A DNA stretch of 64,000 nucleotides from Oikopleura dioica (taxonomy: Eukaryota > Animalia > Chordata): the NCBI GenBank assembly GCA_907165135.1, contig OU015569.1, forward strand, positions 8,990,001-9,054,000, written 5' to 3'. The position numbers were made by a program, and so were the translations under genes. The notes under the pieces are model-generated. The model was not told the DNA's origin. It was given only the letters and a program-made list of their open reading frames with translations, and did not search any database. Below, in pieces: positions 1 to 64,000 of this stretch. Numbering within the stretch: position 1 is the stretch's first letter; every line of letters begins with the position of its first letter.

Positions 1-3000
1 TCCAATGGCGCACTCTTGTCAGCGGCGTGGAATCCCTCGATCTCCGAGTTAATCACCATGGTCTACTCTTCCGGTGCTGTCGAAGTCCTCAAAGTGGAAG
101 ATACAGTCTCCGTTCATTCGTCTAGACCACCGATGAATGCTAAATGCGTAGCTTGGTCTCCAAAAGGCAAACAAATGGTGCTCGGCTTTGGTGACGGAAC
201 CTTGGCGCAATTCACTCCTACTATGGAAATCAAGAAGAAAGTCAATGCCTGCCCTTTGATAAATGGCAACGCAAAAGTGACTGATATTGTGTGGATTTCG
301 ACTTACAAATTCGGAGTCGCTTATGCTGATGACGCCAGCGACGCGGGTGCTAATTTGTTTACTGTTCACTTGCCAGAGAAAGGAGAAAAACGCGATCCGC
401 TGTGGCGATGCTTCGAAGATCCCACATTTGCCGCGGCGGCTAAACGAGATTCGCAGATGTATCTGCCTCTTATTGTTCCTTGGGGTATGTTTGCGGTCAC
501 AAACTCTAACTCTGGAGATTGCGCTCTGATGGGAACGAAGAATAGTGAGGTGCAGGTTTGGTCGCTTGCCGACGAAGCTAGAGCGGAGCTTCCTCTCAAC
601 GAAGACTCAGACGAGACAAGTTGCGTGATTGGTGCATGTTGGAACATGAACTTCAAGGATCCTCTGCAGATTCTTTCGAAGCAACAAAATGCTCCTTGTC
701 TCTGGGTTCTCTCAAATAGTGGAGTATTGGTAGCTTTCCGTCTTTATAACTTCCTGCCTAATTTTCCTGATCAAAAACAGCTTACTGACTCGATCCCTGG
801 CGGTGACAGAAAAACACTTGCAGTCGAGGAGGCAGTACCGCCAGCAAGAGTATCTCTTCCTCTTCAGAGAACATCATCAGTTGCTCAGCCGAATCTCGCA
901 AATAAATCCGCCTTTGGAAATAATACCACACTCTTCGCGCCACCTTTATCATCGACTCCAGCGATGGCTAAAATTGAGCAGAAAACAAAGCCAAGTCCGC
1001 GAAGTTTTTCAATCGTTAAGGAGCAGCCTTCGAGTGCAACTATTTCTGAGACAACTTCATCTTTTGGTATCCCTAAACCCGCTTCAACAAGGCAAGCGGA
1101 ACCAACAACAGCATCTGTGGTTACCAAACCATCTGTGATGCCCACTCCAAAGGAGCCTTCGAGTGTGTTTACTCAAGAAGATCTAGCTTCTCTTGTGAAT
1201 GATTTTGAAAGGGAAATGGATCTTTACAAGCTCGAAAACGCCAAAACAGATCTTTCTTTTTTCAACGAGGACGCGAAGAAAGAGCTCAAAACGAAAACAG
1301 ACCAACTGAAAAAGTTTGCCTCCGTCGCCAAAAGTAATTCTGAAGAAACTATCGACGAAGTTCAACATGTCAAACTTCGGTCATTAGAGGGATTTGCTTC
1401 TTATGAGGCCGCGCACGAAGCGAGTAAAAGAGGACATTCAAAGAAGAGAACAAGTATTGCAAATCTGGTAGAAGTGAACCTATTTACAAGAATTAACAAG
1501 AATTTAGTGTCACTATGCCCGCTTCTTGCGAAGAAAGTGGAGTCTATTCGCACAATGAAGCGGTACCTCAACAGCTCCGTCTATGAAGTCACTCAGATGC
1601 TGGACGAAAAAGTGACAGAGAACAAAGAAAATACGTCGTCTATGTCAGACTTTTATAAATGTATTGAAACGAACGAAAGATTGGTTCATTATCACTCGCG
1701 GAAGATGCAACAACTTAGTGCCCAATTGAATAAAGTTCGACTTTCTCGCCGATCTGCAGTAACTCCTCGAGGTTCGCCGATGAAGCAATCTTTCGTCGAG
1801 CAACTTTCGAACGAGAGCTGTAGCCAAGAGAAACTTGCTTCTTCACCGCGCAGTCAAATGCGCCCAGAACATGTCCAAAAGCTCAAGTCTCAACTCTCTG
1901 GGAGAAAGTCAATTCCTGTCCGTTCCAAATCTAAAGTAGATACTTCTACCATAATTGTGAACAGAAAACCACGAGCAGTAATCGAAAAGAGGTAAATTCC
2001 TTTACGTGATCATTTATTTTCCTATTTCAGCTCTTTCAACCGAGCTGAACAGGAACAGATCCCGAAGCTTCAATTGGAGCCTGAATCTGCACCATCTACT
2101 CCAGATATTCGCATTCAAAGAGATGGTAGTGCGAATGTGGTTAGCTACATGCCAGCGAAACCAAAAACGCCTCAGAGTTTTCCTACGAGTAGCGGACCTC
2201 CAAATGTAGAAGCGCCTAAAACCAGCTTCTTTGGTGCTTTTGGAGCTAAAGGCGGTGAAAACGAATCGAAGTATAACCTAAATAATCCGCCACAAGTTAT
2301 CAATGCATCTACTCTCCCGCAAGCAAAAGGCCCATCATTTGCGGGTGCATTTAGCCCTGCCCCACACGTTAACAAAGGAACGCAAGATGCCGTTCGTGCT
2401 GCACTAAACACGGTGAACAAAATCGCGTCAGAGCCATCATCTGTTTCGTCCAAGCTTCCTGAGAAAGAAAAGACACCTCATGTTTCTGCATTCTCTGTTC
2501 CACAGAAGGCACCAGCTGAAAAGCTGAAGCCAACCCTAGGTGGCATATTCACTCCACCAAGGACCAGTGAGAAAAAGCCGAGAAGAAGATTGAAGAGGCT
2601 CCAAAAACGAACATATTCGCAACAGCTAAAGAACCAACTTCCGTCACCACTTCGAAACCGAATTTGTTCGCTCCCAAGACATCTTCTTCAACTGCGCCCG
2701 CAAATGTGAACCCTTTTGGAGGAACTACAGCAAACGTCTTCGGCTCCTCGAAACCGGATACATCAAAATCGACGTTCACATTCAGGTGAGATTCTTTACA
2801 AGGGTAACGTTTATATAAAAATCTAAGAAATGTGGTTGTATCTTCTTCCTCGGAAAAAGATGTCTCTGATGGTGAGTCCGGCCATATCAGTGAAACTGAT
2901 GATGAATCTGCTGATGATCTCGAAGAAACGATCAAAGTTGCTAGCACCGAGACTGTTCCTAAACCTAATCTCTTTGCAAGTGCACCAAAAAGTGGCACAG

Positions 3001-5140
3001 GACTCTTTGGCTCAACTGCAACTGATCCCAAAGCAGCACCTACAAAACCAAGCATTTTCGGAGCAGTGACGCCAAAGGGGCCTTTCGGGGCATTATCTAA
3101 AGCTGGTGGCGTTGGAGCTTCCGGAGACCGATTTACTTTAGATGAATCTGCCTACGACACACCACCAAGAAGGCCATCAAAAGCAAAATCACCTAACGTT
3201 TCTGGAGTAAACATTTTCGCCGGAATTCAAAAAGAAGATACTGAAGCTGACGAAAAATCTACAACCGAAGTGACAGAGGAGTCGGCAGCATCAAAACCCC
3301 CAAGTGGACTTTCAACTACAGCAAAAACTGAAGAGAAAAAACCAGCCCCTTCTCTTTTCGGAAGCACTCCTTCAAAGCCAGCTGAGGACAAGGACGAAAA
3401 GAAAGAAACTGCTCCGCCCTCAGCCGAGAAACCAACAATCAAGAATTTGTTCGGTACTCCAGCTAAACAAGAAGAAAAACCAAAACCTGGCCTTTTTGGA
3501 TCTAGTACTTCTTCTGGGCTCTTTGGTTCAAAAAGTGACGACAGCAAGGCTAAGGAAGCAGGTTCAGCGACAGGTCTCTTTGGTTCCAAACCAGCAGAGG
3601 CTTCGTCCGGATCTAATTTATTTGGAAGTAAAACTGAGGAAACTAAACCTACCCCATTCGGATCAAAGGCGGAAACTTCGTCTAGTTCGAGTCTCTTTGG
3701 CTCAAAACCCGCTGAATCATCGTCTGGTACAGGTCTATTCGGTTCCACGAAGAAACCAGAGAGTAACTTGTTTGGAACACCCAAAGCAGCAGAGAAGACT
3801 GAATCCGGACTTTTTGGTTCATCAAAGCCAGCTGAAAAAAGCTCTGGATCTGGTCTATTTGGATCGTCAAAGCCTGAGTCATCCGGTGGACTTTTCGGCT
3901 CTAAACCATCCGAATCGTCAAATGTGTTTGGAACGCCAGCGAAATCGGAAGCAAACTCTGGTGGAGGATTGTTCGGATCAAAGCCAGCGGAATCAAGTAG
4001 CGGTCTTTTTGGCTCTTCAACGCCACAGTCTACTAGCGGCTTTGGGAACTCTGGAGGAGGAGGCGGAGGATTGTTCGGTTCTTCGAGTACAACATCTAAC
4101 TCAGGAGGCCTATTTGGTTCAAGCAATTCAAACACGAACTCATCTGGCGGCATCTTTGGAAGCTCCAACAACGACAATAATTCGGGAGGCGGTGTTTTCG
4201 GATCTGGTGGCGGCTTTAGCGGACTCGGATCAAAACCAGATCCAGAGAAGGCAAAACAAAATCCGTTCGGAAGTAGTAGCTTTGGCAATAACTCTAGTTC
4301 AACGAATGTACGTAATGCAGATATCAATTTATATTAACGCCCAAACGCATGGCGACCAATTAATTGGTACAGCGCCCTTTAATTCCATTTCGACACATTT
4401 GGTAATTTGCATATTTACTCATATTTATGTTATGATATGGGTATAATATAGGAATAAAATTGAAGCTGAGCGTCTGAGAATTATTTATGTATATCATTTA
4501 TAAAGTCAACTAATTAGTTTCATTGCCAAAAAGGGGTAAAAAGGGCATACCAATTAATTGGTACGACCTGCGTTCGACGTTGAAAAAATTTTATGCGTTC
4601 CGGCGTTAACTAAAACTTGTAAGAATTCGAACTTGTTTGGAAACGCGCCTGCAAACCCATTCGGCTCCTCGACGTCTAGTAATCAACACTCATCTTCCGG
4701 TCCTTTTTCTGGAGGAAGCGGGGCAACTAGTCCTTTCTCGGGTTCAGGTGGAGGTATCAAAGTTTTGAATATACATCAGAGATGAAGTTTATTTAGGTTC
4801 AAGTGGCGGATTTGGAAGCAGCGCCTTCGGTAGCAGCGGGGGTAATGCCTTTGGCTCCACTGCATTCGGTGGCGGCGGCAGCTCAGCTTTCGGTTCATCC
4901 GCTTTTGGTAGTAGTAACCAGCAAAGCAGCTCATTTGGTTCTGGCAACAATTCTGGCGGTGTTTTCGGAGGCGGCTCGGGAGGTGGCGCTGGTGGATTTG
5001 GTGGCTTTGGCGGAAGCAACTCGAGTGGTGGATTCGGCGCAAAGACATCTGGCGGTGGAGGCTTCGGAAGTTTCGGTGGCGGAAATAACCAGCAACAGAA
5101 CAATGCATTTTCCGGAAGTGGATTTTCCGGCTTTAGATAA
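1..5140 (+). CDS. NUP214: Nucleoporin Nup214/CAN-like (5' part lies outside the window; multi-exon)
   Basis: N-terminal beta-propeller-type sequence (CVAWSPKGKQMVLG), central coiled-coil, long C-terminal SLFG/GLFG/FG repeat region ending GFSGFR-TAA at 5138-5140. Short GT-AG introns; one apparent indel frameshift near 2570-2590. Confidence 0.88.
4334..4609. mobile_element. MITE-like element in a NUP214 intron, TTAA at both ends
   Basis: TTAACGCCCAAACGCAT (4334-4350) vs ATGCGTTCCGGCGTTAA (4593-4609) match 15/17 as inverted repeats. The subterminal palindrome ACCAATTAATTGGT occurs near both ends. The element fills most of the unusually long intron 4308-4623. Confidence 0.6.
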
Positions 5141-5265
5141 ATATTTTACTGACTCAGTATCACGACTACTCACTGCGATTTATATTTTTTTTCGAATTCT
5201 GTGTGCAGATTGAAACATGTTAGCAAATTATCAGGCCGTTTTGATTAGAAAAGTGACTTTGTAGA

Positions 5266-7203
5266 ATGACGAGCGAAATCGCATCTATGCTCGATGAGCT
5301 TATGGGCCGGAACCGAAATGATACTACCGGCAAAGCTACTGCTAAACGTATGCTCACACCTTAAACTGCTTATTTCTTACGTTCGAATTCAGTGGAAGTA
5401 AATGATCCGGATGTCTGTCAGTTCTATTTGTGCGGATTTTGCCCAAACGAATTGTTTGTTAATACCAAAGCTGATCTTGGTCCTTGCAAAAAGATCCACG
5501 ACGAAAACCTGCGTCGCGAATACCAGGTTGACTTCAAGCCCTGGCTCCTTTTTACTATATTCTAGGCCTCGGACAACGTCTTCAAAATGGGCTTCGAAGA
5601 AAAGTTCTTCGATTTCTTGCAAGAGTGCATGATTGAGGTAGAACGGAAAATAAAGCGAAATAAGCAACGCCTAGATCAAAATCAAGATGAGGATGCGCCA
5701 ATTAATGCCGTAAGTAGTCCTGGGAACGATTATCTCTCCAGTTAACTGACTCGCTCTATCTCTCTCGCTCGTCCTCAACTTAGGTATTATGTCAAATTGC
5801 TTAAAAATTCTAATTCTAAATCTTCGTATTCGCTTGATTTCGTTTTTGTCTCAATACGAAAAGTAACGATGAATGTGAACGTGAATTTAAGAGGTATGAA
5901 TCTTTCATCGTAGTTTTCGAAGGGTTCCTGGGCCTAAGTAGGGAATCTCTTCTTTATCCTTCGAGGAGATTTCTCTCTGCCCTTGCCACCCATTTCCATT
6001 GAATTTACAGGTATACAGTCAGGGTGAACCATTTGATGGAGCAGTCTCATTCCCCATGGTCTCTATTTTTCAGGAAACTGCCGAACATGCGAACAAGCTT
6101 TCGCTGCTGTCAATTGAAATCACAAACTTGCTCGTCGAGGTGGAGCGTCTCGGTGAACTTGGAGAAGTGCAGCAAGCAATGGCCAAAACCGAAGAAGTTG
6201 AAAAGTTGAAGGAAAGAATTATTTCATAGTCTTCCAGTCTATGAACTATATTGAAACGCTCATTGTATATTAACCATACTAAATGTGAACTTCGTGAAAC
6301 GGCTTATTAGGAGGAGCGCGAACGAATCCGACTTGCGACGAAAGTGAATGCGAACCCAGACCAAGCATATCACGGCCAACAAGAGAAGCAAATGGAAGTC
6401 TGCGAGATTTGCGGCAGCTTCCTAATTGTTGGCGATGTAAAGGCACCTAGAGAGGAGGGGCTTGATTGATGACAATGTTTCTTTTAGTCGAGAGTGGACG
6501 ACCACCTGACGGGAAAACAGCACATGGGGTACGCGCGAATCAAGGCGAAAATGAACGAGCTGAAAGAAATCTTCGACAAGAAACGCGGCGAAAGAGGAGA
6601 TCGAAGCTCCCCAAACAGGACGAGCGAACGGTTAGTTCGAAAAACCAAATGCAAGAGTTATAAAATGCATTTTAGCCGTGACGACCGGGAACGAAGAGTG
6701 TCGCGTGAACGATCTCCTCGACGTGAACCTCGTCGTGATGAACGACGATACTCGAGGGACGACCGGCGACGTCGTAGCCGAGAAAGAGACGATCGGAGGC
6801 GACGAGACGATCGAGACAGACGAGATCGAAGACGTCGGTAAGTAAATGTTAAAGCTGCTTTAGGGAGCGGCGAAACACGTTTACGATCAACAATTTGATT
6901 ATCAGCTTCAATGTAACTGATTTTTATTTCAGATCCAGGTCACGATCAGGTCATCGCGACGATAGACGAAAGCCCGGCCGTTGTAAGTAGTTGCATCGAG
7001 CGAATAGAATGCAAGTCCTGCAGACGGAGTCACCAGCAGTAAACTTATCTTTACGAATAGAAGCTCTTGACCGCTTCCCCAGGGCAGGTGCTTAGAGTCA
7101 ACCGTTACATAACGAGCTCAGTTGTTACGTAACATGCATTCTCTCATGCTTTCTCGGCAGTGGGACTAAAAATCTAAAACTCGTTTAAGATCAGCGACGA
7201 TAG
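5266..7203 (+). CDS. LUC7L3: LUC7-like 3 (CROP) U1 snRNP-associated splicing factor
   Basis: Spliced translation MTSEIASMLDELMGRNRN...VCQFYLCGFCPNELFVNTKADLGPCKKIHDE (ZnF1), MEVCEICGSFLIVGDVKSRVDDHLTGKQHMGY (ZnF2) and an RS/RD-rich tail; ATG preceded by tttgtag. Confidence 0.92.
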
Positions 7204-7932
7204 AAGAAGAGATTTGCCGAAATCCTGACAAGAAGAAAATCTTTCAAAGAGCAGCCTTCCCTTTATTTCCTGAATATAACAACTCTAGTTTGTACAAGCT
7301 GCTGCCAAGTTAGTACCCGCTGTCTTAAACTTAATGAAAGCATAAATATCGTCACCTATTTACGCTCCTCGCAAAACTTTTCTACCAATTTTATAAAAAA
7401 AAGTGCAATATAGAAGGAGTCTAAAATTCAGACTTTAAATGCGGTACAAATTTTCAAATAAGAATTTTCCCACTTCTCCTATTATTCTTTGCTACTCATT
7501 ATTCATTAAATCGTATCAGCTGACGATATTTAACTGGCATTAATTCGGGGTTAGTAAGATATAGTTTTATTTGGACGTTCTATTATTTCCCTTTTTTGAA
7601 AACTGCCGACATGCTTCGAGGCACTTGAAAGAAATCAACGCAAATTTTGAGTTTTTGTGTTTGAAAATAATTTTAAGTTTCTGACCTCATTTAAACACAA
7701 ATCAAAGCGTTCTGATTACTGAATATTTTACTCAATTTTTAAACCGAGGGTAACTATAGATTTATTACTCAGACTTTCTTACAGGGATATGATTATTTTC
7801 GTCTTTTTTGAGAGAGCGCAATTGCTTGAATGATTTTTCTTTATCGTTTTTTCTCACTCCTCGAATTCATAAAAATGGATATTTTTCAAATAAAAATCAT
7901 ACATGTTATTGAAGGTATTATATGTCTCTAGA

Positions 7933-8482
7933 ATGTCAACGGAATTATCTTTTGATGACTTTAAAAATAAAACTCTATCATCGGACATTTTGTTTATCGA
8001 TGTTCGGAGCGTTGAGGAGGTCGCAGATGGCCACATAAAGGCAGCTTACTGGGCACATATTCCTAGGTCTGAGATAGAAACCGCGTTCAGTCTTACTGAG
8101 GCAGATTTCGAGGTATTCGGATACAGATCGAATAATTTTTCTCGGCTTTCATTTGATTCTTGATTGATTTGCCGTATTCATGTGATTGAGAATTTTTACG
8201 CGGTCATGAGCCCCCTTTAGGCAAAGTACAACGTAGCGATGCCCAAAAAGCAGACTGAAATCTGGACCAACTGCAAGTCAGGATCCGACACAGGCTTGGA
8301 TCAATACGGCAAACCAGTTTGTCCTGGTTTATATTACTCGACAATCATCAAAGATATTTTTGCTAATTGACCAAGCCAACCGAGGAAGGAGTGCTCAATC
8401 GCGAGATATTCTGAATCGGCTGGGATTCGAAAACGCCAATATGCTGAAAGGAGGCTATTTGAAATACGGGAAGGCCCAGTAA
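7933..8482 (+). CDS. Single-domain rhodanese/TSTD-like protein (last exon junction uncertain)
   Basis: LFIDVRSVEEVADGHIK...HIP motif, active-site NCKS, and a downstream exon GRSAQSRDILNRLGFENANMLKGGYLKY typical of the rhodanese C-terminus. Confidence 0.75.
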
Positions 8483-8620
8483 GGCGGCTTTTGATGCAAA
8501 GATTTTCATTATGATTCATGTTTTTGACGCTGATAACACTGTAGGCTGCTTTTGATTGAGCGAGCCATTGATTTTTCATCTACTGACTGCTACGAAAACT
8601 AACAGCATTTGCAATTTAGA

Positions 8621-11600
8621 ATGGCGACTCCATTAACAGACGCGGACAAGCGTAAGCAGATCTCAGTCCGCGGAGTTGCCCCTCTTGAGGGCGTCGATGA
8701 CATTAAAGAAGCCTTCAATCGGCATCTCCACTTCACTCTTGTCAAGGACAGAAATGTCGCTACATCTGACGACTTCTACAGTGCTCTCGCTCACACTGTC
8801 AAAGATAACATGGTCGGTCGCTGGATCAGAACGCAGCAGTACTACTATGAGAAAGACCCCAAACGCGTGTACTATCTCTCTCTTGAATTCTACATGGGCA
8901 GAACGCTTACGAATACAATGGTTAATTTGGGAATTCAAGAACAGTGTGATGAAGCCATGTACCAACTCGGCCTTAATATTGAAGAGCTTGAGGAGCAGGT
9001 AATTGCAATTTTCTTTTATCATAAAATAACACTTCAAAATAAAGGAAGAAGACGCCGGTCTCGGAAACGGCGGATTAGGTCGACTTGCTGCCTGCTTCCT
9101 TGACTCGATGGCCACGCTCGGATTAGCGGCGTATGGCTACGGAATTAGATATGAGTACGGTATTTTCAACCAGCGCATCCACGATGGCTGGCAGACTGAA
9201 GAACCGGATGACTGGCTTCGAAACGGATGTGTCTGGGAGCGCGCTCGGCCAGAGTACGCTGTCGCCGTGCACTTTTTCGGTTCTGTGCAGAACGAAAATG
9301 GAGACTGGCAAAAGCCATCCAAGTGGAGAAACACGCAAGCTGTCATTGCCCTTCCATATGACACGCCTACTCCTGGGTATGGAAACAATGTCGTTAACAC
9401 GATGCGTCTTTGGTCTGCTCGTGCTACGAGGGGATTTAATCTGAATCTTTTCAATACCGGAGACTACATTCAATGTTCGTAAATCATTCGTTATCGTCTT
9501 CTTTAATTAAGTAAAATTCTAGCTGTTTTCGACAGAAATATCGCTGAAAATATCTCCAAGGTTCTCTATCCAAATGACAATTTCTTCGAAGGAAAAGAAC
9601 TTCGTCTCAAGCAAGAGTATTTCGTTGTCTGTGCTACGCTTCAGGACATTGTCAGGCGATACAAGAGCTCAAAGTTCGGATGCAGAGATTCTGTCAGAAC
9701 TCAGGTATTCTTTTCTAATCGTTCAGGGGCCTAATCATTTTTAGTTCGATCAATTCCACGAGAAGGTAGCTATTCAGCTTAACGATACTCATCCAGCGCT
9801 GGCTATTCCTGAATTGATTCGTCTCCTCGTTGATGTAGAGGAAGTACCATTTGATCAAGCATTTGAAATCACGAAAAAGACCTGTGCGTACACGAACCAT
9901 ACCGTTTTACCTGAAGCTCTCGAGCGATGGCCAGTAAAGATGCTCGAGAATATGCTTCCTCGTCATTTGCAGATCATTTATCTGATCAACGCCCGTCATT
10001 TGAAGGATGTCGCAAAGGGTGAGTACATTTTTATCCAGTATTGTCTCTAATACAGTGAATAAGTCTTCCCAAATGACTCATCGAAGCTTCGGGAGATGTC
10101 TCTGATCGAAGAGGACGGAGAAAAGCGAGTGAACATGGCATACCTCGCGATCGTTTGCTCACGCCGTCAATGGCGTTGCCGCCATCCACTCCCAGATCAT
10201 CATCGACGATACCTTCAAAAACTTCTACGAGATGTCTTGCCGACTTGGTAATAAAGCTATGGACGTGCAAAGATGAACATTTTTAGGGGAAACAAACAAG
10301 TGGCAAAACAAAACGAACGGTATTACACCACGACGATGGCTTCTCCTGTGTAACCCATCTTTGGCTCAAGCGATTACCGATAAAATCGGTGATGATTGGC
10401 ACCTTGACCTGACGAAACTCCGACAGCTAGAAGAATTCGCTTCGGACAAATCATTCATTCGCCAGATTGCCCAAATCAAGCAAGAGAACAAAGGTGAGTA
10501 TCTTTTCTTTCTACTTTCTCTCAGAGTGAGTTTAGAGCGATTGGCAACCTGGCTTTCTCAATCGCAGGGTGTCAAGATCGACTCCAAAGCAATGTTTGAC
10601 ATCCACGTCAAACGAATCCACGAGTACAAGCGTCAGCTCCTGAACGCTCTTCACATGGTTCATCTGTACAACGAGATCAAGAACAACCCGGAGTAAGTCT
10701 TTTGAGCAAAGAGCTCTTTAAGTAATACTTATCCCCAACTTATAGCAAAGAATTTACTCCACGAGTCATCATGGTCGGTGGAAAAGCGGCTCCTGGTTAT
10801 CACACTGCAAAGAAGATCATCAAACTTATCAATTCCATTGCTGACATTGTTAACAATGACCCCCTCGTAGGCGATCGACTCAAAATCGTTTACATCAACA
10901 ATTACCGAGTATCCACTGCTGAAAAGGTACTCTTTTAGATCTTATTTGTATTTGCAAGCATTTTCCTAGGTTACCCCTGCTTGCGATCTCTCCGAGCAGA
11001 TCTCAACAGCAGGAACAGAAGCGTCCGGAACCGGTAACATGAAATTCATGTTGAATGGTGCCTTAACCATTGGTACACTTGATGGTGCAAATGTAGAGAT
11101 GTCTGAAGAAATGGGCGGCAAAAATATCTTCATTTTCGGAATGAAAGTTGAAGATGTCGAAGCTCTTGATAAGAAAGGATACAACCCACAGGTAAATCAT
11201 GGTTCATTGAGTCGTCATCCTCACCTTCCTTTAGGATTTCTACAACGCCTCAGCTAACCTGCGACGTGCTCTCGATCAAATAAGAGCTGGACTCTTCAGC
11301 CCTAAGCAGCCAGATCTCTTCTCTGGTTTCGTCGACGATCTACTCAAGTGGGATAGATTCAAAGTCTGTGCCGACTTTGACGCCTACATCGCCAAGCAGG
11401 AAGAAGTCTCCGAGCTTTACAAGGTTCACTAATTTCAGCTTGATTGTTTCACTTATTTTCCATAGGACGAGGATGAATGGACCCGTCAGTGTATAATGAA
11501 TGTAGCTGCCGCTGGAAAGTTCTCATCTGATCGAACAATTCACGATTATGCCACTGAGATTTGGGGATGTGAGCCATCTCCAGGCCAGCGCATTCCTGGC

Positions 11601-11633
11601 CCAGCAGATGCTCATCCTGGTACCGAAGAATAA
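8621..11633 (+). CDS. PYG: Glycogen phosphorylase
   Basis: KRKQISVRG (phospho-Ser14 motif), [55 protein letters not shown] (PLP lysine), FSSDRTI; one apparent 2-nt loss near 10161. Confidence 0.97.
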
Positions 11634-12344
11634 ATCCCTCTAGCTTCTCTCTAGTTAAATTCAAATGCTCATAAAAACGACAATAAGCTAAATACGCATA
11701 GTATACTCAATCTTTTATTATACTATGTTTGACCACTAGACGCTTCACTCTTTCTCGCCTAGTTAAAACAGTTCACTTCCTGTTTCACTTTCTGTTATGT
11801 AAAATAAATGAACGGCAAACTCCATGAAATTCTCACCACTGAACTTCATCTCCTCTTTCTAACTATTGATCTATATTTCCAAAATAAAAATACTCCTACA
11901 CCTTCTTTTCTTTATTGCAGCTATGTGAAAAAGCATTATCACTGAGTTAATTAAATGGTTCCACGCAGAGCGAGTTCTGATTTGAGTTAACAACTAAAAT
12001 GTTTCTACTGAGCCCTACTTTAATTACTACTAACTCGAAAGCCGCTTTGTGTGGATACGTCATTTGCGAAGCAGGTCTTCCTCGTATTCATTTCTACTTT
12101 CGTAATATTTTCAATTTACCCGTGTACTATCTATGTCAAAAACTACTCTGACGCCTTCTACTTGTCCCAACTGGTGATATTATACTAACTAATCGAAATT
12201 GCCAAAACTTCTTATTTTCTGTAATGCATGCGTTAAATATCAACTTCATTTAAACACACCAATTAGCAAATTGCTCTCAAATAATATTTAACACATATTG
12301 GAATTAAGTTTGATTAGAGTGAGGATTCGAAATTGTCATCCAAC

Positions 12345-14681
12345 ATGTCGTTTGGATATAATTTCAAGAAAATTACAGTCGTCCAGCCGGCCAAAGAATT
12401 TATCGACTCTACTCTCTCCAAGACGCAACGAAAGACTCCAACGGTCATTCACAAGGAACGCGCTTCTCATTAGCTTTGGATTGGTTGTACAATTTTCTGT
12501 TTTGTTACTTGTAATTTTTATCGTTCAAAGGTTGCAAATATGAACGCTCCTAAAGCATCTCCCGATCTCTCGAATCAGAGGGTTCTACCTTCGCAAGGTC
12601 AAGTATACCCAGCAAAACTTTCATGATCGGCTCGAGATGATGCTGACTGAATTCCCTCGATTGGAAGACATTCATCCCTTCTACTCTGATCTGATGGGTG
12701 TTCTCTACGATCGCGATCACTACAAGCTTGCACTTGGTCAAATCTCTACCGCAAAGCATCTCATCGGTAAAGAATAACTTTTAATGCCGAGTGTAAATAT
12801 TCTTAAGATGCCGTGGCGAGAGATTACGGAAGACTTTTGAAATTCGGAGACTCATTATATCGCTGCAAACTATTGAAGACAGCTGCACTTGGTAGAATGT
12901 GCACGATTATAAAACGACAGAAAGCGAACCTTGAATACCTCGAAGAAGTAAGGAAGCCTTTTTGTCGTGGGTTCTGAGCTTATTTTAAGGTTCGACAACA
13001 TCTTTCTCGTCTGCCATCTATTGATCCTACCGCCCGAACGCTTCTTTTGGCTGGTTTCCCGAACGTTGGAAAGTCTTCTTTGATTAACTTGTTGACGCGA
13101 GCTGACGTTGAGGTGCAGCCCTATGCATTTACCACCAAGTCTCTACGTCGGACACATGGACTATAAGTACCTTAAATGGCAGGTCATCGATACTCCGGGT
13201 ATTCTTGATCACGAGCTCGAGGAGCGAAACACCATCGAATGGCAGTCCGTTACGGCGCTTGCTCATCTCAAAGCTGCTATCGTCTACATTGTTGATATCT
13301 CTGGTAAGAACTAGCTTTATTAAGTATTGTTAATTGTGTTTATAGAACAATGCGGAACCCCGATTGAAACTCAGATTGCTCTCTTCAAGAAAATCAAGCC
13401 CTTGTTTGCCAACAAGCCAGTTTGTGTGATGCTCAACAAAATTGACATCACTCCCTTCGACAAGCTGACTCCGGAGAACCAGGAAATGATTAATGATTTC
13501 CTCAAGACTGAGGGTGTCAAATTTTACAAAACATCTAATGTCTCCAAAGAAGGCATCATGGACATGCGAAATGCTGCATGCGATGAGCTGTTGGTCCAGG
13601 TAGACGATCAATTTTCAAGAGCCACCTAATCTTATAATTTTAAGCGGGTGGAAGCCAAGCTTAGAGGACGACAAGCAGACAACATCTTGAACAGGGTCTA
13701 TGTTGCTCAGCCAAAGAAACGAGACGATGTTGAAAGACCAGCAGTGATACCTGGCAATGCTCCTCAACTGCGAGAAGAAGCTGATGCACGACCGAAGATA
13801 AGAACTGAGCGTGACATTGAGCTCGAACTTGATGTAAAAATTTTAAACAAATTCTTCTTTCTTACATCGGTTTAGGACGAGTACATGTTAGATCTCCGCA
13901 AGACTTGGGATTTGAAGAACGCCGAGGAGGCTGCAGATGCTATCCCTGAAATTTGGGAAGGAAAGAATATCGCTGACTTCGTCGATAAGGATATTATGGA
14001 AAAGCTGGCTGCATTGGAGGCAGAAGAGGAAGAGCGTGAGAAGAGTGGTTTCTACAACATTGACGTTGAGATGGATAGTGATGACGAGGAAATCCGAGAG
14101 CTCGCGAAGGTTATAAGAAGAAAACGAAAGATCCGAAAGCTTGAAGAGAAAGTGGACCGAGCTCCGATCGGACGAGCTGCTCTGCCTAGAAAGAATGATG
14201 TAATATTTTGTGTCGGTATATGATATTTTACATATTTTATTAGAAACAACTGGAGGCCAACATGAAGGACCTTGGCCTTGGTGAACACATAGAGCGTGGA
14301 AGAGGAAATTATAAGGAGTCCATCCACCGTGGTCGATCAATGGCCCGTAAGCGAATGAAGAACAATGACGGCGATGCTATGGACGTTGATGGTGATTCAG
14401 GCTCCTTGGCAAGGAGCAAGTCTCGAAACCGATCGCAGAGTCATGTTCGAGGACCAGCAAGAAACCAGAGTGGCGTTAGACCCGCTGAGGTTTATTGAAT
14501 TATTGACGACTCTTCGTTAAAGCTTCTTTAGGTGGCAAAGGCAGAGAAGCTTCGAAAGAAGGCCCAGAAGACCATCAACCAAGATTCACGAAGAGGTGAA
14601 GCTGATAGAAGGTTCTTGGACAAGAAACCGAAACACTTGTTCTCTGGAAAGCGAGGAAATGGCACTAACGATCGACGATAA
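12345..14681 (+). CDS. GTPBP4: Nucleolar GTP-binding protein 1 (NOG1)
   Basis: [13 protein letters not shown]...[13 protein letters not shown]1 [34 protein letters not shown]; ends [21 protein letters not shown]. Confidence 0.96.
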
Positions 14682-15068
14682 GCGTGGTTTTATGATGGAA
14701 ACTGTTATGATAGAGCGGCTAATAAATTTCTTGTCAGAGAAAAATGTAGTTATATTTCTGAGCTTGCACTTTTGAAGTAATGGTCAGACTCAAAGTGATT
14801 AACTGTCGTACTTTATATCAACTCTGAAGAGTCTGCAACTACATAGTTAGCTTTCATGATCAGATTCTGATCTGCAACATGATCAATGGCTTCTTATGTA
14901 TGCCTGCAAATATAAAAAGGATTTTATCAAGATCGCAGATTCTAGTGATTTGAATATATTATCCGCAAGTGGCAGTAAGTGAGTGCAGTAAGATATGAGT
15001 GAATTTCTTGCCAGCAATTTGGAATGTGAAAGTAAACATGTCACGCGGTGAATGTGAGGTGCCTCCAG

Positions 15069-16216
15069 TTAGGCTTGAATGTGTGATCGACTAATAGTCT
15101 TCGACATGGAGGGAGCACCGGAGCGGCCGGGAAGGTTAGCTACTTTTTGTGTTTCATATTTTTCATTAAAAATTTTCGACGGACACAACTAAGGTCAAAT
15201 GGAACATTCCTGGAGCAGATAAAAGCATGGATTGACGACTTGGGACGTAGTTTTCATCCTCTTCCTTCAATTCCGCATCGCTTCCGACTAAGAAAGATTT
15301 GATTACAGTTAAGTCGACGCCGGTACCTATCGCGATGTAGGTCTCCACGAAGGGTTCATCTACCGCCGCCGCCCATTTTTCTCGTTCAGCGGATGTCACA
15401 GTCTAAAACAGGGTTTAACATTAAAGACTGTTGTGTGTACCTTGAAGTCGATCGTATTTTTCTTGAGTCGTTTGTTGTTGATCTTGGCAAGATTCTTGCC
15501 GTTTGTCTTCAACTCGTGGTAATTTTTGGTCATCTCAGTTTCCCAATTTCGAAAAATTTCCTCGTCTCCTTGGATGCCGTAAGTGACGTTTTGCATCTCC
15601 TCGGCTTCGAAGTTGTTTTCCCACACTTTTTGCCCCTTGTCAAGACATTCCCAAAGTTCTTCCGCTTCCCACTCAATCAATCCCTCGGCCTGAGCCGCGC
15701 AGATCTTCATGAACTGCCCTACAGTCACTTCTTCGTCCTTCATCTTCATTACTTCCCAATTATTCCCCGCAGGAGACCATCGTCGGCTTAATCAATTTAT
15801 AAAATCAAATCAAAAATAAATCAATTTGGATCGCTCCCCTGTAACGAGCTCACCTCAAAAGGTAGTGTCCCTTTTTGCGCTTCGTCGCCTCTTCCCAGGG
15901 ATCGTCGTGTTCCTCCCACTCAAGCTCTCTCAGAGTGATAAAGTCGAAGGCGATCGCCTTTCCGACTTTGGAGGGATGGAAGAAAAATCCCGCCGCCGCG
16001 AGTTTCTCGGGTTGGCAATTCGCATCTTCAGGAAATGGCCACTCTGAGTTCCTAGAGGTTAATTCTGAGAGTGCACGCGGGTTTGAAGTCTTACTTGAAG
16101 GAGGCTAGCCTCGATTCGTACCCGACCATATCCCTCGCATATCTCTTGAAGTCTTCAATTCTGCGACTGTACTCGAGAAAGATCTCATTGACTTTTTCTA
16201 GCCTGTTTGGGATCAT
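15069..16216 (-). CDS. Divergent survivin (BIRC5)-like single-BIR protein with C-terminal extension, ~309 aa
   Basis: Exons 16216-16095, 16051-15854, 15786-15441, 15402-15210 and probably 15139-15069 join in frame. They give YESRLASFKNSEWPFPEDANCQPEKLAAAGFFFHP...RELEWEEHDDPWEE...EEVTVGQFMKI, matching survivin [47 protein letters not shown]. If the last GA-AG intron is not used the stop is at 15166. Confidence 0.78.
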
Positions 16217-16239
16217 TTTCACCTGAATCTTCAAAAATA

Positions 16240-16375
16240 ATTTGTTTGAACTTCAAGTTTTGAACTTCAAGATCCTTTCCTGTTCATTTTTCTCTAAAAT
16301 TAGCGAATATTCCGCGCGCACGAGAAAGACAAATTCGCGCCTGCGATGTGATAGCAGTCAGCAGCCAATCAGAGT
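16240..16375 (-). promoter_or_regulatory. Probable cell-cycle-type promoter of the survivin-like gene
   Basis: CCAAT box (CAGCCAATCAGAG 16362-16374), E2F/CDE-like TTCCGCGCGC and TTCGCGC, tandem CHR-like TTTGAA motifs (~16245-16265), and a ttcag acceptor just before the ATG. Confidence 0.45.
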
Positions 16376-17166
16376 CGAGCCCTCGAACTCTGAATTTGTA
16401 AGCGTGTTGTTCGAACTTCGAGCAGACTCGTTGAAAGTTTTCGTGTCAGTTCCATTGTTCTTGATTGAATTCTTTGATCCCCTCCTATAAGAATTTCATC
16501 AAGTAATCGGCTGGGCCAATTTCAATAAGGAGTTGAGATTCGAAATCGTAGCACCCCCCTTTCTTGTGCTCATTAGAAAGAGCGCAAAAGTTACGCCAGA
16601 AAAAGTACTTTTAGAGGATGAGTCCCCGAAAATGACGTCACGATGACTCACTGAAGTTCCAAAAGTCCAAAACTTTGCCACGCTCTCATTTTTTTTCTAG
16701 AAATGGAAAATTTGAGTTCGATACAGGAAAATGATCGTCTTGAGCCACTCTACCTGAAGAGCTACATATAAAAGATCCACCTCTAGAAGAAAAATTTTTC
16801 TAGTTTTAGTTCTAGAGTTTTCTTGAGTTGGATCTTTCATATGTAGCTCTTCAGGGAGAGTGGCTCAAGACGATCATTTTTCTGTATCGAACTCAAATTT
16901 TCCATTTCTAGAAAAAATGAGAGCGTGGCAAAGTTTTGGATTTTGGAACTTCAGTGAGTCATCGTGACGTCATTTTCGGGGACTCATCCTCTAAAAGTAC
17001 TTTTTCTGGCGTAACTTTTGCGCTCTTTCTAATGAGCACAAGAAAGGGGGTGCTACGATTTCGAATCTCAACTCCTTATTGAAATTGGCCCTGCCGTTCC
17101 TACTGAAGGAGTGCTTGTTGATTTCACCATCGAATGAAGATCATCTTCTTAATTCTACGTTGAAAG
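16341..17166 (+). repeat. 826-bp direct repeat, copy 1 (copy 2 at 20894-21710)
   Basis: CTGCGATGTG...ACGTTGAAAG recurs at 20894-21710; the differences seen are homopolymer-length changes. Confidence 0.97.
16508..17096. mobile_element. Foldback/MITE-like element with ~270-bp inverted arms (copy 1)
   Basis: CGGCTGGGCCAATTTCAATAAGGAG... is the near-perfect reverse complement of ...CTCCTTATTGAAATTGGCCCTGCCG, with a ~50-bp spacer around 16780-16828; no TSD recognised. Confidence 0.85.
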
Positions 17167-20100
17167 TACTAGCTTCGACAATAATGGCCACCCCAAAATG
17201 CCCTGCCGAGCTAGTCTGTATAATATAGAACCTCACTGTATCTAAGCTACAACCTGCAAATATGAAGAGTCTCTGGGGGAAAGTCTCTAGCAGCAAGTTT
17301 ATTTCTCTGAACTTGGCGGCATAAACGGAGTATAAAATCGGTAACTCGGGCCGCACTCGACTGAGATGCGCCCGGTCGGTCGTTGGGTATTTATGGAGCG
17401 GCGGTGGCGATGGCCGCCCCGCTCGAAATCCATGCACAAAAGGCACAATGGGCAACGCACAGTTGCCGAAGCTAGCAACCCCTTGCATGGTTTCGATCGG
17501 CAAGGTGGTCGCCAGCAGCAACAGTGGCAATAATACAGGACAGGTGGAAAATACGGCATCTTCGCGTAGAACTGGACAATCGTGGTGGAATCTTGGCAGG
17601 AGCGATGTGAGGGAGACTGTAGCAGATCATCGAGCCGGAGCCGATTCCAGAGTCGTTCTGCAGGCGGAATTCGGATTTTGCTTTTTAAGGCAGCGACCCT
17701 GAGTTCGAAAACTCTAAATTTACTAAAGGATCGGTGCCCTGGTCCTGATTATTCAGAGCTGGCCGCGATGCCGGCGCTACCAAGCCTGATGTGGTAGGCG
17801 GCACGGGCCAGGTAGTTGTAGTTGTCATGGAGCATCCAAGTCAGTCGATTCAACGTTAGTTGCGACTGCGGAGCTCTTGGTAAGGTTATCAAAGTTGTTG
17901 GCGCGGGTGCAACCGCCGCGATCGCGGCCGGTGCATGGCAGTTCTTGTTGGTGCCAGAGCACTCGCCGCGGTAGCGGTCGGTGCTAGGCTATTTTGTGAG
18001 TCAAAGGAGCGTCTCAGCTTGTCAATTTTGACAATAATGCAGAGTACGAACTCCCGAGTAGCTTGTGAAAATGATTGGTGCCCGAGCACTCGCCGCAATG
18101 CGGTCGTTGCTCAGGAAACTGTTGGAGGTACTGGAGCCGATGTAATCCGAGAGAGCGCGTGAAAATCACTGTATATCTGAGTTCAAGGTTTATCCAGCTG
18201 TCTAACCGTGTATCACCCCTGGACAGAAGGGTACACTTTCTACTCAATATCCGAAAAAATTTTTTTCCCGATTCAGTGTACTCGAAGCAGTAATACAAGC
18301 AGTGCGAGTACTCTGCTGAGTCACATCTTCTCATTTTGATTATCAGGCGCGCACCCGACCGGGCACTCGCCAGAAAGGTTTTGTCGAGACTTCTTCTCGT
18401 GACAAATAGCTTCGAAAATCGAGTTTGAGGCATTTTACGCTCAGTAGAAAAATTAAATTCGTCAGGGGCACCTTCAATCAGCGGTTTCCGCATAATTGGT
18501 GGCGTATGGATAGTTGGGGCAAAGGTTTTCTCATGGAGGTGAAGTTGAGCACCTGACCTAGTTTAGGTAGACGCACGTCTTATTGAGCATATTGAGAGGA
18601 CTTTGAGAAATACCTTATTACCGGCGTAAAATTTCGATTCTTCGAATTTAGCAGAGAAAATGTTGAATCAATAATAGGATGGTAGATATGATTATGAAAA
18701 TTGCTAGTCAGCTGAGAATGGGAATCGTGATATGATGACTTCCCTTCGAGTCAGAACATGGATACCAATATGAGTTGGTATTATCAACCATACAGGCTCA
18801 TAAAAGGTGATTTACATTTGAATAAGCGTACTATTCGCCGCTTTTATTTCAAAGTCGAAATTTTGAAAGGGCGTTCTCAGAATATTGATTTTCGGACTAA
18901 GCCAGTAAATAAGTTTGACATGAAATGAAAGTAGGTTTGTCAACTTAAACCAATCCACACACAAGCGCAACATCGTTGTCGCTGGTGGAAAGATCGTCAT
19001 TGTAAAATTTTACTAGTAAAAACTTGAAGCCGACGATTGTGGCATTTGATTGACCATTGGACCATGCCACGACCAGGTTAGGTTCTAGTGGCTGGTCTCC
19101 AATGACCGCTACACAATGCGTCTCGGTCATTTGTAGAGGGAGAGCGCTAAATCTGGTATTCGCATGAACTACCCGCTCTTGATTTATTAAAAATTTATAG
19201 AGGCATAAGGTTTTGGTCGGAGAACTTTCTCGACGACCCCTTGCCTATATTATGGACTGGTCAGTACTAGCAGTTACCGCTTTCCTCAACATTTATCATT
19301 ACTATTGGTCTGTTGGTACTAGCGATCGTAACCGCGTTCCACGAACCATTATATTGCGGTTACAAGGCTTTTCTTAGCCGTTCTACCCCTTCGGTAGTAT
19401 AAACCGACTTTGGAAATATCATGGTTCGACACAGCTCGAATTAAGATTGCTGACTACGCACCGCAGTCCTGGCGAATCGGTCTGCGAAACTTTCAGGATC
19501 CTAAGAGCATCGAAACCGTCGCGAGAGGATGACTGATTTTTCATCTTTACAAGATATCTTAAAAATTGATTTATGAGAACCGATTGAAATGTATGGAAAT
19601 CTGTGATATCAGCAGTCTCGAATTATTCGAAACACTTTTGCTGATACACTTGTTGAATGTGTAAGTCCTTTGATAAGGTAAATGATGGACAAGCACTTAT
19701 GATTCTACCTTTGAATCAATGTAGAAGTTCCACTCCGCTCTCCCTAAAGGGTTGAGAGGGCGTGGTTTTCTGACCATTCATTGCCCTTTGGAAAGTAAGG
19801 CTTTGTTATTGATAGACATTTCGGTTTAGTAGGGGCATAGAAAGCATGTATCGTGAAACAAAAAGACCGAAAAATATCATATGCCTACCTCTCCAGCGAC
19901 TTTAAAAACTTTTGAATTTTTGAAAACTTGTTGTGCGCATGGAATTTCAATTTTTATCGATGAATTCCGTTTGGGCTAGGGGCTACAACTGGAGCGCGCG
20001 TGTAGTTTCACCCTCGATGGACCTGATAACTAGTATTTCGCCGTTAGGTCTCCATCACCCGCGCAAATGAATTTTGAAACGTATCGCGCGATCATTTGAT

Positions 20101-20894
20101 GGACCACCGAGCCAGTGTTTTGCTCTTGCTGGTCTCGATCGCGCGCGAAAAATCTTTGGAAATTTCCCGCGCGGCGGTTAGGCCGACGCGGGTGGCCGAT
20201 GCGCGAACGACCGTTGGGTTCACGTCGCGGGCGTTGCTGACGTGGCAGGGGGCTACTCGCCCTCTGATTGGCTGAGCGCGTTATCGGTTATGTAATCCTA
20301 ACAATTTACTGTATTGCCGGATCTTGCACAGTACCCACACAGTAAATATTACTGTGCGTGTCTGCTCCCTAACTTGAGTCGAAGTCCAGTCTTTGTTTGC
20401 TAGGATCAGTGGGTATATTTTAGTATTAATTATTTGAATATGTATAAAATGATTTTCAGCGAAAGATTATTTATAATATTTCGGGGAAAATCACTGTATT
20501 GACTCTCTTAGATTTATAGACTAAGGAGTCAGAAACTCAAAGAATATCTGACACCAGGGCTCGAAATCCCACTTCTGACACCAATACTAGCTTCGACAAT
20601 AATGGCCACCCCAAAATGCCCTGCCGAGCTAGTCTGTATAATATAGAACCTCACTGTATCTAAGCTACAACCTGCAAATATGAAGAGTCTCTGGGGGAAA
20701 GTCTCTAGCAGCAAGTTTATTTCTCTGAACTTGGCGGCATAAACGGAGTATAAAATCGGTAACTCGGGCCGCACTCGACTGAGATGCGCCCGGTCGGTCG
20801 TTGGGTATTTATGGAGCGGCGGTGGCGATGGCCGCCCCCGCTCGAAATCCATGCACAAAGGCACAATGGGCAACGCACAGTTGCCGAAGCTAGC
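17167..20894 (-). mobile_element. Non-autonomous LTR retrotransposon (LARD-like), ~3.7 kb
   Basis: ~310-bp LTRs at 20585-20894 (5') and 17167-17477 (3'), identical except for homopolymers, with inverted termini TGCTAGCTTCG...CGAAGCTAGTA. PBS TGGTGTCAGAAGTGGGATT follows the 5' LTR and a short AAGGGG tract precedes the 3' LTR. TATA-like CATAAATA and AATAAA lie inside the LTR on the minus strand. No gag/pol ORF. Confidence 0.88.
20565..20583 (-). promoter_or_regulatory. Primer-binding site complementary to the tRNA-Leu 3' end
   Basis: The plus strand reads AATCCCACTTCTGACACCA, matching the conserved 3' end of eukaryotic tRNA-Leu including CCA, 1 nt from the LTR edge. Confidence 0.85.
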
Positions 20895-21710
20895 TGCGAT
20901 GTGATAGCAGTCAGCAGCCAATCAGAGTCGAGCCCTCGAACTCTGAATTTGTAAGCGTGTTGTTCGAACTTCGAGCAGACTCGTTGAAAGTTTTCGTGTC
21001 AGTTCCATTGTTCTTGATTGAATTCTTTGATCCCCTCCTATAAGAATTTCATCAAGTAATCGGCTGGGCCAATTTCAATAAGGAGTTGAGATTCGAAATC
21101 GTAGCACCCTTTCTTGTGCTCATTAGAAGAGCGCAAAGTTACGCCAGAAAAAGTACTTTTAGAGGATGAGTCCCCGAAAATGACGTCACGATGACTCACT
21201 GAAGTTCCAAAGTCCAAAACTTTGCCACGCTCTCATTTTTCTAGAAATGGAAAATTTGAGTTCGATACAGGAAAATGATCGTCTTGAGCCACTCTACCTG
21301 AAGAGCTACATATAAAAGATCCACCTCTAGAAGAAAAATTTTTCTAGTTTTAGTTCTAGAGTTTTCTTGAGTTGGATCTTTCATATGTAGCTCTTCAGGG
21401 AGAGTGGCTCAAGACGATCATTTTTCTGTATCGAACTCAAATTTTCCATTTCTAGAAAAAATGAGAGCGTGGCAAAGTTTTGGATTTTGGAACTTCAGTG
21501 AGTCATCGTGACGTCATTTTCGGGGACTCATCCTCTAAAAGTACTTTTTCTGGCGTAACTTTTGCGCTCTTTCTAATGAGCACAAGAAAGGGGGTGCTAC
21601 GATTTCGAATCTCAACTCCTTATTGAAATTGGCCCTGCCGTTCCTACTGAAGGAGTGCTTGTTGATTTCACCATCGAATGAAGATCATCTTCTTAATTCT
21701 ACGTTGAAAG
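20894..21710 (+). repeat. Direct repeat copy 2 (817 bp), including a second copy of the foldback element (21061-21640)
   Basis: Same sequence as 16341-17166 with shorter homopolymer runs. Confidence 0.97.
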
Positions 21711-21978
21711 CGAGGGCAGGCGCCTTGCGAAATTTAAGACGGTTAAATTCAAATAATTTCCACAACACAATTTGCGATCTTACCAACGATATCGTTCACA
21801 TCGTTTTCGTGTTTTTGAAAAGGGCAACGAATTTTTGAACATCTGCTGAGCGAGTCGTCTTCCTCGGCGAGATGCCGGCTCTTCAGTTTAAGTTTTTATA
21901 AGTTTGAGCTCACTTATTTTAATTTTTTCTTTCCATTTTTAGTTTTTTCCTCTAAGTTCGTTTTGATTTTTCGCACAA

Positions 21979-24900
21979 ATGAAGTTGAAGCGCCTTCTTC
22001 TTTGTTTGGCAGTGGATGCTTCAGAGACATCAGATGAAATCCAAGGTATATTCTCCGGAGAGATTGAGAAAGTTTTACTCTTAGCATTCGTAGGACGAGG
22101 CTTTGGCATCGGTAATCATGATCATGTTCATACGACTCAACAAGTGCCTATTACTCACGCAACAGAAGCCTCTTCATATAATTATCAAACTTGCCTCCAA
22201 ATGGTAAATGGTAAATCTTTGTGGATCATATATTGGGTATAATATAGGGTGGTACTTGGTACAACGTGGCCGACAATCCCTATTGCTCGTTGCCAACAGT
22301 AGCGCCGACAGAAGCACCGACTGCAGCTCCGACTGCAGCACCCACTCATGGTTCTCTGTCGAATATGGAACAGGCAAAACTAGACTGCATTCAAGGGGTA
22401 GACTTTTCTTTTTTTATCGCCTTCTTATTCTTCTAGGGTCATTATTGGATAACTGATCCTCAAGGCGGTGGATTTCATTTTTGCTCGTGGACTGCGCCAG
22501 GAGCGACTCAGGCACCAACTGCAGCACCGACACTAGCCCAAACTCATATTTTTCACAGTGCAAGCTCGTTCAACAACCAAAATGACTGCGAGAATCATGT
22601 AATAGTACTTTCAGCATTATGAGTTTTAAACTTTTACAGGGGTTTTATTGGTATCAGTTTCCGACTTACGGATATTGCGATAATGAAAAAGTGGAAAGCG
22701 TTGCATTCGCTTTTCAAAATCCTCAACTTGACTGCATGGAGAAGAATGGACGCTGGATAGCCGCACTTCAGTCCTGTGAATTGGCTTGTAGTCAATGCGA
22801 AGGCGTCTGTGGGACTGATTTGGTCTGCGTTTGCGGAAAAGTATGTAGATCGTAGTAGATAATTATAATAATGAAAGAGCGTTAGCAAGAATTTTATTTC
22901 TAGGGTCAATATGGTCAAAATTGTGAGTTTTGCTCTAGCGGATACTTCAAAAGTGACGGCCACGGATGCATCGAAGATCCTAATAGCATAAGGGATTGCG
23001 AATCAAGTTACTGCAACAACCACGGTAAGCTTATCAATGAAAAATATCAATCTTCAACAGTTATTTAGGTCACTGCCAAGAAAACGGCGGCGTGAAGACT
23101 TGCACATGTTTTAACGGTTTCAAGGGCGATCAATGTCAAGATACGATCACAATCAATCCATGTGAAATCGTTAACCATTGCAACGGCGGCGGGGTTTGCA
23201 GTTTAAAATTCGTGAATGGAAAACAAGTTCCGTCCTGTAAATGCTACTCCGGATTTACTGGTACATTCTGCAAGAAGAAAGTGCAGGTTGATCCTTGCCA
23301 ACAACTCAACTATTGCAATAACGGCCATTGTATTATTGACCGTCATACGCTGGTCGCCTCTTGTTCTTGCAACGAGGTTAGGTCGATATAAAGCTATTGT
23401 CTTCTATGATTTCAATAGGGCTGGAGAGGTGATACGTGTCTCGTAAAGGCTACTGTATCTTGTGCTGACTTAGATTACTGCAATCACGGTGGTAACCAAG
23501 GTTCATGCTATCCTTCTCGAACTGGAGGTGACTCCATTTGTAAGTGCAATGGCAGATTCTACGGAAACAAATGCCAATACGAAAAACAAGATTCGCGCTG
23601 CGCAGATCAATCTTTTGCTCCAACGGGGGTGTCTGCAAGGAATCGGCAACAACAAAATACTGCGAGTGCCCCGATAGCTATGAAGGAGACTTCTGTCAAG
23701 TGAGTTTAAATTGTCTCACCTTTTCAAAAAGTCTCTCAGTATCCACCAGGAACACCAAAATGTGACTACACTGATTGCAATAATGGGGTTTGTTCACATG
23801 ACAATGACGGATATCCTGTTTGCACATGTCAAAATGGCTGGAAAGGTCCTTACTGTAATGTCGCAATACCGTGCACTAGAGATTGCCCGTTTGGAAGATG
23901 CGCACATGGTCAAAATTCTCAATATTGCGCGGACTGTCCAGAAAATTTCTTTGGCCGAGAGTGCAAATATGTAAGAAATTTCAGAAAGTATCTGAATCAA
24001 AATTAATTTTAGGATTGCAGTTCTTGCGCAGATGGTGAAATTTGTGAGAAAACCTTTGAAGGAGACAATGTCGTTTCTGCAAGATGCGTTGTCAAGCCTG
24101 TCTCAGTTTGCGAAGCATCTCAAAACATTTGCCTCAACGGGTGTTCATGCGTCGACAAAGTCAAAGACGGATATTTCTTCACGTGTCAAAATCAACTGGG
24201 CAAAAACTTTCTTGGAAAGCGATGTCAATGGGCAGAACCTGTTCTTGAATGCGCGAAGGATCTCATCAAGGTAAAATACGAATCTATCTCTGGCAAAAAC
24301 ATAATAAAATCATTAAGATAAAAATTACGAATGCTTTTCACGAGAAGTTCTCCTTCAGCTCTAAAACCTATTCAATTGGTTCCTATTCGAAGACCGTGGA
24401 CACCGGCAACACGGAAACACAACTCGTTATCAGACAATCTGAGAATCCCGATGTTTTTCGAACTCGCGTCGTCGACGGCTCTCTTGTCATGAGTAGCGAC
24501 GTTGTTCTTCGCTTAACACGAGACAATAATCCGTCATTTTCTTCACAAATGCGCGTCATGACTTTCGCCTGCAAGTACAGTATTGACAAGGAAACGTCCG
24601 AGGTATTCAATCCAACTCACTGGCCTTCTGAAACGCTCGTAGAGAATAACAAGGTTTGTGTAATTATTTTTTCACGATTCAAACCGCTTTTTAGAATTTT
24701 AATGTTGATCTCAAATTCTTCTCTGTGAGTGCAGCGTTCGAAGCCCATCGACGCGCCCGCGAAAGTGCCTTTGTTCTTCACGGTGAAGATGTCTATGTCT
24801 CCGCATCAATTCACGATTCAGTTGACAATCTTCCTTCCAGCGTTAAGCTTCTGTTCCAAAACGTAGGTCGAAATTGGAGACTGAATGTCCTAAAAAATTT

Positions 24901-25295
24901 AAGTGCGATCTTCGTCAAGGAAATACATTTATTCCCGTAATTTCGAATGGCTGCCCCGTTTACGACACTTCTGGGCAACGAAATTTCGCAGAAGTAACAT
25001 TCGCTACTCAGCAACCGACAAACGGAGTCGAATTCAAGATGACTGTTCTCGGCTTCCAGGCGAATTCTGACGCTCTCAAGCTAACATGCGAAGTCTCTTT
25101 CTGTGACGAGTCACAAGGATCTTGTAATACAAATGCTAACTGCAATGGAAGAAGAAAACGAGCTATTTCAAGGTAAAATGTTTTTATTTTTTACCAAGCT
25201 TATGCATTCATAGTCCCACGATTACACTCGAAGTGGCGCCAATTTTCATCCTCTCTCCTGGAGCATTCCAAAAAAGCGAAATTCACTTGAGTTAA
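21979..25295 (+). CDS. Secreted EGF-repeat / ZP-domain extracellular matrix protein
   Basis: Signal peptide MKLKRLLLCLAVDA, APT-rich linkers, about 10 EGF-like repeats (e.g. CKCYSGFTGTFC, CECPDSYEGDFC), a ZP-like module (FACKYS, CDL..ISNGCP, LTCEVSFC) and furin site RRKR followed by a hydrophobic patch; no TM anchor seen. Confidence 0.82.
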
Positions 25296-25516
25296 TTATT
25301 TTAAGTACTATTTAATTTAAACTTTCCTTTCTGATTATTTCTTTTCTGTTCATATTAAATTCTTCACTCGTTTTTGATTGTTGATTTATCAAAGCATGCA
25401 ATTTATGAAGCATAGAAATTTATTTGTTGAACTTTTTACAATGAAACATTTTCTGCTGGGCAGTGAAATCTTGAATATTAGCTAATTTTGTGATAAATAT
25501 GAAGGTCTTTCTTATC

Positions 25517-27603
25517 CTACGTAAATCGTCCTCCCCCTCCAGACAAGAATTTGTACTAAAAAGAGATCAGTTTTTACTGAAGAATGAATAGATAGGTGTA
25601 CCTTGAATTGCCAGGACTTCTTGTTGTTCTCCATATTTTCTGCCCAAGAGTTTGAACTTGTGTATTTTGGACACGGTTGGTATCTATCCCCGAAATAGTC
25701 GATCATATATCGTTGTGTAACCTAGTTTTTGTGTCAACAAAGATTCATGCTAAAATTTGTACCTTGGTCATCGTTGGGCCGTGCATGATAAAACGGCCGC
25801 ATTCTGCATCTTCATAAACGTCCTCCTTCAACCGAGGCTTCAGTTTTTGAGTGCCATCATTATTTAAATAATCATCTTGAATACACCGCTCCGCGATTTC
25901 CCCAGATTTCTCCCCAATAAGATCAGCAATCGCCTCAACTATTTTGTCGGTTAAATAATATGAAATATAATGGTATTGTTAAGATTTTTTTACCTTTTGC
26001 AAGACCAACTTCTTCAACCTTCTGCCAAAAAGTATTGTTGAAATAACGATAGAGGGCATAGTCCGGATAATTTATTTTTTCCAAAGTTCTGACAGCTTTT
26101 TTCGAGAGTTCTAGTCCAGAATGAGCCTTATTCCTTGGTTTGGCAGATTTTTCTTACTAAAAATTTGTTCGGCTCAAAGCTGGAGCTTATGACGTACTTG
26201 ACTTCTAGTATGATTCACATGGTATTTCACAAACCGTTTCCTGAGCATTTACTTTTAGATACGCCACGTCCTCTATTGACCAACAGAATTCCGTTACAAG
26301 AAGCGCTAAGCCTAAGTCGTAGTATTCCATAATAAGAATAAACTCGAAATCATCATCCAATTTTTTGAACCAAGCTTGAAGTACATCTTCTGGAATGACT
26401 TGATCATATGACATCCATTCCTTTCCGTTTTCATCCGTGTAACTTCCAAAGAAGACCAATTGGGGACGAAGAGTACCTATTCTGGCAAATGAGGACTCCG
26501 GAACTTTTCGTAAATATCTCCAAGCTCTTTTCTCGTCTTCCAAAAAATGCTCCATTTCTTTGTAAAGTAGATCAGTAGGAGCCTTCTTCGTCTGGTCTAA
26601 ACCGCGGAATCCGAATTGCTCCCAAAGCCTGCCCAGTAAATATTGGTAGTATCTGTAGCTCGAGACAAAGTTCGTCGTTGGGTCTCGGATGATTGAGAAG
26701 AATCTGGTATTCGGCTTCATGACGCTATCAATTAGTTCCTTGTTGTACTTTAAATGCTGCGTTGAGATTTGAAATTTCTCCTCAGGTACATTTTTTCCGA
26801 TCCAACAATCGCGATCAAATGAGATTGGCTTCTGCAAATTAGCCATCGCTCCATTCATCGATTCTCCGAGGAAAAAAGTCTTTGCTCGGTTTTTGAATGA
26901 GAAGAAACGAAATACTATCAAGAACTCATATCAAAACCGTAACAGATTGTTTTGTATTCCGAATCTTTGCATGATCGCCATCAGAGTTTGACTACCAGTT
27001 TTTGATGTTTTCAAAAGAAAACATTCTTCTCAGATTCGCATTGACGCGTTTCTAAGAATTCCGTTTCACTGGGTGATGCTACAAGTTCCATTGGCGCTTC
27101 GTACTCATCATTGTCTTCGACGGTCTCTTCTGTTGTGTCAGCGTTGAAGAAATCGATAACTAGAGGAATTAGATTCGAAATGTGGAGACAAACAGATACC
27201 TTGATGGATCTTTTCGTTGGAGAAATCAGAGATCCGCTGCGCAGCCGAGTTCGGAGAGTCTTCCGCCAACTGATTGAACTTCTGCAACTAATGAATTTTC
27301 AATTCTAATGAAATAAGTGATTCAAGTGATCTTCAAAATCGAATAAAATATGTAAAATCATGCAAAATAACTCTGTCAATTCGTAACTTACGCTTAATCG
27401 TAGATCGCTAATTGTCTGTTGGTCATGAAGATGGATGAATATCTTTCCAAGAGTTAAATCATATTTACCAACTACGTGTAAAAATATCAATCCTTCTTCG
27501 CTTGTAAGTAAACCGCAAGTGTAAATATTGCTTAAACTCTTGACTCAACGACAACAACCACAAGGAGAAGTCCAAACACGAGGCCTTTATTGAAGTTCTT
27601 CAT
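25517..27603 (-). CDS. Galactose-3-O-sulfotransferase (GAL3ST family), type II membrane protein
   Basis: N-terminal hydrophobic anchor (GLVFGLLLVVVVV), 5'-PSB motif FFLKTSKTGSQTL, 3'-PB motif SIIRDPTTNFVSSYRYY, and FILIMEYYDLGLALL..CWSIEDVAY. Confidence 0.88.
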
Positions 27604-28035
27604 ATCATTACAGACGCTTGTTTCTCTACTTGACAAAAGATTTCATCGTTTGCAATTCGGAAGAAAGTCGAAGATTAGAGTAATGAGTTATATCGGCGGT
27701 AGAAATAAAAAAGCCTCCTCAACGTTGCAAAAATGTCCCGGGGCCCATCCAAGCAGCAAATATAATAGTCATGAAAAAAGGACGCTGATATCGGAGTACG
27801 GGTGGGCTTATCTCTCAATGGCACACTAGCCAATTCTCCGACAACGTATAGATCAAATGTATCTAGTAATTCTTACTCAGGCATAAAAGTATCGCTTTAT
27901 ATATGGAGAAAGCGCAGTGTTCATTGAAACGCGACAATGGAAACCTGATCTATCTTTTATGACCGAGTAGAAAAATATTTCTCTCGGCCCATATTTATTA
28001 GAATGACGCTGATAAATAATCTACATAAACGGGAA

Positions 28036-29580
28036 TTAATTGCAGCCGTGTAAGTTTTCTATCTCAAAGAAGTTCAAGTCCAGCGGGTCGAAAGCCTCAT
28101 TGCAAACATTGCTCTTGCACTTGACAAATCGTAAATGTGGATCGTCTCCGATTCTTGTGCAGCGTATGCTCATCGGTTTTTTCTCTTGCCACTAAACGTA
28201 AATGCTCAAGACTTTATTATTTTTAGTAACTTGTCAAATCAGTTCTCATTTAGTACCTTTTTGCATTGTATTCGGAAAACAGTGCCTTCCAGAAAACCAC
28301 TTCGTTCCTTTGTCTCGATGTTGCTTGTGAGCGGATAGTGCTTCGTAAAGTCGAACAACAAAGATTTCATGTATCGCTTCTTTACTCTATATCTTCCTTG
28401 ACGCTTTCCGGGCGTTATTTCTCTGATAAGTATTTTCTTTTTAATTGCTTTCGTTCTTTTGTCGTGGAAAAAGTTCGGACAAAGATCGCTTTTCTAATTA
28501 AAAATAGAAATATATTTCTGCTTGCAAATACTTACGTAGACGCATGTTGGAAGTGCTCGATAAACCTCCATTTCTTCTTTTACAATCCACGATCCATCTG
28601 GCCGCAATATTTCAAAGGCATCTGTATAATTTTCGAAAACCGAAGTCTTCGTCATATCGAGCGCTAAATTAAAGAAGAAGCTCAAACATAAAATATTCGA
28701 GTGTCATTACCAATAGGTGTGGACCCGTATCTAGCAAGAGCTTCGTTTTCTTCTTTTGTTCGTGGACGGAATAAGAAAGATTCGACTTCATCTTCGTGCC
28801 TTTTGCACTTACCACTTATTTTATATTACACTTATTGAGCATGTTGTGATTAAGATTACCCGTCGCGCATGAAGACTTCTTCTGTAAATGAATATCTGCG
28901 GATGTGTCCAAGAATGGGGTCGATTTCCTTCGCTGGACCATTCAACTGGACAAATGGAGACCCATCGCCCAGAATATGGTCAAAAACGCTTATCACTTCG
29001 AAGCTACTCGCCAAAGTCTCTTGCCGTTTGAAAAATGATGAGATTTCTTCAATGGCTTCTTGGGCGAACGAAAAGTGGCTGTCTTTATTTTTGGTTGTTC
29101 AATTATTATTTAACTGTTAATACATGTCTTGAATATTTCAAGATTTAATGGATAAATTATTAATCAACCTTGGCTACACTCAAAAGAATATTTCTCGAGA
29201 CTTGCTTGAAAGCTCCAACACAATCATCAATCGACAAAGAAGGGTCGAAGTGAGCAACTATTTCTTTGTCGACTAAAGACCCTATAATTGACTTTTTTGA
29301 GCCTTTTTCCGGTTTTGGGTTTATCAAATGGAAACTCATTTTTACGTAAGGATTTATAAATCTGACGATATCGTCTAGCACCCAAAATCAAGAGATCTCA
29401 GATGATTGAGCAGGATCTTCCGTGCTGCGCTTTCCACGAGCGCATCCGTCAGCCGTCTTCCACAAGGCACGATTTGGTGGAATCTCAAGACAAATGTAGT
29501 TTGGTATCGTCTATCTGCCAGATTCAGGCACTTCCAAAATAAGGTAAAATCTGATGGCGTTATTTCTTGTAAAATTTTCA
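28036..29580 (-). CDS. Uncharacterised multi-exon protein (start uncertain)
   Basis: Successive minus-strand open segments separated by short GT-AG introns, ending ...DLNFFEIENLHGCN-TAA; no family recognised. Confidence 0.5.
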
Positions 29581-29643
29581 CTTTTGTTAAAGAAAAATTT
29601 CAAGAATATAGAATTCCAAGTGTAATCATTTATAAAAACGAGT

Positions 29644-32600
29644 TTATTGTAGAAAGTGATAACACTCCCCTGAATCTTGGTACCACTGAGATGGCTGAAA
29701 CAACAACGAGAATCCCCCGTCAGCACGGAAACGCTGCTTTTCGACATTTAATGTTCCACCAGGTCCCTCTGGAAAGTGATCAATGAACACATCTAAAATT
29801 ATTACAAATCAATAATTTATGATGCGGAGTGGCTCACCATAGCTGTCTGGGCAAGTGGAGGTGAAGTCCCAGCGTCTGGTGACATTAGACCGCGGGTTAG
29901 ACATTTTGTAGAAGCCGGAAACATTTTCGGATTGCGTCTTAGGAAATGATAATGATTGCTCGATTTATTTTGCCAAGATAGATCATTTTTTATCATTTGA
30001 CTACCAAGCCTGTGCCGTCATCGATTCTGTAACCATCACATGAGCGCAGAAGAAATATACAGCGAGTACGGCTTGGCCTTGATTTCCGTTTGCAAATTTT
30101 AACTCGATGCTGTGAGCATCAATCTGAGATGATGCTATTTGATGATCATCAATATTTATTCGCACAATATTTTCTGACGATGACTGGAAAATAGTCGTCA
30201 CATTTTCTGCTCCGCTAATGTGTTGTTGGCAAAATTTATTTTAGTTGAATTCTAATACATTTTACATAGTTATATCACTGTTTTCTTTGAGACAACATTT
30301 CCTTTGATAATAGCGCGTTAATGAAATTTCTCCTTCTCGAATCCAGCCATGCAATGACATGCGTTTGTCTTTGCATGTAGACCATGTCTGATGAGTCTTC
30401 GATTCAATACCGAAGCTTTCTTTCAAGACTTTCATCTCTCCGGGTTTAAGTGTAAATTCCTTTTTGTAATCACCACCAAATGACGTTAACTCTTGCTCCT
30501 CCACCGACAGATAGTCCCACTGTGTTGAGCTTCGCGCGAAGTCATCTTGGAGGTACTGAATTGTGAATTTTGTTGGATCGCCATCGACGCCGACTTATTA
30601 ACGGTCTAAATGATTATTTCCACAAAGAAGAGGGGTACGGAAAAGGATAAATTGACCGTTTCCTTTTCCAATCACTCCGGCTAGAAACGGCACTTTCTGT
30701 TCGTCGTCATCTAATACACAGTAAACAGGTCCACCCACATCACCTTCTGATGGACTAGCTTCGTTATCCTCACTTTTTTGGCAAATTTCTTTTTTTTAGA
30801 TTTCGATAAATAGCGTTAAACGATACAAAATTGAGTGAAATCCATTACTATGGCAGGATCAACAAAATATGCATTGTTATTCACTTGATTTTCGAGGACA
30901 TCTTCAGCAGTCGGGAAATCAGCTGTGGGACAAGAGTTTTCTTTCATCCTGAAGACGCCAGCACGTAAATAGAAAACAGAGTCCGCTGTATTTGAAGCTC
31001 CCCAACCAGCAATATAGCATTCAGGTTTCTTCTTGTCCAAGATATTTTCTTGAGAACGGCTTTTTATTTCCCAATTATACTTTTTTAACTTAAATTTTTA
31101 GAGTAACTTTTCGAAGCCTATCCTATACTCTGATTTTCTGGTAAAAGACAAGGAGTCCTAGTATTTGGATCATTTTCTGGCTGATCAATGTCCAAAATGG
31201 CGAGATTGTTGTTACCAAGATGCCCAATTGTTCGGAAATTCGGGTGAATTCGTATATTTTTGACCCTGAACGATTAAATTTGATTAATTTAATTCATTAT
31301 TTGATCAATTATCTACTGCATAGCAGGCCAAAAAATATGAAACCAGTGACTTCAAATCAGTCAAGATCACCTTTTTTTGAAAACGCTTATACTATAAGCC
31401 TTATAGTATTAGATATGATCAACAGTATCCGCCTGCGAAAAGAGAGAGCGGGAGTTTAGAAATTCCATAGAGTCGCGTATATAACAGCTTGCGAATGACG
31501 CAAAATCCTCGAAATAAAGTTGTGTATGGCAACAGTGTTAGTCAGAAGCTACGTTATTTTGATATATTGATCGAGTTTGAGATCTTGACATTTATTTTTA
31601 CGAATCTTTCCCAAGTGATTCGAGCCAGATGGATATCATGCTGCACATCCTGCTTACTTTATGGGGGAAAGTTGACTTCTATCCGGAGCTCCGAAGGCGG
31701 CTGTCCAGAGAGCAACTTCAGTTTCCGCCACGCAGGATGCAGCCGTTAATACTCTTGTTGGCGTCAGCAGAATTCCCCCACACTTGTGACTTCCTTGCGA
31801 GCGAACCGAAACAACCCATGGCCAGGTAGATGCCATAACAGGAAAAGAGTTGAGTGCACGGCGACTACGAGAACTCGTCACGAGAAAATCGTCACTGCAT
31901 GAAAGTTTCGGAAGGCGGTGTCTATACGATGCTAATGCGATATTCGTCTGGTAGTACTCCTAGACTGGCACGATCCGTAATTCTCATCCACCTGTAAGTA
32001 ACCATATGAGGTCGAAATATATTCAAAAGAGAACAGTGCATAGATGAGACTTCCTGTGTCTAGACTCGAGATTAAAGTGGCTGACGTTACTAAGACTTCC
32101 ACGTAACGCCGGAGTATAAACTTCCCGGAGATTATTATTTTAGCATTTCCTTGATGGCAACATTTCATCAAGGCATTGAAATGATAGTTGAGCGTCAGCT
32201 GGTTCTTCTTTCGTAATCATTATAACTGTGAAATTTCCCGTGGCGATCAACTCCTCATTTCCCATCGATAAAGCATTGACGGACTCGGAACCATAATTGG
32301 AGTGGACTGTTACGCCGTCTGCTCCAGAGATTCGAATTTTTACTTAAAAATCAGTCTCGAAAATTGACATCAGCGTTTGCAGTGCTTACCTTCGTCACAG
32401 TCAGCGTTTTCAAACTGGCGAAAATCCATTTTGAAGGCACCGGCAGATAGATGTGAAGTGTAGTTAGAGCTCGTAGAATAGGTGGAAAATTCTGGCTCAT
32501 CAATGTGGAGTATCGCACGACGTAGCCAAGACAGCTGGTTATCCAAATTATGGATGACTTTGCGGGTGTTGGTTTCAAGGTACCCTTGATGAAGTCCATA

Positions 32601-33910
32601 CAGTACGGGAAGTCCGCCATAAAGACAATAAACTGGGGCTCCTTTCAATATGTGTCCGAATCTTTTATGATCTGCAGTCGTGGGTAAAAATTGGCCAACA
32701 TGTTTTCTGAAACTTGATTGTGTGTTTTTTCCGATGTAGATGTCTAAAATGCTGCTCTGCTGAGGATTCGTCTGAGGTGGATTATCGATGGGAAACGGAG
32801 AAAAGGTTGTTACGTAGCAGTCTTTAAGTACTGTACTGACTAAGGGTTCTCCAGAGGTTGATCTTCGTTTTCGAACCATGAAATTACTAAGCCCGAAGAA
32901 GCCTATATCTATGCTGCCATAATCAGGAAATGATGTGGTTGTTGTGGTCGTTGTAGTGGTTGGTGGTGGACTTGTAAAATCATCCCCGACCCCAAAAGTT
33001 CCAATTTGAAAGGTGCCGATGTCACCACCAGGCAATCCATAACCATCGAGTCCATAGTCATAATAATCTGCGGAACCATCGATAGAGTCATCTTATCTGC
33101 AGTTTTTAGAGATGTTCAATGTAAGCTTGTTTAAAAGAGTTCAAACTTTTCCTGGAGACGTTGTCGGAGCTTGCGTTGATGATGGTCTCATTTGGTCAAG
33201 TGAATTCTTCACAGTTTGTGTCAATGAATCTTGAAAGCATGGAAAGAACGACTTTGGTAAAGCGTCTTCAAGGCTAATAAGGTCATCGATCTTTAGGAGA
33301 CAGAAATCACCCAGAAGGGGAAATGTTTCCGTCTCAAGTATAGTCACGTTTTGCAGCAGAATACGATCATTATAGACACTTCCAGATTTAAAGTTGCAGC
33401 CTTTGCTCAGAGTGATAGCATACTCCCAAGTGATAAAGCTCGCAACAGTCGCATCTCGTCCATTTTCGGGTTCTAAAAGAAGGATATGACGTCTTTTAGC
33501 CAAACTGTATGGAAAGTCAAAAATATAGCATCTTCTCTCACCATCCTTCACAATCCCAAAGTTAAGCTTGTGACCTACCTAGTACAAGGACAGGAATAGA
33601 CCGTTTTGACTCAACTGTACTTGGCTGCTCGCTAAAATTCAGCTCCCCCATCAGTGAATTCTTATTCGAGGCTTTTTACCGTCATTTTTAACTTTATTTG
33701 ACGAAAACTTTACAATAAATAAGCCATTACCCATGGACATGGTATATGCTTGATATACGGCTGTGCCATTTGTGCAACTTGTTCCAAAATAGGCGTAACT
33801 GTAATTTCGGGCTCTGTATCTTCTGCGGGATTATAGATACCATCGTTCTGCCCATGAGCAGTTTTTATCGCTATAAAAACTAGAATCCAGCGGAGAATAT
33901 ACTTTCTCAT
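29644..33910 (-). CDS. Secreted multi-domain trypsin-fold pseudo-protease (two degenerate S1 domains, CUB-like segments)
   Basis: Signal peptide MRKYILRWILVFIAIKTAHG; WPWVVSVRSQGSHKCGGILLTPTRVLTAASC, CYIAGWG and GDVGGPVYC; an earlier domain with DFCLLKI and GAPVYC..VLYG; Thr-rich linker and basic cleavage sites RKRR/RSRR. Confidence 0.72.
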
Positions 33911-34216
33911 GGCGATCTCTTGTCTCAACTGATTCAGGAAAAAGTAGATTTTTAAAATGCTCTTGTACTGAATATTTCGACTGTTGACAGATAGAGTTAA
34001 ACAAGCGCTCATCCGTAAAACCTTCGGAGAAACGCAATCAAATGGAAATCTGACGATGAATTGACACTTTCAAAGTACTGAACCGAGATATTTCCAAAAC
34101 AAAATCTGGCACTCACTTCATTTCACCTTTATTTCGCATCATTCATCAAGATTTTTTCGCAATTATTTGTAAATGACCTTTTTAAATGATAAAGAAATAA
34201 CATAATAAAAGTCACT

Positions 34217-35877
34217 TTATTTTTCAGCAGTAAAACGTTGCCCTCGGAGGCCTTCCCACAGAACTTTCAAAAAACGGTCAAGCCGTGCACCATCACTCTC
34301 CTTTTCGCAACCATCTACAAATGGATTAATTTCTTTAGCTGAAATCTTTTTACCTTTCCCTTTGTCGTGAAGAATCTTCAACAAATCCCACAGCTTTTGT
34401 GCGGCCTTCTCGGAAGTAAACACATCTTTTTCTTGGACGAGAGTGCATTCATTGTTGTTCTCATCCCTTTTCGCTGGTCGATCTTCCATGTCAAGAGATT
34501 TATTTTCAATCTCCGACATTTCACTCGCATCACCGATGTCCGCGAATTCCATTAAATCCTGGGTAAGCATGTCTATAACGCTTACGATCGAAGGATTCTC
34601 AACAGTCTCGACTACTGTGTCAGACAGAAACGAAAATCGCTCGTCATCGTCATGCGCTTGAAATAGTTTGAATATAATAGTATAAAATACCAACATATAT
34701 AATATTATTATTAGTGGAATTCAATATTATAATTATCAACATTTTCCATACCAGTATCTTTGTCTGATTTGATAAGTTGAAGTGGGCCATCATATGCCTC
34801 ATCCAACTGAGTCGAGAAGGAGGAAATTGTGCTCGGCGTTGGGACCCTTTCGATAACCTGATATATTTTTAGCTCAAAGATTAATATTCAACATCAAACC
34901 TTGTTCGAAATAAATTCCTTGCTGCGACCACCTTTTGTTTCGAAATTCTTATTTTCCTTGGGCGCATTTACGTACTCCTTATCTTCATCTTGGGAGATGG
35001 ATTCAAGAAAAGTCGACTGCGTTGAGCAGCTGATGTTTACTTTTATCCAACTTCCAGCTTTCTTCGTTGCTTCTTTGCTCAATGCCGCGGTAGAGAGGGA
35101 GGCCATCCATTCTTCTAAGCTCTTGTCAGAATACATGTCGAGCATGATGTCCAGCTTCTCTTCCATTTGCGTGGTCGGCAGCTCAAAAGCTTTCAAAATT
35201 GGCCAGGGCGAAGAAAATGCGTCCTCCTCGGAGATGCAGTCCCAGAAAGATTTGAACTCTTAGTAAAACTCTAGAATAAAATCTTCTCATAAAAAACTAC
35301 CTGCACATGGCGAGTACAAACATGCCAAGCCAATTGGAGTCTCCCCATGATCGTTGACGGCTTCAATAAGCAGCTTTGACTTGATTTTCTTTGGATAAGT
35401 TCGAAAAAATGAGTTTTGAATTTCGTTTTTAATGATATTGTTATAGATTCAGAACCGTTACTTTTTTTCTCTTCGGAGGACATCATCAAGGACGATATGC
35501 ACGCCAAGAAGAGGGAGGCCCTTCGTGAAGATGCCTTCTAGAAGCTTGCGCTCGTTTTGGGAGACGGACGGTGCCGGTACCAAATTGGTACCCGGTACCA
35601 AAATTGGTACCCGGTACCAAAAATTTGGTACCCGGTACCAAAGTCAAGCCTTTCATCTGACTCATCAAAAAACTAATGTCCGCTCCGCGGCTGAAGTGTG
35701 AGGAAACCTCATTTATTGACCGAATACACCTTTTTAAAACAATTTTGGCATGTTATCCTGAGATTTTTTTGGCACCGGGTACCAAAAATTTGGTACCGGG
35801 TACCAATTTTGGATTGGTACCGGCAACGTCCGTCCCCGCTCGTTTTCAGCCAAAAATCCTACAGCACTCATTTTCAT
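34217..35877 (-). CDS. Uncharacterised protein whose putative first exon is interrupted by a MITE
   Basis: In-phase exons at ~35304-35425, ~34900-35260 and 34217-34660; the putative first exon MKMSAVGFLAENE/RKLLEGIF is restored by removing the MITE plus one TSD. The exon 1-2 junction is not resolved. Confidence 0.5.
35559..35837. mobile_element. Mutator-like MITE with 9-bp TSD
   Basis: TIRs GGGAGACGGACGGTGCCGGTACC / GGTACCGGCAACGTCCGTCCCC with tandem GGTACC palindromic subrepeats; TSD GCTCGTTTT at 35550-35558 and 35838-35846. Confidence 0.88.
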
Positions 35878-36238
35878 AAATGTTCCTCAAAAAATGTAAA
35901 ATACCTCCGTTCTCCATCTCTAAACTTGCCCAAGTGAAGGCTCAATCGTTCTGCCTTCGATTCGATGCGGTGCCGACGACGAGTCAAAAAGTAAAAGTCC
36001 CTCAAGCACTGCGCAATTTCGAAAAAGCATCATCAAAATTAGATTTTGAGATAGTCTTATAGCAAAAATAAACTGAACAATTGATATTTCTATTGAGCTC
36101 GTAGGATAAAACTTTAAGCCTTGGAGATAAGTGTCCCCTCGAAGCACATTCATTTCATTTTGATTCCATTCAAGAGTGAAGAAGAACGGGGACCCGGATC
36201 TGACTGATTCCACAGATATAAAAAATAAAGTTGAGCTG

Positions 36239-36870
36239 ATGATTCTGAATCGATTTTTTCCGCTGTTGAGTTTAGTCGCCGGATGCGGAAATCTTCTCCA
36301 GGGAGCATTTGGGGTTGTCCAAAACGTTACTGAAGTAAGTCTCGCCTATGTCTAGTTGTAATCAAAGTATTCAGTTTGGCGCCGACATAGTTCTTGATTT
36401 ATTGAGCAATGAAGAAGAAGAAGAACAATCTGACCGATAAAGAGCTCACGAATATTCAATAAAACACATTTCCTTGAAAATATGAGTAATTTACTACCAG
36501 GAGCAAAATACGAAACACAATGCCATACAAACTTTAACGATCTTTTGAAGAAATCTATCAATTTTTTTCTAACTAACAAGATCATGACGAGAAAAATGAG
36601 AAATAATATATCGGTTTTATCGCAACACAAACCAAGAGGGCGCAGATTTTACAATGAAGATGATGATATCTTTGATGAAGGAAAAGCATCCATCTTCAAG
36701 TATATCGGATGCGATGAAATATGGTAAAATGAAAAACGCCTGCATAAATCAATTTGTTATAATTTTAGTGAAGGTTTTATTGCTCTTTTTTTCCTCGTGG
36801 CGACTGCAATAATGGGCGCTTCTTTACGATATTTTTCCGTTCATTCAGAAATAGCAGATCGGTTACGATG
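36239..36870 (+). CDS. Possible small secreted/membrane protein (frame disrupted)
   Basis: Signal-like MILNRFFPLLSLVAG, GT-AG introns and a hydrophobic last exon (GFIALFFLVATAIMG); the frame is broken near 36430-36440. Confidence 0.3.
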
Positions 36871-36912
36871 GCAAGTAGCGCTCATAACAGGACCGGATGG
36901 CGCATTAAAAAA

Positions 36913-39900
36913 TATTTATTCAAGATGAAAATATTCATATCCATTATTTTCTCTTTGAAAATCATATATTCTGAGATCATCCTCTTCAGCGATTTCATTT
37001 TCGGCTTTCATCCTTGTTTTAACAAGAACGCTCTGCAGAATAAGAAAAATGAAAAGACTTCAGTGCGAAAATCATCGAAGAATATCAACTGCAATGCTTT
37101 GATATCAACTGCCGCATCTAAGCCTGTAAATTTGCCGTTAGAAACGCGCTTCGATAAATCAAATTTATTCTAGTTGTTGAGGAGTTTGTTATGTACAAAA
37201 GGTTCAGTAGAAGGAATAGATTTGTTTCAAGCATCTGTGCATTTTAGGCGATTAAAAACAATTTTGTTAAATAGCATTTCGGCGTACTTCTCATCAGAGC
37301 ATCACTTCCCGATCGTGGGAAACTACTGAATCCTTTTTGCCAACGATCTGTACTTTTTGGTTTCTAATTTGCTCGACGATGGACTCGCGTTGTTCACCTG
37401 AAGTGTTTCGGGATTTTCTCGAGCTTCGAGAGCGACGACTAACGACAGTGATGTTGCCGGCAGTGTCACTATCTTCATCCTCGCTCGACTCGTCTAACTC
37501 AAAGTTCTCCCCGTTATCAGATCCTAGAAAGACCGTTATGGAAAAAAATGGATGATTCAATCTCGGAGTAAAACTCATGCTTACCCGAGTTGGTGTGTCT
37601 AGGACGCTCTACTTCTTCGTATCTCTGGAGAGAGTTGCCCTTCCTTTCCGTTGTATTGAATCGATTTACGATTTCATCTAACTTCTTTTGTCGAGTTTCA
37701 TGATCGTCAGATTCGCTTTGTCTGATGCAGTTCTTGTTTGACAAGCGGGCAGGGGGAATCGGAGCAATTTCAGATGGTGGCTAAATACACGTTAGGTTTT
37801 TCGAGCTTTCTACTTATTGTCGAACCGGCGTGTGACTAGAGGGAACGTTGACATCACTATTAACCGATTGATCTTCACTGCAATACTCTTCAGCTGATTC
37901 TCCTTCTGACTCAGTTTCAGTTTCGGATTTCAGTCTTTGAAATGGCTTCACCCGATCATTCGATGTTCGATCTTGGACTTCTTCTTCTGAGTCGGCATCG
38001 CTTGTGTTCATAACAGCTAGAGAAAAATATAATATACTTTATTTTATAAGCAGACAATTTTACCCAGAACATCAGCTAGAAGATCATCGGTATCAATCGT
38101 CGGTGGCTCGATTTCATCCTCCGAGTCTGTCTCCGAACGCCTTCTGCGGAAGATCTGAGGTCGGTTTGGACTTATGATTGTTTCCGAGTTTTTCAGGGTT
38201 TTAATTTTGAATTTCTTCTTTGGTGAAGTATCTTCGATCGCTAAATACATCATAAAAATCCAGAAACGACTATTTCTCTGGCTAGGCTTCTAATTCAATA
38301 ATGCGCGTTGATTTATGGCTATAAAAGTCACTTTAGGCCAAGCATTGTGCTTTTCAGTGTTGAAAGATTTGTGGGATCAAGATCCTTGAGTCAATTTCCA
38401 AATAAGTTAATTCCAAAAGTATCGTTACATCTGCTTCAGTTTCCCGCGCCATGAGATCAATAAGGCGCCCAGGAGCTGGGTTCTGATAGTATTTAAAGAA
38501 ACCACCCGGGCAGACTTCAGATCAATTCAGGTTTAAATCAAAAATCTAAAATGAAAATTGTCTGCATCCTCCTAGCCGTTTTCTTTCTTCTCAGCCCAGC
38601 AACAGCAGCCACGGCGTCAAAATACCACCGTCTTGCAAAACTTAGCAGATGCTTCAAGCGGATCAAAAACCCAGCTCCTGTGAAGGACTACGTCAAAAAA
38701 CAAATATCAAGTTACAATAACGAGCGAAAGGCAAGATTGGCCTACTTGCTCAAGTTCTTAAAATGAATTTCACCTGTAACAATTTTAACTTGCTGTCAGT
38801 CCTTTTTTTATTCATGTAATTGTCCCGATAATTCATGTTCAATGTCTCAATAAACACGAAAATGACAAACATATTGTTGAAAAATGCTTAAAACCGAATC
38901 GACATAAGCTGATTTAGGATCAAAAAAGCTGAGGGATTAAATCATGATGGAATACATTAGCTCAGTTTCCGCCGGAAGCTTTCCGGAGATAAATCCATAC
39001 CTTTCAATATTTCCGGCTTGGCATTATCCTTCCAGGATTTGTCGGAGTTAAGAAAGCCGGTCTCGCCAAATGACTCGCCACTAAATATACACATGTCTTT
39101 GTCGTCTGGAAACATCATTATAACAACGAAAACAAATCAAAAAGTCGACTTACTTCAAGCCAACATGAGCGAGATGCCGGAAGTCGTTTCTAGGAGTTGA
39201 AATTTCCAACTTAGTCACAGTATTTTCTTGAGGAGTCTTTCCAGTCCTAAATACTCGATGAGATTCAGCAATTAAACACATTTTCTTTGAAACCTTTGAA
39301 GAGTGTCCCTAAACGATTTAGTTCGCTCTCTTGTCCAGTGTATGGTTTTTTGGAAGGGATTGTCACGCGGACTACTTCCTTTACTTCCCTTTTTATGACT
39401 TTCGCGGGGTCTACTTAGAGTGGCCAAAGCATGATATTATTTTTTTTATAAATTCGAAGGTACTCCAACTCGTTTATTAAAAAATATAATTAAAAAAAAT
39501 CCATGAAAAGAACATATTTTGGGGGAAAATAGACCGACCCTGTGGACTTCATTATTGACACTTTGGTGTTCCATTATCGGCTCTTTCAAAAAATCAAAAT
39601 CTTCTCTTTTGTTATCTGTTTTACAAGTGTTTTATGTTGTACTTGGCGGGGTAAAAAAGTGTGGCGACACTTGTTGTTTTTCGCCGAGGCCGCGAAGAAT
39701 CATAACTCATTTACGATTTTGCCTCGCGAACTCAGCATAGTAGTAAATTTTTAGTAGCTAAATAGGTTTTCACGTTTATGATCTCCGGCATTTCAAGGTT
39801 TCAATGGACTTTTTCGGCACGCGAATACTTACTCTAGCATTTCTCCTCAGGCTCGCTCTTTATTCTATCAACTCAATAACGCTCGTTTAGAAATGATATC

Positions 39901-41045
39901 AAATCGCTCGTAATAATAGAACTATAAAAATTTATTGGAAATAAAACTCGAAATATGAGGCCAAAAGACATTCATCAAAAGCTTACTCACAGTTTGAAAA
40001 CAGCGCTTATTCATGTCTTTTTATAAATGCTGTTTTTTTAATTGCTGAATCGACCCCACAAAATATTATTCGCAATGTGCAGGGGATGGTCATCGAAGTA
40101 GCTAGAGATATTTTTTTTTATATATTTTTACATGCGATCAAGTATTTGGCTGGCAAAGAAACGACGAAGTTCAATCGCTCAAGAATGTTAACAAGTGACG
40201 AAAAGTGCTGTGATGCCTGATTTTATGACGTTGACGAAATAATAAAGATTCCAGTAGAATGTTAAACACATGGACGTTCCCCCTATCGACATCAAGGATG
40301 CTCGATATAAAATTGGAAATCTGAGCATGTTAATTTTATCACATAGCCCGGAAATCTGGGACTAGCAAGAATCATTTTATCATTCGATGGTGATTCTACA
40401 GATGAAATGATTGTCGACCGTATTCATAAACTGAGACTCACAAAAAAATCTACATTTAGATGTGCTGAATGAGTGCTAGTTTTCGGTGATAAAGTTTACC
40501 TTTGCATCTTTATCTCTTGTTTCTGTCTGGAGCGCGTTTCCTCGCTGGCCCGCTGCTGATTTTGGCTTTTCTAAATAATCGCTGAAATGGAAAGATCTTT
40601 CTTTCTAAGCAACGCTACATCGAACATTTTCTTATAAGACATGAAAAGCAAAAGTTATACTCACGCCGTTGATTGGGAGTCTTCTCGGATCCAACTGTGG
40701 CGTGCTTTCCATAAGAAGTTCTATCAGTTTTTCACTTTCACTTCTTCTCTGTCTGCATAACCCCATGAGAAAAAAAAAGGATTTCTCTCAATTGAAATTA
40801 ACAAAAATAGAAACTCAGAGAGTTGATTAGGACACTTATTCACTGTTCTGATTCTTGCGCTTATTTTCTCATCTGCGGTTTCGACAAGAAAGAAAAGATA
40901 TGTTAAGAACTTTCCCAAACTGATTTTCTCTAATTGGCGATTTTCTTTGTTGATTTTCCTCCCTCCGTCCTCGCTGAGAGAGAAGCCGAATCTCTGTCGA
41001 ATTCTTCTTCATTTTTTCGCGTGATTTTTGACGAAAAAGAGACAT
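36913..41045 (-). CDS. CRIB (Cdc42/Rac-binding) motif protein with low-complexity acidic/Ser-rich C-terminus (5' exons uncertain)
   Basis: Spliced motif ISTPRNDFRHLAHVGLNGESFGETGFL (~39203-39050) fits the CDC42EP/Ack-like CRIB consensus; in-phase splicing across intron 39000-38243 into acidic exons. Confidence 0.6.
38551..38766 (+). CDS. Small secreted cationic peptide precursor, nested antisense in an intron
   Basis: Intronless 71-aa ORF with a 19-aa signal peptide, TATTTAAA ~60 bp upstream, AAAATG start context and AATAAA ~80 bp downstream. Confidence 0.8.
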   Translation: MKIVCILLAVFFLLSPATAATASKYHRLAKLSRCFKRIKNPAPVKDYVKKQISSYNNERKARLAYLLKFLK

Positions 41046-41423
41046 CACTCGCGGTAAAAACTATATATATTCTCTATTGAGATTAATGCTTCTTAATGGG
41101 ATTTACACGCTCTCTTTTCCTATAACTCTCGTAGAAATATCCGGGATTATATCCCTTTTCCTAACGCTGAACGTTTCTCGTTGTTTCTTTTTGAATATTT
41201 TTGCAATTAAAAATGCGTCTTTTGAGGGGAGTGTTGGCGGTGCGAAGTAATCAAAGCAGTCAAACCATCATCATTCCCACACATGCCATCGTTTTATCAC
41301 CCTTGCTCGAGCCTTTTGCGTTTTATGCATTTCCAGGGGCCATTATTCATTAGAAGCGCATCAAAAGGAATTTCTCAGAGTGCTGCAATCAACGAGCAAA
41401 GAGTTTTTAGAAGATTGATTTAT

Positions 41424-41621
41424 TTATAATTGGATGTTTAGAAATTCGGCGATTCGTCGTCGGTTTTCAATCAGGCGAGCAAGTTGATTGTCGTCAAGCA
41501 CAACCTTGACTCGCTTCATGTTGCGGTAGGATCTGGATCGGATGGACTTCAAGTGGTATTGGGATGCAGTGTAAGCTTGGACGGCAGAGAAAAGAACGGA
41601 GATGATTAGGAGTAGATTCAT
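41424..41621 (-). CDS. Small secreted cationic peptide precursor, apparent paralog of 38551-38766
   Basis: Intronless 65-aa ORF with a 16-aa signal peptide and TATAAAA ~70 bp upstream; shares TASxYH, KR(I/V)K and R(L/I)Ax(L/F)L motifs. Confidence 0.78.
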   Translation of the reverse strand: MNLLLIISVLFSAVQAYTASQYHLKSIRSRSYRNMKRVKVVLDDNQLARLIENRRRIAEFLNIQL

Positions 41622-42265
41622 GTTTATTTAATTTATGATTTAAATTATGATTTTATTGTTGTACGCTCTTCTTTCATTTTGATCTGGTTTTATATTCCCA
41701 GAGAGAGAGCACTGGATCATTATAATTTGTTCCTCGATCTGTTGGTGCCCTCACATTTGGCGAGAATCGCAAAATAAGCTTGCGCTCTACTGACATAAGC
41801 TCACATGATATTGACTTTGACGGTTAAAATCTATCTTCTGAACCCTACATTCACCATGACTCCACTACGCATATAAAACGACTACATACTGTAACAGTAC
41901 ATGGAATCGACAGGAAATCAATTCGTCGTATTTATTCATTTATTTACTCAAATTAGTCTTAGATCACCTTTCAAAGTAAGTTTTAGTTTGTTGTCTCTTT
42001 TCAAAAAAACTATTTATGTGAAAGCATGTGAGTTGTATTTTGTGTCCAAAGTGCTTTTTGGAAGTGTCTGCGTTCGAAATGAGTTCGAAGGTCGCCTCCT
42101 CCTATAAAACGGCGCCGCTCGAATAGGAACTTGAAAGATTTACTTTCTATCATAAAATCGAACGAATTACTCGCGAAAGTAAATTTGCGAACGAGTCAAG
42201 TGTTCTCGCCTGAAAATACCCTCCAAGCGTTCGAAGTGGCGATATTATCGACTTTCTTGTAGGAG

Positions 42266-44659
42266 ATGATTTTAATCCCGCTTCTTTCGGTGATTATTGA
42301 GGGAAAGAGAACATGTCAGGGAACAGACACGCTTGCAAAAATACGAGAGCAGATGAACACAAGAGGATATGGTAAGCGCGAGCGATGATATTCTCAGTTT
42401 TACGACAATAGATATCTCTTGCATAAATTATTTCTGCTGGGAGAATCTGATCTCAAATTAATCAGAGATAGAAAAGCTGTTTTCTGTTTGTCAGTATTTA
42501 CGTCACTACTCCAGCAAAATATATATTCCTTCGTTAAGATGGCTACATTGTCCCCTCAGAAGATCATCACCTAAATGAGTACGTTGCTCCCGAATACCGT
42601 CGACGCGGTTTCATGACTGGGCTGAGCGGAAGTGCGGGAACGGCAGTGGTCACTGCCACTTCAGCTGCTGTCGTCACGGACTCACGCTACTGTATTGCAG
42701 CTGAAAAGGAAGTATACTGCGATTGGGAGATTATTTGTCCAGGGAGCTCCTCTAACGCAAGAAAATGGCTGTCTGATAATCTTCAAAGAAAAGACAAGGT
42801 GGGAGCAGACCCTTTTCTGTTCACAGAATCCAGCTGGAATGCATATAAAAACCATCTCGACGATTATGAAATAGACCTTGTGGAAGACCAAGATAATATC
42901 GTCGACAAAATTTGGAACGACCGACCAACACCATCGGATGAGCCACTAACTATTCAATCCGATGAAATCTCTGGAGCGTCAGTCAACAAGAAAATATCTG
43001 ATATTACAGACATGCTCGAAACGATGGGAAGAGACAATCTTTTCGTCACACGATTAGGAACGAGCTCGAAATAAATTCGCTGCGAGATTGCTGATTCATG
43101 ACTAGTCTTACTTTTCGTGTAATTGTATACTGTTATTTCGATTCTCGCGGTAGATTCTATAGCTTGGCTGCTCAACCTCAGGGGAGATGATGTTCCTTAC
43201 ACGCCCGTTTTCTTTAGCTATTTTCTGTTGGAAAAGAAAAACGGTAGCTGGGAAAGAAGACTGTTTGTGCGAAACAATAAAAAATTTACTCAACCCATCA
43301 TGAAACATTTGGGAGCCGCAAATGTCATGGTTGAAGAGTACAACCATGCGAATGATGCGATTCTTACACTCCAGGTTCGACCGTCGTAATCAAACAATAC
43401 TTATGCTCAGACATTTAGGGTCCATCACTTTTTCCGGGGACAGGAACTACATGGGGGATGCTGAGTATTGCGAAGAAAGCTGCAAATATTGCACTATACT
43501 CATCCACTAATGATCGATGCCCAATTGAGTACACAAAATCAATCAAAAATCCTACAGAAATTGCTAATTTCCGAAAATACTTGAAAATTGACTCGATTGC
43601 CCTCGCCAAAGTTCTATCCAAAGTGGAAGAGCTTATGGAGGATCCATCTGGAGATTTAACCGAATATGGTGTCGCTGAGATGCTGATGGAAACCCGGCAA
43701 AACTTGTCAAGGTGTGTAGACCTATCGCCATAGTTATCCATATAAACATTCCAGCGATTATCGTGGAGAGGCATTTGGAGCGATTTCTGCCATCGGAGAA
43801 AATGCCGCAGACCCACATTACGATCCGCCCGTTGAGAATTCATCCCCACTCCGTAGAGATACGACGTTCCTCCTCGACCAAGGTGGACAATACATTGGTG
43901 CTACATGCGATGTAACAAGGACCCTATTCTTCGGTGAGCCACCTCAAGAAGTCAAAGACAGCTACACTCGTGTCCTCCAGGGAAGAGTTACAAAATGATA
44001 ATGTTGTATCAGAGTAATCAAACATTACCCTACAATACCAAGTACAACTCACACAAGGGAAATCTCGCAATGTCTCGTGGTATTTATCCACGAGGAACTC
44101 CTGGATACCAGATGGAGCCTTTCGCTAGGCAGGCTCTTTACAAAGATCACAAAAACTACGGACACGGAACTGGGCATGGTCTTGGTTACTATTTGCTAGT
44201 CCACGAAGCCCCGAACGGTATCGGTGGCGGACCTTCTACCTACAATTATGCGGGGTTCGAGCCGGGAATGCTCACTAGCAACGAGCCAGGCTACTACAAA
44301 AAGAATGACTACGGAATTCGAATTGAAGATGACGAGCTGGTCCTCGATGATGGAGACGATTACATAAGTAAATCAAAGGACAATTAGGCAGACAATTGAT
44401 TTACTACCTAGGATTCGAAAAACTAAACTACGTCCCTTATGAGCGTTCCCTCATAAACGAAGACCTCCTTTCTGTAGAAGACAAGCTTCAAATAGACGAA
44501 TATCATGCAAAATGTGCAGATCTCGCACTTGAATATAAAGAGGATCATCCCGACGCAGCTGCTTGGATTCTAGCTCGGACTGAGCCTCTTCTTCAGCAGT
44601 CTTCAGCGATTCATTCATTCACTTCAATCTTCCTTTTTGCCCTTTGCTTTCTTTTTTAA
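42266..44659 (+). CDS. XPNPEP2: Xaa-Pro aminopeptidase (aminopeptidase P), secreted GPI-anchored type
   Basis: GYIVPSEDHHLNEY, TGLSGSAGTAVVT, TDSRY, DQGGQY..ATCDVTRT, HGTGHGLG..VHE, NEPGYY..GIRIE; signal peptide and hydrophobic C-terminal GPI-type tail. Confidence 0.9.
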
Positions 44660-44735
44660 CGTGGGAAAATAAACAGACACTCTTCAGAAAAACACTAATC
44701 TTGTTGATGAATAAGGCAGTTGGAGGAATATATTT

Positions 44736-45994
44736 TCATCTGTTTGCGCGTGATGTCCATTGTCGCTCAATATCTCGCTCTCGCTTTCTCCTCTCTTCCT
44801 CCCGCATTTCATGGTCGTGGATGTCCTGAATCGCATTTGTAACAGAAAAATATGGAAACTCCCCTTGAGAGGAAGACTGTTTTCCGGAGAAAAAGATGAA
44901 ATTCTTTCATACGGAAAATCAAGGAGTATTTGATCTCATGCTTTATTTTTCCGAAGAAAATTTCCCACATCTGTTTGAGAGAGAGAACGAGAGAGATATC
45001 CAAAACCATACTTGTAGTATCTTCTACTACCATACCTTGTAGTATCCCCTATCGTATTTGGTCTTTTCTTTCTTCTTCTTTTTCTTTTTCGGCTCGACGA
45101 TAACGCATTCATCTTCGGAGTCTTCAATATGTTTCAATAGGTCTCTCGCTACTTTGGGCATTTCACTTATCCATGTAACTCTAAATGTGCAATTTGAAAC
45201 AGGATATCCTGTCCACTATAGTGGATTGATGTACTTGCTTGATTGCGGATGGCTTCATTTCGTAGCACTTTTGATGGGCAGAAAGAGCTTCTTCGTCGTT
45301 GACAAAATGCGCGATGACGGAGCCATTTGCACAGTTGATAGCTCCACTCTCCTCGACCATAAACGCGTTTAAGCTTCTTTTCAAGTGTTTTGTTGTAAAC
45401 TTGGAGCGGTTTGTATTCCAGTTCAGTTTTAATCTGATCAGCCCACTGTTGCTACCAGCGGAAGGTGCTTGCGTCCCAGAGCTGGCTCCTGAAGGCTGAA
45501 TTCAGTGAATGCTCTGTAAAAATGCAAATCACATTTTATTATAATTCTGACTAAAGATCCTCCCAAGCTTCGACAATAAATTTTCTCCGTGCTCACCTTT
45601 TCGGAAAAGCGCGATGCCCGCTTTCTGCCCTCCTTCTTCTTCTCTTCATATTCTTTCCTGAGTTTCTCCGATCTCCCAGTGTCTTGATCAACTTTGACTC
45701 CTTTATCGCCCTCAGCGAGGAAGTCGAAGGCTTCTTTTAGTTTGATGAAAAGCTCGTGAGCTTCTGCAGAAGGGTTTCTATCAGGATGACAATCTCGAGC
45801 TTTCAAACGATACGCCTTTTTAATTTCTTCTTTTGTCGCATTTACAGGAACTCCGAGAACTAAAAAGAATTCCCTGTTGAAAATTTCATGAATACTCAAA
45901 AATATTTCAAAATTATATAATGTTTGATTAAAACAAACTGCTGTAAATGCTTGCGTTCTCTCTTACGTTTGAAATGGTGAAGCCCCTCCACCAT
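44736..45994 (-). CDS. DnaJ + RRM-like protein (DNAJC17/Cwc23-like)
   Basis: [39 protein letters not shown] (HPD motif), coiled-coil, RRM-like [14 protein letters not shown] and a basic tail. Confidence 0.75.
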
Positions 45995-46426
45995 TCTTCG
46001 CCAGGGGGTGTCTATTCTGGGGAGGAATTTTTCGAAGTGAAGAATTGAGGCGCTTTCGGCCAATCACGCAGCGCGTCTTTCCTTTTTCGACAAATTTGCA
46101 GCGGCGGCGACACCAAATCGGCTCCGCTCAATTTCGCCAAAGAAAGACGCCAATTCGTGGTGCACAATTTTGGTGTTTTCTTTTTCGCAAGAGAAAACAG
46201 CTCTTCCGAGCCTGCGATTGAAGAACATTTTGACATTTATCTGCACACTTAATTAGGAGCGTGTTCGAAGTACCAGCTTTTGCTTGTTAATTATTCATGA
46301 TTACTTCTAGAGAGTCTCATAAGTGGAAATTTGGGAGAAGAATTCTGCGTTTCGTTTTAGTAATTCTATCTTGAACACGAAAAGTATATTTATTTTTTGA
46401 ACGAGTGACCCCGAGAAGCCTTCATC

Positions 46427-49400
46427 ATGTACTGGAACATGATGGTAATGTCCATTTGCTTTCAAATAGACTTCATGCCATTTTTGTAGGGACAGTACGA
46501 CTCGCCGCAGATCGAGAATTTGCTGCAGCGCGAGGATTTACAGTAGGAACCGACAGCTCCTCTAAAAAACCGACATCATTTTTCAGGATAAGTGAGCTGC
46601 TAGACGAAGACAGTATAATCAACGAGCTGATACATCGAAACGAGAAGCTCATACAGTATCTCGCGAAGGAGGATACTCTCAAAGCAATGCTGGACTACAT
46701 AACGAAAGATTGTGGCTATCAAGAATTCAGCATGGATAACATGGACGAGTTCAAGACGAAGCAGCTCCGTTTCAAACGCGCTCATCAAGTAACCGAATTG
46801 CTTAATGCGGACAACGAAACTATCTCCAAGGCCCTCATCAAGAGGTAACGAGCATTTTCTTTCAGGAAGATAATCCTTTTGGCAGCGAGGAACTCACATC
46901 GCAGTTGTTGGACATGCTTCAGTGCGAAAAAGACCTGAACCCTCTGCTAGCCTGCTTTTTCTCGAAAATCATTGGAAGTCTGATGAAGCAGCATCCGGAA
47001 GATACGTGGACTCTGCTCAAGAATCGTGATAATTTCGTCGACGATATTATGAGACACATGTCTACTTCGGGCATTTCGGATTTGATAATGCGTCTTGTCG
47101 TCTGCCCGAGCTACAACGATCAAGTCCGCTCGGAAATTATAAATTGGATGGTCGACGAAGAGCTCGTCGAGAAACTCATCAACCTTATCAATCTCGACGA
47201 AGGTGTCCACCGCGATCTTCATACGTAGGGTTTATTTGATTTGAATAGTGTCTTAAAGAAGATGTAGATATGCAACGAACACGATAAACGAGCTCATATC
47301 TATCTTACGAAATGAAAATACAGAAGCCGCGCGGTGCCCCCTGCTTAATAGACTTACTCAAAAATCAACAATCGAAAAAGGAAATGGTTGAGTTGTGGTC
47401 TATTGAAAGGCGCCTTTGGGCACTATTATTTACGATAATAAAGCAAGATCCCAACTGCGTCATTTCTGGGCTCTGGAATTAGCTTTTAACAACTAAACCA
47501 AATTCTAGTGATCGCTCAGATGCTTGTAGAACCTATAAACAGCGCTATAGTCGCGTCCACAGGGAGCATTCTCTCAACATATCTGGAAAAGGTGCAGCGA
47601 ATCACACCTTTCGCAGCTTGGATCGACGATCCTGGCCAGGAGAGCGACAAATACTATCCTTCAGCTGCTCCTTGTGTTGATACTCTTGCTAACCATGTGT
47701 CTAGACTTAAGGAAATTCTCCGAAACCCACCGCCAGAGCCTGCTGTTGCCTTGCCTCACTGTGAGTTCGGGAGATTATCTACTTGCTAATTTGGCTCTAG
47801 GTCGTCTTGAAAAGCCTCTGGGACGCGTCCGTCTTCAAATCATTCGTCTTATTTCCGAAGCCATTCCACAAAACGTACAACCCTTCTTCAACGCACTAAA
47901 AGATGAAAAACTATTAGATATAATTCTTTCTCTCTTTATTGTAAGCGACCCGCATCGTGACTCCTCGTTGATTCCAATTTTCAGGAACATGACAATAACT
48001 CCTTTCTTTCTGGATACGTTCGGGATATGATTATCCACCTTCTAGACGCAGACTATTACACGTCGGACCTCTTTCAGCATCTCATTAAAGATTGCAGGAT
48101 TCTAGGTGTGTCTCTTTTATTTTCTTTGCATCTCTATTTTTCTCTTAGAAAGGTTAACGAAAGCCTGGGAAGATAGTGTCGAGGAAGAGCTTCAAGGTCA
48201 ACCGAGAAGGGGGTACATGGGTCATCTTTTTCAGATTCTGAGGGTATGAGTTTGAATACTTGAAAAATTCACACACTGATAAGGTGCTCTTCGATCTTTT
48301 GGATGACGAAACCGATGAGGAACCGAAGTCCAAGTACCAGGAAGAGCGTCAACAGGTTATTATATTTCTAGTTCGTGGTTTTAATACTTTCGTAGCAAAT
48401 CAAAGACCATTTGGCAACGAACGACATTACGGAAGAGGAGCGGAAAAGATGGGACGACGTTAAACAGTGTATCAAGGATAGAAAAAATCTGTATGCAAGG
48501 GAGCTTGGAAGAAGTCAACGCGCTTCAAGTATGTTATTCGTGATTTATTTGTTAGAAGAACACTTTAATTAGGCCCACCGACCGTGGACCCTAGTGCGAA
48601 CTCGGAAGATCAGCTTGCGAGATATCAGGTACAGCGTTGATATCAACTAACCCAGTAACTCAGAGTAAAATTGTCGAAATCAGGTCAATTTTATATGCGA
48701 AATTAAATTCCACGAATCCATGACTTTTGAAGCTGACTTTAGCAAAAGATAAACACGCCATTCGAGTATGAAGACAATTTCGACGACGATAACATTCGCC
48801 AGGAAAACCTCAGCGACGATGATGATGAAGACAAGGAAGCCAGCTTCGAAAGCCAGCTCCGGGACAAAAACGACACGCGCGACTGGTTTGGGACTGACGA
48901 CAGCAATAAGGTATTCACGTATTTTTAAAATCGCTCTACTCAAATCTAGGTCGTGGATAACATGATCATGGATACCAACCAAGATCCTTGGGGCGAACCT
49001 GCGGAAGACAAAGGTTAGTGGACGACCATTTGCATGGTCTTAATTTCGATTTCAAGAAAATGCGGACTTTGGAAGCCCAGGATTCGCTGACTTCGGAAAC
49101 TTCGACACTCCAAGTTTTGCGAACTTTGACAGTCCTGCAAATACGTCGAACACTTCCAACACGTCTGTAGAGGAAACAGACTTTTGTCCGCCTTCTTGCT
49201 CATCACCATCTGCCGAAGAAATGGAGAAATACACGGATAAAGAAGAAGTTAAAGAGGAGGAAGAAAATGAAGTCAAAATGGAATGCGAGTCAGCTCCCAA
49301 ACGTAAGAATTCGTAGTGACAAAGAGGGAGTGTTTCTATCTCAGTTCTCTAACCAATTCGTTAGGCAAAAGACTTGATGACTCGTCAATAGTCATTAAGA

Positions 49401-49892
49401 AACCAAAAAATCTAGTTCGTGGGTACTTTTCAGTCATTTACAAAACCCTTTATCATTTATTGCATGCATCAAGGTCTTCCTGCGAAAAAAAACTCACTCT
49501 TTCGCCCGAAGAGCTTCTTATTCTCAAAATATAGACTGGATCGACTAACTTTTTCTTTCTCAACGCGACTTGTATCGAGTATCCAGTTTGTAATTATGAG
49601 TTTGTTTTATTTGGAGTGGTGCTCTATAATCACATTTTCTGTAATTATAGCTGACGAGGATTCGCATGATCCCGCGCCAGATTCTGGCGAACATTCAGAA
49701 CCAAATACTGAGGAGGTTAAGACGGTAGACGTCAAAACTGAAGCCGGCGAGGAGGCAACCCCTGCCGAAGGCGACAAAATTTCAACAGATGCCAAACCAG
49801 AACCATCCCCGACGAGCGAACCTCAAACTATCCCCAAAGACGAGAAACCAGCCACGCCTCCTCCGACGTCAGGGGCCACTTCTAGTGACTAA
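46427..49892 (+). CDS. PPP6R3: PP6 regulatory subunit (SAPS domain)
   Basis: MYWN..IENLLQRED..ELLDEDSII.EL...NEKLIQYL, LNPLLACFFSKIIGSL, PLGRVRLQII, RRGYMGHL and an acidic tail; paralog number is nominal. Confidence 0.9.
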
Positions 49893-51046
49893 CTTATTTG
49901 AAAGTTCCTCTATCACCTCATTCTAAGTAATTTTCAATTTACAAGATGGACGCGTCCTTCAGCTATACAATCAGCTGCGTCCACTACCGACTAACTTATT
50001 TTATTCAATTTCCCCTTTCTTTCCTTGTCAATGAATTCTTTCCTCTACAAGTTCCTGCAAAGTTGCTTATGTTTTTCGCTTGCACTGTTCAGAGCACTTG
50101 TCGGATGCAGGCTGATTTGTTCGTCACAACAGACATTTATGTACAGTTTTCCTCTCCATTAAAACACATACTTTCACATATTGTCGAACATGCTCATCGC
50201 GAGAGCAAAACGGACTGTCTACTACGTATTTCAACACTCGCGTCCCCAATCTAAATTAAACCCTCGATGCTACAGATACAATTATATATAACTCCTCCTA
50301 AAAGTTCAAAATGTATGTTTTTGGTCTGTATATACTCAACAAAATTCAACAAGGCTAATATATGCGTTATTTTGTTTTCCTTCTTTATTTTTTAATACGA
50401 GTTGAAATTCTGTGCCGCTCTGTTCAAATCCTTGCTAACAGATCGTTTTAAATGCGACGCACCGCCAGTATCTAGAACTCAAGTAAAGTGGTATTGTCTT
50501 TTCGAGGGAATAAGATTCTCTATTGACGGCCTAAGAGGATTCTTCCTCGCTCGGGAAGATCTGCTACTGAATTATATCAAGAGTTAATTCTTCATTTTAT
50601 TTCATATTTATTAAACAAGTGCATCCATGAAATGTGACGCAACCTTAAATAAACGAATACCCTAAAAAACAATTAACCCGAGTTCAAAATAATTCCTCAT
50701 CTTTTGGAAAGATTTGGAAAACGCTCTTCAGTATCTTTATTCACGAATGGAAGAAGCTAGTTTGGACTACGAGATCTATCATTTTAAGTTTATTGATTAA
50801 ATATGCAATGCGCCAAAATCCTTAAATAAATCCCCTTTATAACATCGCACCCCGTATATATTTTATAATTCATTCAGCTCTACTGCGTCTATCGCGTTTT
50901 TATCTTGGCGGAAATTTAGAATATCAGATTTTTTTGCTGTGCAAACGTGAATACATAAAGCCATGATAATGAATGATTTAAAAGATAAATAAATTTTAAT
51001 TAGCACGACTGAAGGGCTAAAAGAAAACTTGTTCAGAAAGGGGAGC

Positions 51047-51970
51047 ATGCTTCGGCACTCAAAAAGATTCTCCAGTCTAGTTACTGACAGGGCTGGAAAG
51101 CAGTGGAAGATCAGCGGTAAATCAATAAGTTCTAGCGAGATCGGTTTTTAAATTTCGAATTCTAGTCGCTGCGCTGATAAACAGAAGGCCACTTCTAACA
51201 GAGTCGCTTGATCCAGAAATCGCTTTCCTTTTCGATCATTCTATTGAGGCACAATCGCGCGACTCTTGCTTGTCTGAGTGGGAAAAAGTCGCCAACGATC
51301 AAGAGCAAATGATCAAAGACAAAGCCGCCGGAAAGATCTTGGGCGAGCTGCCTTTCTCAGAGTCCAAAACCAACATTCGCGATAGAAAGCAACTTGTCCT
51401 CAACGCGCATTTAGACAAAGAACTGAATTTTCAGAATTCTAGCTTCAAGGCGCCGCATGACGAACTTGTTTTAGTCGATAAGAATGGACAATTACCCAAG
51501 ATTAATTTAGATCCAAGTAAGTTAGCGCCATACTGATCGCGCTTTCCAAATATCTATTTTTCTGTTATTTTTAGATCTAGATGCGTTGGAGCTCGCTCAA
51601 AAAGCATCGGAATCAACGGGGGAGAATATTGAAATCAGCTTCACTTCACCCTATCCTACTGGACACTACGAAGTAGTCTTCGATGAAAAGCGATCTTCAG
51701 AAGAAAATTGTTTTGGAGAAAAAGTATTTATTTACCATGGGCACGGTTTCTTGTTGACAAGAAGTTGTTGTTGACCTTGCGCGGAGTTGAAATTTTACCA
51801 ACCGTTAGATAGCAGATCTCGCGCCAGAAATGAGGGCGCAACGACAACGCGCAAAACGCAAAGCATCGAAAAGCGATCATTTATGTTTTGACGCTTTTGA
51901 GGATACAGTTTTTTATATCAACAAACGAGAAACCTCGAGAGATATATTATTAACAAATATGATCCCTTGA
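51047..51970 (+). CDS. MRPL46: Mitochondrial ribosomal protein mL46-like (3' end uncertain)
   Basis: Mitochondrial-type N-terminus, WKISVAALINRRPLL, and PYPTGHYEVVF...FGEKVFIY matching the mL46 PCGHY..F..GAKVFF motif. Confidence 0.65.
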
Positions 51971-52127
51971 CGGATTCTTTATGGGTGCAAGCTGAACCCC
52001 ATTTTTTGAAGCAAATTAAATCCGCTAAAACTTCAAGTGAGGCGAATATAAGTCAAACTGTGCTAGACTGCCTTTAGGAGCGATAAAAATATCCAGATGC
52101 GTGAGTTTAACGACTCTATTATTCAGA

Positions 52128-55100
52128 ATGAGTGGCAATATTGCAATTTTTGCGGAGAAATCGGTCTTAGGATGCGAGGAAGTAAATTCTGCTGTCCGTC
52201 GACTAAAAGAAACGGTGAGGACGTTACAGTCATACATTAATGTTAACCCATGTAAACCTCTAGGCGGGTTTTGAGTGCGTTGAATTCACGACATTCGACG
52301 ATGTTCGTGAAAATCAAGCGGCGTTTGACGGCGACGATCTTATATTCTTGGTAGAGGACTTCAGCGGACCTCTATTCGAGTCGATCCTTCGCAATTTCAC
52401 GCAAAGGGAACCAAAGATTACCATCTTTGGGAAATCCTACTTCCTGTACGTTTGCGAGGATCGAGAGAACGAGGGCATCAAATATAGCAGAGGGCGGCAT
52501 ATTTTCAACACCGCACTCCTCGGAAAATGTAACGTTATAAAATTGAATTTCACCATCTTATAGGGAAATTTAGTTGTCGTCGTTGGGGGAGGTCCTAGGT
52601 CGACCAATAACAAGTCTAACAAGCTCTGCAAGTACATGGGCGCGCAGGTGAAGGACCAGATCTCCCTGAAAATCGACTATCTTTTCACAACGAATATGCG
52701 CACGAAGAAATACGTCGATGCATCGAAATTTAACGTGCCGATATATAAGCGTGAACTCATCTTCGATATTTGGGAGAAACGAAAGAATCCTAATTTCTTC
52801 CGCGAGTTGTCCGAGAACAAGGAAGATCTTGACAAGTGGCGTCCGCCACCTTTCGAGGACTACAAAATGCGTTTTATGGGTTTTCCAGACGACGAAGCAG
52901 CCCAACTGCAGGAAGAACTTATGAATCACGGTGGGAGGATGGTACATAAAGACGATCCGGATTTGGACCTCATCGTTATTCCCAACGACATGCCAAAACC
53001 AGTTTCCATTAGCACCGACGATCTCGAGAAGATGGTTGTCGTCGAATGGTTCTGGTCATGTATTCAGGTAAACACATCGGAATCAAATTTCCGGCTCGTT
53101 TTTATAGCTGTTCAGAAGGCGGCAGCTCTCCTCTTTTTTACAACAGATAGGTGCGATAACACAAATTTAGGTCGGATATCGGTTAGATTCGGCCCAGTAC
53201 CCACCTTCCTGGTACGGAAAAGTATATGAGACGATGCTGGAGAATACCGAATATGCCGATGAGTCAGGAGGCGTTTCTTTGATTGCGTCTCCTAATCGCT
53301 TGAATGTCAGCAAATCGGGAGAGACACGATATGAACTTCTTAGAGACCTGGCACTCAAGTTTGGAATTACTGACGCTGAGATAGACGGTAGTAAAGGACT
53401 TTGTATTGAAACTGATCAGTTATTTAGACTTTGATGATCCTCAAAAACCAGTAAAATCTCGACGAAGCCTTCTCACAGCGGTTGTCGATGGCGTTTCGAA
53501 AAAGCGTGAGACGGGCAAAGACGATGCCCAGGAAAAAATAGAGAAAGCTCGAGTAGCCAGAAAATTCATCTGCAGCGAGATCAGTACGGTCGAGAAAAAC
53601 TACGTGAAGATCCTTCAGCATATAATCAGCGAGTACAAGTCGAAACTTGAGGAAGCGAGGCTAATTCCAGAGGCAGAGTGTAAACAGATTTTCGGAAACT
53701 TGGCAGAACTCTGCAACATCCATACGGAAATGAATGACGCCATTGAAGGAGAGATGAATAATTGGTCTGACGAAACTCAGCTCGGCCAAATGATCGGCGG
53801 CTACGGCGATCGGCTGCTCAAAGAATATCCGCCTTACATAAACTACCTTGAGCACTCGCTTGAAAAAGTCAAATCACTAACCGAGAAGAGCACGAAATTC
53901 CGCGCCTTTCTGAAGTCGACTCAAGCCCGCTCAACTTACAAATTCGATCTTGTTGACATGCTGACTCGGCCAGTTCAGCATCTTCCTCGCTACTTGCTCC
54001 TCTTAAAAGATCTCAAGGCGAAAACAGAGGTTATGAACAAAGACCACAAGGATATAGGTAAGACGCAAACAAGTGATTAGAAAAGTAAAGTTGTTTCAGA
54101 GCATCTCGATAAAGCGCTAGAAATCATTCACAAAGTGACGAAAACAGTCAATCAAGCCCGTGGAAAAGCTGAAGATCAATTTGCTCTTATCGACCTGCTG
54201 AATAACGAGATTGATAAATGTCCCATGTATCTTATATCTGCGCAGCGAAGAATCGTCGCCCGTTACAACTGCGTCGGGCTCGACGCATCAGCCTGTCTCG
54301 GAACGAAACTCAATGATAAACTCTGCGTTATCCTATTCAAGTAAGCCACACTTTTATTCGACTCCTACGCATTTCTCCTAGTGACATACTGATGATCTGT
54401 CAACGACGCAGCTCGAGAAAAGTGAGGCGTCAACCATCAGATCGCGGCGCTACTCCCGGCCGAGGAACTTCGAAGAAAGAAGCTCTGGAATACAAAATCC
54501 ATTTCTCTCTCACGAAAGTGGTTAACGTGCTAAGAGTAAAAGAAACTTCAGAGGTTCAAAGGTGCATCTCCATCGCAATATTATTGCCGATAAATCACAA
54601 AGAACAATGTAAGTTAAATAAATCACGTAAGTGGCTTCGTTTATAAATGCATGTTTGTAGTGTCTCTTTTCACTCACCAGATCGGAAAGGATGAGGACAA
54701 GGAATCAATTTTGACAACACTGTGTGATACGATAATAAAAGACCGGGATGGCGATCGAGAAATGATGAAAGATATTATTTCCGAGACTGAGCTCAGCAAT
54801 CTCAACATTAATCTCAAGGTAATTTGTTTGGTTTGTATGGTCTTCGTGTTATTATTGACTAAATATAGAGGTTGATGAGAGAACAGGCCACACGGCAGGC
54901 AACTGAGCCGACTGGGAGCTTGCCAAAGCCCAAAAAAGTTCGCGATGACATTAAAGTCCATAGTCACAGTCATCGCAAGCATAGTTCTCAGCAAGAATAT
55001 GCGGTTCACATAACATCAGGGACTCGTAGCTTACGCGATCTCCCGAATAAAATGCGGAAATACGTTAAAAGTGCAGCCGATCTTTGGTCGCAGCACTGAC

Positions 55101-55753
55101 CCGCACAAATATACCTTGTATATTTTTGTAAATTGTCGCTTACACTCACTAACACTCGCTCACGTCTCTTCAGGAAATTAATCAATCAGGAGCAACGACG
55201 GCCAAAAAGATAAAACTAACTATGGCGAAAGGGCTCAAAAAGTTTAGTTCAAGAGCGCATCTTGAGCCAAGCGAGCCGAACTCGTTAACTGCTGCTGATC
55301 GGTAACAATCATTTCAAATTAATCAAACGCTAATAATCTAACCCACAGCTATGATTCCGACGCTTCGCTTGCATCCATCTCCTCAAATATATCTTTGGTG
55401 CAAAACAGTACAGGAGAGGCTGAATTTTTATTCGAAAGGGTTCTTTTTATGCTTCTATATTTTGAAAAAGTTTTGATCGACGCAGCCATTCAGCCTTTCA
55501 AAGGATTACCGTACAACGACACTCCGTCAAAATACAAGTCTCCGCTGAAGAGCGGTTTCTCCACCGTGCGCGGAATTCTATCTGGATCCGTCAAAAAGAA
55601 AAACCGCCCAAGCAAGCAAATCATCAGCTCCTCAAACTTCGAGTCTTTGGATACACAACACGTATAGTTTTTTTTCCTAATCTCGATTTTAAAATCCGGT
55701 TTTAGGCGTTCCAGCCACCAAAGTCACTTCCTCCTCGACCAACTAAGAAATAG
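52128..55753 (+). CDS. ECT2: ECT2/Pebble RhoGEF
   Basis: N-terminal BRCT repeats (LVEDFSGPLFE, MGAQV, PPFEDY..F.GF, VVVEWFWSCIQ), DH domain (EISTVEKNYVKILQ, LTRPVQHLPRYLLLLKDL) and a PH-like region. Confidence 0.9.
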
Positions 55754-56448
55754 ATCGCCGACTGCAGACACCTTCTATTCACCTCTCAATCTACCTACTA
55801 TCATTCCTTCACTGTACACATTCCATCTCTCTTTCCTCTATCCTCACAATTACGCTCAGAACGCTCATTTATTATTCTTCCAACTTAGTAAACGAACCAT
55901 TCCCAAACACGCCTTATTACATGAAAACGCAATTCACTGTTTCTTTATATTTAATATCTTGATTTTTTACTGTACATAAATCTTTTGTCCGTTCAACACT
56001 GCTCTTTCACCGCCTTATACTAGGACATTCTATAAATAAAATCCAACAATTCAACAAGAAGCGTCATTATTCGTTCATCTCAAGCACAATTAAATTTCAA
56101 TATGGAGTTATAAACGGTCATATCGCGTCGTGGTTGAGATTTACGAGTTGAGACCTCAGAATAACATTTGCGTCAAAGAAGACCCGTACAATTAATCGAA
56201 TTGGATGATCTGTGCATTACGTGCTCACTGTGCATTTTGCAACTCATCCTTTTCGGCGTCAAACGCGTCAATAATGACTAAGTTGTCAGGACAACTCCGG
56301 ATCGTTGGTTGATTAATGTGCGAACACTCCCGAGAGATCTCCCATTGTATAAAGACACTGCCATCGCAGCGAAAGTCTCAAAACAGCAATTGAATAAATA
56401 GCGAGATAATCAAATATATTTTGAAAGAAAAACTTTTTTTTTAAAGAG

Positions 56449-59330
56449 ATGGGACGTCGTGAGAGTGATTTGTCCGTAGTAAGAGTTCCGGCTTACTCTT
56501 ACATCCATGTCATCGACAACAATACAAATGTTACTCGTCTGGAGACAGGTCCACAGGTAACTCTATTTATCAGGACATCAGTTGCTGAGAACAGCATATT
56601 ATAGACATTTGTTGCCAAAGACAACGAGAAAATTGTGCTTGATCCGACACCTTTCGTGACCATCCCCGAACGTAGCTTCGCGACCATCAAGAATCCGGTC
56701 GAACGAGATGAAAAAGGTGAAGTCAAGTACGACGATTACGGCGGTGCAAAGCTTCACTTTGCCGACACCGAGATCCGTTTTCACGACTTCCTTTCTGGTG
56801 AAAGATTCCCTCTTTACCCCGGAGAAGTCTTGGAAGGAGAAGTGAAGGAGCTTCGCGTGGTTGCCAAAGATACTGCGCTTCGAATTCACTGCACGCAAGA
56901 CTTCAAAGACAAGGCTGGCACTCAGGTAATAGATTAAAGTTTAATCATTAAAACATTTCATTGTTCTGTCAGAATGTCACATAATGTACTAATTTTTATT
57001 CATTCAGCGAGTCGCGGGAGAAGAATGGCTCTTTTTCGGTCCAGCTACCTACTACCCCCGCAAGGAGGAGAAGGCTGTTTCAGTAATCAAGTCGCTTATC
57101 ATCGGACGTAACCAAGCGGTCAGACTCCGAGCGACTCGTGATCTGGAAGACGCTAACAAGAAAAAACGAGTCGCAGGAGAAGAATGGCTCATTCGCAAAG
57201 TTGGAAACTACCTTCCCGGACCGCACGAAATGGTCATTGAAACTCTGGACTCTCGAGTGCTAACCGATAAAAAGGCACTTCACGTCCGAGCAACTGGCAA
57301 CTTCACGGATTTCACTGGAAAAGAGCGAAAGACTGGAGATACCTGGCTAGTCACTAAGGATGACATCGAAGCATTTATTCCTGATATTTGCGAAGAAGTC
57401 GTTCAAGAAGTTGCGGTAACAACCCTGAGCTCGCGCCAGTACTGCGTCATTGAAGATCCCGTCGACGCGAACCTAAAGAATCAGCGAGGAAAGAAAATCT
57501 TGCGTCGCGGAGAGGCATCCTTCTTCTTGCATCCCGAAGAATCCATCCCCAGAGGCATCCAGAACTTCATCATTCTTGGCGAAGACGAAGGTCTTGTTCT
57601 CACTGCGAATGAAGCATTCACAGACGAGAACAATATCTCGCGAGCTCCTGGAGACAAATGGATGTTCAAGGGACCTGGCGAGTTTGTTCCGACCGTGGAG
57701 ACTGACATCAAGTGTTTGAACAAGGCGATTGCGCTTGCGGAAACCGAAGGTGTTTACATTCGAGACATTAAGACCGGACGAGTCCGCACGGAAATCGGAA
57801 CAACTTATCTTCTGAAAGAAAACGAGGAGTTTTGGGAGAAAGAACTGCCAGAGCATGTGACCAAACTCATCGGACTCGACCCATTGGTCAATCGAAACAA
57901 CCGCATCGACATCTCCAACGATGTTATTCGTCAACGAGACAACATGCATAAACGCGCTGCTCCAGGTGGATCTCTCTTTGGTGCAACAAATGCAGAATTC
58001 GTGGGTGCTCCAGTCGGCCGAAAGGGATTTCCTACTACCGTAGTTCCCAAAGCAGCGCGGGTTGTTTCCCTGGAAGTGCCCCAAAATGCTGCTTGTCAGC
58101 TGTACGATTTCAAGGCCAAGAAGTCGCGTGTTGTGTTCGGTCCCGAGCTTGTGATGTTGCAGCCAGATGAACAATTCACTGTGCTGTCCCTTTCTGGAGA
58201 CAAGCCAAAGAAGCCAGGTGTTATCAAGTCACTCGTTCTTCTCCTCGGCCCGGATTTCTGCACCGATGTTGTGGACGTAGAAACAGTTGATCATGCTCGA
58301 CTTCGGCTCAATGTCTCTTACAACTGGAATTTCGACACGGACAAGGCCAAGGCGTCCGATGAGGCCAAGGAAAAACTGTTTTGCGTTCCCGACTTCATTG
58401 GAGATATGTGCAAGACGACTGCGTCGCGAATTCGTGCCGCTGTTGCCAGCAAGACCTTCGATGAGTTCCACAAGGACAGTGCCAAGATCATCCGAGGATC
58501 TGTTCTCGGCTTCGAAGATACTGAGAAAACGAAAGTCAAGGACAAACTTGAATTCCCCAACAACCACTTGGTCATTACATCTGTCGATATTCAGTGCGTG
58601 GAACCCGTCGACCAGCGCACAAAGGACTCTTTGATGAAGTCGGTCCAGTTGGCGATCGAGATTACCACAAACTCTCAGGAAGCCAAAGCGAAGCAAGATG
58701 CTCTCCGAGTAGAGCAGAAAGCCAAGGGTGAACTCGAGCGTCAACGAATTCAAGACGACGCCGAAGCCGAGAAGTCTCGTCAGGAGCTTCTCAAACTCCA
58801 AGCGGCTTCTGCTGCGCTCGAATCATGTGGCCAAGCTCAGGCTGAAGCGAAATCAAGAGCCGAGGCTTCCGCTATCGAGTTCCAGGCTTCTGTTGATCAA
58901 GCTCGTCTTCGCGCGGAAGCTCAGAAAATCGAAGCCGATGCGGAGTTAGATCGACTTCAGAAGGCAAGAGACGCCGAAATCGATTACATCAAGAAGAAGA
59001 ACGAGCTTGAGCTCACGAAGCAGCAGGAAGAGTCGAAGCTTGAAATTGCTAAGTTCAAGGAAATGGTCGACGCAATCGGACCTGATACAATCCGCGCGAT
59101 GGCAAGCGCTGGACAAGACAACCAAGTAAAACTTCTCCAGTCACTTGGGCTTACATCTACTCTGATCACCGGTAATTCACTTGCAACGCGCTTCTTTTAA
59201 ATATTTATTTCTAGACGGCCGAAGCCCGATCAACTTGCTCAACACTGCCCAGGGATTCATCAGTGCAGCCGGGGGATCAGCCAATTCGATGCCTGCTGCT
59301 CAGCCACGAATTCAACCTGAAGATTTATAA
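56449..59330 (+). CDS. MVP: Major vault protein
   Basis: VVRVPAYSYIHVIDNNTNVTRLETGP, vault repeats (RVAGEEWL..GP), LLLGPDF.TD..VET.DHARL, VEPVDQRTKDSLMKSVQLAIEITTNSQE, cap helix, and GL.STLITDGRSPINL. Confidence 0.97.
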
Positions 59331-60299
59331 GTTCAAAAAATTCCCAACTCTGCCTTAGGAAATATTCTTTCAATCATCACTTCATTGAAACACTTTCTAC
59401 CATTTTAACCTTCTTATCACGAAACCCCTACAGATTGCCTTCATTCTCTTATCAACATTTCAATTTATACACATGTTCTGACAGTTTCCATCCCTTACGA
59501 CTTCAAAATGTTAAATAATAAATTCTCGCTCATCAAAAATCACTTGTTACGTGTTTCTCTTGAATTTTGGAAAGTTCTAGAGCTCTTCTGTCCGGTCTAG
59601 GTAGAAGTGGTTCGACTGAGAATATTTTTTTTCATATTTGTTGCGCAAAACATTCCATAGTCTTGGATTGTCTGTCAGAAGATACCAGAATATCCTGGGG
59701 CAACATTTGATCCTATTGTTGAGACGGATATAAGAATGAGATTCTCTGAAGAGATCCGCCATTAGGAATTTTCCCTCGGAGAAATAGTTAATTTATTAGA
59801 AGTTTCTGTCTTCGCGAAAGGCTTTGCGTAATTTCAAAATAATGAAAAAAGTATGAGTAAAGAATTTGACTGCGTTATATTAGGAAAAATAGTCGTTATT
59901 GAATGTGGTGAGTCACATTGCTGCTTTGTCACGCGCGCAGCGTGTGCGCACACTCTCCGTTCAATCACTCCTTTCCATTTTTACTCTTGAGTTGGCCGAA
60001 AGTCAAGCCTGACACCTTTTTCGGTCATTCGAGGGCCCCTCTATGCGCTCAGGTTGACCTGAACTCGGCGAGTCAGACTCCACCCTTCGCCGGAATTGAA
60101 CGCCGAAGGGCGCCAAAGAGACCTTTTTGACCGGACAGTGTTTATTTATTTTCGCCAAATGGGTTTGAAACGGCTCAGAATTCCGAATCAACACCACTAC
60201 TACCATCCATCAAAGAGATTAACCCTTCGCGCACTGTTTTGCACTTCGCAACTTCATCGGGAGTAGCACCTGTCCTGTAACCAACTGTTCCTAGATTTT

Positions 60300-62870
<2,571 letters not shown>

Positions 62871-63322
62871 GTTACAAGCTTGGCGAGTAGCCCGCTGCTC
62901 GCAAACATCGAATGGAATATAAACTCGAAGAAACTGCACCTATTCACAACCTAGCATAATGTTACTGTTGCCCATCATGTTTCCTATTTCTCTCCACTAT
63001 TTGAACTCAAGGTCGTGCCTTAATTCTTCTTTCATTTTCCTTTCTCCCCTCTCTCTATTGAACCTCCCACTTTCCCTCATCGAAAGGTGCATCTCTTCCT
63101 CTTAATATTAATCTATCTTCACACATAGCATCAAAGTCGATTTCCTATTTATATTACTCACATCTGTTCTCTGAAAATCTTCTTGTCTCGTTATGAAACA
63201 AACGAACTTCTGATGAACAACCTTAGGTTACATAAAATAAATAGAATTTGGGAATTATCAAAGATGTCTTATTCAGTCGATTCATGCATGTTTATTTGCT
63301 CAAGGCATTTTAAAGGACAGTC

Positions 63323-63709
63323 TTACAAAAGGCCGGACGTGGTAGTGCTTCCGGGAGAGGTATCCGCTCTTCCGATCTTTAATCTGAGGGTATCTTTTCG
63401 CTGGATTCTGCGTACCGCTTGCGCAAACGTCACCATTGTATAGTCGAATCCATTGGCCTCGTAAATTTGATCACCGACTTTCAGGCCTCCTATTTCTGCT
63501 GCACTTCCAGGCTCAATTTTGATTATGTAGACTCCCTTATCACTTCAATGTTGAGTTAGAAAGAAGAGTTTCTTCAATTTTCATTACCCATTTTTGGAGT
63601 ACGGATTTTGAGCAGGATCCTTGTCGATTCCACCGAAAATTTCAATTCCGAACTTCCCATTTTGTTTGTTTATCTCGTACTCCCAGCAAGCCACCTCAAA
63701 AGCGCTCAT
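63323..63709 (-). CDS. TAX1BP3: Single-PDZ protein TIP-1
   Basis: FGIEIFGGIDKDPAQNPYS..KGVYIIKIEPGSAAEIGGLKVGDQIYEANGFDYTMVTFAQA matches the TIP-1 GGIDQDPSQNPF insert; one short intron. Confidence 0.88.
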
Positions 63710-64000
63710 TTTCGTTTGTTCGATTACTCTTATTTTCAAAAACGTAAAGAGGGAAGATTTCTTTCCGCCAAGTTGGGCTTTATAGCGCGGACCGTGAGTC
63801 ACCCGCTATTAGAATTGCCTCATGTGAATCATGCGCTATAGTAGGTCGTAGAGACGTGCCAGTTTTAACAACTATCAGAGAACTAGGCCAAACGTTTCTT
63901 TTTTATTTTTGGGGACACCATCACAGATAAGGTAATATATTTCACTTTCAGCATTTTAATTATAACCATAAAATTAATCAATCGACTTGGTTGATCGAGA

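Follow-up and report, generated by a model that had tools for sequence, protein, structure and literature searches.

A conserved appendicularian survivin with substitutions at all four canonical zinc-ligand positions of its BIR domain

The minus strand of the Oikopleura dioica DNA analysed here (the window: 64,000 nucleotides, positions 8990001 to 9054000 of contig C2 in assembly G000, which comprises 64.3 Mb in 19 contigs) encodes a true survivin-type BIR homologue in which all four canonical zinc-ligand positions are substituted. The sequences point to something that appears to be new, a conserved and expressed survivin whose BIR has no canonical zinc site, and the departure seems more extreme still in a second paralogue. 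The window gene may be described as one of two putative survivin (BIRC5-type) genes in this appendicularian tunicate, whose genome, with its very short introns and many copies of a 40-nt spliced leader, resembles the Okinawa type of O. dioica. It is probably that of a working survivin, with a BIR that folds without zinc and still reads H3T3ph in the chromosomal passenger complex.

The homology is evident from exon 2 alone. This 65 aa segment (window positions 15856-16050, minus strand) scores 30.1 bits against the Pfam BIR model PF00653, above the cut-off of 22.9 (E 7e-7), and its orthologues score 27-48 bits. The best solved relatives of exon 2 are 15 survivin sequences (E 1e-8 to 1.6e-7), and other IAP BIRs (ML-IAP, cIAP, NAIP) trail these matches, from 1.8e-4. 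The survivin-like BIR that had been proposed from the DNA letters is therefore upheld both by a Pfam score above the cut-off and by survivin as the best solved relative. Human survivin C57, C60, H77 and C84 correspond in exon 2 to D (codon 15945-15943), T (15936-15934), A (15888-15886) and H (15867-15865). These assignments are common to the HMMER and MAFFT alignments and are those of the original prediction. Exon 2 contains one Cys and three His, and because the Cys is single, no shift of the alignment restores a CCHC set. The C-x2-C-x16-H-x6-C zinc signature, quoted as the defining feature of BIR domains (PMC13159474), is absent from exon 2. It had also been suggested that searches could miss this gene; this is so for a strict CCHC pattern, but the Pfam BIR model finds it.

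Alignment with orthologous contigs, together with frame arithmetic, predicts six exons between 16216 and 15069, with 891 nt of coding sequence, or 297 codons; the orthologues P0010, P0008 and P0173 have 290-305 aa. Exon 1 (16095-16216), with its start codon at 16216-16214, codes for an N-terminal helix and for Y-E-S-R-L-A-S-F, with which the BIR begins. Its phase 2 end lies at the donor GTAAGA; the exon is conserved at the orthologous loci L018, L019, L026 and L023, and is read through continuously in the P0008 and P0010 mRNAs. Intron 1 (16052-16094; 43 nt, GT..AG, acceptor CTCTAG) is placed from sequence; it diverges strongly between lineages while its flanking exons are conserved. Exon 2 (15854-16051) encodes the BIR core and holds the four zinc-position codons. 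It is followed by intron 2 (15787-15853; 67 nt, GT..AG), which is RNA-supported. Exon 3 (15441-15786), conserved in all orthologous loci, encodes a linker, R-R-W-S-P, and then the long survivin-type C-terminal helix, which starts D-E-E-V-T-V-G-Q-F-M-K-I.

The downstream part of the model is predicted from frame and conservation. Intron 3 (15403-15440; 38 nt, GT..AG) leads to exon 4 (15327-15402), whose block W-A-A-A-V-D-E-P-F-V-E-T is conserved in orthologous loci and recurs in the mRNA orthologue P0008 as an L-D-E-P-F motif. The predicted intron 4 (15288-15326; 39 nt, GT..AG) coincides with a stretch that has stop codons in other lineages. Exon 5 (15210-15287) encodes an acidic stretch and an S-R-Q-S motif, present as S-R-Q-S-I in P0010 also. 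The predicted intron 5 (15143-15209; 67 nt) has the non-canonical ends GA..AG, and is the only splice that keeps the frame into the conserved last exon, in the window and in L018/L028 alike. Reading exon 5 through intron 5 gives a short unrelated tail as the end of the protein. Exon 6 (15069-15142; stop codon 15071-15069) encodes a basic, Ser-rich tail, G-A-P-S-M-S-K-T-I-S-R-S. It is conserved at the DNA level across lineages, and the tail resembles the A-P-P-S...K-S-K-S of P0008 and P0010. Exons were searched singly and not joined; questions about the whole protein were answered with the natural full-length mRNA orthologues.

The original prediction had presented a spliced BIR peptide, and this is an exact match to the window translation; the absence of the gene as a unit from the open reading frame track merely reflects splicing. 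The RNA junction evidence is for the joint between exons 2 and 3. An oligo-dT metatranscriptome contig (run X1, record 3) spans the joint 15786|15854 with 0 mismatches, and RNA contig coverage of exon 2 extends over positions 15854-16032, also with 0 mismatches. A second RNA contig covers positions 15517-15720 of exon 3. As both the joint and the ligand codons are present in RNA contigs, the zinc-less exon is transcribed and spliced. No AG near 15760 would preserve the frame, and a GG-AG intron or a stop directly following exon 2 were considered; both are rejected, as the RNA contig places the acceptor at 15787.

Raw RNA reads from three runs labelled as the same species give zero coverage of the survivin gene at 88% likeness, and the same reads cover neighbouring genes at 88-95% likeness. 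Over window positions 12400-14810 these reads show fixed differences, mostly at third codon positions, and replaced introns, as at 12759|12806, where 5 other letters are found. The reads over this region derive from another cryptic lineage, and for this reason the raw reads are uninformative on expression of the survivin gene.

Upstream of the gene, a promoter-proximal block (16300-16380, minus strand) is conserved between lineages in an alignment with L018, L019 and L026, and contains the sequence GATTGG (16370-16365), an inverted CCAAT box. The interval from this block to the start codon holds two TTCAAA motifs. TTCAAA/TTCGAA motifs close to the start are reminiscent of CHR elements in G2/M genes, and we take the region to be a putative cell-cycle promoter. 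Within the region 16216-16380 the window lineage has an inserted promoter stretch with a tandem pair of C-T-T-G-A-A-G-T-T-C-A-A-A units. Just upstream of the promoter, window positions 16499-17082 form a large inverted repeat; it is seen as mirror-image open reading frames with the same peptides on both strands (16499-16681 minus, 16936-17082 plus).

When the exon 3 frame was used in a word search, seven short open reading frame calls on environmental contigs were recovered, and these contigs carry the whole gene. L023 and L024 belong to the window's own lineage. The other contigs represent at least four further O. dioica-like lineages (L017; L018/L025/L028; L019-L022; L026/L027). Wherever a contig extends to the ligand codons, these specify D, T or N, A, and H. 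Across the five lineage groups the exon structure is conserved and the open reading frame intact, with introns scrambled. In L018/L028, L019-L022 and L026/L027 there is an extra intron of 35-45 nt inside exon 3, after the C-L-C-K-G codons (L018:1140-1171, L019:1250-1293; the site corresponds to window position 15636). The extra intron is absent from the window lineage, L023 and L017.

The survivin gene is under strong purifying selection. By the Nei-Gojobori method, dN/dS is 0.05-0.23 for the BIR exon and 0.04-0.25 for exon 3, the helix exon. Comparisons among the other lineages give the BIR exon a dS of 0.25-0.47; against the window, dS is saturated. A dN/dS near 1 had been named beforehand as the sign of decay, and the values of 0.05-0.23 are therefore not those of a decaying gene. 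That the locus is a decaying pseudogene, or that the model is mis-spliced and real transcripts restore Cys/His residues, is very improbable. The single point in favour of such an explanation, with no other support found, was that the exon 2 donor at first seemed to have no in-frame acceptor. The RNA contig has since fixed the acceptor at 15787 and includes the four ligand positions; the 297-codon frame is unbroken, dN/dS lies far below 1, and the same substitutions are found in uninterrupted mRNAs of more distant relatives, described below.

Searching 1.84 billion representatives with a BIR-exon profile gave 251 hits. Best among those with a single BIR are P0008 (298 aa) and P0010 (290 aa), which derive from 1-kb transcript contigs with uninterrupted frames; P0172, P0173 and P0174 were added by further search. 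The P0008 transcript (L036) has a 3' poly(A) run, and its 5' end is a 40-nt leader that has at least 40 copies at 100% identity in assembly G000. P0172 and P0174 also carry the 40-nt leader, even translated. The shared leader thus identifies P0008, P0172 and P0174 as appendicularian mRNAs. In the assembly the copies of this spliced-leader 40-mer (at least 40) often occur as head-to-head pairs. When searched against G000, P0008 and P0010 match at this survivin locus only.

In these distant orthologues the ligand positions read D-T-Q-H, C-T-Q-H, C-S-Q-H or D-I-Q-H. Taken together with the O. dioica lineages, ten sequences show H at position 84 (10/10), always D or C at position 57, and Q at position 77 in six of the ten, with A at position 77 throughout the O. 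dioica lineages. At position 60, two species have I and the others T, N or S. The original prediction had allowed that transcripts might restore the Cys/His ligands, and they do not: the uninterrupted mRNA orthologues carry substitutions too. Among 228 BIR domains in the best hits from the 1.84 billion representatives, 196 have the full C-x2-C...H...C pattern, the rest being fragments, splice variants or domains whose spacing is longer. Within this set the CxxC pair is kept by every domain outside the appendicularian clade and is absent only from that clade. The named top hits outside the clade are all BIRC5 proteins of arthropods, flatworms and vertebrates. Judged from these alignments, the loss of the canonical zinc site is common to all appendicularian relatives found. 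Outside the clade, the survivin-like P0125 of Seison nebaliae (KAI3382274.1) keeps three Cys ligands and has Q at the position of His77, the same H-to-Q change as in the appendicularian clade. The literature searched, which included the text of PMC6681789, describes no zinc-less BIR and no Oikopleura BIR proteins beyond those mentioned in that text.

Maximum-likelihood trees built on the BIR region unite the ten zinc-less sequences in a single clade (100/99). The clade lies inside the survivin-type BIRs and is set apart from IAP-type BIRs, including those of G000 itself, at 99/98, or at 95/96 once the four ligand columns are taken out. The columns in which the clade and 25 canonical survivins share no residue are 56, 60, 77, 81 and 84. 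At column 56 the clade has an aromatic residue, where canonical survivins have K, R or Q, and at column 81 it has K or R. The two trees disagree on whether the lineages that keep C57 are the sister of all others, and so yield no common order of ligand loss. Descended from ordinary survivin BIRs, the domain has lost its C-x2-C...H...C zinc site in the appendicularian lineage, with changes of 60 to T/N/S/I, 77 to Q/A, 84 to H and, in most lineages, 57 to D.

Searches of G000 with a canonical BIRC5-like query, the Pfam BIR model, exons and orthologues found no canonical CCHC survivin in the assembly. The canonical query, from hagfish, has its best match at the window locus (E 1.7e-13) and its next best at a BIR-BIR-RING IAP (6e-7). 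Several other loci were considered as a canonical survivin and rejected. The locus at C5:4.535 Mb has a BIR-BIR-RING architecture, that at C4:12.908 Mb combines multiple BIRs with a RING, and two more, at C2:12.55 Mb and C2:0.50 Mb, are IAP-type. At C5:11114173-11114892 (L013:1072-1791, minus strand) a 240-aa frame has two BIRs and, by sequence, no solved relative, and it was rejected also. Its two weak BIR-like domains keep C-x2-C, H and C, with 31.8 bits to Pfam BIR over two stretches, and its architecture is unlike that of the other IAP loci of the assembly.

Searches with exon 2, exon 3, P0008, P0010, P0012 and Pfam BIR had suggested that survivin is single-copy in this genome, a reading overturned by a divergent second survivin-like paralogue. 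This lies about 2.5 Mb upstream, at approximately C2:6480707-6481700 (L049:2208-3200, plus strand), and was missed by the Pfam BIR scan. At the zinc positions it has H, L and I, the fourth being L or C depending on the alignment, such that it also lacks at least three of the four ligands. It has W-P-F and A-K-A-G-W motifs, Cys residues in the neighbourhoods C-C-R-H and T-T-C-K-W, and a helix after the BIR remnant, and shows 34% identity over 47 residues. In the tree it is the sister of the zinc-less clade, weakly supported (59/53), on a branch of length 3.0. It is thus like the window gene in ligand loss and in the helix, but far more divergent. According to the text of PMC6681789, two Survivin paralogues of O. 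dioica are expressed in mitotic stages (Feng et al.), the genes not being matched to loci there. The L049 gene and the window gene fit these 'two Survivin paralogs'.

Structure models agree with the homology. A BIR is a three-stranded sheet flanked by helices and normally holds one structural zinc ion. The AF2 model of exon 2, from a 50-row alignment, has a pLDDT of 91.4; the alignment consists mostly of zinc-binding survivins, and the model therefore speaks for compatibility with the fold and not for stability in a metal-free state. In a Foldseek search with this model the top 24 matches are survivin (TMq 0.73-0.81), and other IAP BIRs follow at 0.60-0.69. A BIR match by profile or structure, the lack of which would have told against the original prediction, is hence obtained on both counts, with the Pfam score of 30.1 bits and the survivin matches of Foldseek. 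The model of the full-length orthologue P0008 (pTM 0.71) consists of an N-terminal helix, the BIR, a pair of long helices and a tail that is disordered; it can be aligned with the full length of human survivin, including the helix (TMt 0.72-0.76). In survivin this C-terminal helix forms a three-helix bundle with Borealin and INCENP. The helix motif E-E-V-T-V-G-Q-F resembles E-E-L-T-L-G-E-F of human survivin.

Of known proteins, human survivin/BIRC5, a class A survivin (PDB 1E31, 3UEF, 6YIF), gives the best sequence and model match. Both have one BIR at the N-terminus and a long helix after it, and the human pocket positions K62, E65, D71 and E76 are kept in the window gene, with R at position 62. 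What sets the window gene apart from human survivin is D, T, A and H in place of the ligands, the missing G66 and R in place of H80. It also has about 40 extra N-terminal and about 110 extra C-terminal residues, the latter made up of another long helix and a basic tail. The class B survivins of non-mammalian vertebrates share the Arg at the human H80 position (R89 in Xenopus survivin-B); they keep the CCHC zinc site, which the window gene is without. R is present at position 80 in 4 of the 25 canonical survivins aligned.

The pocket that binds the H3 N-terminus had been predicted to be retained apart from H80, changed to R. This is borne out by the exon 2 alignment, in which E63-L64-E65, W67, D71-D72-P73 and E75-E76 are kept, K62 is R and H80 is R, with the added finding that G66 is missing. 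Across the clade, position 62 is K or R, D71 is kept except for E in one relative, E76 is invariant and position 80 is always R. Outside the O. dioica lineages E65 gives way to S, G or D; three relatives have F instead of W67, and most lack G66. The roles of the pocket residues are taken from work on vertebrate proteins, where E65 is needed by human survivin for H3 binding, and where class B survivins and the human H80R mutant bind H3T3ph in a phospho-specific manner (PMC3327328). H3T3ph binding by an R-form class B survivin shows little pH dependence (PMC3327328). In O. dioica, H3pT3 marks inner centromeres, as stated in the text of PMC6681789, and a Haspin kinase gene is present in G000 at C1:10524115-10524508. 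Searches of the same assembly with the Borealin Pfam models PF10444 and PF10512 gave nothing significant, which is weak evidence given a short, fast-evolving helix. It is proposed that the window protein would read H3T3ph, the Haspin mark, through K/R62, E65, D71 and E76 together with Arg 80, in a class B-like manner.

One may ask whether this BIR still reads H3T3ph at all. The gene could be a functional survivin descendant with some other role, for example as a helix scaffold or as a binder of Shugoshin-like N-terminal peptides, with the centromere read by the other paralogue or another protein. The variation of E65 and W67 in the clade, the deletion of G66, and the extra helix and tail, which point to added functions, are in keeping with this, as is the presence of two paralogues in the genome, by which the centromere-reading role could rest with either gene. 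Such a change of role is nevertheless quite unlikely: all ten sequences retain D71 (E once), E76, K/R62 and R80, the rate of evolution of exon 2 is as low as that of the helix exon, and the pocket of the other paralogue is far more divergent than that of the window gene.

A second question concerns the metal. The original prediction left a choice between a zinc-independent and a re-liganded fold. The BIR might still hold a metal in a rebuilt site, formed by D/C57 and H84 with water, Gln/Asn or a residue of a partner protein. This is in line with H84, invariant in the ten clade members, with position 57, always D or C and hence a good zinc ligand in either form, and with Q77, present in six of ten, which can occasionally coordinate metal. 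It is unlikely all the same, as a site with no more than two protein ligands would be structurally weak, positions 60 and 77 vary in ways that do not favour metal binding (I in two species and T/N/S elsewhere; A in all O. dioica lineages), and the only other Cys or His conserved in the clade is the equivalent of human C33, which is present in all survivins and is a non-ligand. From the residues present, with only 57 (D or C) and 84 (H) still able to bind metal across the clade, a four-ligand site is excluded and a rebuilt site seems unlikely. 'Zinc-independent' would appear to fit the clade BIR better than 're-liganded', given the occurrence of I at position 60 and of A at position 77.

Chicken survivin with single ligand mutations (the equivalents of C57A and C84A) neither localises nor rescues (PMC2568024). 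Since loss of a single ligand abolishes function in chicken, compensation must be assumed in the zinc-independent BIR favoured here. Perhaps the metal cross-link has been replaced by side-chain contacts, for which an Asp/Cys57-His84 pair, the aromatic residue at 56 and basic residues at 81-82 are candidates. The U-box offers a parallel: relative to the RING finger, its zinc sites have been replaced by side-chain interactions, with fold and function kept. By analogy a similar conversion may have taken place in the survivin BIR, although the U-box is of another fold and family, and its metal-free fold is shown by structures where that of the survivin BIR is only inferred. Another comparison is with plant BORI, which joins a Survivin-type helix to an FHA domain and shows that the helix core is conserved while the phospho-histone reader can be changed (PMC9680938). 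Plants swapped the reader domain entirely, whereas appendicularians keep the BIR and lose only the metal site.

A broader picture can be offered only tentatively. Appendicularians may segregate their chromosomes with zinc-free survivin BIRs, which would be the first natural metal-free BIR fold and a conversion like that of the U-box. The change may have had a single origin at the base of the group, before or around the duplication that gave two zinc-less paralogues. The H3T3ph pocket would then have outlived the metal, and the added helix and tail may do part of Borealin's job.

A CCHC zinc site is what defines the BIR domain, and here a whole chordate class has a constrained survivin without those ligands. 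Pattern-based surveys of BIR and IAP proteins would drop these genes, and inventories of the appendicularian kinetochore and chromosomal passenger complex could misjudge them. The clade also provides natural compensated sequences with which the role of zinc in the BIR fold, and independence from the metal, can be probed. For the organism itself, the finding bears on how the Haspin mark is read by the fast-evolving division machinery of Oikopleura, which has no detectable CCAN and two INCENPs.
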